Shown here: one piece after another, positions 1 through 64,000 of the stretch
Layout: each line of letters begins with the position of its first letter
How positions within the stretch are numbered: position 1 is the first letter of the stretch
Assembly: GCA_964019425.1 (NCBI GenBank)
Contig: OZ025780.1
Span: 1,054,001 to 1,118,000, forward strand
DNA: 64,000 nt
Reading direction: 5' to 3'
Source of the DNA: Flectonema sp. DT1601
Taxonomy: Eukaryota
Program-made: the position numbers and the translations under genes
The notes under the pieces: model-generated
What the model was told of the DNA's origin: nothing
The model's input: the letters and a program-made list of their open reading frames with translations, nothing else
Databases searched by the model: none

Positions 1-25
1 AGGTACAACTGGACAAGTTTTAGTA

Positions 26-3000
26 ATGATGGGTTTTATATTTTTAATTGGTTTGATATGGTGGGGGTTGATAAACGCTGTAGTCGCTGGTGAACACGCT
101 AAACATAAGCGAGTGAGACCAACTTCAGATGCTAAAGACATAATTGAATCAACTGAAGGACTCTCATGGGATATTGTATACGAACGACACCGTCATCAGA
201 TTGGATGGGTTCTTGAAACTGAGGGTGACTTATACAATGTTGGGTTTCCTGATGGTACATCCAAATGGTACCCATCACACGCAGTCGCAAAAGTTGATAC
301 GCAACTTCCAAAAAACAATAAAAGTGATCTCAGTCATCAAAAAAGACATCGCGGAGCAGACTTATCAGAAAACTCTAACGACGATGACGAACATAAACCT
401 CGCAGACGAAGTCGAAGAGATCCTCACTCAAGAGAATCCGTCAACAACGACAATGAAATGGAACAGGAAGAGGACTCTGATCAAAGTGAAATAAAACCAA
501 CAAAACATTATAAAAAACCAAAAATACCCTTACACAAATCAGTTAAAAACATTCACAAAAACGAAGATAGCAACAGTGAAGGCAGCGATGAAATTATAAA
601 ACCAGTTCACAAATCGCATTCTACTGATGCTGTGAAACACATCAAAAAACATATGAAAAAGCCAACACACCACAATGTTGAAAAAGAGGAAGAGGAAGAA
701 GAAAACCTTCACAAAAACGAAGATAGCAACAGTGAAAGCAGCGATGAAATTATAAAACCAGTTCACAAATCGCATTCTACTGATGCTGTGAAACACATTA
801 AAAAACATACAAAAAAGACAACACACCACAAGGAAAGTGATGTTGAAAAAGAGGAAGATGATGAAGTTCAACATGTTGATGTAAAAAAACACAAACAGCA
901 TTCTAAAATATCTAATCTGGACCTGTCAACCAACAGACCTCATCACAGAGAATCATGTCAATATCCTGCATTACATGATTATAAATGGAAAGAAAAGTTT
1001 GGATGGGGAATTAAGAAAGAATTTCCATCATGCAGAACTGATGAATCCCCTTTTGCAACAATCTCATACCCGTATGAGTCGTCTAAGGATATTCCAGAAA
1101 CATTCTCATTCGATAACGGAATAGAAGTTTCGTTCAATTCTAATGATCGACAGGTTACTATTGGTGAATATGGTGTTATTTCAAATACAGTTCTCGTTCG
1201 AACTCAACAAAAGGGAAACGTCAAATACCATCTTCGCGTCAATGATGAAGTGTCTGGGGATGGGGACGGTGTTAGTATTATTGAGAGTGACTTTGAGAAG
1301 TTACAAAATTTAAAAAAAATGTTAAAAAAGTGTGGAATTCCTCACACGATACCAAAGTTCGCAACGATTGACATGACGGGATGCCAGGCTTCGAAGGTTT
1401 TTGGAATCCAAGAGCTGTCAGATTCTTATTTTAAAAAATTACACTCAACAGTAGACGCAGAGAGAAGACAAAATCAACTTAAGGCAGCCTATGCGTCGCC
1501 TTCAAGACTCGAAAAGTCTGAAGAATATCATGAAATTCATGGTTCATTCACCCACATAGTGGAACCGTATATCATTGCGTACTGCAGTAGTAGTAAATAT
1601 GAAATATTTATAAATTTGGATAGCGCTGCTTGGGTGGGTGAGAAGAAGTCAACGAAACCGAAATTGAACATCGCCCATGTGATGTTTGATTCGACTTCAT
1701 TAGCTGCTCTTATCAGGGCTTGTCCTAAAATTATAAAAAAGTTGGAAGACATCGATTCTAAACCAGACTCACCTAGTAGAGTATTCTCATTCAAACACCT
1801 CCACGCTGTTAGCTGTTGCTCTCCTGGAAATCAAATTCCAATGTACAGCGGAAGGATGAATGGTGAGGGTAGTCCATTTGTATTGGCAGAACCAAATCAA
1901 AAATCTGACAACTGGCTTTGGAACATCGCCAAACATCATAATTACAACACATATTTCTCTTTAGACAATTGCCCTGATAAATCTGCTAGAGATTTCCAAG
2001 CTTGGCCAAGTGTTGATCACAGAGTAGTAGCGCCAATGTGTTTGGCAGGTATCCTTCTCAGTCATAAAGAGAGAACATGTCTTGGACAGGAACCGATTGA
2101 TAATTATGTTTTCGATTCATTGAAACAATTTTGGGATTTATATCCCGACAGTCCAAAGTATGCTGCAGCTCAATTGATAACACCTCACGAGGAGACTGAG
2201 AAACTCTTAATCGAACTCGACGATCCGATGACTTCTTACCTGTCTCATCTTGAAGAGACTGGCGCCTTAAACAACACAGCTGTCGTATTCTTTTCTGATC
2301 ACGGTATTAACTTTGGTAGATACGCTGCGACACATGATGGTGAAATTGATAAAATGTTTCCATTTGTTCATGTCATCCTACCAAAGTGGTTGGATGGTGC
2401 TTTTGATTTCTCTTCTTTACGAAGTAATGAAGACGCGTTAATAACTCCGTATGACGTTCATCAGTTGCTTAGAGAACTCGTTGCGTATCCCGACCCTGCT
2501 CCTCCTTATCATATTGACGATAGTGATCCACCGTTACCGAAACCAGAACATTCTCATATTGTTGCTTCTATGAAAAAATTACAAAAATTTGAAAATATTG
2601 GTCACTCCGTTGTTAGTCCAGACAGGGGTTGTTCAGAAGCAAATATTCCTCCAGAGTTTTGTACTTGTCTTGCGTGGGTTGGTGTTCCCGATTGGAAAGC
2701 AAAATTTCAAAAACAGATCGACGGAGTAATTGAAACACACACACAAATCATATCCGATCTACCTCAATGTAATTCTATCTCACTCACGTCAGTTGAGTCT
2801 GTTGACATTCAAGTCTGGCCTACTGAATACCATCCAAAGGAACAACCCAAATCAAAGAAAATATGGATGGCACCCAACAGAGACATGCTTCGTATTCAAT
2901 ACAAAGCATCTGGTGGTCTTTTTGAAGCCATGCTGAGCCTTTTAAAGAATGATTACAACTCTTTTGAGGTGTCTTTACTTACAAGAATCGATGCGATGAA

Positions 3001-3073
3001 ATCGAAGTGTGGAGTCACTGAAAAGAAAGCTGAACTTCTCTGTATCTGCAAAGAAGAAGAAAACACTGAATAA
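26..3073 (+). CDS. Secreted or membrane-anchored DUF229-like (alkaline phosphatase/sulfatase superfamily) protein with a His/Lys/Glu-rich low-complexity N-terminal region
   Basis: 1015-aa ORF with a hydrophobic N-terminus (signal peptide-like). Motifs NIAHVMFDS, NNTAVVFFSDHG, PFVHVILPKW, NEDALITPYDVH and RGCSEANIPPEFCTC match my recollection of the DUF229 pattern. Confidence 0.75.
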   Translation: MMGFIFLIGLIWWGLINAVVAGEHAKHKRVRPTSDAKDIIESTEGLSWDIVYERHRHQIGWVLETEGDLYNVGFPDGTSKWYPSHAVAKVDTQLPKNNKSDLSHQKRHRGADLSENSNDDDEHKPRRRSRRDPHSRESVNNDNEMEQEEDSDQSEIKPTKHYKKPKIPLHKSVKNIHKNEDSNSEGSDEIIKPVHKSHSTDAVKHIKKHMKKPTHHNVEKEEEEEENLHKNEDSNSESSDEIIKPVHKSHSTDAVKHIKKHTKKTTHHKESDVEKEEDDEVQHVDVKKHKQHSKISNLDLSTNRPHHRESCQYPALHDYKWKEKFGWGIKKEFPSCRTDESPFATISYPYESSKDIPETFSFDNGIEVSFNSNDRQVTIGEYGVISNTVLVRTQQKGNVKYHLRVNDEVSGDGDGVSIIESDFEKLQNLKKMLKKCGIPHTIPKFATIDMTGCQASKVFGIQELSDSYFKKLHSTVDAERRQNQLKAAYASPSRLEKSEEYHEIHGSFTHIVEPYIIAYCSSSKYEIFINLDSAAWVGEKKSTKPKLNIAHVMFDSTSLAALIRACPKIIKKLEDIDSKPDSPSRVFSFKHLHAVSCCSPGNQIPMYSGRMNGEGSPFVLAEPNQKSDNWLWNIAKHHNYNTYFSLDNCPDKSARDFQAWPSVDHRVVAPMCLAGILLSHKERTCLGQEPIDNYVFDSLKQFWDLYPDSPKYAAAQLITPHEETEKLLIELDDPMTSYLSHLEETGALNNTAVVFFSDHGINFGRYAATHDGEIDKMFPFVHVILPKWLDGAFDFSSLRSNEDALITPYDVHQLLRELVAYPDPAPPYHIDDSDPPLPKPEHSHIVASMKKLQKFENIGHSVVSPDRGCSEANIPPEFCTCLAWVGVPDWKAKFQKQIDGVIETHTQIISDLPQCNSISLTSVESVDIQVWPTEYHPKEQPKSKKIWMAPNRDMLRIQYKASGGLFEAMLSLLKNDYNSFEVSLLTRIDAMKSKCGVTEKKAELLCICKEEENTE
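552..860 (+). repeat. Intragenic tandem duplication, 156-nt (52-aa) period
   Basis: ttcacaaaaacgaagatagcaacagtgaa...gctgtgaaacacat starts at 552 and again at 708, near-identical. The peptide HKNEDSNSE.SDEIIKPVHKSHSTDAVKHIKKH occurs twice. Confidence 0.95.
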
Positions 3074-3332
3074 ATATTTTGTTCTTATACACACGGCATT
3101 TTATACAGACTTAGAGAGGAGCAAAGAGAAATGGAAGGAAAAAAAAAAAAAAAACAGATCGATTATTGTTGCCAATTGAAAAACTCTAAAGAGAACAGTA
3201 CGGTCGCCTTAACGGTAAGCAAACCTCACACTAACTTGCCTTATTTTATATTGAGTATAGAACCTTCGAAGAAGGTGTCTGGGAGAAAAAAAAAAAAAAA
3301 TAATAAAAAAAAATATAAAAAGTCTGCAGTAA

Positions 3333-4877
<1,545 letters not shown>

Positions 4878-5180
4878 AGGTTTTATTGTGTTCCTTAAAT
4901 TATTATTATTTGCTGTTGTCGTATGCGACTTGGTGTGAGCTACCAATCCAAAAAAAAAAAAAAAAAAGTTAAAGGTTTATTTGAACGCTTTATCAGTCAG
5001 TGCTTGGGGAATATTATTTTTTCCGTTCAATTCACTCCCCTTAACCCCCCTTAATAATTCGTCCTTTTTTTTTTTTTTTTTCTTTCCAAATTCCTATTTT
5101 TTAGTACAATGCCTGAGTTTAAGCATCAGTTTCGGTTGACCAAAACTAACTTTGGTTTTTAACATTTCCTTTTTTTTTTT

Positions 5181-5299
5181 GTACCTACCAAACCAATTGT
5201 TCGGTAGAAAGAGAATTGTGGGCAGCGTAACTAACCTTTTCCTTTATAAGGATTTTGCACCGGTTCTCTGCCCCAAGTAAAACAAAAGTGTTGAGTTGG
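5181..5299 (+). repeat. Dispersed repeat family A, copy 1
   Basis: (T)n-gtacctac..acc.attgttcggtagaaagagaattgtgg(g)cagcgtaacta.cct.ttcctttat.aggatttt is near-identical to 33220-33331. Confidence 0.92.
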
Positions 5300-5892
5300 T
5301 TTTCTATGATTCGTATTGCCTACTGCTGTAGTTTTGTGTTATGTCTAGTGAACATCACGTAGTCGGTAGCAGTAACACGAACTGAACCCTTACACTTGTT
5401 GAGAGAGGTAGTCACCACCGTGTGATGGTTTTCACCATCGTGCCTTCCAGAATATATTGGCATGTGTGTAGCTCAGACGAGTCTGATAACTACTGCCTGA
5501 AATGTATGGCATTGAGAACAGCCCCGTCGGGTGTATTAAGGAAACGATTTCACTGATTCGCTTTCTTTAATATAAAAAAAAAAAAAAAGAACACGGGTAT
5601 TCGACCCCTGTGGAGAACACAGATGGTTGTTTTATTTATTTCATTTTTTTTTTTTTTAAATATTTTTATTTTATAAATTGTTGGCCCTCTTTGTTGTCTG
5701 TTGCTCGAAATAGCAACACTCCTATCAGTTTTTGTGGGAAATTTGAAAAAAAAAAAAAAAGGTTTTTGGTATTTTCCCTTTTGTTCGAAAGGGAAAAGAA
5801 GAAGAAAAAAAAAAAAAAAAAAAAAAAAAACCGACCATCAGAAAGGCCAGCAAAGTCTAAACTTAACCTTTATAAAAAAATAACGAAAAGAC

Positions 5893-5923
<31 letters not shown>

Positions 5924-6169
5924 AAGAAAGTGGGAGAACACCCATGTTCTTACAATTAATATTCAGGTCATTCTGTTTTTTTTTTTTTTTTAAAAACTCT
6001 TCATTATAATCGAAAAGTTATGTTTTTTTTGTTTTAAAACAGCTTCTCTAAAATGATTCCGAGTCCTGAGTACACTTAAGATGGTGGAGACGCTGTGATT
6101 GAGTTCTCTTTTTATTTTAATTATAACATCCCCTTCACAGCTATAACCTCTCCCGTTTTTACTAAAACA

Positions 6170-6487
6170 ATGCCACAGTCCGGAAAGGCCGTTTCAAAGT
6201 CGAAGACCGTCCGTGGAGGAGGATCAAAGAGAAAGTCTGACAACCTCAAGAGAGGACCAAAGTCCATCACCAAGGGTTCCATTCGTAGAATCGCCAGAAG
6301 AGGAGGATGTCGTCGTCTTGCTGGATCAGTCTACGATGAGGCGAGAAACATTTTGACCACCTTCGTTGACAACGTCATGAGCGACACTGCCGCTCTTCTT
6401 GAGATGACAAACAGAAGAACTGTTCGTGCGTCAGATGTTCTATTCGCTCTTAAGAAGCAGGGACGTACCTTGTACGCTGTCGCATAA
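6170..6487 (+). CDS. Divergent histone H4 (H4 variant-like), 105 aa
   Basis: ATG at 6170 follows a candidate acceptor cccttcacag (AG ends 6140). ITKGSIRRIARRGG...RRTVRASDVLFALKKQGRTLY aligns to the H4 histone fold. Confidence 0.9.
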   Translation: MPQSGKAVSKSKTVRGGGSKRKSDNLKRGPKSITKGSIRRIARRGGCRRLAGSVYDEARNILTTFVDNVMSDTAALLEMTNRRTVRASDVLFALKKQGRTLYAVA

Positions 6488-6731
6488 GCGAGCGGGAGAT
6501 GGAAAAAAATAATAATAAAAAAAGATAATCCCTCTCTACCCAACCAAGTCTGCGGACCTGTCCGCCGGTGGATATAACCACCTGGTTGGATTGAAAATAA
6601 AATTAATTGACATCAGTCAACCCTTTCTTGTATTACTTTATTACTTACTTACAGAATACATATCAGATTACTCAAGGGTGCGTGCTATGTTTCATCCAAG
6701 TCGTGTTTAATCAAAAGAAGGTAACTGTGTA

Positions 6732-7799
6732 TTGAGTAATGGAGTTACTGTTACTGGTCGCAAGCCAACACGTTATTTTAAAACAGATGTTCCAAACACA
6801 ATGATCCATGGAGGGGGGAGATCACGAGATGTTTCTCCGCACAGGATGAGAATCCAGTGGGATGTTGGAAGACATGTCTCACCTCCAAGACCACGAAATG
6901 ATCAACCAAGACCATCAGGAAGGCGATCAATCTCAGCAGGACCAACACGAGACAGCAGAATAGGACGCAGGACAATCACACCAATTAGATCACAGTACCG
7001 ACCTTCTCGTGTTGAAGGTTGTTCTAAAAGAAGAAGAAATGAAAGTCAACTAGTAATGGCTGGCGGTGTTATGATGAGCTCCAACAGACAAACTCGTAAA
7101 GAAGAGAATGCCTGTGCGGTTCGTGAAAGGCAGCTTGACAGAGCTTGGAAAGAGAAGGAAGGAAAGTCTCCAACAGCAGCAATGAGAAGGAAAGTGAGAT
7201 CGAGAAGTAAACCTTACGTTGAAACTGTTGATTTGAGAGTCGTATCTCCTGAGTTGGGGTTCTTACAATCTGAAATACCTCCTCAGATGATTCCTTCTAT
7301 ATCTGTTCCAATGACCTCTCCATTAGAAATACCTCCTCCAATGGTTGCTTATGATTACGGAGGTCTTCATGTTGTTGAAGAACCTATTCATACAACAGAA
7401 ATTGATTTGTTTCACTTACGTAGTCAGCAATTATTAGGTCTTTACCCAACTCCTTCTATTGCGACTTGTGTATCACCACCACCACCTTCACTTCCTAAAG
7501 AACATTATCGATCAATACTTCAAGGTGATATGGATCCGATGTTGCCTACTCCTAGTTCTAATGCTGGTCAGTTCCTCCTCAGTCCACATGCCCCGCTGCC
7601 GCAAAAACTTCGTCGGCAAAATCGATTTGAAGCCCCGTCTCCTGAAGATGCTGGAGCTATTGCTGGGAGGAAATTATATTCTCCAGCTGCTCCACTTCAG
7701 ACGAGGAACTGTTCTCCAGAGAGGGGTGTGACACAGGATGATGCTATCACAAAGCTTCTGAAGTCTTATAAAACTACGCATCTAAGTGGGAGGATGTGA
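6732..7799 (+). CDS. Hypothetical Arg/Ser/Pro-rich, probably disordered protein (start uncertain; first ATG at 6801)
   Basis: 1-kb open frame with coding-like composition in AT-rich surroundings. No recognisable domain. Confidence 0.6.
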   Translation: MSNGVTVTGRKPTRYFKTDVPNTMIHGGGRSRDVSPHRMRIQWDVGRHVSPPRPRNDQPRPSGRRSISAGPTRDSRIGRRTITPIRSQYRPSRVEGCSKRRRNESQLVMAGGVMMSSNRQTRKEENACAVRERQLDRAWKEKEGKSPTAAMRRKVRSRSKPYVETVDLRVVSPELGFLQSEIPPQMIPSISVPMTSPLEIPPPMVAYDYGGLHVVEEPIHTTEIDLFHLRSQQLLGLYPTPSIATCVSPPPPSLPKEHYRSILQGDMDPMLPTPSSNAGQFLLSPHAPLPQKLRRQNRFEAPSPEDAGAIAGRKLYSPAAPLQTRNCSPERGVTQDDAITKLLKSYKTTHLSGRM

Positions 7800-8131
7800 A
7801 GTTCGATTCTACTCTTGTGTTTCTTTTTTTTTTGTAATCTGTTCTTGTAGCTTTCAATATAGAAATGTTTTTATTGTTTGAACAAATGTTGTTGTCTTTT
7901 TTTTTAATTATTTTTTTAGAATAACCTGTAGGGCAACACACACGGTTTTCTTAAGGTAAAATACTCTCTTGTTTCTTTTATCTTAAATCTGAAACGTTCG
8001 TTGTTGCCAATTTCAGCGAAACATATTCCGTCTTCAGTTAGAGTTTGTTAATACCTTTTTTTCATTCTTTAATAGGATATCTTCTTCCTCCTTTTTTTTA
8101 AAAACAAAAAACAAAAAACCCAACTTACAAA

Positions 8132-8950
8132 ATGGAACAAGTCTCACTTATCGAACATCCACCGAAGCCATACGTGATGAATTCAGGTCAACGTAAGAAG
8201 CTAATGATGGAACACAAACCAAAGTGTTTGTGGTACTGTTATGAAACTGAAGTAAAAGCTGATAGTTGGAATGGACCTCAAGTCATGAAAATTCAAAGAA
8301 CGTGTTTGGATTGTATTTTATTTCCGTGTCTCGGTAACAGAGTCACTGTAACAGGATCTGTAGCTGGAAAGATTAAGTACGATGTGAACCTTGGTGGTTC
8401 ATCATCTTCATTCTTAAGTAGTAGTCATGGTGGAGCTGTAGACTCAATGTCTCTGAACTCTATGACTAATCCTCTTGCATGGGTTTTAAGTACTGCTTAT
8501 GCTGGTTGTTTTTCTCGTTGGAACTTTTACACGCAATCACCGAATGTTGATTTTTTCGTCGCAAGCGGAGCTGATGGTTCCGAGTCTCTTGGAATTCACA
8601 GCGACCATGAATACGTCGCAGTGAAGTCTTGTTGTTCAAAGGGACGAATCGGATGTTGTGGTTGTCTCTCTGTGATTTGTTGTCCATCGAGTGACTACAA
8701 GACAACTGTCGTACACGGATCTCGTTTAGATAATGGTCCCCCAATCGGTAGTCTCTCTTCTGGTAGTAATGGAAGCTGTTTCTGTCCTCGTTTTGGAGGT
8801 GTTGCTGACATCCCTGCCAATGCTTCTCCTGAGGATATGGTCCAATGGACAATGTTGTGGGGAGAGACGATGTCGAACTCTGGATTCTCCCGCTACAAAG
8901 GAAACTGGAAAAACAAGACCAAGATCTCAGATGTACAACAGATGGTTTAA
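8132..8950 (+). CDS. Cys-rich hypothetical protein, possibly phospholipid-scramblase-like
   Basis: 272-aa ATG ORF with multiple CC/CxC clusters (CLDCILFPC, SCCSKGRIGCCGCLSVICCP, SCFCP). The C-terminal IPANASPED plus hydrophobic helix is reminiscent of the scramblase layout; the family call is weak. Confidence 0.6.
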   Translation: MEQVSLIEHPPKPYVMNSGQRKKLMMEHKPKCLWYCYETEVKADSWNGPQVMKIQRTCLDCILFPCLGNRVTVTGSVAGKIKYDVNLGGSSSSFLSSSHGGAVDSMSLNSMTNPLAWVLSTAYAGCFSRWNFYTQSPNVDFFVASGADGSESLGIHSDHEYVAVKSCCSKGRIGCCGCLSVICCPSSDYKTTVVHGSRLDNGPPIGSLSSGSNGSCFCPRFGGVADIPANASPEDMVQWTMLWGETMSNSGFSRYKGNWKNKTKISDVQQMV

Positions 8951-9192
8951 AAAGGAATTTATGTGCTTTTCATCTGGGGGGATAACCCCAAAGGAGACAC
9001 AATCATAATAAAGAAAAGAAAAGAAAAATAAAAGCCAGCGTGTCTCAATGTTTATAATCGATCGAGTTGTCTATTTTGCTGCTTCAGAACCGTCTTCTTC
9101 ATGCGAAATAAGAACCTCGTCGATTACTTAAAAGTTTGCATCTCCTCCTCCCCATTCCCAAACGCACACGATCGCCAAGAAATCAGAACGGG

Positions 9193-9223
<31 letters not shown>

Positions 9224-10300
9224 GAAATGTAGGTTTTTGTAGAAAAAAAAAAAAATGCAGTTTGTTTTGATTCCACTCGGAGCAACGGCTTCACTACTTT
9301 TTTACTTTTTTCCAAAAAAAAAAAGAAAGTAGAAGGGTGAGTGCATACGACACTTCTTCGCTTTTTCCCATATTTGAATTATCCATTCTTGTCCTTAATT
9401 CACTATCAATTTGGTTTTCTTTAGCAAAAAAAAAAAAAAAAAAAAAAGTTTGACAGGGTCATTCTGTGCAAACAAAAAAAAAAGATTTTAATATTTGACG
9501 TATTTTGTAGCTTACCTTTGGGTAGCTTTTCCAAAATCACTACCTTTTTGCATTATGGAGAAAAGAAAAACACAGGTTCTGGGCAAATGAATTCTGGGGA
9601 GGTACACGTAAACCTTCTCTTCAAGAATTGTTGTTGCCTTGCCTGATTCGAGATTTTTCTTTTTCTTTTATTTTGTTGGTACACCATTTTCAAAAGAAAA
9701 TATATAAGCAGGACTTTTTTCTTTTTTTTCGATTTTTTTTTATCCTTAACACGACTGCGAATACGTCGCTCCCTTCCGTAGTGAGGGGAAACAGTATTTT
9801 TCTTTTCCAGAGGGTCACCCCATGGTGCTTTATACTGCTTTAGAAGGAAATAAAATTAAAAATAATCAACACGCGGTGTTTACTCTTATCTTGACCTTTG
9901 TTTTCCAGTGTTGATTGTTAGTTGTGTTGTTGTAGCAGTATCTCTCTATGCTTTTCTCAGTTAATTCACAAGACTACTGCTTTAATTGATATTTCGTGTG
10001 TTACAGCAGGAATGATCTTTTTTTGCAGTTGGTGGACTAATCTGTTGGAAAGGTTGATGAAATTTCATAAAAAAAAGAAAATCAAAATGAAAAAAAGAAA
10101 GTCACCTCCAGGCATCGGTTTTGTTAAAACTTTTGCCAATCCTATCCTATTTTTCTTATCTTACATTATAAACGTATCTCTTTTTTTTTATTTTAAAAAC
10201 CCCACGTGAAAACTACCTTTACTTTTACTTGTTGCCTCTCTCTTTACTTTTTATATTTCTTTTCAAACTAAAAATCATTTTTAATTTTTATTTCTACAAT

Positions 10301-10570
10301 GATTGTTTATTTCTTGACGAGACGAAAAAAGGTGAAAAACCTACACTCTGCCGTATTACATTATACCTCTCTGGTTTTGGTTTCCCCAGGGCTCACGCAA
10401 CACACGGGAAAAAAGAGATGTGCATTAATATAATGTTAAGTATTTACGTCAATTGCAGAGTGTTTGCCTCCCCTTAGTCGAATGTATCGTAGCGGATCAC
10501 ATGTGATTTAGCTAACTGATACAATTCAGAGATTTTATATTCGTACGAGTCCATTCAAACATATCTCCCC
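10301..10570 (+). repeat. Dispersed structured repeat family D, copy 1
   Basis: Blocks gattgtttatttcttgacgagac, ctacactctgc.gtattacattatacc, ctggttttggtttccc, tacgtcaattgcagagtgtt and cagagattt(t)atattcgta are shared with 40010-40530. Confidence 0.9.
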
Positions 10571-10673
10571 TTTGGGAAACTAACTATAATGTGTTAACCA
10601 GTTTACCTGTTGTTGTGTTGTTAAAACTTTTTTTTTTAAAACTCTCTTACACAGCTCATGACTGGTTGTCGAA

Positions 10674-13600
10674 ATGGGAAAAGTAGCAGATGGACTGCAA
10701 AAAGTACTAAAAATATCTGAGGATCTCAACAAGCTACGACAGAATGAAGAGCTTCAAGCAGCGGCAAGAGAGATCCTCGGTGACGAAACTATTGAGTCTG
10801 CACAACAAGAAATTGCTGGGACGTTAAAGTCTATAAAAAGTATAAAAAAGCAAGTGACCGCTAAGAAGAATGAATTAGAAAGAGATGGCGTCTTTGAGAA
10901 GATTTCTAAAACTTCGAATTGGGTGACCGAAAGGGGATTCGAGAAGATATCCAACATGAAAAGTTCTTCTCAACAAAACGATGGTTTTGAAAAAATGACC
11001 TCACCAACCACCTCCATACAAGGTTATATTAAAAGAAAAGTCGACGATACCGGATTTGAGAAATTCTCAGCAAGCACACCAGTAACAAAACTCCGTGAGA
11101 GAGGAACAGCCTTTTCCGCAACTGTAAAAGAAAAAGCAAACACGTCAAGCTTACAATCCATTACAGAACAGGTCCGTGCTCAGGGATCAAATTTAAACAT
11201 CCAAGCAATAAAAAACCACGGCGCCATCCTCACTGAGAAACTGATGGAACAAGGCAGCCCTGCCTTATCAAGCAAAGGAAACGCATTTGCTGAAAAAATG
11301 CGAGTTCAGGGTTCGAACCTGAGCATCGAAGCTATTAAAACCCACGGAACGAGTTTGGCGGAGAAGCTTGGCAGTCCTGGAAGCCCCGTCACTGTTGAGT
11401 CTCTTAAGAATCAAGGTACTGTGATGACAAGTAGGTTTACTGGACAAAGCCCTACGCAACTTTATGAGCGGGGTGTCACCTTTGCAGAAAAGGTATCACC
11501 GTCTAGCATCGAGTCGTTGAAAAACCATGGAACGGCAATGGCTGAGAAGTTTAGGGAACCTTCACAATATCGTGAAAAAAGTGCGAGTTTTGTACATAAA
11601 ATCAGCCAAGGGGCTGAAATACTGAGAGACCAAAACACTGCTCAACTTATTGAGAAGGGAGTCAGTCTTTCTGCGAGTGCTTCAAAGTTTAAAGATACAA
11701 ATCATCTCTTCGAAACTGGAGCATCCCTAGCAATAAGAACTATGAGAGACAGAAGCCCATCACAGACTGCAGCAAGTCTGGTTGCTGACCCTACGAGTAT
11801 CGCTCATAAGATTGGAAAAACTGCACTCACGGGAAAGTTAAATCAGATTCCAGTTCTTGGTGTGGTATCGGAAGTTGCTACTTTTACATCAACAATTCCG
11901 GGTCTCAACTTAGCTGTGTTACCCAAAGCAGACTCTCCAACCACAACTGATATTGATAATTTAAAGAAACACTCTCTTAGTCCTCGACTCATGAGTGATC
12001 CAGTTCGTAAAAAGGGAGCTGCGTTAGTTGAAAAGATCAAACAGACTGGTGCGAGACCTGAAAACGAAAAACTAACCAACTCATCTAGGAACACTATTCC
12101 AAATACAAATGAAACTGAATCAAAGTCACTCGTTGATAAAATAAAAGAAAGCGGAACAAAACTACACGCTGACTCAATTAAGAATCAGGTCATTAGTAGA
12201 TTCTCCAGCGGAAGTGGAGGAGAAGGTCATAACGAGTCCAACGGAACCTCTCTTGTGAATAAAATCAAAGAAAATACCAACAAACTAAACACTGAAGCTA
12301 TAAAGAGTCAGGTGACTAACTCTCTCAAACTATCAACCAATGGAGAAGGAGAATCAAAGTCCTTAATAGACACAATTAAAGAGAAAGACCTCATCAACAA
12401 GTTCAAGGAAGGCACCAGCAACCTCAACACTGAAGTGATAAAAAGTCAGGTCAGTAGCTCTCTCGGACTTGCAAATGACGGCGAAGGAGAATCAAAATCT
12501 TTAATGGATAATATAAAAGAAAGAGACATCGTAAATAAATTCAAAGAAGGAATCAACGCTGAATCAATAAAGACTCAAGTCAGCACTACCTTTGGGCTTT
12601 CCAACAACGAATTAGAAAATAGAAATCGGAGTCAATCTCTCGTTGATAAAATCAAAGGAGGTGCTGCAAAGTTGGATGCAGTGGCGAACGACAACTCTCT
12701 CGTCAATAAAATTAAACAAAACACCAACAAGCTAAATACTGGAGCTATTAAGGAACAGGTCAGTGCTTCTCTCAAACTGTCAACCAAAGGAGAAGGAGAA
12801 TCAAAGTCCTTAATAGACACAATTAAAGAGAAAGACCTCATTAACAAGTTCAAGGAAGGCACCAGCAACCTCAACACTGAAGTGATAAAAAGTCAGGTCA
12901 GTAGCTCTCTCGGACTTGCAAATGACGGAGATGGAGAATCGAAGTCACTCGTCGATAAAATAAAAGAAAATGGAACAAAACTTAAAACCAACACTATTAA
13001 AGAGAAACTCGTGAAATCACTCGGAATGCGTAACGGTGAAGACATCCAACAGGTTGAAGACGGCAGTCAAATAATAATAACAACTGAGCTCTCATCAGAC
13101 CCAAATACAACACCTCAATCAGCTACTAAACAAGATGGAGGATTACTTATTGATGATTTGATTACAGCTGAGAAGAGACCAAGTTTCTTACAGCAACGAA
13201 GACCATCTCAGATTGATACAAATAACTTAGATCAGACTCTTAGTAGTTATCAGTCAGAGAGTCCTTTATTGTCTCCTGATCTTCAATATTGTAGTGCTCC
13301 TGTTCCAACTGAAAGGAAATCATCAAAACCAGATGACGATCTACTAAAACCTGTCAGTGGTGTTGGTGTTGGTGATACTGACGAAGGAAGTCATGTCGTA
13401 TCTCATGACTCATCAAGTGCAGAAGATAAGTTTTCTTTATCACCTCACGCAGTGTCTTCTAACATAACACCATCACAGTCAGACTTCTCACCGTTGTTGG
13501 ACGCTGCTAGAAGTCTTCTTGTTGAGTCTGCAGCATCGTCAGGTGATAATTTACGAGAACTGTTTCAAGGTGATGCACAACTTGGTGACACAGTGAAAAG

Positions 13601-14501
13601 TTTACCTGCACCTGGTGGGGAACCTTCTGATGTTACAAAACAATTATTAAAAGTAAAAGATAAAGTAAAAGACATATCAGAACGACAGGGATCTGATGAC
13701 GCATTCTTATCCTCACCGTTAACAAGGTACGGATCTGTTGACAGCCCTGCTGCTCCAAGAAGATCACCGTCACCTTCATTTGTTGGAAAGAATAAAAACC
13801 TTCCTACGGCAGAGGTAGAGAATAGTGATGTGGTCATCAAAGAGGATTGTGATACTTTTGAGAAAGTTGGATCCACTTTAGTGCAACTCGATGTGACTCG
13901 TGTTGACTCTCACTCATCAGATAGTGATAGTGGTAAAATTAAATCGGAATTATCACCTGGTCTACTCTCTCCCAAAACTGCGAGGAGGAAAAGATGTGAA
14001 TCAGAATCTTCTCATAAATCTGATGAACACGATCTGTGGTCAGGAAAGTTATCGAGTATGAGTTCTTGTAGCCCTCTTCATGGTGCTAGTCATTCCGATA
14101 ATTTTGATTCACCTTCTGCAAGTGACCTAAACCAACAACTTTCCACAGGGGTTCTTGCTGATACTGTATTATATTTCACTGAGAAGGAAGGGACAGAGGA
14201 ATTTCCAACAGCTGTTTCTCTGGAGTTGGACACGGCGCAGGTCACGTCTCCCAGAAGTGAATTTTGCTTTCTCGATCTTGATCCCAACACACCATTCGTA
14301 CCAGCTCCTTTTAGTGACGATGAGAGTCTTCATAATTCAACAAAGAGATCTCTTTTTATAGAGGAGGATGTTAAGAAAACAATCGACTCTTGGAATGATA
14401 ACCAGCTACGAGAACTCGCTAGGCTAACAAGAGATGTCCGCTCCATGAGAGACAAGATGAGGAAGCGAAACGAAAGCCTATTCTCTCTTTTGAAAAAATG
14501 A
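10674..14501 (+). CDS. Large Ser/Lys-rich repetitive protein with amphipathic ESKSL(V/I)DKIKE-type repeats and a C-terminal coiled coil
   Basis: 1275-aa ORF with a candidate acceptor ctctcttacacag ending at 10654. Recurring SLVDKIKE/NTEAIKSQV units. Confidence 0.8.
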   Translation: MGKVADGLQKVLKISEDLNKLRQNEELQAAAREILGDETIESAQQEIAGTLKSIKSIKKQVTAKKNELERDGVFEKISKTSNWVTERGFEKISNMKSSSQQNDGFEKMTSPTTSIQGYIKRKVDDTGFEKFSASTPVTKLRERGTAFSATVKEKANTSSLQSITEQVRAQGSNLNIQAIKNHGAILTEKLMEQGSPALSSKGNAFAEKMRVQGSNLSIEAIKTHGTSLAEKLGSPGSPVTVESLKNQGTVMTSRFTGQSPTQLYERGVTFAEKVSPSSIESLKNHGTAMAEKFREPSQYREKSASFVHKISQGAEILRDQNTAQLIEKGVSLSASASKFKDTNHLFETGASLAIRTMRDRSPSQTAASLVADPTSIAHKIGKTALTGKLNQIPVLGVVSEVATFTSTIPGLNLAVLPKADSPTTTDIDNLKKHSLSPRLMSDPVRKKGAALVEKIKQTGARPENEKLTNSSRNTIPNTNETESKSLVDKIKESGTKLHADSIKNQVISRFSSGSGGEGHNESNGTSLVNKIKENTNKLNTEAIKSQVTNSLKLSTNGEGESKSLIDTIKEKDLINKFKEGTSNLNTEVIKSQVSSSLGLANDGEGESKSLMDNIKERDIVNKFKEGINAESIKTQVSTTFGLSNNELENRNRSQSLVDKIKGGAAKLDAVANDNSLVNKIKQNTNKLNTGAIKEQVSASLKLSTKGEGESKSLIDTIKEKDLINKFKEGTSNLNTEVIKSQVSSSLGLANDGDGESKSLVDKIKENGTKLKTNTIKEKLVKSLGMRNGEDIQQVEDGSQIIITTELSSDPNTTPQSATKQDGGLLIDDLITAEKRPSFLQQRRPSQIDTNNLDQTLSSYQSESPLLSPDLQYCSAPVPTERKSSKPDDDLLKPVSGVGVGDTDEGSHVVSHDSSSAEDKFSLSPHAVSSNITPSQSDFSPLLDAARSLLVESAASSGDNLRELFQGDAQLGDTVKSLPAPGGEPSDVTKQLLKVKDKVKDISERQGSDDAFLSSPLTRYGSVDSPAAPRRSPSPSFVGKNKNLPTAEVENSDVVIKEDCDTFEKVGSTLVQLDVTRVDSHSSDSDSGKIKSELSPGLLSPKTARRKRCESESSHKSDEHDLWSGKLSSMSSCSPLHGASHSDNFDSPSASDLNQQLSTGVLADTVLYFTEKEGTEEFPTAVSLELDTAQVTSPRSEFCFLDLDPNTPFVPAPFSDDESLHNSTKRSLFIEEDVKKTIDSWNDNQLRELARLTRDVRSMRDKMRKRNESLFSLLKK
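12321..12960 (+). repeat. Intragenic duplication, 447-nt (149-aa) offset
   Basis: gaatcaaagtccttaatagacacaattaaagagaaagacctc...ggacttgcaaatgacgg occurs at 12351 and 12798, near-identical over about 150 nt. Confidence 0.92.
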
Positions 14502-15198
14502 TAAATTTTTTTTATTTATTTTTATTTTTTTTTTATCACCAGAGACTTGTCCTTCTATTCTGTTGTGAAGAAATCTTAAATACTATTAAAAGCATTGTTT
14601 GTTATGGTTTTTTGAAGGTACAATGGGGTTTTTTCCTGTTTTGTACCTTTTTTTTTTTTTTAAAATTTGTAACAACGTTACGATTGACTTCAGATAACGT
14701 TAAACTTAAACCAACCACATTGGAATAAGGTTAAATTAAGTTATTGAAAATCTAATTTTTTGTTGTTGTTTATCTTGCTTAACCATTCAACCCCCCCTTC
14801 TGTGTATGAGGTAAAAAAGAACTTTTTAATGTTCTCTTTTTATCATTCTGTATAAGCAGTTTTTTCCTGATACTATTTTTTTTTCTTTTTTTGCGATCTT
14901 TACTTCACGCTTACTATTTGTGTTTATGACCTTTAGGGGGATTCATACTGTGTTTTTGTTGATTGGCCTTGTCTTAGTAGTTATGAAGACCAAGGGAAAA
15001 GAGGTGTTTTTTTTTTTTTGTGTTTATTTATGTTCTGAGGTTTGGTGTTTAATTTTATATAAGTTTAGGTTGTCGTTGTTTGTGTTTGTTTTAATTTGCA
15101 ATTTTTCCTGACGTAGAAAAAAAAAAACAACCAGGAAATAGTCTTCAAGTGGGTTTTTTTTATAAAAAATTAATACAACTTTCCCTCACAGTCAGCAT

Positions 15199-17409
15199 AT
15201 GAGTTACCGACCGGTGAAGGGTAACGTTAGCCCTCCTCCTGCTCTAGATGAACATCGGGTATGTTTTCTTTTATTTGATTATTTCAAAACCATGGTGTCC
15301 ATGTGTTAGTTTTTGATGTGGGAAAATTAAACAAACCCGCAGAGAGGCTATCGAGGATCACCTGTAGGGTCGCCACGATCACAGTACTCCAGCCCAGTGA
15401 GATGGAAACGACTTTCTACGGCATTTCCAATTACAGTTTGGCCACCTGAGTTGGGGAAACCTCGTGGTGTCAGTGAAGGAGTTCTATTGGGAATACCTCC
15501 TCCAGGAGTGTCTGGTCAATGGGACAGCATGACAACTGATGGAAGGCTTTACAAATTACAAAATTATTACAACGATCAACAATGTGAAGTTTTATTCTAT
15601 AATGCAACCAGAGGAACAGTATTCTACATCGGATATGAATTCACTAGAGATTCACAAGTAACTCCTGGAAGTAGAGCAGTCGAACACGATGTCAATTCAA
15701 ATATATTGTCTGGCAGCATTGACCCAGGACAGACAATTAAATTCTGTAGTGGAGTCATCACTGGTTGTAAACTAAACCTAACACAGTCAGGTGTTTCTGA
15801 ACAGTTCGGTGATCAGTTGATAGTCGAGAAAGAGTTATCAGATGTTCATAAATTAATTAAATCATCTCCTAATAATTCGAGTAAAGACATATCAGCAATG
15901 TGTGTTAATAACAAAATACCATTCGTAGATCTAAGTTTCCCTCCAACGTCATCTTCACTTGGGAGCGGGTTGCCTCAGTACTGCTGGGCTCGGCCAAGTC
16001 ATTATTTGAGTGGTGATATTTCCAGAAATATTTCAGTTTTTGGTAAATCAGTTGAACCGAATGATATCGATCAAGGGTTATTAGGAGACGCGTGGTTCTC
16101 ATGTGCTTTAGCTGCCGCAGCAGAGTTTCCTCAAATCTTACGAACTTGTTTCATGGCAACCCAAGAACAGGTTGCAGAACGAGCATACGGAGCTTACAGT
16201 ATTCGATTATGTATCCATGGATGGTGGCAGAGTATTGTAGTCGATGATTATCTGCCTGTGTTGGGTATTGAACCAGCTTTTGCACGCACAGTACGAAACC
16301 CAACTCATTTATGGGTATCGTTATTACAAAAAGCTTTTGCAAAAGCTAGACAGAGCTACGCATCTCTTCAAATTGGTGATCCTGTTGAGGCTTTACTCGA
16401 TCTCACGGGATTGCCGTCACGTAGGTTTGACTGGTCTGATCAGCAACTGTTTCCAAAAGTTGAGGGTCTTCTTAAAACTCCTTCCTTTGAAGGAATGATA
16501 TTATTTCACTTATCTGATCGTGGTAATGGTGACTTGTTTAAACAACATGGTCTTATCCCTGGTTATTCTTATTGTCTTCTTGAAGCGAAGACAATAACAA
16601 CACGAGGTGATGAGTCTCATCAAATGCTTCGAATTAGAAATGCCTGGGGTGACTGCAGTCTGTACAGAGGTAGATGGTGTTCTCAAGACACTGCTTGGCA
16701 TCAATATCCAGAAGTAGCACAGTCTTGTGGTATTCAATCAGGTAATGGAGATGGTGCTGATGGTTCATTTTGGATTGATTGGGAAACAGCTCGAGGTTGG
16801 TTCGATGGAGGAGGTATCGTCCACACGACACCACATTCTTGGCCAGAAGTTCGAATCGCTTCTGAAATAAAATCTGGTGAACCATTTCATATTCTTGAAG
16901 TATGGCTTGAAACTCCCCACTCAGTTGATTCCTTTATTGGAGTTCATCAACGTGCTGGAGACCAATACGCTGCTTTACTCTTAACTGTCATCGCACCACT
17001 TCCTGAAAATGGATGGACGGTTCATCAGAATGCTCGTTCTCACGGAGGTCGATTCTGTCGTGCCAGAGACATTTCACATCCCTTTACCTTCGCTCCAGTT
17101 CCTGGTAAGGTGCGTCGTCCTTATTATATTGTCTGTAGGTGTAAAGATGCAGTAAGTTGTACTGTTGTTTTATCTATTCACGCTCCATCAAAGTTTGCTA
17201 CGATTGTCGTAAAGAGACCGACGACACGTCTTTTATCGTCTCTGAGGTATACTCCAATTTGGAAACCTGGTTCTGATGCATCTTTTGATCCAAATGGTTG
17301 TGTACCTATTCAAGCAGCACAACAATTAAATATCGTTCAAACACAAACATCTCAAACTACACACATGACTGCAATGTCTGATAAACCAGATTTAAGACCT
17401 TTTCAATAG
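15199..17409 (+). CDS. Calpain-like protein (DUF1935-like + CysPc + domain III), probably catalytically inactive; exons 15199-15258 and 15343-17409
   Basis: ATG at 15199 after ttccctcacag. An 84-nt phase-0 intron GTATGT...CCCGCAG joins in frame to the 15397 ORF. Motifs FVDLSFPP, PNDIDQGLLGDAW, VVDDYLP, LWVSLLQKAFAK, IRNAWG, DGSFWI, plus N-terminal LFYNAT...PGQTIKFCSG like DUF1935. Confidence 0.9.
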
Positions 17410-18499
17410 GGTTTCGACGTTGTCGATGTAGTGAAATTATTTGTTCTTTTGAAAACGATGTCTAACGAAAAAAGCTGTTTTGTCTTTGTTATTTTATTTC
17501 TTCGTTTTTTTTTTTTTTTTTTTAAATCAGTTTGATTATGTCCTCCAGGCATTTCATTGTCAGGTTGGACTTTGTTGAAAACTTCAATTTTATTATCCCT
17601 ACAGGTCGTCGATTCGTTCGTTTCACTTGTTCTCTTTTTTCATTTTTTTTTTGCTATAATTCGCATAAGCGATTTATTCACCTTCCCAAGTGAATAAAAA
17701 AAACTTTCTTTCATGAACCTGTAATTAATTATGAAAAAAAAAAAAATCAAAAGCAATTTTTTTTTTTTTTTTTTTTAAATTTTTTTTTTATTTATTTTAC
17801 TCTTATCTTGGCTTCTTAGGGAAAATTTACATTTCTGAGGTGAAAATCAGAAAGTACAGTACTGGTTCACTCCTGCCTTTTGGTTAGTGAACTTCCAGAT
17901 AGTTTCTTTGTGTGAGGCTCTCGTACAAATTGCATTGGCAGTCGTGTTATCTGGAGTTGGTTGACTACTCGCCAAAGACATTGTTCTGGATTGCGAGAGT
18001 CACGAAAGTAGAGCCACACTGCCTGGGGCAGCAGAGTGCACAGAAGCAGCCAGGAATGCAGGATGGACTCCTGCAGGGCTCGTAGACGCTGGGATGTAAC
18101 TTTTCCCTTTGAAGCCTCCAATCAAGTAAAATAAAACGGCAGTTTTAGATATGCAACAAAATCAGATACATGTTTTCACTTGTGGGTGGGTAAACACACT
18201 CGGTTAAAAAAAACTCGCCCACGCTTGAAAATCAGGCTCTCTAATTTTCATTAAATCAATAGTTTATAGTTTTTTTTTCCCCCAAAGTTATTTATTTTGT
18301 TGTTTCCTTACCTGTATCCTTTCTTATGTGTGAACTCAGCGAAAACTTGTTGTAATTATGTCTTTGTGGTGTCAAAAGAACATCATGAAGAACACCCAGC
18401 TGATACAGGGACTGAGTACCTGTGTTGCTATCACTTCTTATCATTAAAGGTTAACAATTATAATTAATTTATCTAAATCAGCCACACTCTTATACAACA

Positions 18500-20832
18500 A
18501 TGAGGGGGCTACTCGCGAGGTGTAATTATAGGAGACCTGCTGGTCCAGGTGCTGCTGTTGAAGTTTGCTTTGGAACCCGACCACTTCTAAAAAGTATTGA
18601 AAGCCTTCTTCCATCTGGTAGCGAAGAAAAACAAACTGTTGATGTGAGGGAAGGGTTGACGCCGTTGGTTGCGGAATTGGTGAGAGAGTTCAGACCTACG
18701 ATGTCACACCACACGCTAAATAGGTACACAGCACAACGTGATATATTAGAAAAGGAGATACCTCTACTGGTTTCTAATTGGAATCAAACACACACCGCGT
18801 GGCTGACAAAGGCCACGTCAGATGAGGTGCTCTGTCTTGCAAAGCTACTCGTCACCTCAGACTGTGGTACTCCGTCACTTGATATGTCTTCATGTTTTAG
18901 TAATAAAATATCATCGTTGTGTCGGGAAATTAATTTTATAAATTGTCATTCAAGACGAGTTATTTTAGACTGTTTGAGAATTATAAATACGAACTCCCTT
19001 GACTTCTCTATAGGAGTACTTGCTGATGAAGTCTTCACATCTCTCGCAGTCATGGTGGAGGATGATTCTCCAGAAGCGGAAGTATTCGCTAATGAAATAA
19101 CGAAGACACTCGGAGTCGAATCGATCTCTTCAATTGAGTTGCTGCAATCGAGTGACTTGTTAGATACGATTCCTTTGGAGGGAATCACTGAATTACTAAA
19201 ACACTTGCGACAAATTAATTGTAAACTCGGCTGTAGCATTCTCGTTCAACATATCAACAATTGGGTTAAGAAACCATCATCAGAATCTCTCTCTGAGATT
19301 ACTTTGTTGTCGAAAATGCTTTCAGCGTTTCCTTATTACGGAGAAGCAGTGGAATACACAACTTCGACTTGCATAGCTGCAAAGTGTGTTAAAATATTAG
19401 AAAAACACAGAAATGCTGAAGGAACGAATGAGCACATTTGTCCCAACGACTTAGTTGTGATCACCTGCGCTTTAGCATCTCTGAAAATTAGAGTTCCACA
19501 ATTGCTTACTCTTGTTGCTGTTGCTCTTCGACCTTTATTATCGAAACTGTCATCGTCACAAGTTGGTGCTCTGACGTATGCTTATGGAAGGTTGAATTGT
19601 TATGATAAGCAACTGTTCAGTGATATCGAAAATTATTTGTTGTTATGCGACGATGCCAGTGCTCGTGTTGTAATTCTGACGTCCATGGGAATGTTAAATC
19701 ACACCATGAGTTTTGATAATATTTTATTATCTGCTATTCATGTAATGGACAGCTGGTGTAATTGTGATCTGTCTGACCCAGTGATCGCGAGAGGTGTTGC
19801 TGTCCAGTTTCAATTCTTGTCATCGGCTGTTGCTAACTTAGTTGCGAGTCACGAATCGGATTCAGTTGTTAATTTGATTAATGCGATGTCAGCCCATGCT
19901 GTCCAACTTGAATTATTATCAAATCTCTCTTTAGATGAATTGTCTAGTGTTGTGAAGGCTTTTTCAACATTCTCACGGATTGGAGAACACCAACCGAATG
20001 TTGTAATTCTTTTTAGAAATTGTTCTGAAAGAGTTTGTCAACTTCTTCTATCAACACCCACATCGATATCAGAAGAGTTGTTAGTACAACTTATAAAACA
20101 TTTATGTGAATGTGATGATTTAGGAGATTCACTTGACAACATAACATCATTCTTCGTATCTAATTTTGAAATTCTATTGCAAGCAGTTGAGGGTAACCGA
20201 TTGGTCAAAAGTATAACTGAGCTCATCCAAGTAGTTCCTGAGAACGTTTCTTCATCGATTCTACAGAAAATAGATCTTCACATTCAACAAAATCAGTCTT
20301 GGGTCTCCAACCTAACATGTGATTCACTCGCATGCTTATTCATCTCACCTCTAAATATATTAAAAAGAGGAAGTTCAACCTCTGCTGCTATCCTCCTGAA
20401 TGAGTCTATTCACGTTGATAAGGTTGGGTCGTTAACTGCTGCTTCAGCGACTGTGTTTTTGTGTTCAGCAGTAGAATGTAGAAGCCCTGCAGTGTTTTTT
20501 ACTGACTTTAATTACATGATTAAGAAACCTGTGATGAGCGAAATGAGTTTGTGGGATCGACTGTCAGGAGCTGAGCAGAACTTCTTTCAATCTCTACTTG
20601 AGACTCAGGGTGTCGTAGAGTCAGATGATCAGTACTCTCAGCCTCGGTCTTATATTTTAGAAAGACGAGTCACCCCGGGATCGAACTATCAAACTCTCAT
20701 CCAACCCGATGAGTTGTCGGCTGATACGCTAACGGTATGTATTCGATTTGAGTATTTGTTCTTTAAGATGCGATGATACGAGCCTTTCAAACAAAAAAAA
20801 CCCAACAGGAGTTTCGTGTGACTCTGTGTTAA
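18500..20832 (+). CDS. Helical-repeat protein, possibly mitochondrial RNA-binding (RAP/FASTK-like); probable exons 18500-20734 and 20809-20832
   Basis: Long Leu/Ser-rich ORF with a basic N-terminus MRGLLARCNYRRP (presequence-like). LSSSQVGALTYAYGRLNCYDKQLF resembles FAST/RAP-associated helical repeats. Putative 74-nt intron GTATGT(20735)...CCCAACAG(20808) gives the C-terminus EFRVTLC*. Confidence 0.65.
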
Positions 20833-22190
20833 GATCCATATCTGTCTTTCACTCACAATTCTAACTAACAGTTTGAGGATTGACCATCTTCCCTAACCTC
20901 CTACTTATTACGTTACCTTCTTTTTAAATATTTTTATTTTTTTTTTAATTTCACGTTGCGAGTTGCCTTGTGTTCACTGTGTTTTGCAAGAGCTGACCCT
21001 GTAAGGTGACCCTGTGAGGACATAATTCTCACTCTCTTTTTTTTTTTTTTTTTTTTTAACATATTATTTTTAATAAAGTGTACATTTTCTACCAGTAGTG
21101 AAAGATGCTTAGTAATTATTATTAACTAACTTTGGTGGATATAAAGCAACTTGAAACTGGCTAAACTAAATAGTTGCCTGAAGTGTTTCAAACACTTCAG
21201 CAAGCATCAATCGATCAGCGGACAAGGTAGGCATACTGAAAGATTGTGTCTACTAACGTTGCTGTTCTTCTACCGTGAGTTCACACGAATTTCTATTCTC
21301 TTATGGTTAATTCTGTATTTTTTCCTTTTCATTTCGTGACGGCTTGCTACCACGAAGCCAAGCCAGTCCTGCTTGTCTTTATTGTAGTGATGTCTAACAA
21401 GAAGAGTTTGTATTTATACTTTGTTGTACTCTCTACTACTACTACAGGCTGGTGTTGACTGATGTCGAAAAAAAAAAAAAGTTTGTTTCGTTACGTAGTA
21501 ACCCTGATGGATATCTATTGCTTTGTTGAACCTAAAGCATCTCACTCATAATGTTTATTATTGGTGAGGAGCTGTTCTTCGATTTATTTTATTTTATTTT
21601 ATTTTATTTTGTTTTCAAAAATCAATCTTTTTTTATTATAAAAGTTTTGGACCGATAAAAAAAAGTAATTAACGAAGTCGGCTGTTTTCTCTATCCCCCC
21701 ACTATAGTGAAGTCGATTCGTTTTTTTGTTATTTTTTTTTTTTTTAAAAAAAAAAAACCCCACAACAATTCAACAAGAAATCAGTTGTTTTTCTCATTAC
21801 TACTCGCGACTAACCTGCTTTAACAATATTAGTTAAAACAAAAGCTGCGTTTCCCTTTTGTTTTCTTATCATGTCCCCTGCCTGCCTCAGAACCGGAATG
21901 GTGGCAACGAGAAAATAATACCCCCCCTCCCTTTTCTTCCCAGATGAATCTTTTCGTATCGTATCAAACTTCCCTTTTTGTTTTCGTATGCTTGTTGAGA
22001 TAATATTCCTGCTTTGTTTGCAAGAAAAAAAATCCCTTCAAAAGTTTTGTTGTTTACCTTAATGTCGTCTACACTCAAACACCTCGCAATCTGTTTAAAA
22101 GAATAGAATGAAACTAAAATTATTAAATGTTTTATTATTTGTTTTCTTATTTGTTTACTCCAAAATAGTTAGTCCGGTACAGATCACTAG

Positions 22191-22270
22191 GTCTCTTATC
22201 GTCTGTGAGAGTCTCCCGGTTGGTTGGTAGCGATATAACTGTTACCCCCCCCCCTGGTTTCGTAAATAAA
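22191..22270 (+). repeat. Dispersed repeat family C, copy 1
   Basis: gtctcttatcgtctgtgagagtctc.cggttg..tggtagcgatat(a)actgttaccc...ttcgtaaataaa recurs at 52319-52424. Confidence 0.88.
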
Positions 22271-22649
22271 TAAAAATAAATCATACTGCTGGACTATGTT
22301 GATACACTTTGTCTTTTTTCTTTTTTTTTTAAAAGTATATTTGTTTGTTTAGAACTTTTTTTGTTCTATATGTGTTCTACACCTGCGTTCTTATTCTTTT
22401 TTTTTTTATTTCGTTGTGTTCTTTACTTTTTTTTTTCCTCTCTCTCTCTGTCTTAGAAGTGCTGCAGTCAGGCACAAGAGTTTTTGTTTACTTCTGTTTT
22501 TTTTTTTCCATAGAAATTCAATTTTTTTTATTATATTAATTTGTACCATATCAGCAGTGAAGAATATTTTATTGAAGTACATGGGTGATTCTCAAGTACT
22601 GTGATCGTGTTTACTGCTGTTGTTTAATAATTCACACTTAGAAAAAATC

Positions 22650-22704
22650 TTTTTTGCATTTAACAAGTATTGTATGTCTTACAATACTTGTCAAATGCAA
22701 AAAA
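22650..22704. repeat. Near-perfect 25-bp inverted repeat with a 5-nt loop
   Basis: ttttttgcatttaacaagtattgta-tgtct-tacaatacttgtcaaatgcaaaaaa, one mismatch. Confidence 0.9.
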
Positions 22705-23472
22705 AAAAAAAAAATAATAAATAAAAACCATACCGTGGATTTTCTTCCTGCGAGAGAGTCTTCTCACTCCTGTTCACCTTTCGAAGTTAGCAACTTCTGA
22801 CGGCAGCAGTAGTTTTGTATCATAACGTGGAGACTCCTTTTGAGTCTTCTCACTCCTCGAGGTGACTCGTCATCAGCTTGGGGGATGTGTTAAACCAGTA
22901 CTGACATTGTATCATATCGTGAGGACTCTATGACGTCTTCTCACTTAGAGCGGCAGTTCGAAAGTTCTTTTTCAAACTGATCAAAGAATCATGCAAATAC
23001 AACCAAATAACGGGTACCGATACCGTATGGTATGCCTTTATTAGATATGCTCCACTGCGAGGAGGTTTTTCAATTCAACTGAGAAAAGTATTTCGTTTTA
23101 CGCGTTTAACTTTTTATCTTGTCCAGCTAATAAACTGCTGGCAGTTTCTTCTTCAGTGTGATGTCCACACACTGAGAACGAAGGATTTCATTTTTTTGCG
23201 AGTTCCAAAATATAAAGGCAACCTTTTCAGCGTAGCTGTTTTTGGGGAACAATAAAGAAATGTCCCAGCCGCAGTATACTTTGAGGCTATCGCTATAAAA
23301 AGTCAACAAGTTGATACTCTATTCTAACGAAAAAAAAAAAAAACAAGAAAAACAAGAGAAACTCCATTTTGTTTCTCACCATTCCGATGTGTCTTTTTCG
23401 TTTACCTTAAATATATTTCAAAGTGATATTTATTTGTTGATAACTTTTATTTTTACTCACAGCAAAAAAAAA

Positions 23473-23724
23473 ATGGAGAGCAAGTCTCACACGCATAATG
23501 TCGGACCGGGAACCACGTACACTCTTGAAAATCCAGGTGTGTGTCTGCGTCCAGCTTTCTTAATCTGCTCTTTTTCACTACGCGTTTTCTTAAAAAAACA
23601 AACAGGCAAGGTTACTATCCAAAACAGAAGTCAGGGAGACGTGCAAATTGCTGGACAGCTGACGGTCACTGGCCAGTCGAATGTTGTGCAAAAACAGCCG
23701 CACTCGTTTGTTAGCTTCACGTAA
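23473..23724 (+). CDS. 60-aa beta-rich microprotein; exons 23473-23536 and 23606-23724
   Basis: Acceptor-like ttttactcacag (23462), then ATG at 23473. Removing a 69-nt GTGTGT...AAACAAACAG intron gives MESKSHTHNVGPGTTYTLENPGKVTIQNRSQGDVQIAGQLTVTGQSNVVQKQPHSFVSFT. Confidence 0.6.
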   Translation: MESKSHTHNVGPGTTYTLENPGVCLRPAFLICSFSLRVFLKKQTGKVTIQNRSQGDVQIAGQLTVTGQSNVVQKQPHSFVSFT

Positions 23725-24119
23725 TGATTGATATTCATCAAGCTCTGAAGTTGATGTGCAAAAGTTATATTGAACGATTCGCAGTCTCGTGCACTTGGGG
23801 TGTCAGCTGTAACTCGAAACTGCGGTTTGCGAGGGACTTCTTTTTTACACGTGCGATGGGTCGAATGTCCTGATTGAAAGAGAATTACTTATCAATTACA
23901 CTTCACTGGTAATAAAAAAAAAAATTCACATCATTTTTTGAAAAGTCAACAAGTCAACACATTTTCTCAGAGAAAAAAAAAAAAAAAAAAATTATGATCG
24001 TGTCAAGTTCGCGTCTGGGTCGAGTCATAAAAGCAGCCGAAACCGGCTCTTTATTTTTTCTTTTTTTATTCTATGAAGGCTGATGATTCCTTAATTACCC
24101 ACAAAAAGACAGCACAAAC

Positions 24120-25692
24120 ATGACTGATGAAGGAATTGTGCATGAGTGCAGGTTGCCATTAACAATTAGAGATCCACAAGGTACTGAACACGTATTGGCA
24201 ATTAACATCCTGGGAGATGTTAGTCAACTTGTCAACGAAATTAGAACTCAGCTGCTATACAGTAGAGACACCAGATTCTCAATATTTTGGGCGGAAGATG
24301 AAATCACGGAAGAGATCTTAAAAGGACTAAGCAGTGGAGACACACTCACATTGGGAGAGCTGTGTGATATCAACGATGTGAAGATTGCTATCCAGCAATC
24401 AGATCTTGAAGCACTCACAAGACTTCACAAAGGAGGTGTTAATTTTACAGCCAGGATTCCTCAAACTAAATTAAGACCACTGCAGTATGCTCTGCCAAAT
24501 CCTGAGGTATTACACCACCTCTGTCGTATGAAAGTAGACCTTTCACAGCATCAAAATGACAACAACGAAACCATTCTTCATCTTGCTTGTTACAAAAATT
24601 ACAAAGAACAAATAATAACTTTGCTAAAATATGGAGCCGATCCCAACGATGTTGATATTGATGGAAACACTCCTATTCATATTCTCGCTCAGTTCAGTAC
24701 TCCAGATATCTTTGATGCTGTAATCGAGTGGTCTGCCTTTCCGATCAATGCAAACAAACCCAACAAACAGGGAGCGCCTCCTTTGTTGTTTGCCTGCAGT
24801 CGGTGCTCAGAAATAGGAAGACTTATTGTTCTAAAACTGATACAGCAGGGGGCCTGCCCGAGTAACGGAATCCGATACGCAACGGAAAAACTTGGTTATA
24901 AGGTTTGAGTTTTTTTTTTTTCTTCTAACTTTGAGCAAAAAGCTCTATTCCGGTCAAACTTAAGCCAAAAGGTGACAATTGTATCCGCGGGCCTTGAAAA
25001 AAAAAATTAGGTACTTGTTGGGAGTTGGACTCCTGAAAATCATATCTTTTTAATGCTATCTAACTTGGGTCAAATGGTCAGAGGCCTCTATTCCAGACTT
25101 CTCAAGGAACGTCGGGAGCTTCTTCTTCTTCTTCTTCTTCTCTTGGCGTTGAGTTGGTGTTGGAGAGAGTTCTTCGAATACACCGACAGGGCGTCTTCTT
25201 ACAGCCCTCTTCACCCTGAGCATCACTGTGACGCTCTGATCTCCGATCCGCGTGTTGTTCGTATCCAACATACCCCGACATCATTCTCAGCTCATCTGTT
25301 GCTCTGAGCAGGGAGCGCTTTACCTCCGACCATCTCTTCTCCGGACCATTTTTGTCCGTGAAAACAAAACAAAACAAGACAAAATAAATCAACAGATGGT
25401 TGACATACTTAAAGATCTGTACCTCATACATCTTGAGAAGTCCGTCGTCGAGAAGTCGGAACTACCGAAATCACGCGAATGGTACTACGGAAAGTGTGAC
25501 CCAGCGTTGATGAAGGAAATTCATAGAAACAACATCGGCGCGAAGTTACCAAGAACGAGACCTTCTAAAGTATCCTATCAGAGTCATGTTGATAGGGAAT
25601 TTAATTTTGTTTCTAAAGAAAATGAGTTTCACGATTCTAAAAAAATGTCTGGCATGACATACGCTGACATGGTCATTGGGACTACTTTTTAA
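24120..25692 (+). CDS. Ubl-like + ankyrin-repeat protein with conserved C-terminal KLPRTRP domain, paralog A; exons 24120-24902 and 25396-25692
   Basis: Ankyrin motifs ETILHLAC, GADPNDVDIDGNTPIH, GAPPLLFAC. A phase-0 intron GTTTGA(24903)...TCAACAG(25395) joins to the 25252 ORF frame. Colinear with paralog B. Confidence 0.85.
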
Positions 25693-26099
25693 TTTTCCCG
25701 TCCTCACGATGTAGAATGTTAGTGACTGTGAAAGGAGTCTTTTTTTTGGGTGCTTTCGAACCGTATGTATGAATACGTCCCCCGCTGTGCCTAAGTGCAC
25801 TTATTTTGTATTACTTGTGGTTAATCTATCCTTTACCGTAAGTAGGTATTTTTACTCTCTCTTTCTCTCTTCCGAATTTTGAATGAGCTCCTCGTTCACT
25901 GCAGTTTCCATATCTTACCTTTATCTTACTGCGGGTCCCTTCTTTATGACTGTGGTGAGCAGACACTACACAGATAGTAATTACTTCCTCTCTTTTTTGT
26001 TTTATTATTGTTCGACTCTCAAATCGGAGAATATTGATATTCTGCAGAAGTAGAATACGGAAATCTAAACAACTCTTTTATATAAGTTTTATTTAACAA

Positions 26100-27422
26100 A
26101 TGGAAACTGACAAGACTGAATGTGTTCTACCATTGGTAGTCAGAGATCCTTCTTCTGTAGAACATGTTGTCCCGATTGACATCATGGGAGGTGTTCATGA
26201 GATGGTAAGGAATATAATTGATCATCTGCAATATGATTGTAAAACAAAATTTGCAACTTTCTGGTCAGGTGATGAAATAACAAACGACTCGTTAAAAGGA
26301 TTGAGTAGCGGAGATACGATCACGTTGGGTGAGTTATGCAATGAGAAGGAAATTAAGAAAGCTTTAATGCAGGAAAATCTTCCAGCACTCACCAGACTGT
26401 ATAAAGGAGGGATTGATTTTGTATCAAATATCCCAGGGACTAACAGAATGCCTTTAGAGTTTACGGTTGGAAAGCGAGAGATGCTACGGCACTTGAGTGA
26501 GTTGGGAGTTGACATCTCTCATCAGTTTGGTAATCGACGTCGAACTCTTCTTCACAATGCGTGTGCTGTATCTAATGAACAAGATATTGCTGTGTTGTTA
26601 CAGTGTAAAGCAAACCCAACCATTAAAGACATCGATGGAAACACTCCTCTTCACTTGGTTGTTTCTTTTGGTTTAGTTTGCGCACTCGAAACTTTTTATT
26701 ACAACTGCACTCAATCAATTTCTATGAATGAATATAATTCAGCTGGTTATGTACCACTTCATTATCCATGCAAGCAGGGGCAGACATCCATCATAAGGAA
26801 GATGGTTGAATTTGGATGTAACCCTCACTTAGTTGTTCATCGAAGCTACCGTCGTGAGGTATGTATATAAACTATTGAACTGTTAATTATTTATCAACTC
26901 CGATGATTTTTTTTTTTCTTTGAACGATAGCAACTTCAACATAGAATGAAGTCCCTTAGAACTTACTGATGAAGGCCTAAAAAGGGGACGAGTAGAATAA
27001 GATTAAGGCTCCTGAAATTGCATATTCTATTACCAGAAAATGAATACTTACCTCTATTTTTTATTCTCACTTTTTTTGATACTAAAATTAATAATATGAA
27101 CTAACCACAATAGGTATCACAACTTCTAAAGGAACTCTGCGGATCAACTGTGAGTGTGACGTCGTCGATTAGAATAACTGACGAGTTACCAATGTCAAGA
27201 AATGAATATTTCGATTCGCAAGATCCAACAGCAGCAAAGCTATTTGATCGCAGTCATAAAGGAGTCAAGTTACCCAGGACACGTCCAACCAAACAAGTCT
27301 ATCAGAAAGACATCCAAAGAGTCATCTCATTTACTTCTGTTGAGAAACACTTTCACGAATCGAAGAAACTTCCGGGAGTGTCATACGCCGACATGATTTC
27401 TGGCAGGCATTTAATTGTTTAA
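26100..27422 (+). CDS. Ubl-like + ankyrin-repeat protein with conserved C-terminal KLPRTRP domain, paralog B; exons 26100-26858 and 27114-27422
   Basis: Shares ECxLPLxxRDP, LKGLSSGDTxTLGELC and DIDGNTP with paralog A. Phase-0 intron GTATGT(26859)...CTAACCACAATAG(27113), in frame with the 27150 ORF. Confidence 0.87.
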
Positions 27423-27608
27423 TTTCCTAACCTACCAGTTGCTTGCGAGTCAACCATTTCTGATACCCAACTCTAACAGGTGTACTCTGAACTACTATTC
27501 CTCTCTTTTGTTGTGATTGTGATCTTCTAACCTTTACGTGATCACAGCATTCTTGTTAAAATATTCACAGCGTGTCTTTATTTCTATTTTCTCCTCAGAC
27601 TTACATAA

Positions 27609-30600
27609 ATGAATGAATTGGTGGACGTTCTGACAGATGCAAAGGATGACCTTCAGATGACTGTGAGGGAGGTTTACACTCTTGCGATTGGAATATTATT
27701 ATTTCTGAGGTACTCTGGATTAGTTGCTTTACGATGTGGACAAGTAAACGGTGAATTAGTAAGCTCCGTATGCGTACAACTCTTATGTTCAATTGTTATT
27801 GGTGGAACCCTATGGTGGATAGTAGGTCATGGTATCTCACATGGTGAAGGTCTGCTCTTTGGAACTACAAATTACTTGCCGTCTCTTGATATCAATAAGT
27901 TCGATTTCTTGTGGGTAATTGAATTTATGATTGCTGTCACGTCTTTGGATGGTCTGCAATCGATGTTAGTTGGAAGAATTTCATTTGTTGGTTATGGATT
28001 GATCATAACCTCGTTATTAGTATTTAGCATCCCATTAACATTTCATACTGTTTGGGGTACATCATCATGGTTAAGACCAGACTCTGTAAATGTTTTCTAT
28101 TTTGGTCTATTCGATCCTTCAGGAGCCACAACAGCCTTCCTCTACTCGGGAGGAAGTGCCTTAGCCTGCAGCTACATCATTGGAGGTCGAAATCTAGAGA
28201 GTTCTGTACTTTCTGGAATCAGTCATCAACGAGTAATGGAAGGTCACAATTACTTTTCACAAGCTTCAGGATTATTCTTTATTTGGATGGCCGTGTTCGT
28301 ACAGGTTGGAAACGGAGTAGTTCAAGGTGAGATAGACATAACAAATTTAGGAAAAGGAATCACTTTTGTCCTGGTGATGACATCATTTAGTACGGTAGCT
28401 GCGATTCTTTGTTCTGTTGATATAAATAAATATTATCGAGTGAGTTCAGTTATCAATGCGATAATAGCTTCTCTAAATGCGTCATGCTCAGTCTGTCACT
28501 GCGTGGCTATCGCTTGGGCTCCTCTGATCGGATTGATTGCAGCTGTTTTATACTTCGCTACCCGAACTCTGATTGAAAAGCTAAAGATCGATGATCCGTT
28601 TGTTGTAATTGGTACTCAATTCATCCCTGCGGTGTGGGGTGCTATTGCAGTGGCACTCTTCGCTGAAGAACACTATTTCACAACAAATACTCGTTCAAAC
28701 GGATTGTTTTACGGAGGTACTGACCTACTCGCATCACAGATACTTGCGGTTATCGTTATTCCGTTGTGGGGGTTTGTGTCAACATCATCAGTCCTATTGA
28801 TCGTAAAGAAAGCAACGAGAGTACTGACTACAGACGATTCCAACGACCATGGAGGTTACTATTGTGATATAGATGGAATGTTTAATCCTCACATTGCTTC
28901 TGAAGACATGATCGAAGATTTCGGAACTCACAGAGACCTACCTGATGACAAGTCAGCAGCCCCATGCCATACTGCTATCGGTGATGACAGGACTACGAAT
29001 GCTTCAGAAATAGATTTCAGTGTCGGTATCACCAAAACAACTGACGTAAAAGTATCTCAAAGAAGTAGTCAAGCCGTCAGGTGGCTGATATTTTGTGTAG
29101 TTTTATCTGCGTCTCTCGGGAGTTCTCTCGCACAGTCAGAGACCATAACTTTAGATCTGTCTTCGGATACGAATTCAACTGCTGATTTCTCTGAAATTTT
29201 TAATAACCTAACCCGGCAAGTTACGGAAACTAAAGACAGTATTAATGTAGTGTGGGCTCTTCTTTGTGCGATTATCGTTTTTTCAATGCAACTTGGATTT
29301 TGTTTTTTGGAATCAGGCGGAGTGAGATCCAGCAGCGTTATTAACATCACCTTCAAGAACATCGGAGACTGCGCTATTGGATCTATGTGTTGGTGGATTA
29401 CTGGTTATGGTATTAGTTATGGTGATGGAGGCATCTTTTTCCCAACTTCATCAGAGTTATTCGTGTTATCACCCCATCCAGAGTATGAGGGTGGTAAACA
29501 ACTGGCTCATTTCTTTCTATCTTTCACTTACATGACCACAGCAGTCACTATTGTATCAGGCGCTGTGGCTGAAAGAATATCCCTACCTGCCTACTATGTT
29601 TTTGTCGTTGGTCTGTCTTCATTCTTTTATCCGATGGTAGTTCGATCTGTGTGGTCGATGTACGGATTCTTATCACCGTTTTCAAATAATATGATTGGAA
29701 GTGGTTCTCTTGACTTCGCTGGTAGTATTGTGATTCATTTATTCGGAGGAGTGTTCGCACTTGTAGCTGCTCGGATAATGGGTCAGAGACAACTACCTGA
29801 CGGAGTTGATGTGTTTAGTATCAGGGGAATTGAATTATCTGCTGGACATAATAAATTTCAAACAGCATCTGGAACTCTCTTTTTATGGTTTGCGTGGTTT
29901 GCATTCAACGCAGGGGGGGTCCTGCAAATCAGCGACGGCGGTTCGATAGTCGCAGCGAATGCTGTCGTTACGACACTGCTTGCATCTGGTTCTGGAGGGA
30001 TAATTGGTTTGTTAACAAGTCGATTGTTCTTAGGTTACTTTGATGTTTCTCATGTTTGTAATTCAGTTCTCGTTGGATTAGTTTCAATAACAGCAGGCTG
30101 TGCTTACATCTCTCCATCATACGCACCATTAGTTGGAGCTGTCGGATGTTTCTTTTACATGATCTTCCGGCACATCAGAATCAAACTCCGAATCGACGAT
30201 GTAATCGACGCTGGTGCTGTCCATTTCGGAGGAGGTCTTTGGGGAGCTTTATCAACAGGTCTGTTCTCAGATTGTGATCGAATTAGACTCGCAACTGGTG
30301 TTAAAACATATTCTGATTGCGGTCTTTTTATTTCCGGTGAATGGACGCTCCTTGGTGTTCAAGTTACTACAGTAGTCTGTGTTGCTGCTTGGTCTGTTTT
30401 ATGTTCAACTATATTATGTTTTGGTCTCAAATATACAATCGGTCTTCGGGTCGATCCTCTCTATGAATTAAACGGGATTGATCAATCTGAACACAAAGCT
30501 CATTCTTATGATTATATCGAACGGATTCAAGCAGAACGTGAAAAAGCTGTCGAAGCTCAACAAGTTGCTGAAAAAGTAACACAAGCAATGTCTCAGTTCA

Positions 30601-31841
30601 GTCTTGATGAAGCAGCTAGCATCATGAAGGAAGCAAGAACTCGTCATGATTTAGAGTTGTACAAATACTTTGACACCCTTCTTAGTAACCTAAGACTCTA
30701 CAAGCCATACTTACCAGATACTCTGTTTCGTGATGTGACTATTGAAAATAACGGCGATTGTCCTTCAACGAGCACCATGAGTACTGAAAGTAAGACATGT
30801 TCTACAGCTCCAACTTCAACGTTGGGTAATAAACTAGGAACTGGTTTGAGTAAGTATCCCAGATCAACATTACTCCATGCGAGGTTATCAGACAATCACG
30901 AAATGACATCAATAAGTGAAAGAGTACTAAAGTACACTTCAATAATTGCTCTCTTTGAAGACTCCGTCAGAGAGAGTCGAGGATGTCTCGTTCGTGTTGA
31001 GGGAAACTCATTGATGGGAGTCTGGGGAATATCTGGCTTCGTTGCGATGTCAGCACATGTTGCAACACGGGTATCCCTATCTGTTCTGTCAAGGTATAAA
31101 AATATAATTCAAGGAACTGAAGATAAACATCTTGGAGACCCTCTGTATGGTCTGACCGGATGTCAAAATTGTATTCTCCACACAGCAATTGTAGGTGGTT
31201 GTGTCATTGCGGGGAATATCGGAACCACGACGACCCGGTCAAGTATTATTTTAGGTTCGAGTGTTAATCAAGTTACTACTTTATCTCAAATTGGAATATA
31301 CATTAAAAGTAAACTAATAATTGGATCACACGTAGCTCAAAGTATAGTAAGTGACTATGAGTGTCGACCAGTTGATGTTATTGGAGGAGAGTATTTTGGA
31401 AGTCGACAAGAAGTATTTGAGATCATAGGAAAGTGTAATCAAGTCGAAGACAGCAGGGAATGGATGTACGAAATCCAACATCCGGAAGTAAAAACCAGCA
31501 AACACGAAGACTACTACGATGCATTCAGAAACATGCGATCTGGGAACTACTCATTAGCAATTTCATCATTCTCGGCGTACCTTCGTAAGAACCCTGGAGA
31601 TATTGGAACACATCGCCTGATGGGAATCGCAAGATCACTTGATTTCGATTCCCGTTACAAGCCGGTAGACTTTGGACGTTTAGTTACCTTCCCACCGTTT
31701 GAGTTATATGCTGGAGAATGCTTACCTCGTAATATTGCAATTGATGTTCTCGTTGCAATTATTGCGATTGTAGTTTCCGCGTCTAGTGCCTCTAACAGCT
31801 ACTCTGACAGTGATGAAAACACCACGGCATCGATCGACTGA
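27609..31841 (+). CDS. Tandem ammonium transporter (Amt/Mep/Rh) domains fused to a class III adenylate/guanylate cyclase-like domain and a TPR-like tail
   Basis: Amt2 motifs: MQLGFCFLESG, IVSGAVAER, DFAGSIVIH, LWFAWFAFNAG, LVGLVSITAGC, IDDVIDAGAVH, GLRVDP..E..GID.SEH. Amt1 degenerate equivalents: WWIVGHGISHG, DPSG, LKIDDP, GLFYGG. Cyclase-like: LRLYKPYLP, VEGNSLMGVWG, GCVIAGNIG, ILGSSVN, EWMYE. Uninterrupted 1410-aa ORF. Confidence 0.9.
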   Translation: MNELVDVLTDAKDDLQMTVREVYTLAIGILLFLRYSGLVALRCGQVNGELVSSVCVQLLCSIVIGGTLWWIVGHGISHGEGLLFGTTNYLPSLDINKFDFLWVIEFMIAVTSLDGLQSMLVGRISFVGYGLIITSLLVFSIPLTFHTVWGTSSWLRPDSVNVFYFGLFDPSGATTAFLYSGGSALACSYIIGGRNLESSVLSGISHQRVMEGHNYFSQASGLFFIWMAVFVQVGNGVVQGEIDITNLGKGITFVLVMTSFSTVAAILCSVDINKYYRVSSVINAIIASLNASCSVCHCVAIAWAPLIGLIAAVLYFATRTLIEKLKIDDPFVVIGTQFIPAVWGAIAVALFAEEHYFTTNTRSNGLFYGGTDLLASQILAVIVIPLWGFVSTSSVLLIVKKATRVLTTDDSNDHGGYYCDIDGMFNPHIASEDMIEDFGTHRDLPDDKSAAPCHTAIGDDRTTNASEIDFSVGITKTTDVKVSQRSSQAVRWLIFCVVLSASLGSSLAQSETITLDLSSDTNSTADFSEIFNNLTRQVTETKDSINVVWALLCAIIVFSMQLGFCFLESGGVRSSSVINITFKNIGDCAIGSMCWWITGYGISYGDGGIFFPTSSELFVLSPHPEYEGGKQLAHFFLSFTYMTTAVTIVSGAVAERISLPAYYVFVVGLSSFFYPMVVRSVWSMYGFLSPFSNNMIGSGSLDFAGSIVIHLFGGVFALVAARIMGQRQLPDGVDVFSIRGIELSAGHNKFQTASGTLFLWFAWFAFNAGGVLQISDGGSIVAANAVVTTLLASGSGGIIGLLTSRLFLGYFDVSHVCNSVLVGLVSITAGCAYISPSYAPLVGAVGCFFYMIFRHIRIKLRIDDVIDAGAVHFGGGLWGALSTGLFSDCDRIRLATGVKTYSDCGLFISGEWTLLGVQVTTVVCVAAWSVLCSTILCFGLKYTIGLRVDPLYELNGIDQSEHKAHSYDYIERIQAEREKAVEAQQVAEKVTQAMSQFSLDEAASIMKEARTRHDLELYKYFDTLLSNLRLYKPYLPDTLFRDVTIENNGDCPSTSTMSTESKTCSTAPTSTLGNKLGTGLSKYPRSTLLHARLSDNHEMTSISERVLKYTSIIALFEDSVRESRGCLVRVEGNSLMGVWGISGFVAMSAHVATRVSLSVLSRYKNIIQGTEDKHLGDPLYGLTGCQNCILHTAIVGGCVIAGNIGTTTTRSSIILGSSVNQVTTLSQIGIYIKSKLIIGSHVAQSIVSDYECRPVDVIGGEYFGSRQEVFEIIGKCNQVEDSREWMYEIQHPEVKTSKHEDYYDAFRNMRSGNYSLAISSFSAYLRKNPGDIGTHRLMGIARSLDFDSRYKPVDFGRLVTFPPFELYAGECLPRNIAIDVLVAIIAIVVSASSASNSYSDSDENTTASID

Positions 31842-32438
31842 GGTACTGTTTATTACCATCACTGGAAACTGTAGTCGTCTTCTTAGGTATGACCTGAACA
31901 GAAAAGGATCTGTTCCTATTTTTTTAAGCCAAAGTAGAGGATGGTTGCATTGTGTCTGGCGGACCAATTCGACACACTGGCTGGTAGCGATAGAACTCTA
32001 TGCTTCTTTATTTGTTATTTTATAATTTTATCACTCTAGTTCTTTGTACCCTTTTCCCAACTTATTATTTTACGAAGCGAAATTATTGCATTTTTTTTCC
32101 CTCTCCGCTTCGCATTTTTTTTCATCCAATTTTCTTTTTTTTTTTTTTGGCGGCTTGAAAAAAGCACCCTCACCATGTCTCAGTTTTTCTTTTTTTTTTT
32201 GTTTGGTTTTTCACACAGTGTGTGATGTGAGGATAACCACTCGTGGGGACGTAAATTTTTCTCCAGCCAGCCGACTTTTCTTTTTTTTATTCCTTTCGAG
32301 ATAACCAGCCTTCCTGTACTCGACTACAGGACGAGGAGGATGGTTTTTTTGTTATTTATATTATTTTTTTCTTCCTCCCTTCAATTTTGCTTTACTGCTT
32401 GCAAACAATAAGTCAATAGTTCCATGTTGTGGGAACCC

Positions 32439-32477
<39 letters not shown>

Positions 32478-33063
32478 TATTTTTAGTATGTCTGTAGTAT
32501 TGCCCAACTAGTTGAAAATAAAAAAAACGATTGATTTCATTATTTTGTACGAGTCGTTGTTAAGGACTGGAGGAAGTTACCCAGTTTTGATTGTGCTTTT
32601 TTTTTTTTTTTTATATTCTAATAATAGCAATTCTAAAAAAAAAAAAAAATCTTATCGCTAGCTGACACTGACTCTTCATCAAGGCGATGAGCCAACAGCA
32701 AGTCATACTTTTATTATATTTTTCTTTTCTTCTTTTTTTTTTTGTCTTGTGTTAGGTTTTTTATTATCTTTTATTAGGAAGATGGACCAACCACGTACGT
32801 CGAATTACCATCTCACACACTATCACCCTAAGTAGACTCAAGGCTGTGGGTACAAACTTAAAAAAAAAAACGATTATTTGTTTGTTGTCCCTAAAAGAGA
32901 ATTTTCTTTTTGAATTGACGTGATTTATATGAATGCTGACGATATCTCATACACTACCGCCATTTATATCATTTGTTTTCCCTCCTTTTTGTTTTTTTTT
33001 TCTCTCTTTTTCTGTTGAAAATTTGGCATTTCATTTAAATTTATCATAGTTGGTTGACAAGTG

Positions 33064-33097
<34 letters not shown>

Positions 33098-33219
33098 ATG
33101 TTGTGAGTTTCCTCTCTCTGGTGCGGTTTTTTTTTTTATTGTTGTTTAGTTGACCGCGACTAGCTGACCAGAATATCATCAAAACACTTGTGCATCTCTT
33201 TTTTTTTTTTTTTTTTTTT

Positions 33220-33331
33220 GTACCTACAAACCCATTGTTCGGTAGAAAGAGAATTGTGGCAGCGTAACTACCTATTCCTTTATTAGGATTTTCTACCGGT
33301 TGCGCACAAACAAAATAAAAGTGTGAGTTAG
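33220..33331 (+). repeat. Dispersed repeat family A, copy 2
   Basis: Matches 5181-5299 in the same orientation and is also preceded by a T-run. Confidence 0.92.
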
Positions 33332-33605
33332 TAAGTAAAAAGTGAAGTTTGCCGATTCTTTTTTCCCCTCTCAAAATTCTCTTGTTTTCTTGAGTTTCAC
33401 GTAGAAATAACGTGGCGGTGTTGGACAATTTTTTTTTTTTTTTTTTTTTTTGTGTTCTCTTTTTCCTCAGTATAAGTTAATTGACTAGCTTTTTTTAATG
33501 ATATTCTTGTACCCTTTCAAAATGATTTCTTTTTACTGGTGTACATAGTTTCTTGTTCCGTTGTGAAACATGTGTGGGTGTGTCTATTTTTTGAAGTTTG
33601 AGCCG

Positions 33606-33643
<38 letters not shown>

Positions 33644-36600
33644 GAATGAGACACATCGAGTCCAGCAGATCAATTTGGGCTCTGATAGGTTCCTTTTTAA
33701 ATACTACTTTCTTTTCTTTTGTAAGTTTTTATTTATATCTCTTCTTTCCTTATAGCATAGTTATTTGAGGCAGCGTGATTTACTGAAACCGCTGAGTAAA
33801 AACCAAGTATCTTTGCGTTTTTTTCTTTGTTCTCCCCCTTGCACCCTTCAGATGATTTATTTTTATTGATGTACATTATTTCTTGTACTGTGAAAGCATG
33901 TATGGGTGTGTTGGCGCACTCGCATTAAAAAAATTCGAAGGGAAAAAAAAAAAAAAAAAAAACTTCCAATAATTCGCGTCAGATTTAACAATTAATCTGG
34001 ACTTGATTAGGCAAACGTTTTTTTGAAAAAAAAAAAAACAATGAAAATTTTTTAGTCTTTTTGTTCTTTGAAAAATGCGATTTTCTTTTTTTTTTTTTTT
34101 CCCCCGCGATTATGTTGCCCAGCCCCTCTTTGTCCTAACTTTTTTTAAGGATATGCGATCGTTTTTTTTTGTTGTTGTTTGTTTGTTTGTGTTTGCAGTG
34201 TGTCCTGCATAAAGCTGATTCAACCTATTCTATACTCCCAGCTTTTCAGACGGTCCTAAAAGTTTTCTTTTTTTTTTTTTTTCACTCCCACTCAAGAATG
34301 CAGTATCAAACTACCCTTCGCTCCAAAACCGTATTTTAGTTTTAGCCAGTTTCAAGTTGCTTTATATTTAATTATAATATTAAGTTCCACTGCTTGCAAT
34401 TGTTTTTGATCGCGGCACTTATTTTTTCCAACATGCCAGCACTTGCGTTTTTTTTTTTTTTTTTTTCATTGAAATTATTGTAATCAAACGAGGGTGAGAA
34501 CTATTGTCAGTCCGCATTCTACCTTCAGTCATTCCGTAAGGTGGGTCATCGGTGTTGTTGTTTTTTTTTTTTTTTTTTTTTTTTTAAAAGGAGAATTCTG
34601 CTCTTTGAATGTGGCATTGTTTTCTTTGTTTTCTTGTTTTTCCCACTCATGTCAATTGGAGCTTCCTTTTTTTTTTTTTCCCTTCTTTTTTTTACAATAA
34701 AAAATCGGTGTTTTTTTTATCATCTAAAAACACAACCACAGAAAACACCGAACGATGAAAGAGAAAATCTCACATAAATATAACAATAAGAATAGTACAA
34801 AACTAGAGTTGAGTATATGTCTCTTGATCTTGTGTGTGAACCTAACGAAGAGCTTCTCGATTCTTTTGTACATCCACCTAAACTGATATTTCGGTAGACG
34901 CGCCGGCAAACAATTCAATTCAGTTTTCTGCATGACTTCTTTCCCCTACCCTTTTTTTTTTTTTTTTTTATTATCGAAGCTTGTTGTCCTTTGTGCAGTG
35001 TTTTGCAGTATCCTGTATTCTTTTCCCCTCAGTACTCATTTTTTATTGTTTTGCTTATTATTTTTTATTTTATATCAGTTTTTCTTTTTTTTTTTCTTTT
35101 GAGTGTAGTGGTGTCAACAAGTAAATGTTTGAGGACTTAGCTTGTTGTTCGACGTCATTCACTTCCTTTGTGTTTGTCGGAAGAGATTTAATGAGACAAC
35201 TAGTTAGATATAAGAGTAAAGGTAATGAGTTTTCTCTTGCTTGCTTCGATTTATTTATACATAATTGCTGCTTATTATATCCACGTTGCTCATGTAGAAA
35301 ACGATGGGCGGGTTGGAGAAAATAGAAATTCATTTCTGTTTTCGTTCTTCCTTTTTTCTCTCTTCTTCATTAAAGTGCGCGGCTGAAAAAAAAAAAAACT
35401 GAAGAGAGCCGCCAGCTGCACGCACAGTTTTTCTTTTTTCATTCTCGTTCTCATTGGTAATAATGCTTTTAATTTCTCATGCCGAATGACTTTTTAAAAT
35501 ATTCTGTCCACTGAATATGAGGATTGTTCTTCGTCACCAGTGAGAATCGAACTTGACGTACCATATCACAGTTACTTGGGTCCACTCTCCTTTTTTTATA
35601 ACTCAGATTCCAGATCACTCTCTCTCGGACAATCCAGCACTGTTCCAGAGTAGAAGTTGCTAAGGTTGTTATTTTTTATGTTCATTAATCTGATGTAAAA
35701 ATAACAACGCAAACGCTTGTTATAATCAAAAAGGTTCACGTTGGAGCATGTTTTCCTTATCTCTTTTTTTTTTTTTTTTTCTTTTTTCCCTCTTAAATAT
35801 CTCAAAAGAACAACACAAACGTAATAGCCTTGTCTGCTGTGCGTGTGACACTTAGGATAGTCGCTTGAACAATAAAAAAAAAAAAAAAAAAAAAAAGAAA
35901 AACTTTTTTTTTTTTTTTTTTTTTAAAACATAAAAACAAAGACACGATAAATTCACTCCCTTCTCCCGTTTTTATACTTACAGTTTACGAGTTATTTCTC
36001 TCTTTTTTTAAAAAAACTTTTCCTATTGATGACCAATCAGGACTACGATCCGGTTAGATTTCATCAACGAAGAGAGTCATCACAATCCTTCACAGAAGAT
36101 TGAAACAATCGACCCTTTAGTAAGAAAGTTACCACACCGGGTCGCCGCGTCTCAGCTACGTTGGATTGAGTAAACGAATATTCTAAATATTCATATTTCT
36201 TTTTTGTTTTGACTCCCATTCCGAGGTATATTTTATAGAAAAACTTTGTAGGAATTTCTAATAACCCCCCTTTTTTTTTTTTTTTTTTTTTTTTTTGTAT
36301 GTGAAAAAGTCTTTTTAAACCCTCAACTTGAAACCAATAACAAGTATTGGTTTGTTGTGAACATATACTAAGCTGCTCTTGTCTGTCTATGAGAGTTGAA
36401 AAAAAAAAACAGTAGAATTGTTCTTTTTTTTTTATTAGCCGAGGGTGCAAGGTGCTTTTGTTTTTTATTTTGAAATTATGAAGGAAATCCTGTTTGATCT
36501 GCCCTCAATAATTAGAAGATAATGTTGGCGACTATTTTCGGTTTATCAGCTGTTAATGTAACCTGCTATCGGTACACACAGGTTGACTTTAGTATACGTC

Positions 36601-36674
36601 AAGCTTTGGATTTTTTTGATTTTTTTTTCTTTTTTTTTTTTTTTTCAATTTATGTTTTTTTTTTTATTATTATT

Positions 36675-37432
36675 CATAGATGGAAGTGCCCTACAATTTG
36701 GAGGGCGTGTAGGGCGCTTGTAGGGCGCTTTTAATATAAATATTATTTTGGAGGGCGCTTTTTTTTACTTTTTTTATTACTGTAAGACACGGGGACTTAC
36801 ACTGACGCACAAGTATTTTGACGCAGAAGCCAAAAAAATTTTTTTTGACATGCTTGGCAGTCTTTCGAAAAAAAAAAGGGGTGTCAAGGGGTTCGAACCT
36901 GAGACCTCCAGGTCATGGTTCGGAGGTCAACAATGGCAAAAACAATGGGCCACTCCTTGAGAGCTTCCGGGGCCTGCTGCAATCCCTGAAGCTGAAACTC
37001 ATTTCAGTGGACGATGCATCCCAGATCTACAAGGAGCTGATTAGCCCGCAGAATGCACCGAGTCGAATATAGAGGGATTCGAGGAGGGAGAGTGTGTTCC
37101 TGCTAACCTGTTAATAGGCCGGTCTTCACGGTACCCTGTGGGAAAAAAAAGAAGTTTACTGGTGGCAAGTAAACTGATATCCCAGAGACGCATTTGATCG
37201 GGCGAACCGGAGAAAAGTCAAATAAGATGCGATTCGACCTCGCTGAGGGCAGGGGTGTGTCAAAATGAGCTCGGCATTATATTAAATTTAATAAAAAAAG
37301 CGCCCTACGCGCCCTCCAGCGCCCTATTTTGGCCCTATTTTGGCCCTACAATGGCCCTATTTTGGCCCTACAAATTTTTGTGGCTGATTTTCACCAGGCG
37401 CCCTCCAAATTTGGAGGGCACTTCCATCTATG
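36675..37432. mobile_element. Non-autonomous TIR DNA transposon (MITE-like), 758 bp
   Basis: The left end CATAGATGGAAGTGCCCTACAATTTGGAGGGCG matches the reverse complement of the right end, CATAGATGGAAGTGCCCTCCAAATTTGGAGGGCG. Subterminal AGGGCG/(C)GCCCT arrays are present, flanked by ATTATTATT on both sides. No transposase ORF. Confidence 0.9.
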
Positions 37433-38771
37433 ATTATTATTATTATTTTGTCTACGACACAGTTCTTCAGAACACCGACCTTTAAAAAAAAAAAAAAAAA
37501 AAGGATTTTCAAATAGCTTTTACACCCTGTAAAGTAACTAGGGTAGTGACCCTCACACACAAGTGGGTAGGGGACGAACCGTAGGAACTGGCCATAAAGC
37601 TCAAACCCTCGGAGCAACAAGGTATCGAACGACTGGGTAACCCTGTGAGCTTTCTCCTTGACTTCGATAAAAAATAAATAAATAACTGGACTCACCCACT
37701 TAAAGAGACTGGATGACATTACGTCGTTTTCATTTATGTATTTTGTGGTTTTTTTTTTTTTTAAAATTTTTGAAATGGTCTTCTGAAGGACAGTAATAAG
37801 TTATTATTCTTCTTTTTGTTAGTATGAGCGTGCGACAGTCATGCTAGCATGGAGTAGGAAAATATCTCTGTTACCCATATGTGTTAGATAAGAAAAGCTG
37901 TGAACGCTTAGTGAAAATGATATATTATTTTATGAAATGAACAAAAGGTTTAATGATGGTGATTTTATTATAATATTTCAGCTGTTAAAATAAACTGTCT
38001 GACTACTATGGTATGTTTTGTTTATTAGTTGGTCCTTGTCTTCCGTATTGAGTTTGATTGCTTAGACTGTAGGAGTCTTGCTGTCTCGTCAAAGTAACAA
38101 AATGATCACAAAAACTGACGTCGAGCAGTCGCTAACCGAGTCTGAGTTTCCTTCTCGTTGGTGAAAATCCCGACTTGGAAAATATTGCTTGAGAAAAAAA
38201 AAAAAAGAACAAAAAAAAAGAAAAAAAAAAAAAAGAAAAAAGAAAAGAGGAACTCCTCTGTTACAAATGCTTGCGTTTCATTCTATCTATTGTTGTTGTA
38301 GATTTGTATTTATCCTTTTTTTTTTTTTTGAGAATACGCAAACTACAACACTGGTTTTGATGATTTGTCTGCTTTATTCTCTCTCGTCTGTCTTCCTTTG
38401 TTTTTTTTTTTGAGATTAAATCTAGACAACATGTTGCTCAGCAAATGTAAAATTAAAATCAATAATCCAGTTTAGGGATTGATTCCGATGAGTAGCACAC
38501 GACTTTATTATATGTGTGTGCTGACTTTCATTATTATTTTTCTTCTTCTTTCTTGGGGTGCGCACCAACAATACAATCCAATTGGGATTAAATTTTGTAC
38601 TCGTTGCGGCATCGAAGATCTCTGGGCTTACCCCTGAGATGCGTATTGCTGTTTCTTTTCTATCAGTCTTTCAATGCACTGTGTAATTATCGTTTGAGGT
38701 CTTCCATTTAATGATGACAACAAGTAGGATAGGATCATAAAATTAAGATTGATTTTTTTTTTTTTTTTTTT

Positions 38772-38921
38772 GCACCTGACGAAGTCGAAGAAGAAACTAT
38801 TCAGATTAAGAATCCGTTTTACTTATTATGTCAAAAACAAAAAATGTTATCTATTTTTTTCCCCGTGAGCCCGGTATTACTGTCCCTCAATCAACAAAAT
38901 AAGGATTTATTTGAATGGTTT
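38772..38921 (+). repeat. Dispersed hairpin repeat family B, copy 1
   Basis: (T)n-gcacc.gacg.agtcg.agaagaaactattcagatt...ttttccccgtg...tcaac.aaataa...tgaatggttt; matches the copies at 49145 and 63745. Confidence 0.85.
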
Positions 38922-40009
38922 TTTTTTTTTTTTCTTTCGTTTTTTTTTACTCTTCTATGGTTTAGATGAGTTGTTTTGTTCCTCTAATTTCTTATCTCTC
39001 TCTCTCTCTCAAATATATTCTCTTTTTTTTTTTCTTCATTCCTGTTGCGAGTGAATAAGTATCCCGTTGAGTACGGCACGCTAGACGATTGATGGTGTAG
39101 TTAACACTAATTTCTTATTACCCCTACATGATAAATCGTGTTTGTCCTTCTCATAGAGAGTGGATGCTGACGCAAGTTCAATGCAATTGAAATTCTTTCA
39201 TTCCCCTTCTCCCTCTTTTCTTTTTCATGTACCGGAACAAATTACCGATGGTAGTGTTAGCGTCACTCTTTGGGTTGGTTTTAGGTCTGCTTCTTGCCTG
39301 CTGAATAATCGAAGCGATACTTGTCATATATTTACTACGTCAAGTTGACATCTTCTTTTTTAGTGTAAAAATTCCGTTCCTGACACTTTTCGCAACATCT
39401 CTGCGAAGTGTTTTTGTTTTATGATATGGGCCCTAGGATATAGGCCCTCGTATTTTTTTTTTTTTTTTTTTTGGGGGGGGCTTGTTTTCTTTTTTTACAT
39501 GGGAGATATCTATTGTTTGTTATACGAAATAAAATAAATAACGACATCTTATCCCAAAAAAGAAAAAAAAAAAAAAAAAAAATAAAGTCTATTGACCCTC
39601 TGATAAAATAAAAAAAAAAACATTTATTTTGTTAGATTTTCTGGAGTGCTTGACCTTTTAGTCGTCTTTTATTCTTTCCCTTTTAAGCTCTTTTACGAAT
39701 TGTTTTTTGTTGATGTTTTTTTTTGATGAAAAACAACGTCATCTGATTTTCTAAAAGTCTTGCGAATGGGTCATCACCTCATTCCCTATCGTTAGTATCA
39801 TTTCTTTCCGAAAAAAGTAGCACCCTGGAAATGTAGTACTCTTTTTTCTATTTGTACGGTTCGATTAGCTATAGGCGTTTAAGTCAACAAACATCAAAAT
39901 TAACAAAACATTTATTAGCCCCCGCTGCTACGAACTAGCAATTGTTGCTAACAACCTTTTTTTATAAAGAATTTTACTAAGAAATGTTCAGGTTTATTTA
40001 TTTTATAAA

Positions 40010-40530
40010 GATTGTTTATTTCTTGACGAGACTATAGGCGAAACCTGCTGTGTTCATTGTGCCCCGTCAACCGAAGCTATAATAAAACAATCCTAATAAG
40101 ATTGGGAGTCTAATTACGTTGCTGTTGCCTCGTAGCTCAAGGGAGTTAACCCAATGCTCCCTAGTTTGCTGTATCAGCGATGCACAGTACGCAATGTATT
40201 GGACTTCCATCTATCTATCTATCTATCTATCTATCTACACTCTGCGGTATTACATTATACCCTGGTTTTGGTTTCCCAGGTCTCACGATTAATTCATAAT
40301 TGAATAACTCGATTCCGTACTGCACTGAATGACAACACGGAAAAAGAGACATGTATGCAGATAAGTTAGAAACATTGATTATAATGTAGAGAAAGTACGT
40401 CAATTGCAGAGTGTTAGCCTGTATTAACATTTTAGTCACTTGTGTCATGAGTTTTTTAATTTTATTACTGAGCTCTGATACACTACAGAGATTTATATTC
40501 GTATGAACCTAATCAAACAGTCTTCACCCC
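40010..40530 (+). repeat. Dispersed structured repeat family D, copy 2 (contains a 190-bp insertion)
   Basis: Blocks are colinear with 10301-10570, with extra sequence at 40047-40236. Confidence 0.9.
40047..40236 (+). mobile_element. Putative retroposed insertion (SINE or 3'-truncated LINE fragment) with an (ATCT)7 tail
   Basis: Absent from the other family-D copy, which reads aaacct^acactctg. Ends in an ATCT microsatellite at 40209-40236. Confidence 0.6.
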
Positions 40531-42713
40531 CGCTCCCTCTTTACATAAAGACGGCACAGCGGCAATTGAATCGCGTGCGATGATTGCAACTGTTTTTACT
40601 GAAACTATTTATTGGATCGGCTTTTTCCGTTCTACTTGCGTGTTTCTTTTCTTTTCTTTTTTTTTTTTTTTTAAATGTTTCGTAAAGACATTTAGAAACG
40701 TTAAAATAATAAAAGAGGAGGCTTTTCTTTTTTTGTTGTACGGATGTCATGCTGGGTTCTGGGTTTTGGTTTTTCCCTGACTTAAATAAATAAATAAATA
40801 AATAAATAAAAACACTACTTTCACACAATGTGAGTCTTGGTAGTTACTTCAGGTCAGTGTACGTATCTTACTATCAGAAAGTCTTCACGGTTGTTTTGTA
40901 CCGAATATCGTGATTCCCCCTCCTTTTCTTTTTTAATTTTTTCTTTAATATTAATTTGCTTTTGAAGTGTGAAGGAATACTATTTCAAGCTGTAAAGGAG
41001 CTACATGGACCTGTAGTACGTGGCCCCACGTTGATTTTCTTATATTGCAACCGGGTTTGGCCGAACCCTATATTCGTTTTTAGCCAAGTTTCAGGTTGCT
41101 TTATTTTTGATCATAATATCAAGTTACCTCCCCCGCTATTGATTCCCTGGGCTTCGTAAAATAATTTGCTTTTTCTAGCCGCCTCAAATCAGATCAATAG
41201 CTGACTGTGGTTTTAATTCATTTTTTATTTTATTATTTTTTTTTTATTTATCCCCCATATTTCTTTTTTTTTCTTCGTTTATATCTGCGATATTTTTTTT
41301 CTTTTTTGTTATTTTAGTTCTTTCTTTGACTAACGTTTATTTGTTTGGTTCAGAGGTGTAGTTAGAAAAAAAACAAAAAAAAAAACAAGAAAAAAGCGAC
41401 TATCGATATCTCGTTAGTGAACCCACTCACAGATGTGGTGAACAATATGCATCACACAAAGAAAATCCCATTCACAGTTTTGGTATATAAAAAAAAAAAA
41501 AATGATTCTTTCACAACATCAATTTTGTAAACAATAATCAGTAAGCAAATCAATTTTTTTAATATTTTTTTATAAAAGCTTTTTTTTTATTACTTTTTTA
41601 TTATTAAAGTAACCTGTTGGTGAGTTTCATTGCATGACACCAACCTCTCTCTTGTATCTCTCTGTTACAAGAGTCTTTGAGTGTGATTTGTGGCTCAGTG
41701 TCTAGAGAGCAACAACTACAATCGGATCGTATGACTCAGAAATGGAAATAATATTAAATAAGTTAGTTTTTGATCTTTAGCATCTTTTATTCCATTTTTT
41801 TTTGCTTTTTTTTTGCATTTCAACAAAGTATTGTAAGAAAAAAAAAAAAAAAAGAATGTTGGGCAGCACACGTAAACCTCCTTTAGCTTTAAATCTAAAT
41901 CGGTTCACGGGTTTCGTAACACAAACAAAAAAAACATCACAGTTGTTATATTACTATTTTCTGTGTAGTTTTTAAGATAAAGCCAATTCTTTTTTTTCTT
42001 TAAATATACCACTCCTTCGGGGTTTATTGATCGTTTTTTTTTTTAAAGTTTTTTTTTTTTTTTTTTTTTTTGAGAATCTTTGGTTTTTCTCCGTTAGCAC
42101 GCTATGGGGAAAACAAAAAAGTCTCTTATCTCAAAAATTTCAAAAAAAAAAAAAAAAAAAAAAAACCTATAACGATAGGAGGACAGATGTCTAAGGGTAA
42201 TACAAATCTGATTTTCAAATTGCAAAAAAAAAAAGAAATCCTCAAATATTCTAGACGGTACTTTCTAGAACGAATGGAATAAAAACAACAACGATAGGCT
42301 ATTCACTTCAGCCTTCGATTTGTTTTTATTTATTACTTTATTTTTTATTTTTATATATTTTGGTTCCTTTCTATGCTTTCGTTGCTGTGTTCGAATTTTT
42401 CTTTTTTTTTCTTTTATTTTTTTTGTTCACACCGACAAAGAGTTTTTTCTTTTGGCTGAGGACCTACTTTTAATTGTTTTCGTCTTTGCCATCATGCTCT
42501 GAAATTGCTTTGTTGTTTCTTGAACTTATCAAGTCCATCCATGTTATTCAATTCCATGTAGTCAACTCTTTTTATTTATGTTCTCATCGATATTATATCC
42601 TTACTTCTTTTTTAAAGCAGAATGATATTGTTGAAATGCTGAATCTTCAGAGTAGGTAGTCCACTCCTTCACTTCCTTCCATTTGCTACATTAACAGGTT
42701 CCACAACTAAAAT

Positions 42714-42866
42714 ATGAAAACCAGCAACAAAACTAAAGTCAAAGGAAGGTTAGTGCTACTCGCAATGTGGGGAACATTCATTTCTTGCTGGGCATGGAAT
42801 TGGACGACGAATAAGTTGGAATTTGATAACCGAGGAGAGACTGTTGATGAACGACGATACGAGTAG
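42714..42866 (+). CDS. 50-aa single-pass membrane microprotein (below the ORF-track cutoff)
   Basis: Pyrimidine tract ccactccttcacttccttcc, then acceptor-like ttaacag (42697), an in-frame upstream stop at 42708, ATG at 42714 and TAG ending at 42866. Protein: MKTSNKTKVKGRLVLLAMWGTFISCWAWNWTTNKLEFDNRGETVDERRYE (basic N-terminus, hydrophobic/Trp core, charged tail). Confidence 0.7.
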   Translation: MKTSNKTKVKGRLVLLAMWGTFISCWAWNWTTNKLEFDNRGETVDERRYE

Positions 42867-43526
42867 TGACTTTTCTTATAATCTGAAGTAGATCTCAATA
42901 CACGTGATGGTTATTAACAAACTGATGTTTGAAATTATTTTATTATTTTGTTGCCATTCAAAGATGTGACATCTGAGAGCCCCTTCGCTCTTTTAATTGT
43001 TTCTTTTGTTTTATATAATTTCTCGATGGCGTGCATGCCAACCGACTGCGGGATTTACTGCAATCGGTTTTCACACGGGTTTCGCTCTCTACACTTCGAA
43101 GCCTTTCCAACTGACAACCAACACTTACCTTGTGTATATTCTTGTCTGTGGCACAGAAAAAGAATAAAAAAGTTTTTTTTTTTGCTTTTTTTTTGTTGCT
43201 TTAAATCCTTCGCTATGTCTGTGTTTATGTTTAACTGCAATACGTTTAGAGAAATAAACCGATTTGAGTACCTACTCAGGTAGTGATATAATGTGAGAGT
43301 GATAGTTGGTCTGCACACTAACCGTCATCACTAACGTTGTAATTACTGATGTCGTTCGGAATTATTTTCTTCTCTGATTTCAAAGGTATCTGTCAACGTT
43401 TCGAATTGCACACTTTTCAAACAAAGGTGTTGGCTCTGGTTGGAATGTTTATTGAGTTGTTGTTTATTATTATTATCATCACCTTCCATTCCTACGCAGA
43501 AAGTTTTTATTTATATTTTAAAAAAA

Positions 43527-44631
43527 ATGATGTTTTCACTTGTGACAGCATCAGCTCTGTCAACGTGTTTGTGTTCAGACAGTAGCTACTGCGCTCCGTT
43601 AACTACGCCGCTTGCGACTACTGAAGTTCTTGCATTCGCACCCAGAGTAGATGCTTGGAAGGAATACGAAATCGATGCTCTCACAACAATCGTTAAGTTT
43701 GGTAACCTCTCAGATGTACCTGAGCTCGTGTGTGCTGCTCACGCAAAGGGAGTTCGAGTTACGTATTCGACTGCTTTCGATGCTACAAAACTGAACGACA
43801 GTTCTGCCATCTCCGCCTTCGTAAAAGAAGTAACGACAACAGTCTCTGATCTCCATCTTGACGGTTTCAACTTTGATGTCGAACAAAGTACTTCAGACGC
43901 CAAGGGATTGTCTATTCTCGTAAAGAGTGTTTCTGAGTCACTTAGAGCAGCCAATCCTCTCGCACAGATCTCTTTTGATTCAGGTTTGTAATTTAATTAT
44001 TTCAAAAAATATTTTCCTATTCTACCCTTTTATGAAAAAATCATTGACTACTCTAATCACGTAAACAGGTATCTACGGTAACTTACCAGCTGCTTACAAC
44101 TTTAGTGAGATTGCTCCTCACATTGACTTTTTCGTCCCGATGGGATATGATATGTGTTGGGGTACTTCTACTGCAGAACCAAACAGTCCAATTGCTGGAG
44201 TTGAAAAAGGAATGAGCGACTACAAAAACTGGGGATACGCTAACAAGACAGTGTTGGGATTGCCTTGGTACGGTTGGAACTTTCCTTGTACAGAAGCCAA
44301 ACCTTCAGGTGGGTGTCCTGTTGTTAAACCTTTTGCTGGAGCTGCTTGGCAAAAGTGCAACGATGACATCACTGCATTGATAAGTAACGCAACCGTACAA
44401 CCTAAATACACCGATGCAGGAGATGCTGTATTCTTTTCATATGAGTTAGAAGGAGTTCCTCATCAGGTTTACTACGATGACTCTACGACCCTAACTAAGA
44501 AATACAATCTCGTTCCTCAATTCGGTCTTCGCGGTATCGCAATTTGGTATGCTGGCTGCGCTATCAAAAAATCAAATGAAAACACTGCGATGTGGAAGGC
44601 TCTCGCTCAAGTTAAAAATCAACAGCACTGA
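43527..44631 (+). CDS. CTBS: Di-N-acetylchitobiase-like GH18 glycoside hydrolase; exons 43527-43983 and 44069-44631
   Basis: Signal peptide MMFSLVTASALS, LVCAAHAKGVRV, catalytic DGFNFDVE, DFFVPMGYD, VLGLPWYG, HQVYYDD..TL..KY, GLRGIAIW. An 85-nt phase-1 intron GTTTGT...GTAAACAG joins ORFs 43440 and 44140 in frame. Confidence 0.88.
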
Positions 44632-45499
44632 GAGTGACAACAATCTAAAAGGATAATGTTAATTTGATTGTTTTCTTTTTTTTTTAATCTGTCGGAGAAG
44701 TACATAAAACCATATTTTGTCATTAGTCATTTAGCGCTCTTTCCCTGTCGATACCACCGAGTAGTCTGTAAAAGACGACGTGTATCCCCCTTTTTCTTTT
44801 CTTCTATGTTGACCAGCGATGTATTGCGCTGTCCTAAATTTTCGTTTTTTTTTTTTCCCCTTCCTCAGATTCAACACTTTGAATCCAACTGATGGACGTA
44901 TTTCACTCAAAAACTTTGATGTTTTTTGGGTATCTTGACAGCGTGAGTTGGTGCTAAGTTGAACCTGACAATTCTTTTTTTTTTTAAAACTAACGAACAA
45001 CCGAGATTCGAGACAAGCTTTCATTTCTGCTACCTTAGCGCATATCGAAAACGGTTTCTTTATTATTTTATATTTGTACCAATAACGAAATATCCTTTTC
45101 GTTCGTTGTCCTTTTGCGTGTTACAAAACGGGAAACACGTTCCTCTTCTCACGTCACGCAGCTGTCTTGAGAAAAATTCGGAATCGTACTTTTTAGAATT
45201 TAAAAACTGATAAATACTTTTTGATCTTTTCTTGTGTTCTTTTTCTTAATGAAAAGGAAAGCTAACCCGCAGATCACAATCTGTGGCGTTTCTTGTTTTG
45301 TGTATTCGTACTATAAATTTACAGACTCATATCTTCAATACAAACCACCGATAACAATATCACTTCTGGAGGATTGTAAAGACTGATGATAACAAGAAAC
45401 CTTTGATTTTGTTTTCTGTTGTTGATTCATAAAGCTGGTTAGGTTGAGTGATGGCGGCTGTTTATTGTTTCTTTCTAATTAAAGATTATTAATAACAAT

Positions 45500-46372
45500 A
45501 TGGGGAGGCACAGATCAAGATCACGAAGCAGAAGTAGAGACAGAAGGGATCGAAGAGACCGATCGAGGAGTGAGCGAGACAGAGACAGATCCCGTTCAAG
45601 ACGCGGAAGAGACAGGTCGGATTCTCGGAAAAGAAGTGACAACGTAGACAGGCGACTCCGTGAGCGAACAAACGAAGAATTATGGACCCAAGAAGAGAGA
45701 GACGCTGTAGAACTCTCTGAACAAGATCAGCAGTACATCATTCAAGGACTACCAGACATCCATAGAAATCAAAGTGGTGCAAATGGTCCTTACGCTATGG
45801 TTTGGAATTGGGGAGAAACTTCAAAATTGAAAAAGTCACTCGAATTCGGACTTGACAGCGACCCAGAATCAAAGACCTGTCCAGTTCAGAAAACAGGTGA
45901 GAGAAGAAGTGGTATTGTTGTAGTATATGGAATAATGGCAAGGACTAAGTATGAAACTCTTGGGATCGTTCATGTTCCAGGATTCCCACACGAAATATTT
46001 GTTAGAGAATCTCAAGTAGGAATGAGTCTGCGAGCTGGTCTTCCTTTGGAATTTGAAATAGTATCGCAGGGTAAACATCACACTTGTGAAAATGTTAAAG
46101 TTTTGTACAGAACTCCATTCCCAACAACTCAGTTTGGTTCCTGTCCAGGAGCTGATCCTCCTCCTTTTAGTTCAGACACTGCGCCTAAACCTGGAGAACC
46201 TCTTTACGCAACTCTTCCTAAGCCAAAGGCTCGCAAAAAGAAGAAGTCTGCTGCTGCTTTGGCTGCTGCTGCTTTAGCACAGCCAGCGACAGTTCCAACT
46301 CCAATGCCAAATCCAACGCCGGTTGCTCGAGTTGTGGAGGAATTGGATGTGAATGATGATAATGTTATTTAA
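45500..46372 (+). CDS. RS/RD-rich protein with a possible OB/cold-shock-like RNA-binding domain (splicing-factor-like)
   Basis: N-terminal RSRSRSRDRRDR repeats; beta-rich RRSGIVVVY...LGIVHV...EIFVRESQV...LEFEI resembles a CSD/OB fold; Pro/Ala-rich tail. Confidence 0.7.
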   Translation: MGRHRSRSRSRSRDRRDRRDRSRSERDRDRSRSRRGRDRSDSRKRSDNVDRRLRERTNEELWTQEERDAVELSEQDQQYIIQGLPDIHRNQSGANGPYAMVWNWGETSKLKKSLEFGLDSDPESKTCPVQKTGERRSGIVVVYGIMARTKYETLGIVHVPGFPHEIFVRESQVGMSLRAGLPLEFEIVSQGKHHTCENVKVLYRTPFPTTQFGSCPGADPPPFSSDTAPKPGEPLYATLPKPKARKKKKSAAALAAAALAQPATVPTPMPNPTPVARVVEELDVNDDNVI

Positions 46373-46709
46373 TTATTTTATAAATTTAAAAAAATGAAGA
46401 GCCCCAACTGAAGGCAACAACGTTAACCTTCTCAAGTCAAAATATATATAAATGAATACCTTCTCTAGAGCCAACACCCAACGTTGTGTTTGACGATGGG
46501 ATGACTTGTATAACAGATTACAAAGTGTTTTTTTTTTTGTCGAGTTAACTACTTTCGATGTTTTATAATGGCTATCAGGTAGGTTATTTCAATACAGACG
46601 AGTTAATGAAAAATTGGGAGTTGGGAATATTATTGTTTAGTTTCTGTTTTTATTTCTCTTTTTTTTCTTCTTTTCCAGTTTTTCCCCCTCTCCTCTCTGT
46701 TTTATAAAC

Positions 46710-47948
46710 ATGAGTGCAATGTCACTGTTGAGACACGAGATCTCGACACTTGTTAGTGAAGTTGACTCCATGAGTAGAGTGGAACAGAGTTACGAACTGA
46801 CCCCACCAATGATGTCACCTCAGAGTATGGTTTCACAATCAATGGCACCACAAAATATAATGTATGGTCAGCAGCCTTATAGCCCTGTCAGTTATCAACA
46901 GCCACTTCAGCAGCCTTACAGTCCTGTGAGTTACCAGCAGCCAGTTCAGCAGCCGGTTCAACAGCCGCAGTATATTTATGTGCAGCAAAGTCAGCAACCT
47001 CTTCAGCAATCTGTACAAATATTACCGAGTCCACCTTCTCATGAAGTTCCAATGCAATCACCTAACCAGCAAATGTATCAACAGCCTGTTAGTTATGTAC
47101 AACAATCACATCACCCTCAAATACAACACCACCAACTCCCTCAACAACATCAGCAGCAACACCAACATCAGCAGCATCAGCCTCAGCCTCAGCCTCAGCC
47201 TCGGCATCAGCCTCCAGTCTCACTTTCGGATCAACCTGCGGATCCGTATGACCCGCATTGGCAAACAGAAAAGAAAGCACTCTTACGCAGGATTGATATG
47301 ATGGAAGAAGCTGAGGAAGAGCGACGCCACTATGATCGGATGGAAAAAAAAAAACTGGCATATGAGCTCGAGGATGCAGCAATGCGTGAGAAAGAACAAG
47401 ATCGAGTCTTTCAAAGAGAGAGAGAAAGAGAAAGTCGATGGATGCAATCACCTCCAACAAGTAATTGGGGAGGAGTACCTCCTCCACCACCGCCAGTTGT
47501 AACGACAACTACACCGACAGTCAGCTACAGAAGTAGATCTTCAAGTAGTTCAACAAAGACTGGTCAGAGACATAAAAGTAGCAAACGGAGAAGAAGAAGT
47601 CGCAGCTCTGGTGGTGAAAGAGTCTATTTAAACATCAACGTCTCAGGTGTTTCCAATCCTCTACTTCTTAAGATTAGAAGAGATGAGCCTTTAGCTGTTG
47701 TACAAGAGAGACTTCCTCCTCACTTTATGCTTCTTCTTGACGGTAAGCAACTTCAATACACTCGATCACCTGCAGACTACTATTGGAAGGCAGGTGATTA
47801 CAACACGGTCTTCCTTAATGCCGTCCCTTCTAATGGAGCGACCAGACGAAGTCCTTCCAGACGAAGTTCACGAAGTCCTTCTCGTAGATCTTCAAGACGT
47901 CCGAGTCTCGGGTCAGTAAAGGGATACGTAAAAACCATTCCAAGATAA
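46710..47948 (+). CDS. Gln/Pro-rich protein with a coiled coil and a C-terminal SUMO-like/ubiquitin-like domain
   Basis: ATG after ttcttttccag (46678); polyQ/P region; charged helix; VYLNINV...LLLKIRRDEPL...LLLDGKQL...SPADY resembles a SUMO/Rad60-like fold. Confidence 0.75.
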   Translation: MSAMSLLRHEISTLVSEVDSMSRVEQSYELTPPMMSPQSMVSQSMAPQNIMYGQQPYSPVSYQQPLQQPYSPVSYQQPVQQPVQQPQYIYVQQSQQPLQQSVQILPSPPSHEVPMQSPNQQMYQQPVSYVQQSHHPQIQHHQLPQQHQQQHQHQQHQPQPQPQPRHQPPVSLSDQPADPYDPHWQTEKKALLRRIDMMEEAEEERRHYDRMEKKKLAYELEDAAMREKEQDRVFQRERERESRWMQSPPTSNWGGVPPPPPPVVTTTTPTVSYRSRSSSSSTKTGQRHKSSKRRRRSRSSGGERVYLNINVSGVSNPLLLKIRRDEPLAVVQERLPPHFMLLLDGKQLQYTRSPADYYWKAGDYNTVFLNAVPSNGATRRSPSRRSSRSPSRRSSRRPSLGSVKGYVKTIPR

Positions 47949-48347
47949 CATCACCAGACCTGAAGATCGTATTTTAGATATTATGTTGGTCATCAAATTT
48001 TGTACGATAAAACAACAACAACAAGTTTCTTTAGAAAAAAAAAAATAAAAAGGAAAAAATTTAAAAAAAAAAAAAAAAGAACTATTATTTTGTATATTTC
48101 CCCCCTTCCTTCGGTTTCCTCCCTTGTTCATGTATGTTATTTTATGTTATTTTATATACCGCCGGTTACAGCACAGAGATAAACAAAATCCTTTTTTTTT
48201 TTTTAAATCAGGAGGAGTAAAAGTTATCGATGAAACGCAAACTGTGTCTTCTGTCTCTCCTGAAGAGGACATCAGTAAGGGTAGCACTGCTGTTTGATGT
48301 CTCTTATTGGTAAGACTTTTATTTTCAACTTTCATTTAATAATTCAA

Positions 48348-48953
48348 ATGCCAGGGGGGGAGGGAAAAAAAAAAAAGGTGTTGTTGAAAGAAACAATGAA
48401 ATTACCAGAACTCCAACCCATCACTCCCCCTATCGATTATGGAGGAGCGAGAACTACTAAGATACAGGTTGACTACAATCAACAGGAAGAGTGTTTTGAA
48501 GTTAGTGATGTCGTCTACTCAATGTTGAAGACTGTTCAAGGAGTTGAAGAATACACACCACTCAGAGATGTGTTGATTATTAGAGGACTCCGACTGGCTG
48601 AAGAACTTCCAGAAATACATTTAAAAATCCAATCATGGGAACACATCATGTCCGGGGGAATGAATCCACTTGATCATATCTCAGGTTGTAATTGTTCTCA
48701 TCACTCAGAGATACTTCCTGGAAGACAAGCTGCTGCTGTTTTTCAAGCAGAAAGAAAACTTCATTTTGGTCTTTCAACGAGAGATGAATTAGTTACACAA
48801 GCAGCTATTGAACAATTGACTTCTCTCGGTGAGTCAACGAGGATTATCGACATGTTGACATCAGCATTTCCTGATGCTCCTCGTCAAGTTATTGAAAATA
48901 ATCCCATCGCTCACATGAGAATGCTTCTGAGAGAAAATACCATCCTAGAGTGA
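48348..48953 (+). CDS. Hypothetical protein (start uncertain)
   Basis: About 200-codon open frame with coding-like composition. No recognisable motif. Confidence 0.6.
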   Translation: MPGGEGKKKKVLLKETMKLPELQPITPPIDYGGARTTKIQVDYNQQEECFEVSDVVYSMLKTVQGVEEYTPLRDVLIIRGLRLAEELPEIHLKIQSWEHIMSGGMNPLDHISGCNCSHHSEILPGRQAAAVFQAERKLHFGLSTRDELVTQAAIEQLTSLGESTRIIDMLTSAFPDAPRQVIENNPIAHMRMLLRENTILE

Positions 48954-49144
48954 ACTGTTGTATTTTTTTTTTTTTTTTTTTTTTATTATAGCCACCGTTA
49001 CGGGATAACAGAAGAAGTTTATTTTTTTATTTATTTTATTCGTTTGTTTTCGTTTTATATGCCAAGGTTTCTTGTTTTTTTTTTTTTTTTTTGCAATAAA
49101 ATCAAAAAAAAAAAATAAATATAAATGAATTTTTCTTTTTTTTT

Positions 49145-49272
49145 GTACCGACGTAGTCGGAGAAGAAACTATTCAGATTGAAAGCCGATATTTCTTATGG
49201 TCATGATTTATTTTCCCCGTGCGACAGGATTTTGTCTGCGTTCAACGAAATAAAGGTTAATCTGAATGGTTT
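49145..49272 (+). repeat. Dispersed hairpin repeat family B, copy 2
   Basis: gtaccgacgtagtcggagaagaaactattcagatt...ggattttgtctgcgttcaa...aatctgaatggttt. Confidence 0.88.
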
Positions 49273-49769
49273 TATTTTTATTGTTTTCTGCGAAACACTA
49301 TTCTCAAACGTCTCCCAAAATAAATAATTGGGATCGAAGGAATCGTTTTTATTCCGTACAATTGTTTAAGTCGGTTCACGGGTTTTTCGTGCACAACAAA
49401 AAAAAAAAAACCAACAAAAGTGTTATATTACTGTTTCTGAAAAACTTATTTTCGTGATGACTTCCTTCGCCAGTTTTTTTCAGGTTGCTTTTTATTAGTC
49501 CCCATTCGAAACATGTAGTGGTTCGTTCCTTTTTCTAAAAAGTAATTTTCTTTGATTAACAAACTACAAATATTTCTTCAGTCAAGTACTTTGATATTAA
49601 TTTTTGTTTTTAATAGCTAAAGTTGTTACTGTTTTTACATTGTCAAAGTTTCCCTCCCCATTTGAAACATGTAGTGGTTCGTTAAAGAACCTTTTCTTCT
49701 TTCACGCGCAACAGATTTTATTTGTTATCTCTTTGCGGGTTTGCGAGTTTTTCAAATTCTTTTTTATAC

Positions 49770-49830
49770 CCCTTTTGCATACTTTGTTATTAGGCCACTT
49801 CAACTGAAAAAATGAAGTGACTTCAGATCT

Positions 49831-49877
<47 letters not shown>

Positions 49878-50530
49878 ATAAATTGTTTGTGTGACGGAAG
49901 AAAAAAAAAAAAAAAAAAAAAAACACAATTTCCTCACGTTTTTTTTTGTTATTCCCTCTTTTATCAAAGTTGCTTTATAATCTTCCTACTACCGCAGTAT
50001 TGGGGACCCTCAGAAGAGCCACCCGGTACTCTTTGAGTGTCTACCTAACCGATACTCGGTAATCTGATGGACTTGCTAAATAGCTTGTATTCGACTATAT
50101 TTAATTACAGTATCTGATCACACTCTTCACTTATAATAAACAGCTGACAGATATCATTGACGACGACTGTTCATCTTTATTACCTCTCTTTTTTGAAATA
50201 TAAAAACAGTTCATAAAGAACTTTTCCTTTCACAGTAGTTGATTGCATTGCCGTAAGGCAGGCCAGATAAAATCTTATGTGAGGAAAAAAAAAGTATCTA
50301 GTTTTTCAAAAAAAAAAAAAAATTTCTTTTTTTACCCTTTTGCACACTTTGTTATTGGGTCACTTTCACTGAAATGAAGTGACGTCAGAATCGTAGAGAA
50401 AAGTTGCATTTTTATTTTATTTTTATTTTTATAGTTCTTGTGATGGAAGAAGCAATTTCCTCACACACAAAAATATAGCAAGCTCGTGTAGTGCAATTTT
50501 ATTATTATGTTTTTTTTGTATTTCCCTCTT
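49770..50530 (+). repeat. Local direct repeat, two ~190-bp copies (about 49770-49960 and 50335-50530)
   Basis: ccttttgca.actttgttatt.gg.cactt..actgaaa..tgaagtgac.tcaga...tg.tga.ggaagaa...caatttcctcac...ttccctctt is present twice. Confidence 0.8.
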
Positions 50531-51583
50531 CCTTCGCGTAAAAACTAACAGTCGACTCTCCAGAAGTTCAGATTGGGTTCAAAATAATAATAATAATAAT
50601 ATTGTTGTTGTTGTTCCTGTCTAATTCCCCCATTATACTCCCTCCCCCCCCCCTTTCACAATAGCACGCTGTTGTAAATATTGAAAATTTGACAGGGTGA
50701 TGATCGGATTTCAATTTTTATATTTTAATTACTCTCTGAAGGGCAATTAGGTCCTCATTACACAGGTAATGATAAGAGGATAATCTTATTTATTGCGTTC
50801 TACTTGACTTCTAATTTCAGTATCAAGTTGTCTCTCCCTCTCTCTCTCGTTGATTTACGGTGGCTATTATTTTTTCTATTGCGTTTTATTTATCAACTCA
50901 AATAGCATTCTTTGGCTATACAAAACAAAGCAAACAAACAGTTCACTCTTGGGTAAGGTAAAAGAGCTTTTTTTTTCCCTCTTTTCTTTCGGCAATAAGA
51001 CAAAAAATAAAAAATAATTATTTTCATTTTTCTTTTTTCTAAACATAAATATTTTGATATTACGAAGGACCATTACTTTTGATATTAATTTTGTATTTAA
51101 TATCCTGAAGTCGTTGTTCATTTCCATAAAACGAACAAAAAAAAAAAAAAAAAAAAAAAAAACCAGAAGATCAGTTTCCGTGATCTCCGATAAAACAAAT
51201 AAAAGTAGCGAATAGTGACCTCCGCCTGTGATAAAGATAAGTACTACTAGTGAAGTAGTAGTCAAACAATCGACGTATCAGAAGAAGCTTTAATTCCATA
51301 AATATGAAAGAAGTATACAGCAGTGATACGCAAGTAGTACATATCAGGAATATATAAGTTATTGAGCAATACTTCCCTGGCTTCAGTTCAGTAAATGAAA
51401 AAAAAAATGATGAGAGTTAGTTTCTTGTAAAAAAAATTTGTCTGCTCCGCGCTGCTAAATCTCTGGTGGTGCGGTTCTCTGGGTGTTATGTTTTGTTTTT
51501 ATTGTGTCGGAGTCTACCTTGTTTGAATACAAGAAATGTCCGTCACAACAGTTGGCGCTCCCTCTTCCCTTTTTTTTTCGATC

Positions 51584-51614
<31 letters not shown>

Positions 51615-51900
51615 TTTTGATACTAACTTAGTAATCAAAAAGACTCTGTTGTCAAACAAAAACCAGCTAATAATTACTGACCGTGCAGTGACAGCAATCG
51701 ACAGGTTTGTTTTCGTTTCTTATTTTGGTTCGATATGTTATTTGGGAAATCGTGTTGCACAGCTTAGTCGTTCAGTTTTTAAACAAAAGCCCCACCTGGA
51801 TGGAGGCTTGTGAATGTGAAGAAAGGATTGCTGTTCTCTTTGAATACTGTCGACCGGTTAGTGTGTGATAAGGAAGTACCCTTTTCATCGAACCATGATG

Positions 51901-52000
<100 letters not shown>

Positions 52001-52318
52001 TTTTTTATTTTTTTACTTCTATTTATTAATGAAAGCGGCTGATCGCCTGATGTGTTTTATTAATTTGTGGCATCCTTCAGATGCTTCAATCCTGTTGGGT
52101 ACTACTAAAGTTGGAACCCTTCCTATCGCTATTCGCGGTGAGATTGGCACCGATTTTCATTCTTAGTTTTTTAAGATTGTGTTGCGCCATGCCTTCTGTT
52201 GGGTCGCCAGATATAATTCTTGAATTTTTTTTTTTTTTTTTTTTAATTTTCTTTCTGATTTCAGACGGGAATGCTCTTGAAACAGACTTTGTGGCTTTTT
52301 TATATCAGGTTATTCTAC

Positions 52319-52424
52319 GTCTCTTATCGTCTGTGAGAGTCTCACGGTTGCCGCTGGTAGCGATATACTGTTACCCTGTTGAGCTTTTTCCTCTGACTTT
52401 TAGCTTTAGGCTTCGTAAATAAAA
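52319..52424 (+). repeat. Dispersed repeat family C, copy 2, bracketed by ~50-bp direct repeats
   Basis: Matches 22191-22270. Flanks tttctgatt..cgggaat..tt.gaaacagact.tgtggcttttttata lie at about 52252-52304 and 52431-52481. Confidence 0.85.
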
Positions 52425-53049
52425 TATACCTTTCTGATTCAAGCGGGAATACTTTGAAACAGACTCTGTGGCTTTTTTATACCTGAATTCGGGAGCTTCA
52501 AAGAAAAGAAAAGAAAGAAAAAAATGAATCTTCGGATTTCCCCATCTTCTTGTTTACTGGACAAACGATCCGTCACAGTGGATGAAAAAATATAAACGAA
52601 TAAATTGCTGTACACATCTCAATGAAAAGGATGAGTGAAAAGGGAAAAGATTTGTGGCAAGCATGCATAGCTTACATTTTTTCCTTTTTTTTTAAAAAAA
52701 AAAAAGGAAAATAAATAAAAGCCTCTTCTTTTTTTTTTTTTGAAGAGCAAAAAATCCTTCGAAGGTTGTAAATAATCTCAGTTTCTTTTTTATTTTATTT
52801 TTTTTCGGTTTATTCGGTTGTACAATTTTCGAATAATATTCTTTTTTTTTTTTTTTGGTTGTATGAGCAACTGTTAATATGTAGAAAGAGATTGATGTAG
52901 ATATCATTCTTTGATCATACTTAACCTCACCTCCTTATCACAGGAACACAATGTTGTCGAGTAACAATTTCGGTGGTGTGAAGGAGCGGGAATGCGAATC
53001 AGAGGTTCTTTGAGTCCAATCATTTTTTTAAAACAAAAAAAAAACAGAA

Positions 53050-54531
53050 ATGAAATTAAAAATAACATGCGACGGAGCAAAACGTCGGTTTGCAGCAAGT
53101 GACTGGAAGAGTCTACGAGATATAATCAGCAGACTGTTTGGTGAAGGTGTTGGAGTGTACCTTTGCAATGGTCGGGAAATATCAAATCAAAACGACTTTG
53201 AGGAAGTTGATGACGGCAACTTGGTATCCGTCGAAGTAAAACAACAATCAAAACAACCCATCGTCAGATCGACATCTAAACTAACAACACAACAAACAAC
53301 AAGTAGTGATAAGTTATCCTACATGAAAACAAAGTTAAAAGGTGAACAGTTAAGTCAAACAGTTCAGTCGGCTATCAAATTAACTTCTCAACCACTCGAA
53401 GACACTAATTGGGATTCCACTAACTCCACTTCTTCATCTGATTCTGAAGAATGTGTTACAGATGTCGATATTAAGATGTCATCACCACTCTCAGAAGTAT
53501 CTTCAGGTGTTCCTTATCAAATAGTTTTGAGTCCTCGTTCTAAACGTCTTCGTCAGAAAGCGAGAAACAACTTCTCACTTAAAACAGATGAGAGTACTAA
53601 AGCGACTGATCAAAAAAGGGGATTAAAGAACAGCAATCCATCTGGTGACCAGAAGTTGATATCCGTCTCCAGACAGCAGGAGTCTGCTGACGACGACGTC
53701 ACTCCTGTTGGAAGATCACCAACTGGGTCGTCAACTTCATTTGATCAAATAATTAATCAAAACGAGTCGTCACTACGTCAACAACATTCCGTTGATGACG
53801 ACAGCGATGTTGACGAACCTCATCACTCGATCACAAGTAGACGGCAGTACATCGATTCTGATGATGACGACAGCTCTTCGTACACTTCTGACATCACAAC
53901 AGAAGATGATGAAGAACAGATCGACTGCAGTGTCAGAACTGAAAGATTAGAATACGACTACTACAGCGAGGATGAATTATCACCTCAACAGGAAGAACAA
54001 CTTCGATGGGGCGATGACTACGAAGACGAAGTAGCTGAACAACCAACAGGTCGCTGGTGCGATGATTTCGATTCCGAGAAAGACGCAGCGAGTGCTGCGG
54101 ATGTCGAAGTCACGAGACCAACAGCTCGCTGGGCTGATGATTTCGACGACTCTGAAATATCTTCTCCGTCTCCACGAGAAGAAGTTCATCAAATTAGTGA
54201 AAGCGAGCAGTCAATCGAAGAGTTGCGACCCGTCGATATGAAGTCTGCGATGAGAATTAGGATTTCTACAACCTCAGAAGTCAGCAGCAGTAAATCCAAC
54301 TCTGAAGTACCAAATCCGAATACTATCCTTTGTGAAGATTATAACAAGGATGAAGTCATCAGATGGCTGCTACGAGAGAACGCACAGCTCAGAGAACTTC
54401 TTCAATTCCGAACAGATCGCGAGAATGGTTCCTCATCTCAACCACTTCCGGCTACTAAGGAATGGGAGGAAACAACCGAAGCAGAAAACCCATTCGACGA
54501 CTATTCGATGGCTGCTTACTGTAATTCATAA
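53050..54531 (+). CDS. Acidic/Ser-rich protein with an N-terminal PB1/ubiquitin-like domain
   Basis: MKLKITCDGAKRRF...EISNQNDFEEV resembles PB1; repeated RW(G/C/A)DD(Y/F) motif; short C-terminal coiled coil. Confidence 0.75.
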   Translation: MKLKITCDGAKRRFAASDWKSLRDIISRLFGEGVGVYLCNGREISNQNDFEEVDDGNLVSVEVKQQSKQPIVRSTSKLTTQQTTSSDKLSYMKTKLKGEQLSQTVQSAIKLTSQPLEDTNWDSTNSTSSSDSEECVTDVDIKMSSPLSEVSSGVPYQIVLSPRSKRLRQKARNNFSLKTDESTKATDQKRGLKNSNPSGDQKLISVSRQQESADDDVTPVGRSPTGSSTSFDQIINQNESSLRQQHSVDDDSDVDEPHHSITSRRQYIDSDDDDSSSYTSDITTEDDEEQIDCSVRTERLEYDYYSEDELSPQQEEQLRWGDDYEDEVAEQPTGRWCDDFDSEKDAASAADVEVTRPTARWADDFDDSEISSPSPREEVHQISESEQSIEELRPVDMKSAMRIRISTTSEVSSSKSNSEVPNPNTILCEDYNKDEVIRWLLRENAQLRELLQFRTDRENGSSSQPLPATKEWEETTEAENPFDDYSMAAYCNS

Positions 54532-55361
54532 CAACATCACTTCTACCTGCTTTTGTCGTTTTTCTTTTTTATAAGTCATTCGTTTCTTACCTGAACTTTG
54601 GTTTTTAATTTTGTTATTTTTTGGATTATATTGAGATCTCACTACTGAGATTCAATGGCCTGTGTTCCTTAATGTGGTACTGAGTTGTTGTTGTTATTTT
54701 TTTTTTGTGTTTTTTTTTTTTTGCTAACCAGCGCTTCGTCTTCAAAAAGAGTATTTGAGACGACTTACAACTTTCTAGCGCTTATTTCGTTTTTTTTATA
54801 AAAAAAAACGTAGAAATATAATAAAAAATACCTGTGAATGAATTCTGTGTGTATTGATTGTTGCCCACCTAGCCTTTTATTTCATTTATTTTTTTCTTTT
54901 TATCTATTTTGAAGCTGACCTAGTGGGTGGTGGTTGGCCACAATTCTTTTTTAATTTCCCTTCGCTTGACAACCTGTTGGACTTCGCAAAAGACTTCTTC
55001 CCCTGGCATTTCTTTTAGTTTTCTATTTTTTGTGATAACGTTGTCTGTGAACTCAACTAAAGTGATGTCCTTTTTGATTTCAGTTATCTTTTTTGAGTTG
55101 TTTTGACTATTACGATCGTATGGTGTCCTTAAAGTGATTGAGACGGCACTTCGCTCAATACCTCAGTTGGGATTCTTCCCAACCTCACTAGTAGTGACGT
55201 AGTAAACAACTGCCACCACCGACATTATCCTCCCAAACTGCTTTTGGGACCGTTTTCGCATTGCGTCTCGCCTCCGCATGCATTATATTTAATTACGTGG
55301 TCAGCCGCGCTGCTGTCGTTATTATTATTCAGTTAGGGAAAGAAATCATCAAAAAAAAAAA

Positions 55362-56567
55362 ATGAATGAAGACATGGCACGCGATTACAACAGACGGAGG
55401 GATGAAGCTGCCGTTAGTTTAGAACAGACGCAGGAGAGTTATGAAATTCCGGAAGAAGAGTTAGCGAGTTGGGCTGACCTTCCAGACTTTCCAGAAGGAG
55501 AAGAGAAACCAGACTGGAGAAGACGACTTGATGAACCAGATGGTTGGAGAGAGCTGCCTATTTTTATGGAAAGCATTCCCGAGAATTCTGATAACCCACA
55601 AGTTCAAGCCTTGGCAGATATTATGTACAACGAAGCATCTCCTGAAGAGATCGCAGAGTCGAGTAAATCTCGTGGAAATGTTGCGATGAAACAAGCTGGA
55701 ATGTCAAGTGGTGGAACTGCTGGTCCAAGAGGTAGTTATCGAACTGCTTTAGCTTTCTACACGGAAGGTCTCAACGCCAAGGGAAGCGATGACATGATCA
55801 ACGCTGCGCTATTCGCCAACAGAGCCCAGGCACATCTCGGACTTGAAAACTACGGACACTGTGTTGCTGATTGTCAAGACTCTCTTCGTATTCGACAGGA
55901 CGTGAAATGTTACTTTAGATCTGCTAAGGCATGTATCGCTGTTAAGAAACCTGAAAGGGCAATAAAGTTTATTCAAAAAGGTCTCTCACTACCTGGTGAG
56001 GAGAATAACAAGGCTCTTCTGGGACAGATGAAGGTCGTCGACGAACTAAACAAAACTCTGGATAGAATCCACAGAGAAAGTAAACGAAAACAAAGAGATG
56101 AGACAGCGCAATGGTATGAAAGTGTTCAGCTACTTGTCGACAGCGGGATTAAAGTCAGAAAGAGTGAAATGCAATCCCAACACTGGGCACAGTACGGAGC
56201 TCAAGGTCCACATTTAGAAGAAGGAATCCTTCACATGAGTATGTTGTTTGTGTACGATGAGTATAATCAAAGTGACTTTGTTCAATCTGTCCTACTTGAT
56301 CATTCTATTTTGGATCACGTTACTAATATGTTCCCACCTGAGGGTCCTCGTCCTGAATGGGATGCCCACTCTCGTTACACAACTCCTCGACTAACTGCAT
56401 TCTACCAAGTTGGATATAAAAAAGTTGAAGTTAAAGACATTAACGAAACATTCAACAACCTTCTCCGCCTCAAGGATTACGAGTGCCCAGGATTCCTCCC
56501 AACATTTCACATCATTCCTACGGATGCTGAGTACGCGAAGAAGTGGAGAGATGGAGAAGAGATTTAA
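55362..56567 (+). CDS. TTC4: TPR co-chaperone TTC4/Cns1
   Basis: LPIFMESIPE...VQALADIMY..PEEIAESSKSRGN; TPRs YTEGL, LFANRAQAHLGLENYG, KCYFRSAKAC; C-terminal LFVYDEYNQSDFV (Wheel domain-like). Confidence 0.88.
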   Translation: MNEDMARDYNRRRDEAAVSLEQTQESYEIPEEELASWADLPDFPEGEEKPDWRRRLDEPDGWRELPIFMESIPENSDNPQVQALADIMYNEASPEEIAESSKSRGNVAMKQAGMSSGGTAGPRGSYRTALAFYTEGLNAKGSDDMINAALFANRAQAHLGLENYGHCVADCQDSLRIRQDVKCYFRSAKACIAVKKPERAIKFIQKGLSLPGEENNKALLGQMKVVDELNKTLDRIHRESKRKQRDETAQWYESVQLLVDSGIKVRKSEMQSQHWAQYGAQGPHLEEGILHMSMLFVYDEYNQSDFVQSVLLDHSILDHVTNMFPPEGPRPEWDAHSRYTTPRLTAFYQVGYKKVEVKDINETFNNLLRLKDYECPGFLPTFHIIPTDAEYAKKWRDGEEI

Positions 56568-57164
56568 TAGGTCAAACCTGTTTTATTCAAACCGAACTAT
56601 TCTCTAGAAAGGTGTCAGAGTTTCTTCAACTGGTGACCAGATTGCAGACCTGAAGCCGAAATGCATGTTGTGAAGTAATTCAAAACAGTAACTGGTTGGT
56701 TTACAGAGACAAGGTGTTATTCACATACCACGTCACGTATCTGCCCTCTGTTAAAGTTGTGGCGGTGTGTGCGGAGGTATTTCTGTAAATCTAAAAATAT
56801 TCATATTCGGTACTCCAACAATAGTCGTAATAGCAGCCCATTCCCTTTGTCCAAGTTTCGTTAGTTTTACAAGTAGTCGTTTATTATTAGGCCACGTGTC
56901 ACTGCCCTATTACTGTGGAGGTGAGCGGAGGATTTTTTTTTTTTTTTTTTGCGGAATTCTCTTCATCGAAGAAGATGACCGCACAAGAACAAAAAAAAAA
57001 AAAAAAAGAAAAAAAAAAAAAAGAAATATTCTCCAGTTGGATCATATTATCAATTAGTTTCTTTCTTCAGAAAGCCGCTGGTGGCATTTCTTTGAAGACA
57101 GTCTGAGGCTTCTGAATATCAAATTACTAATAATATTTGAAACAGATATTTTAAAAATAATAAA

Positions 57165-58904
57165 ATGCCAACAAAGGGACACGAAGGTGTCCGTCTCCGA
57201 AACTGCGCACAAGTTGGAGACACAGTTGGTCTCGAAGCTCAACTAGACAATGGAGTCGACGTAGACAGCGCTGATGAAGTTACTGCTCTCTGGTTAGCAT
57301 CAGCTGCGGGTAAATTAGAATGTGTAAAAATGTTAATGAGATATGGTGCTAATGTTAATTGTAAGAGAGAGAAGGATAACGTCACTGCATTATTTATTGC
57401 GTCACAAAATGGTCACAATGATGTTGTGTCTGCCATCCTTCAGGTAAGTAGTAGATCAATAAACACTGCTAAACACAATGGAGCTACACCACTTCTAATT
57501 GCTGCACAACAAGGTTACATTGCAATAGCAGAACAGTTGCTACAACTTGGAGCAGATCCCGACGTGAAGAAAGAACAAGACGTCACTGCTTTCATGCTTG
57601 CTTGCTTTATGGGAAATGCTGAGCTTGCGGTGCTCCTCCTCAGATATGGTGCGAATCACAAACTAAAAGGAGGTGGGAAATCAGGTATGGAATGGGCGAA
57701 GTTCAAAGAACACAAAGAGGTAATGGCTTCTGTTTCTCACTACATTACTATCGTCCGCAATATAACACTTGCCGCTGGGGGTTTTGTACACGCTGGGTAT
57801 CGTAAATGGTTACAATTCACACTTGACAGAATGACGAGGAAAAAAGTGAATTCAAACGACGACACCCCGTCGACATCGTCTCCGATGATGTCTTCCGTTG
57901 AATCGAATCAATCATCGAGGAAAGGGACCGGCAGGAAATCTGAACTCCATTTTGATGTTCTTTCTGACAACAGAGACTTCACTCTTGATAAGACGAATGA
58001 GTTTCTAGACTCAAGTCACATTGAGTATGCAGGTACGAGTGGAAACAGACTACGATCAGTAATCATACCGTCGACACTAAACCAAGTTGAGGAGGGTTGG
58101 AAAGCACCTCAACATCATCACCATCAGTATCCAAATTATGAACTTGGAGGAGGAGGTTATGTTTCAGAAGATGAAAGTGGTCAGGACTCTTTGAATTCAA
58201 CAATTAGAAGTCTGCCGTCGGTAGACTCGCAGTCAGAAGTAGCTGATCCTCATCAGGCAGTCACAATATCTCATCAGTACCTCAGAAGGTTAGAACGTAC
58301 TTATGAAGCTGAATTTGGAAAGCCTCCCGGAGAAGGAGTCCCCGACTACATCCCACCTGTTGAAGTTGTTCAGCAGTCTCCTTACAGCAGAAAGAAGTCT
58401 CGAAAACTGGCTGAAATCAAATCAAATTTTAAGATGTTTTATCCAAAAGAACATGAAGGACGTGAAGTGATGAAGGAATACATCAACAGTCACGCGATGC
58501 TTTCAAAGGTTCACAGCGACTATCACATTCCAAAAGGAAATCCAAAGCTCTCCGTGAGTGGTTGCCATCGTTCAAAAATGTGCAGCGAATTTGCTTCCCC
58601 GCGGGTACCCGCGGCTAATAAAGAATTTAGTTATCCTTCGGAAGGTCGTCTTGATGGAGGTAAGAAGAGCACTTTGTGGAAACGAGAAATGTCATCTCAG
58701 GCAGCACGTGAGCGCAAAGCAATCAGAGAAGCAACTTCTAAAGCAGTTCTCGCAAACCTGCAAACAAAAGCTCTTCGAGGTGAGCTTCAATCTCCACAAC
58801 TCGCAAGGTCAGGAGAGGCTGTCCCATCTCTCATTTGCAGCAAAAGTCGAGACACTACTTGCAGCGCTGTGTACGCGAAGTTCCACAAAAAGCACTTCGC
58901 CTGA
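57165..58904 (+). CDS. Ankyrin-repeat protein with a long low-complexity C-terminus
   Basis: TALWLASAAG, TALFIASQNGH, GATPLLIAAQQG, TAFMLACFMG. Confidence 0.9.
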   Translation: MPTKGHEGVRLRNCAQVGDTVGLEAQLDNGVDVDSADEVTALWLASAAGKLECVKMLMRYGANVNCKREKDNVTALFIASQNGHNDVVSAILQVSSRSINTAKHNGATPLLIAAQQGYIAIAEQLLQLGADPDVKKEQDVTAFMLACFMGNAELAVLLLRYGANHKLKGGGKSGMEWAKFKEHKEVMASVSHYITIVRNITLAAGGFVHAGYRKWLQFTLDRMTRKKVNSNDDTPSTSSPMMSSVESNQSSRKGTGRKSELHFDVLSDNRDFTLDKTNEFLDSSHIEYAGTSGNRLRSVIIPSTLNQVEEGWKAPQHHHHQYPNYELGGGGYVSEDESGQDSLNSTIRSLPSVDSQSEVADPHQAVTISHQYLRRLERTYEAEFGKPPGEGVPDYIPPVEVVQQSPYSRKKSRKLAEIKSNFKMFYPKEHEGREVMKEYINSHAMLSKVHSDYHIPKGNPKLSVSGCHRSKMCSEFASPRVPAANKEFSYPSEGRLDGGKKSTLWKREMSSQAARERKAIREATSKAVLANLQTKALRGELQSPQLARSGEAVPSLICSKSRDTTCSAVYAKFHKKHFA

Positions 58905-59206
58905 TGGGAACTTTTTCTTTATTTGGTTCTGCTTCGTTTCGTAATCCGTGCCGTCAGGTGGAGTCCATTTCCCACTTTTGAAAACTTTGTACCTGAAATG
59001 GTCAGCCTTTCTTTGTTATGTGTTCCGTGCGAGTTATTAATTTGATTTATTTATTTATCTTCTTTGCTGTATTTGTACTTTTTTCTGTTTCAATGTTGGT
59101 TCCTAAGAAAAACTCATTGAGATAAACCTTTCTGAATAGTAACTAACTATCTGTCTGTCTCTCTCTCTCTTATCCATTCACTCCCTCACAGGTATTGTAT
59201 CATAAG

Positions 59207-61446
59207 ATGGCGAGAAGCAATGTAAAGAAGCAGAAGCGGATGGTGAAGTTCAAGAGGAGTGGAGGAATGGATCAGAAGATGGTTTACGATAAGAAGATCA
59301 GACCAATCAAAGACAAGATAATTGAGACGGAGAGAAAACGTCAAAAGAGAGAAGAAGATGAGGTTCACGAAGCAGAGAGAAGTCACAAAGAAGAGATAGC
59401 AAAGTTACAACAAGCAGATCCAATATATGACGGAGACACTGACGAGGAAGATAACGTCAGCTTTGAGGACGCTATCAACGATGATGAACTGGAAGACCAA
59501 TTAGAAGAAGCTCAAGAACAGGAATCTGATGAAGAACCAGAAGATGGAGTTCCTTCAAAACAAGAACTCACACTCTCAGACATGGCAGGTCTGCTACAAC
59601 AATTAGACCCTTCTCCTTCTATCAGAAGTTTAAAGCGTGCAATTCACGCCTTTCGTACTGCAGCTAATCAGGGATATCTGGGTGTTGGTGATTCCCAGAA
59701 GACTGAAGACAAATCTTTTATTAAGGACACGGAGGTATTCGAACTAATTGTAACCGTTGGAGCTGAACGTATCCCAGCTGCTCTGAATGCCTTCATTGGA
59801 AGGTCAAAGGGAAGTAAGAAGCCTCATCAGTATGAGAAATGGTCAAACGTTAAGCAAATGGCGAAGGGATACGCGAGTTCCGTTGCGAAGCTGATCACTT
59901 CTGCAGGACTACCGGATGCGATAATTGCTCACGTGTTGAGACACTCGGTAAAGATAGTTGACTTTTTATATATTCACATCGCAATAGCGAGATCACTTTT
60001 AAATGCTTGTCTTCACCACGTCGCTAACACGAATGAGAAGATTCAGATCGTTGCGTTTCTTGTGGTCAGAGAGATGGCGACTCCTGGAAACCTCCCTCCT
60101 CCTTTCACAGATATTTGTATGAGAGGAATGTATTTAACTTTTGTTAAGAACACGAGATCATTCAATCACGAAACCCACTCAACAGTCAGCTACGTTATGA
60201 ACGAATGCGTTGAACTGTTTGGAGTTGATCTCGCGTCAGCATACCAACACATGTTTATTTATATTAGACAGCTGGCTGTTTATTTAAAAACCGCTTTACA
60301 AAGCGGAGCAGGAGAAGAAGCATTTCGTCACGTGTACAACTGGCAGTACATAAACAGTTTACGTCTTTGGGCAATGACCGCTTCAAGGTACAACGATGAA
60401 AAGGAACTGTTGCCACTTGTTTACCCTCTCTGTCAAGTTGCTTGTGGTGTTGTGGAGTTATTCCCTTCTCCAAAAACCTTTCCATTGCATTTAATTGTCA
60501 TCAGTATACTAAACCATTTGTCTAAGGCTGCTGGAGTGTACATCCCTGTAGCTGGTTACATTTTAAGGATTCTCTCATCTCCTGAATTCGCTAAAAATTA
60601 CCGCAAGCAGGAATCGAGCTCTCGACCTCACGATCTGATGTTTATCCTGCGGGCTAAGAAGGCTGACTTCTCGTCGTTTCCATATCAATCTTCAGTTTGG
60701 AATGAAGCTCTTTATCTTTTATCGGAGCATCTTGCATTGCAGAGTCACACGATTGGGTTCCCAGAGTTGGTGTACCCGCTCACTGCGAGATTGAAGAAGT
60801 TATCAAAAGAACTGTCAAACAACAAATGGAGACAGTCGGTCACTTCCCTACTTCAGAAGATTAAAAGCGCATCCGACTTCATAGTTAAGAAGAGGAAAGC
60901 AGTAACGTTTGGACCGAGTGCTGTCGATAAGGTGTGTTGACGATACTTTTTATTTAGCCGCCGGTTTAGTTCTCACATAATTTAACAAACACAAACAGGT
61001 TCAAGCCTTCGAAGCAGCAATCCAAGAAGAAGGAACTCCATTCTATAAGTCATTCGTAAAGGACAAACAGCGTAGAGATGACATGAGAAGATCTCGTATC
61101 CAGTCACTTAAAGCTGACAAGAGAAAGACAATCGATGAGTACGCTGAAGACGAAGAAGATGAGGAGGTTTGCTATTCATTTCCTTTAGTTCACCAGACTC
61201 TTCTGAACCAATTCTATGGTTATGTTGGTCGTGTTTTCTATTTTCTGTTTTTTCATAATAAAAATCCACAAACAGTCCGAAGAAGACCTCGCTGACTTGG
61301 CACAAGCTGATGACGTTGATGAAGAAAGTGACAACGAGTCAATCGAGTCTTTCAACGAAGAGGGAGAAGAGCCTGAAGAAGAACAGCATCAGAATGGCAC
61401 TGAAAATGGAAAGCAGAGATGGGGAAAGAGGAAGAGATCGCGATAG
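59207..61446 (+). CDS. NOC2L: Nucleolar complex protein 2 (Noc2); exons 59207-60931, 60999-61166 and 61276-61446
   Basis: YQHMFIYIRQLAVYL, VYNWQYINSLRLW, LLPLVYPLCQV, FPLHL, GVYIPV, IGFPEL. Two phase-0 GT-AG introns (67 and 109 nt) join the three ORFs in frame. Confidence 0.92.
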
Positions 61447-61877
61447 TAAGATCACGTTGATGACTTTCGTTGTTTTACTTCGTTTCGTAGCTGTGTCGTT
61501 AACAGGGGACACAAGTTTTTTAAAAAAAAAAGAAAGAAAAGACCCTTTCCTCTCTCCCAACACCGTGCAAAATAGCAAATTTGTTTTTTACGTATCAAGT
61601 CTGAATAGGGAATCGTATCAACGCCCTCCTTTCCGGTTCTAGGCCAATCATAAGTAGTGTTGCGTTTCTGTGATTTGAAATTTTTGTACTTATTTATCAT
61701 TTCTTTTATTTAATCAGAAGTCGTCATTGTAGACACAACCGGAGGATTGTAAATCTTCAAAAAATGTTAAAAAACCCATCCAACAATATCAGTAAAAGGT
61801 AGTGATGTATGTAGTGTTTTATGATCTGTTACTTTATCTTTAGTTTCCCACCTCAGATATTACCCATTAGAATTAGA

Positions 61878-63314
61878 ATGGAGGTGTTCATCCAAACACC
61901 AACAGGAGAGACCCACAGTGTCGTAATTCAGGCGAATTGGTATCTGAAGGACCTGAAAGAAGAACTTTTAGAAACGACGGGTGAAGACTTTAAGTGGGCG
62001 TCTTTTACTTTTGAAGGAGAACCAGTACCTTCAGAAAAGGTATTGGTGAGCACGGGGATTACTGGAGGATGTATTTTAGAATTCGGAGAGAGCGGAGAAA
62101 CAGCAGCCATCGCATTGTTGGATTCAAAGTATCCAACGGCTGGGATGGAATTAGTTTATGAAGCATCGCGTAACCCAACTGAAACTATGCATGATGAGTG
62201 CTTAGAAGCGTTGGCTGTCTCAGGTAGATTCGAAAAACTGCCTGGTTTCATCCACCTCCTTCTCTACATGAAACGATACACCATAGCTAGGAAAGCTTTC
62301 TCGAAGAGGGATGTGAATGAGCCTGTGATATCTTCGGGAGGTAGGGTTTTTTTAGTCAACTACACAAATGACTACTTAAGGTACGCAATCGTATTGGACG
62401 ACCCGGAGGCGGTCGATCTCGTACTGGGTGTCGGTTATGACATCCAAAAAGTTTTAAAAAGGACTCCAATCGACTTGTTTGCAATCAAAGAGAAGTCTTT
62501 ACTAACTCTTCAGATGCTCGACAGAAGAATACCTGAGCTTTGTGGAACTTACCCACGGTGGTGCAATAGAGTTATGGCTGCGGTGGAGGGAGGTAGAGAG
62601 GAGAAAATCAACTACACTCTGAGTACGTACAGCGGCAACACTCCTCTCTTTGCTACTGAATCTCTTGTAAGAAAAGTATCTTTCATTGTATTGTTGTCGT
62701 GCGTTTCTACACACGAAAAATTTGCATCAAAATTATTTTATTGTGAATTACTGACAGAGGATAATCACCTCACTCTGTTTGAGTTTGTGGATATAAAGAA
62801 GTGTTCCTCTGGAAATGTTAAAAAAGTAGCAAAACAACACATCGAAAGCAATCATTACCGAGTAGCTAAGAAGATCATGACAGCAGCTGGACTGGACAAG
62901 TGTCAGTCATTCTTCATGGATGTTTTGTTAATAATGTCACAGACTTCCGTTGATATCGCCGAGTGGATTGGGTTGTTTGAAATCGAATTGATGACTGGAA
63001 AGGATATCGACGACGAGGCTGAAAAACGAGGAGTTGATCATCCTCTGATCAAAGCAGCCAGTCAAGGTCAGCTGTCGATAGTTAAATGGTTGTTAGATCT
63101 ATCACCTTCGTGTAATGTTAATGTTCGTAGCGGAGGTAAGATCACAGCACTAATTGCTGCCTCACGTCAGCACGCTCCTGTTGTTAAATTTCTGTTGGAG
63201 CGAAATGCAGATCCAAATCTTAAAACGGAATCTGGTAACACGGCTCTCAGCGCCGCAACGTTCGTCATGAACGTTGAGATCTGTTCTCTTCTTTCTTCAG
63301 TTGATGCCAAGTAG
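61878..63314 (+). CDS. Ubiquitin-like + ankyrin-repeat protein
   Basis: MEVFIQTPTGETHSV...LKDLK...FEGEPV...GITGGCIL (Ubl-like). C-terminal PLIKAASQGQ, TALIAAS, ADPNLKTESGNTALSAA (ankyrin). Confidence 0.85.
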   Translation: MEVFIQTPTGETHSVVIQANWYLKDLKEELLETTGEDFKWASFTFEGEPVPSEKVLVSTGITGGCILEFGESGETAAIALLDSKYPTAGMELVYEASRNPTETMHDECLEALAVSGRFEKLPGFIHLLLYMKRYTIARKAFSKRDVNEPVISSGGRVFLVNYTNDYLRYAIVLDDPEAVDLVLGVGYDIQKVLKRTPIDLFAIKEKSLLTLQMLDRRIPELCGTYPRWCNRVMAAVEGGREEKINYTLSTYSGNTPLFATESLVRKVSFIVLLSCVSTHEKFASKLFYCELLTEDNHLTLFEFVDIKKCSSGNVKKVAKQHIESNHYRVAKKIMTAAGLDKCQSFFMDVLLIMSQTSVDIAEWIGLFEIELMTGKDIDDEAEKRGVDHPLIKAASQGQLSIVKWLLDLSPSCNVNVRSGGKITALIAASRQHAPVVKFLLERNADPNLKTESGNTALSAATFVMNVEICSLLSSVDAK

Positions 63315-63744
63315 TACTGGTGTCGAAGACTTTTTGGATTCATTTTTTTTTTTTTTTTTTTTTTTTTTTTGCACTTTCTTGCGGTATAGGTCACATCTTT
63401 ATTTTGAAAATTGAAACCTCGATGAAGACGCTACGAGGAACTAAAGTGTTCACGTGATGCGGTTTACTTTTTATTTAGCATACTAATACAACATAAGGAT
63501 CACTGAGTACCTTCTCACCTTCACTCAAAATAATAATAATAATCCTTTTTATTTTTTTAGTGTCCCTTCAGGTTGGTTTGTCTCTCTAACCTTCACTAAT
63601 TAACCTGGGTCTTGTTGTTATAAATTGTGTATTTTTTTTTTTTTTTTTTTGTTTGCAACTTACTTTGCAACAGAAGTTAAGCTGAACATGAATTGAGTTT
63701 TCTTTTCAATTAATTATTATTATTATTATTTTTTTTTTTTTTTT

Positions 63745-63850
63745 GTATCCGTAGTCGGAAAAAGAAGAATTCAGATTGAAAAAGACCGTTATTTCTTAGG
63801 ATTCTGTCTGCGTTCAAACAAAATATAATTATCAAATCTGAATAAGGTTT
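63745..63850 (+). repeat. Dispersed hairpin repeat family B, copy 3
   Basis: gtatccgtagtcggaaaaagaagaattcagattgaa...atttctta.ggattctgtctgcgttcaa...aatctgaataaggttt. Confidence 0.85.
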
Positions 63851-64000
63851 TTAGACTATAGACACTCAGTTTGTCAGAGCTTGAGAACATGGGGCTTCCC
63901 ATTGTTGGGGGAGCCATTCTTCGGTTCGTATCACACAAGCAAACAAACAAACAAAAAAAAAAAAATACTGTGTTGGCTTTTTAAGGTAGTTTCTTACATT

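What the first reader, a model, noticed from the sequence alone, without database searches (positions are those of the whole stretch)
27609..31841. Amt-Amt-cyclase fusion: candidate eukaryotic ammonium transceptor coupled to a nucleotidyl-cyclase fold
Seen in sequence: one uninterrupted 1410-aa ORF with Amt domain 1 (about 27670-28810), an acidic linker, Amt domain 2 (about 29240-30495), a helical stalk ending LSNLRLYKPYLP, a class III cyclase-like domain (about 30860-31470) and a TPR-like helical tail. Established: prokaryotic Amt sensors fused to signalling domains exist (e.g. an Amt-histidine kinase in anammox bacteria), and fungal Mep2 is a transceptor without a fused enzyme. I know of no characterised eukaryotic tandem-Amt-class III cyclase. 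Inference: an ammonium-sensing receptor feeding into cyclic-nucleotide signalling in a protist.
Basis: partly seen in the sequence, partly recalled or inferred. Interest (0 to 1): 0.92.

Follow-up and report, generated by a model that had tools for sequence, protein, structure and literature searches.

The report
Ammonium receptor with a dead cyclase
A gene of a likely diplonemid marine protist joins two ammonium-channel domains to a cAMP-enzyme fold that has lost its catalytic residues, so it likely senses ammonium and relays the signal through protein contacts instead of making cAMP, while related diplonemid genes keep a complete enzyme.

Summary
The 1410-aa ORF and its Amt-Amt-cyclase-fold-TPR layout are real, but two of its three modules are degenerate. 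Amt1 has lost the twin histidines, the Phe gate and the ammonium-site ligands. Amt2 keeps both histidines and all six N1/N2 ligands of bacterial ammonium receptors, and its best structural matches are Ks-Amt5 and Sd-Amt1. The C-terminal domain has the class III cyclase fold (Foldseek E 4e-12; VIA Z 19.7) and is predicted to dimerise. It lacks both metal-binding aspartates and the catalytic arginine, as does its 55%-identical closest relative. It does hold for the family: of 28 related proteins (all 16 named ones diplonemid), 11 carry a catalytically complete cyclase, and others carry a kinase or a cNMP-binding channel. Eight tandem fusions come from single transcripts. Best reading: a non-catalytic ammonium receptor subunit that signals through a dimeric pseudo-cyclase-TPR tail (0.55). 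No paper describing such eukaryotic fusions was found in 10 searches. This scan noted Amt-cyclase fusions before on other DNA (e1-7380758, e1-7450538). Function is untested.

The parts
27575..27598 (+). Pyrimidine tract and AG 10 nt before the ATG; likely spliced-leader (trans-splice) acceptor
   Evidence: 18 of 20 pyrimidines before the AG; role inferred from euglenozoan biology
27609..31841 (+). Whole ORF, 1410 aa (P0001)
   Evidence: aligns end to end with P0002 (55% identity; by region)
27630..28868 (+). Amt1, degenerate Amt-fold domain (aa 8-420): twin His -> F177/Q337, Phe gate -> I108/Q232, N1/N2 ligands lost
   Evidence: Amt-type helical pattern in the model; 55% identical to P0002 Amt1
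28869..29072 (+). Disordered, partly acidic loop (aa 421-488), predicted cytoplasmic
   Evidence: pLDDT <50 at aa 407-484; 18% identity to P0002 over aa 421-485
29073..29138 (+). Extra hydrophobic helix (aa 489-510), signal-peptide-like; would return the chain to the outside so that Amt2 has the N-out topology
   Evidence: (a hydrophobic 15-mer 54-77 aa before the Amt2 TM1 motif in 16 of 20 rows; N-terminal in single-Amt P0013 and P0015); cleavage not tested
29229..30524 (+). Amt2 (aa 541-972), ammonium-receptor type: H710/H872, W682, F766; N1/N2 ligands Q561, E568, N584, D587, T647, S650; switch residues F564, K583, Y662; exit plug N818. Departures: Y641 (first gate Phe), G770 (vestibule Ser), C588 (F/T of the published motif)
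   Evidence: Foldseek ranks 1-3 are Ks-Amt5 and Sd-Amt1; numbering from PMC11152129
30525..30734 (+). Three-helix stalk (aa 973-1025) and cyclase-transducer-element-like motif with the LP pair (aa 1026-1042)
   Evidence: helices at pLDDT about 82-95; 66% and 82% identical to P0002; part of the predicted dimer interface; CTE definition from passages of PMC13466520
30843..31439 (+). Class III nucleotidyl-cyclase fold without catalytic residues (aa 1079-1277): Asp1->R1092, Lys->R1129, Asp2->N1133, Thr/Asp->I1213, Arg->T1224; N1220 kept
31440..31646 (+). EWMY motif and TPR-like helical hairpin (aa 1278-1346)
   Evidence: three helices in the model; relatives hit TPR Pfams here; P0001 itself has no TPR Pfam hit
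31734..31790 (+). Hydrophobic C-terminal helix (aa 1376-1394), possible membrane anchor
   Evidence: hydropathy 2.43, and 1.93 in P0002; at most 1.0 in the other 8 of 10 proteins examined

Best explanation
This is a membrane protein with a degenerate Amt domain, a receptor-type Amt domain and a cyclase fold stripped of its catalytic residues, and it likely works as an ammonium receptor that signals without making cAMP. Step 1 (inferred from conserved residues): ammonium passes the His pair of Amt2 and binds the N1/N2 pocket, as in Sd-Amt1 and Ks-Amt5. Step 2 (inferred): the C-terminus of Amt2 shifts, and the stalk and transducer element re-register the predicted dimer of two pseudo-cyclase domains. 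Step 3 (inferred): the TPR-like hairpin passes that change to a partner protein. In relatives the partner is fused in cis right behind this module (a kinase, a complete cyclase or a cNMP-binding channel); here it would bind in trans, or the chain would act inside mixed Amt trimers with catalytically complete paralogs. Amt1 would be a structural filler protomer: a trimer of two Amt2 and one Amt1 carries exactly two tails, which would fit a dimeric output domain (speculative).
For: Amt2 keeps all six N1/N2 ligands, both switch residues, the exit-blocking Asn and the twin His. The same six ligands are in the C-terminal-most (or only) Amt of 28 of 28 family proteins, while Amt1 lost them in 12 of 20 tandem members, so the site is kept where a signal could be passed on. 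Foldseek ranks Ks-Amt5 and Sd-Amt1 above all transporters. The transducer element is the best-conserved segment against P0002 (82%; Amt2 70%, pseudo-cyclase 52%). The loss of catalytic residues is shared with P0002, so it is old, and the domain still folds well (pLDDT 84.9). Predicted homodimer of aa 980-1364: score 0.62, best of 3 controls 0.00; the runs agree in at least 70% of contacts, partner pLDDT 70; the mark was reached by 21 of 30 microbial and 17 of 29 eukaryotic solved homodimers and by 0 of 23 and 0 of 30 single chains; the interface uses the stalk, aa 1102-1117 and the arm at aa 1203-1215, and the pass may come from memory of solved cyclase dimers. The same dead cyclase-TPR module lies between receptor and effector in P0004 and P0189 (kinase), P0094 and P0013 (second cyclase) and P0191 (Ion_trans + cNMP-binding). 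86 of 124 aligned cyclase-TPR domains from the search keep at most one of three catalytic residues. pTM 0.79 for aa 1-1057 is above the ~0.5 that I estimate for two freely oriented halves, consistent with Amt1 packing on Amt2.
Against: The N1/N2 motif is permissive: PMC11152129 finds it in 29.6% of 18,924 Amt/Rh sequences, including unfused plant transporters. P0001 fails the strict published pattern at one non-ligand position (C588) and has Gly for the vestibule Ser and Tyr for the first gate Phe. No partner of the TPR hairpin was identified. No genome of this organism is held, so catalytically complete paralogs in the same cell are assumed from other diplonemids. The filler-protomer idea rests on counting and one pTM value; the model's contacts were not visible. 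In 8 of 20 tandem relatives Amt1 is intact, so tandem Amt does not need a dead first domain.
Confidence: 0.55

Rival explanations
1. It is mainly an ammonium or ammonia channel (uptake or excretion) whose dead-cyclase tail regulates or localises it.
For: Amt2 keeps the His pair, W682, D702 and F766. Plant AMT1 transporters also carry the N1/N2 motif (PMC11152129). Database relatives are annotated only as ammonium transporters.
Against: The exit-blocking Asn of Sd-Amt1 is present (N818); the two characterised fused Amts mainly bind and do not transport; half of the Amt domains in this chain have no His pair; the tail keeps a transducer element at 82% identity.
Confidence: 0.2
2. It is a modulating subunit that does not sense ammonium itself, or senses another small amine, and tunes or dampens catalytically complete Amt-cyclase paralogs by co-assembly.
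For: Two of three modules are degenerate. The domain supplies neither half of a class III active site, so a mixed dimer with an active cyclase would be dead (follows from the shared-active-site dimer; PMC7384201 passages). The entrance differs from AmRs (Y641, G770).
Against: All six N1/N2 ligands and both His are kept in P0001 and P0002. The pseudo-cyclase domains group apart from the catalytically complete domains in a quick tree (SH-aLRT 99, long branches), so a mixed dimer is not the obvious pairing.
Confidence: 0.15
3. One reading: the protein itself makes cAMP or cGMP in response to ammonium.
For: Class III fold and predicted dimer; a basic residue at the base-specifying position (R1129; K in P0002) and an acidic residue beside the missing Asp in both.
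Against: Both metal-binding Asp and the transition-state Arg are missing in P0001 and P0002, and the Asn is missing in P0002 too, while control cyclases in the same alignment show the full set. No PF00211 hit.
Confidence: 0.05
4. Artefact or decaying gene: a mis-joined assembly, two genes split by internal trans-splicing, or a pseudogene.
For: No transcript of this gene itself was seen. 9 of 239 AG dinucleotides in the ORF follow a pyrimidine-rich stretch.
Against: P0002, from another contig, aligns over the whole length. None of the 9 AGs lies between Amt1 and Amt2 or between Amt2 and the cyclase fold. Eight tandem-Amt plus cyclase-type ORFs come from single Trinity transcripts.
Confidence: 0.03

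Closest known systems
Sd-Amt1 of Shewanella denitrificans (Amt-HAMP-diguanylate cyclase; PDB 8QJ3/8QJ4/8QPF; PMC11152129, Results and Discussion read)
   Same: Best sequence match in the PDB (E 1.7e-40); Amt2 has its N1/N2 ligands, Lys/Tyr switch, Asn plug and His pair; a helical linker leads to a dimeric output domain.
   Different: Eukaryotic; two Amt domains in one chain, the first degenerate; output is a class III cyclase fold with a TPR hairpin, not GGDEF; the output is catalytically dead; no HAMP hit.
Ks-Amt5 of Candidatus Kuenenia stuttgartiensis (Amt-histidine kinase; PDB 6EU6; PMC5764959, passages read)
   Same: Top Foldseek match (E 3.5e-18, TM 0.88 by target); same N1/N2 pocket.
   Different: Single Amt, bacterial, active histidine kinase output.
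Class III adenylyl cyclases of the cyclase-TPR type (for example CHASE2-cyclase-TPR P0045, HAMP-cyclase-TPR P0062) and solved CyaB, CyaC and OaPAC
   Same: Same fold, arm motif, transducer element and trailing TPR hairpin.
   Different: Catalytic Asp, Asp and Arg are absent. PDB 6YII, titled a class III adenylyl-cyclase-like ATP-binding protein (Z 12.7; title only seen), is a possible precedent for a non-catalytic member.
Uncharacterised diplonemid Amt-cyclase proteins, for example Diplonema papillatum KAJ9470023.1 and KAJ9448406.1 (named 'putative ammonium transporter 1 member 5')
   Same: Same Amt clade, same stalk and transducer motif, same N1/N2 site.
   Different: They carry a catalytically complete cyclase followed by a degenerate one; P0001 has only the degenerate type.
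Alveolate and stramenopile P4-ATPase-guanylate cyclase (PMC13466520, passages read)
   Same: A eukaryotic transporter-fold module, partly degenerate in some lineages, fused to a class III cyclase.
   Different: Unrelated membrane module, active cyclase, no ammonium site.

Membership tests
Amt/Mep/Rh superfamily | PF00909 domain and Amt fold | tested here: met
   two PF00909 stretches, 403 bits against a cut-off of 23; Foldseek TM 0.88-0.92 by target
Ammonium receptors (AmR; PMC11152129) | N1/N2 ligands Q, E, N, D, T, S/T at the published spacing | tested here: met
   Amt2: Q561, E568, N584, D587, T647, S650
Ammonium receptors (AmR; PMC11152129) | Strict published pattern, including F/T after the Asp | tested here: not met
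   C588. Phe49 is not a ligand in Sd-Amt1, and only 3 of 8 fused bacterial-type Amts tested matched the strict pattern
Ammonium receptors (AmR; PMC11152129) | Twin His, Phe gate and Trp/Ser vestibule leading to the site | tested here: inconclusive
   Amt2 has H710, H872, F766 and W682 but Y641 and G770; Amt1 has neither His nor either gate Phe
Ammonium receptors (AmR; PMC11152129) | C-terminal fused transducer joined by a helical linker | tested here: met
   stalk helices, transducer element and cyclase fold
Ammonium receptors (AmR; PMC11152129) | Ammonium binding rather than transport, and ammonium-dependent output | not testable with these tools
   needs SSM electrophysiology and an output assay
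Assimilatory Amt transporters (AmtB, Af-Amt1, Mep2 type) | Tyr/Ser-lined open exit and no N1/N2 ligands | tested here: not met
   Amt2 has the N1/N2 ligands and N818 at the plug position (definitions)
Class III nucleotidyl cyclases | Fold | tested here: met
   Foldseek E 3.7e-12; VIA Z 19.7, rmsd 2.4, 188 aligned; Atlas first hit PF00211 cluster at 0.93
Class III nucleotidyl cyclases | Two metal-binding Asp (residue scheme recalled; checked against complete cyclases in the same alignment) | tested here: not met
   R1092 and N1133
Class III nucleotidyl cyclases | Transition-state Asn and Arg; base-specifying Lys/Glu and Thr/Asp/Cys | tested here: not met
   N1220 kept; Arg->T1224; R1129 and I1213
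Class III nucleotidyl cyclases | Dimer with a transducer element before the domain | tested here: inconclusive
   motif present; predicted dimer 0.62 against best control 0.00, possibly from memory of solved dimers
Fungal Mep2-type transceptors | Transport coupled to signalling without a fused enzyme domain; no N1/N2 site | tested here: not met
   fused tail and N1/N2 site present; Mep2 falls in the cluster without the site

The most novel reading that the evidence does not exclude
Diplonemids run a whole eukaryotic family of one-component ammonium receptors, in which one Amt sensor is wired to interchangeable outputs (adenylyl cyclase, protein kinase, cNMP-binding channel) through a dimeric pseudo-cyclase-TPR relay. 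This gene is the bare sensor-plus-relay form, and its dead first Amt domain is a filler protomer that fits the three-fold sensor to the two-fold relay.
Probability: 0.3. Interest if true: 0.85.

Novelty: new variant of a known kind. Interest (0 to 1): 0.6.

Why it matters
The two characterised ammonium receptors are bacterial, and how a trimeric Amt drives a dimeric output is an open point in that work (PMC11152129, Discussion). Diplonemids are abundant marine protists with expanded signalling families (PMC10161547, passages). This family offers eukaryotic receptors with direct enzymatic read-outs, including two D. papillatum proteins with complete cyclases, so ammonium-to-cAMP signalling can be assayed directly. 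The window's own protein is the less direct test, because its output is non-catalytic. It matters as a case of a pseudo-cyclase used as a relay and of a pseudo-transporter kept under selection. Practical point: cAMP assays should use a complete paralog, not this gene.

Tried and rejected
No whole genome is held for this window, so paralogs in the same organism were not counted. No sequencing run was listed for the gene; this is no evidence either way. Pfam does not detect the cyclase domain and a PDB sequence search found only Amt hits; the fold needed profiles and a model. My first motif pattern for complete cyclases was too strict and matched none of 33 proteins; it was redone, whose counts are used. 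The hydropathy scan picked the last Amt1 helix instead of the linker helix in 3 of 20 rows and nothing in 1. Trees have long branches that meet; I use them only for the placement of Amt2 among diplonemid sequences and claim no donor or order of events. No other Amt or cyclase-type domain was found in the window's six frames. Earlier-findings look-ups by sequence and by genome were empty. Paper searches returned no papers; searches returned listings in which no title or abstract start described a eukaryotic Amt-cyclase. Considered and rejected: an active cyclase in this protein (residues missing in both P0001 and P0002) and a split or mis-joined gene (full-length relative, transcripts of relatives).
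Full report
Observation. The ORF is real: 27609-31841 on the + strand, 1410 aa, no internal stop, with 63-109 stops in each other frame. All 20 ORFs of 150 aa or more in the window lie on the + strand. A neighbour encodes a DUF1935-calpain, a GH18 gene appears split by a short GT-AG intron, and a pyrimidine tract with AG sits 10 nt before this ATG. With the relatives below, this points to a diplonemid (inference). Pfam finds two Amt domains and no cyclase.

The two Amt domains differ sharply. I mapped the residues that PMC11152129 defines for the receptor Sd-Amt1 (whole Results and Discussion read). Amt2 keeps the His pair (H710, H872), W682, F766, all six N1/N2 ammonium ligands (Q561, E568, N584, D587, T647, S650), the switch residues K583 and Y662, F564, and the exit-blocking N818. 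It departs at the first gate Phe (Y641), the vestibule Ser (G770) and the F/T position of the published pattern (C588). The model's best structural matches are Ks-Amt5 and Sd-Amt1, ahead of Af-Amt1, AmtB and Mep2. Amt1 has F177 and Q337 for the histidines, no Phe gate and none of the six ligands, yet it is 55% identical to Amt1 of P0002, so it is maintained. The N1/N2 motif is not proof of sensing: the paper finds it in 29.6% of 18,924 Amt/Rh sequences, plant transporters included.

Between the domains is a disordered loop and an extra hydrophobic helix (aa 489-510). An 11-helix Amt starts outside and ends inside, so a tandem needs such a helix. A matching segment lies 54-77 residues before the Amt2 TM1 motif in 16 of 20 rows examined, and at the N-terminus of the single-Amt members P0013 and P0015, which suggests a retained signal peptide (inference; cleavage untested). 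pTM for aa 1-1057 is 0.79; by my estimate two freely oriented halves would give about 0.5, so the model likely packs Amt1 against Amt2.

The C-terminal region is a class III cyclase fold with a TPR-like hairpin. A search of 1.8 billion representatives gave 164 hits at E<=0.001, of which 150 were listed; I scanned 64 of these against Pfam, and several are complete CHASE2-, HAMP- or Cache-cyclases. The AlphaFold model (pLDDT 84.9) matches OaPAC at E 3.7e-12 and CyaB at Z 19.7, rmsd 2.4 over 188 residues. The catalytic positions (scheme recalled, and checked against complete cyclases in the same alignment) read R1092 and N1133 for the two Asp, R1129 for Lys, I1213 for Thr/Asp, N1220, and T1224 for Arg; P0002 has the same losses and lacks the Asn as well. 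The domain can supply neither half of the shared active site. The scaffold is kept: the transducer-element-like motif is 82% identical to P0002, and two copies of aa 980-1364 are predicted to dimerise through the stalk and the arm (score 0.62, best of 3 controls 0.00; runs agree in at least 70% of contacts, pLDDT 70; mark reached by 21 of 30 microbial and 17 of 29 eukaryotic solved homodimers and by 0 of 23 and 0 of 30 single chains; possibly from memory of solved cyclase dimers). This dead module is common: 86 of 124 aligned cyclase-TPR domains keep at most one of Asp2, Asn and Arg. Named examples among those looked up come from diplonemids, euglenids and Acrasis.

The family. Searches gave 28 distinct proteins of this Amt type, counting P0001 and leaving out three near-duplicate cluster members (P0182-P0184), two bacterial-type Amt-PAS-cyclases and the unrelated eukaryote-like P0026 and P0027. 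Sixteen carry a source name: Artemidia motanka (8), Diplonema papillatum (3), Namystynia karyoxenos, Diplonema ambulator, Lacrimia lanifica (1 each) and two with the prefix Hpha, which I read as Hemistasia; 11 are unnamed ENA proteins. The C-terminal-most (or only) Amt has all six ligands in 28 of 28; 20 of 28 have two full Amt domains, and the first has lost the ligands in 12 of these 20; 23 of 28 have a cyclase-type domain. Eleven of 28 have a complete Asp/Lys/Asp/Asn/Arg set (P0007, 9, 10, 11, 12, 94, 185-188, 190), P0013 has His for Arg, and two carry a kinase; P0191 ends in an ion channel with a cNMP-binding domain. Eight tandem-Amt proteins with a cyclase-type domain come from single Trinity transcripts (P0003, 4, 94, 123, 185, 187, 189, 191), so the fusion exists as one mRNA in relatives. 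Amt2 of P0001 groups with P0002 (SH-aLRT 100) in a weakly supported clade with the Diplonema and Lacrimia proteins (88). Bacterial Amt-PAS-cyclases with complete sites also exist (P0204, Phormidium; P0199) and group with bacterial Amts. Both word-based searches scored only their top ~8000 candidates within a length window, so the family may be larger.

How it most likely works. Shown: the anatomy and the residue states. Predicted: folds and dimer. Inferred: ammonium binds N1/N2 in Amt2, the stalk and transducer element shift a pseudo-cyclase dimer, and the TPR hairpin relays this to a partner. The main argument is comparative: in P0004, P0189, P0094, P0013 and P0191 this dead module lies between the Amt and an effector, and P0001 is the same construction without the effector. 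Amt1 as a filler protomer is speculative. I give this 0.55; a regulated channel 0.2; a non-sensing or other-ligand modulator 0.15; an active cyclase 0.05; an artefact 0.03.

Comparison with what is known. It works like the bacterial ammonium receptors Sd-Amt1 and Ks-Amt5. It meets their ligand and fused-transducer features, misses the strict pattern by one non-ligand residue, and binding was not testable. It is not a member of the catalytic class III cyclases. Ten paper searches showed no description of a eukaryotic Amt-cyclase. PMC11152129 has no 'adenylate' in its text or searchable supplements, but its Fig. 7B lists domain organisations by kingdom and could not be seen. The D. papillatum genome paper has no 'ammonium' in text or supplements and no 'cyclase' in its main text (passages and term searches); the Euglena paper describes cyclase families without 'ammonium' (passages). 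PMC5764959, PMC13466520, PMC7384201 and PMC12918730 were seen as passages only. Tremblay and Hallenbeck 2009 was seen only as a reference. The library lacks most subscription journals. This scan had already noted eukaryotic Amt-cyclase fusions on other DNA (e1-7380758, e1-7450538); those are unchecked notes and are not counted as support.

Verdict. Observation confirmed; interpretation partly supported. A new variant of a known kind: a eukaryotic, tandem-Amt ammonium-receptor-type protein with a non-catalytic cyclase tail, in an apparently undescribed diplonemid family that also holds complete Amt-cyclases. Interest 0.6.

Noticed in passing
window 43527-44631: A GH18 glycoside hydrolase appears as two ORFs; a short GT...AG stretch near 43985-44067 looks like a cis-spliced intron joining them.
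   Followed up: partly
window 31842-43349: About 11.5 kb, GC 0.32-0.38, rich in poly-T and poly-A runs, with no ATG-started ORF of 150 aa or more downstream of the gene; possibly long 3' UTRs or a gene broken by introns.
   Followed up: partly
window 1-64000: All 20 ORFs of 150 aa or more are on the + strand, as in a polycistronic cluster; they include a TIP49/RuvB-like helicase, a DUF1935-calpain, Noc2, a Cns1/TTC4-like protein and four ankyrin proteins, two of them directly upstream of the gene.
   Followed up: no
protein P0191: A diplonemid transcript encodes tandem Amt, degenerate cyclase domains and an Ion_trans plus cNMP-binding channel in one 2541-aa chain: a candidate ammonium-linked ion channel.
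   Followed up: partly
proteins P0004 and P0189: Artemidia tandem-Amt proteins ending in a protein kinase: candidate eukaryotic ammonium receptor kinases.
   Followed up: partly
protein P0027: An unnamed metagenome protein with Amt, RGS (PF00615) and G-alpha (PF00503) domains in one chain.
   Followed up: no
proteins P0204 and P0199: Bacterial-type Amt-PAS-adenylate cyclase fusions with complete catalytic sites; P0204 is from Phormidium sp.
   Followed up: partly
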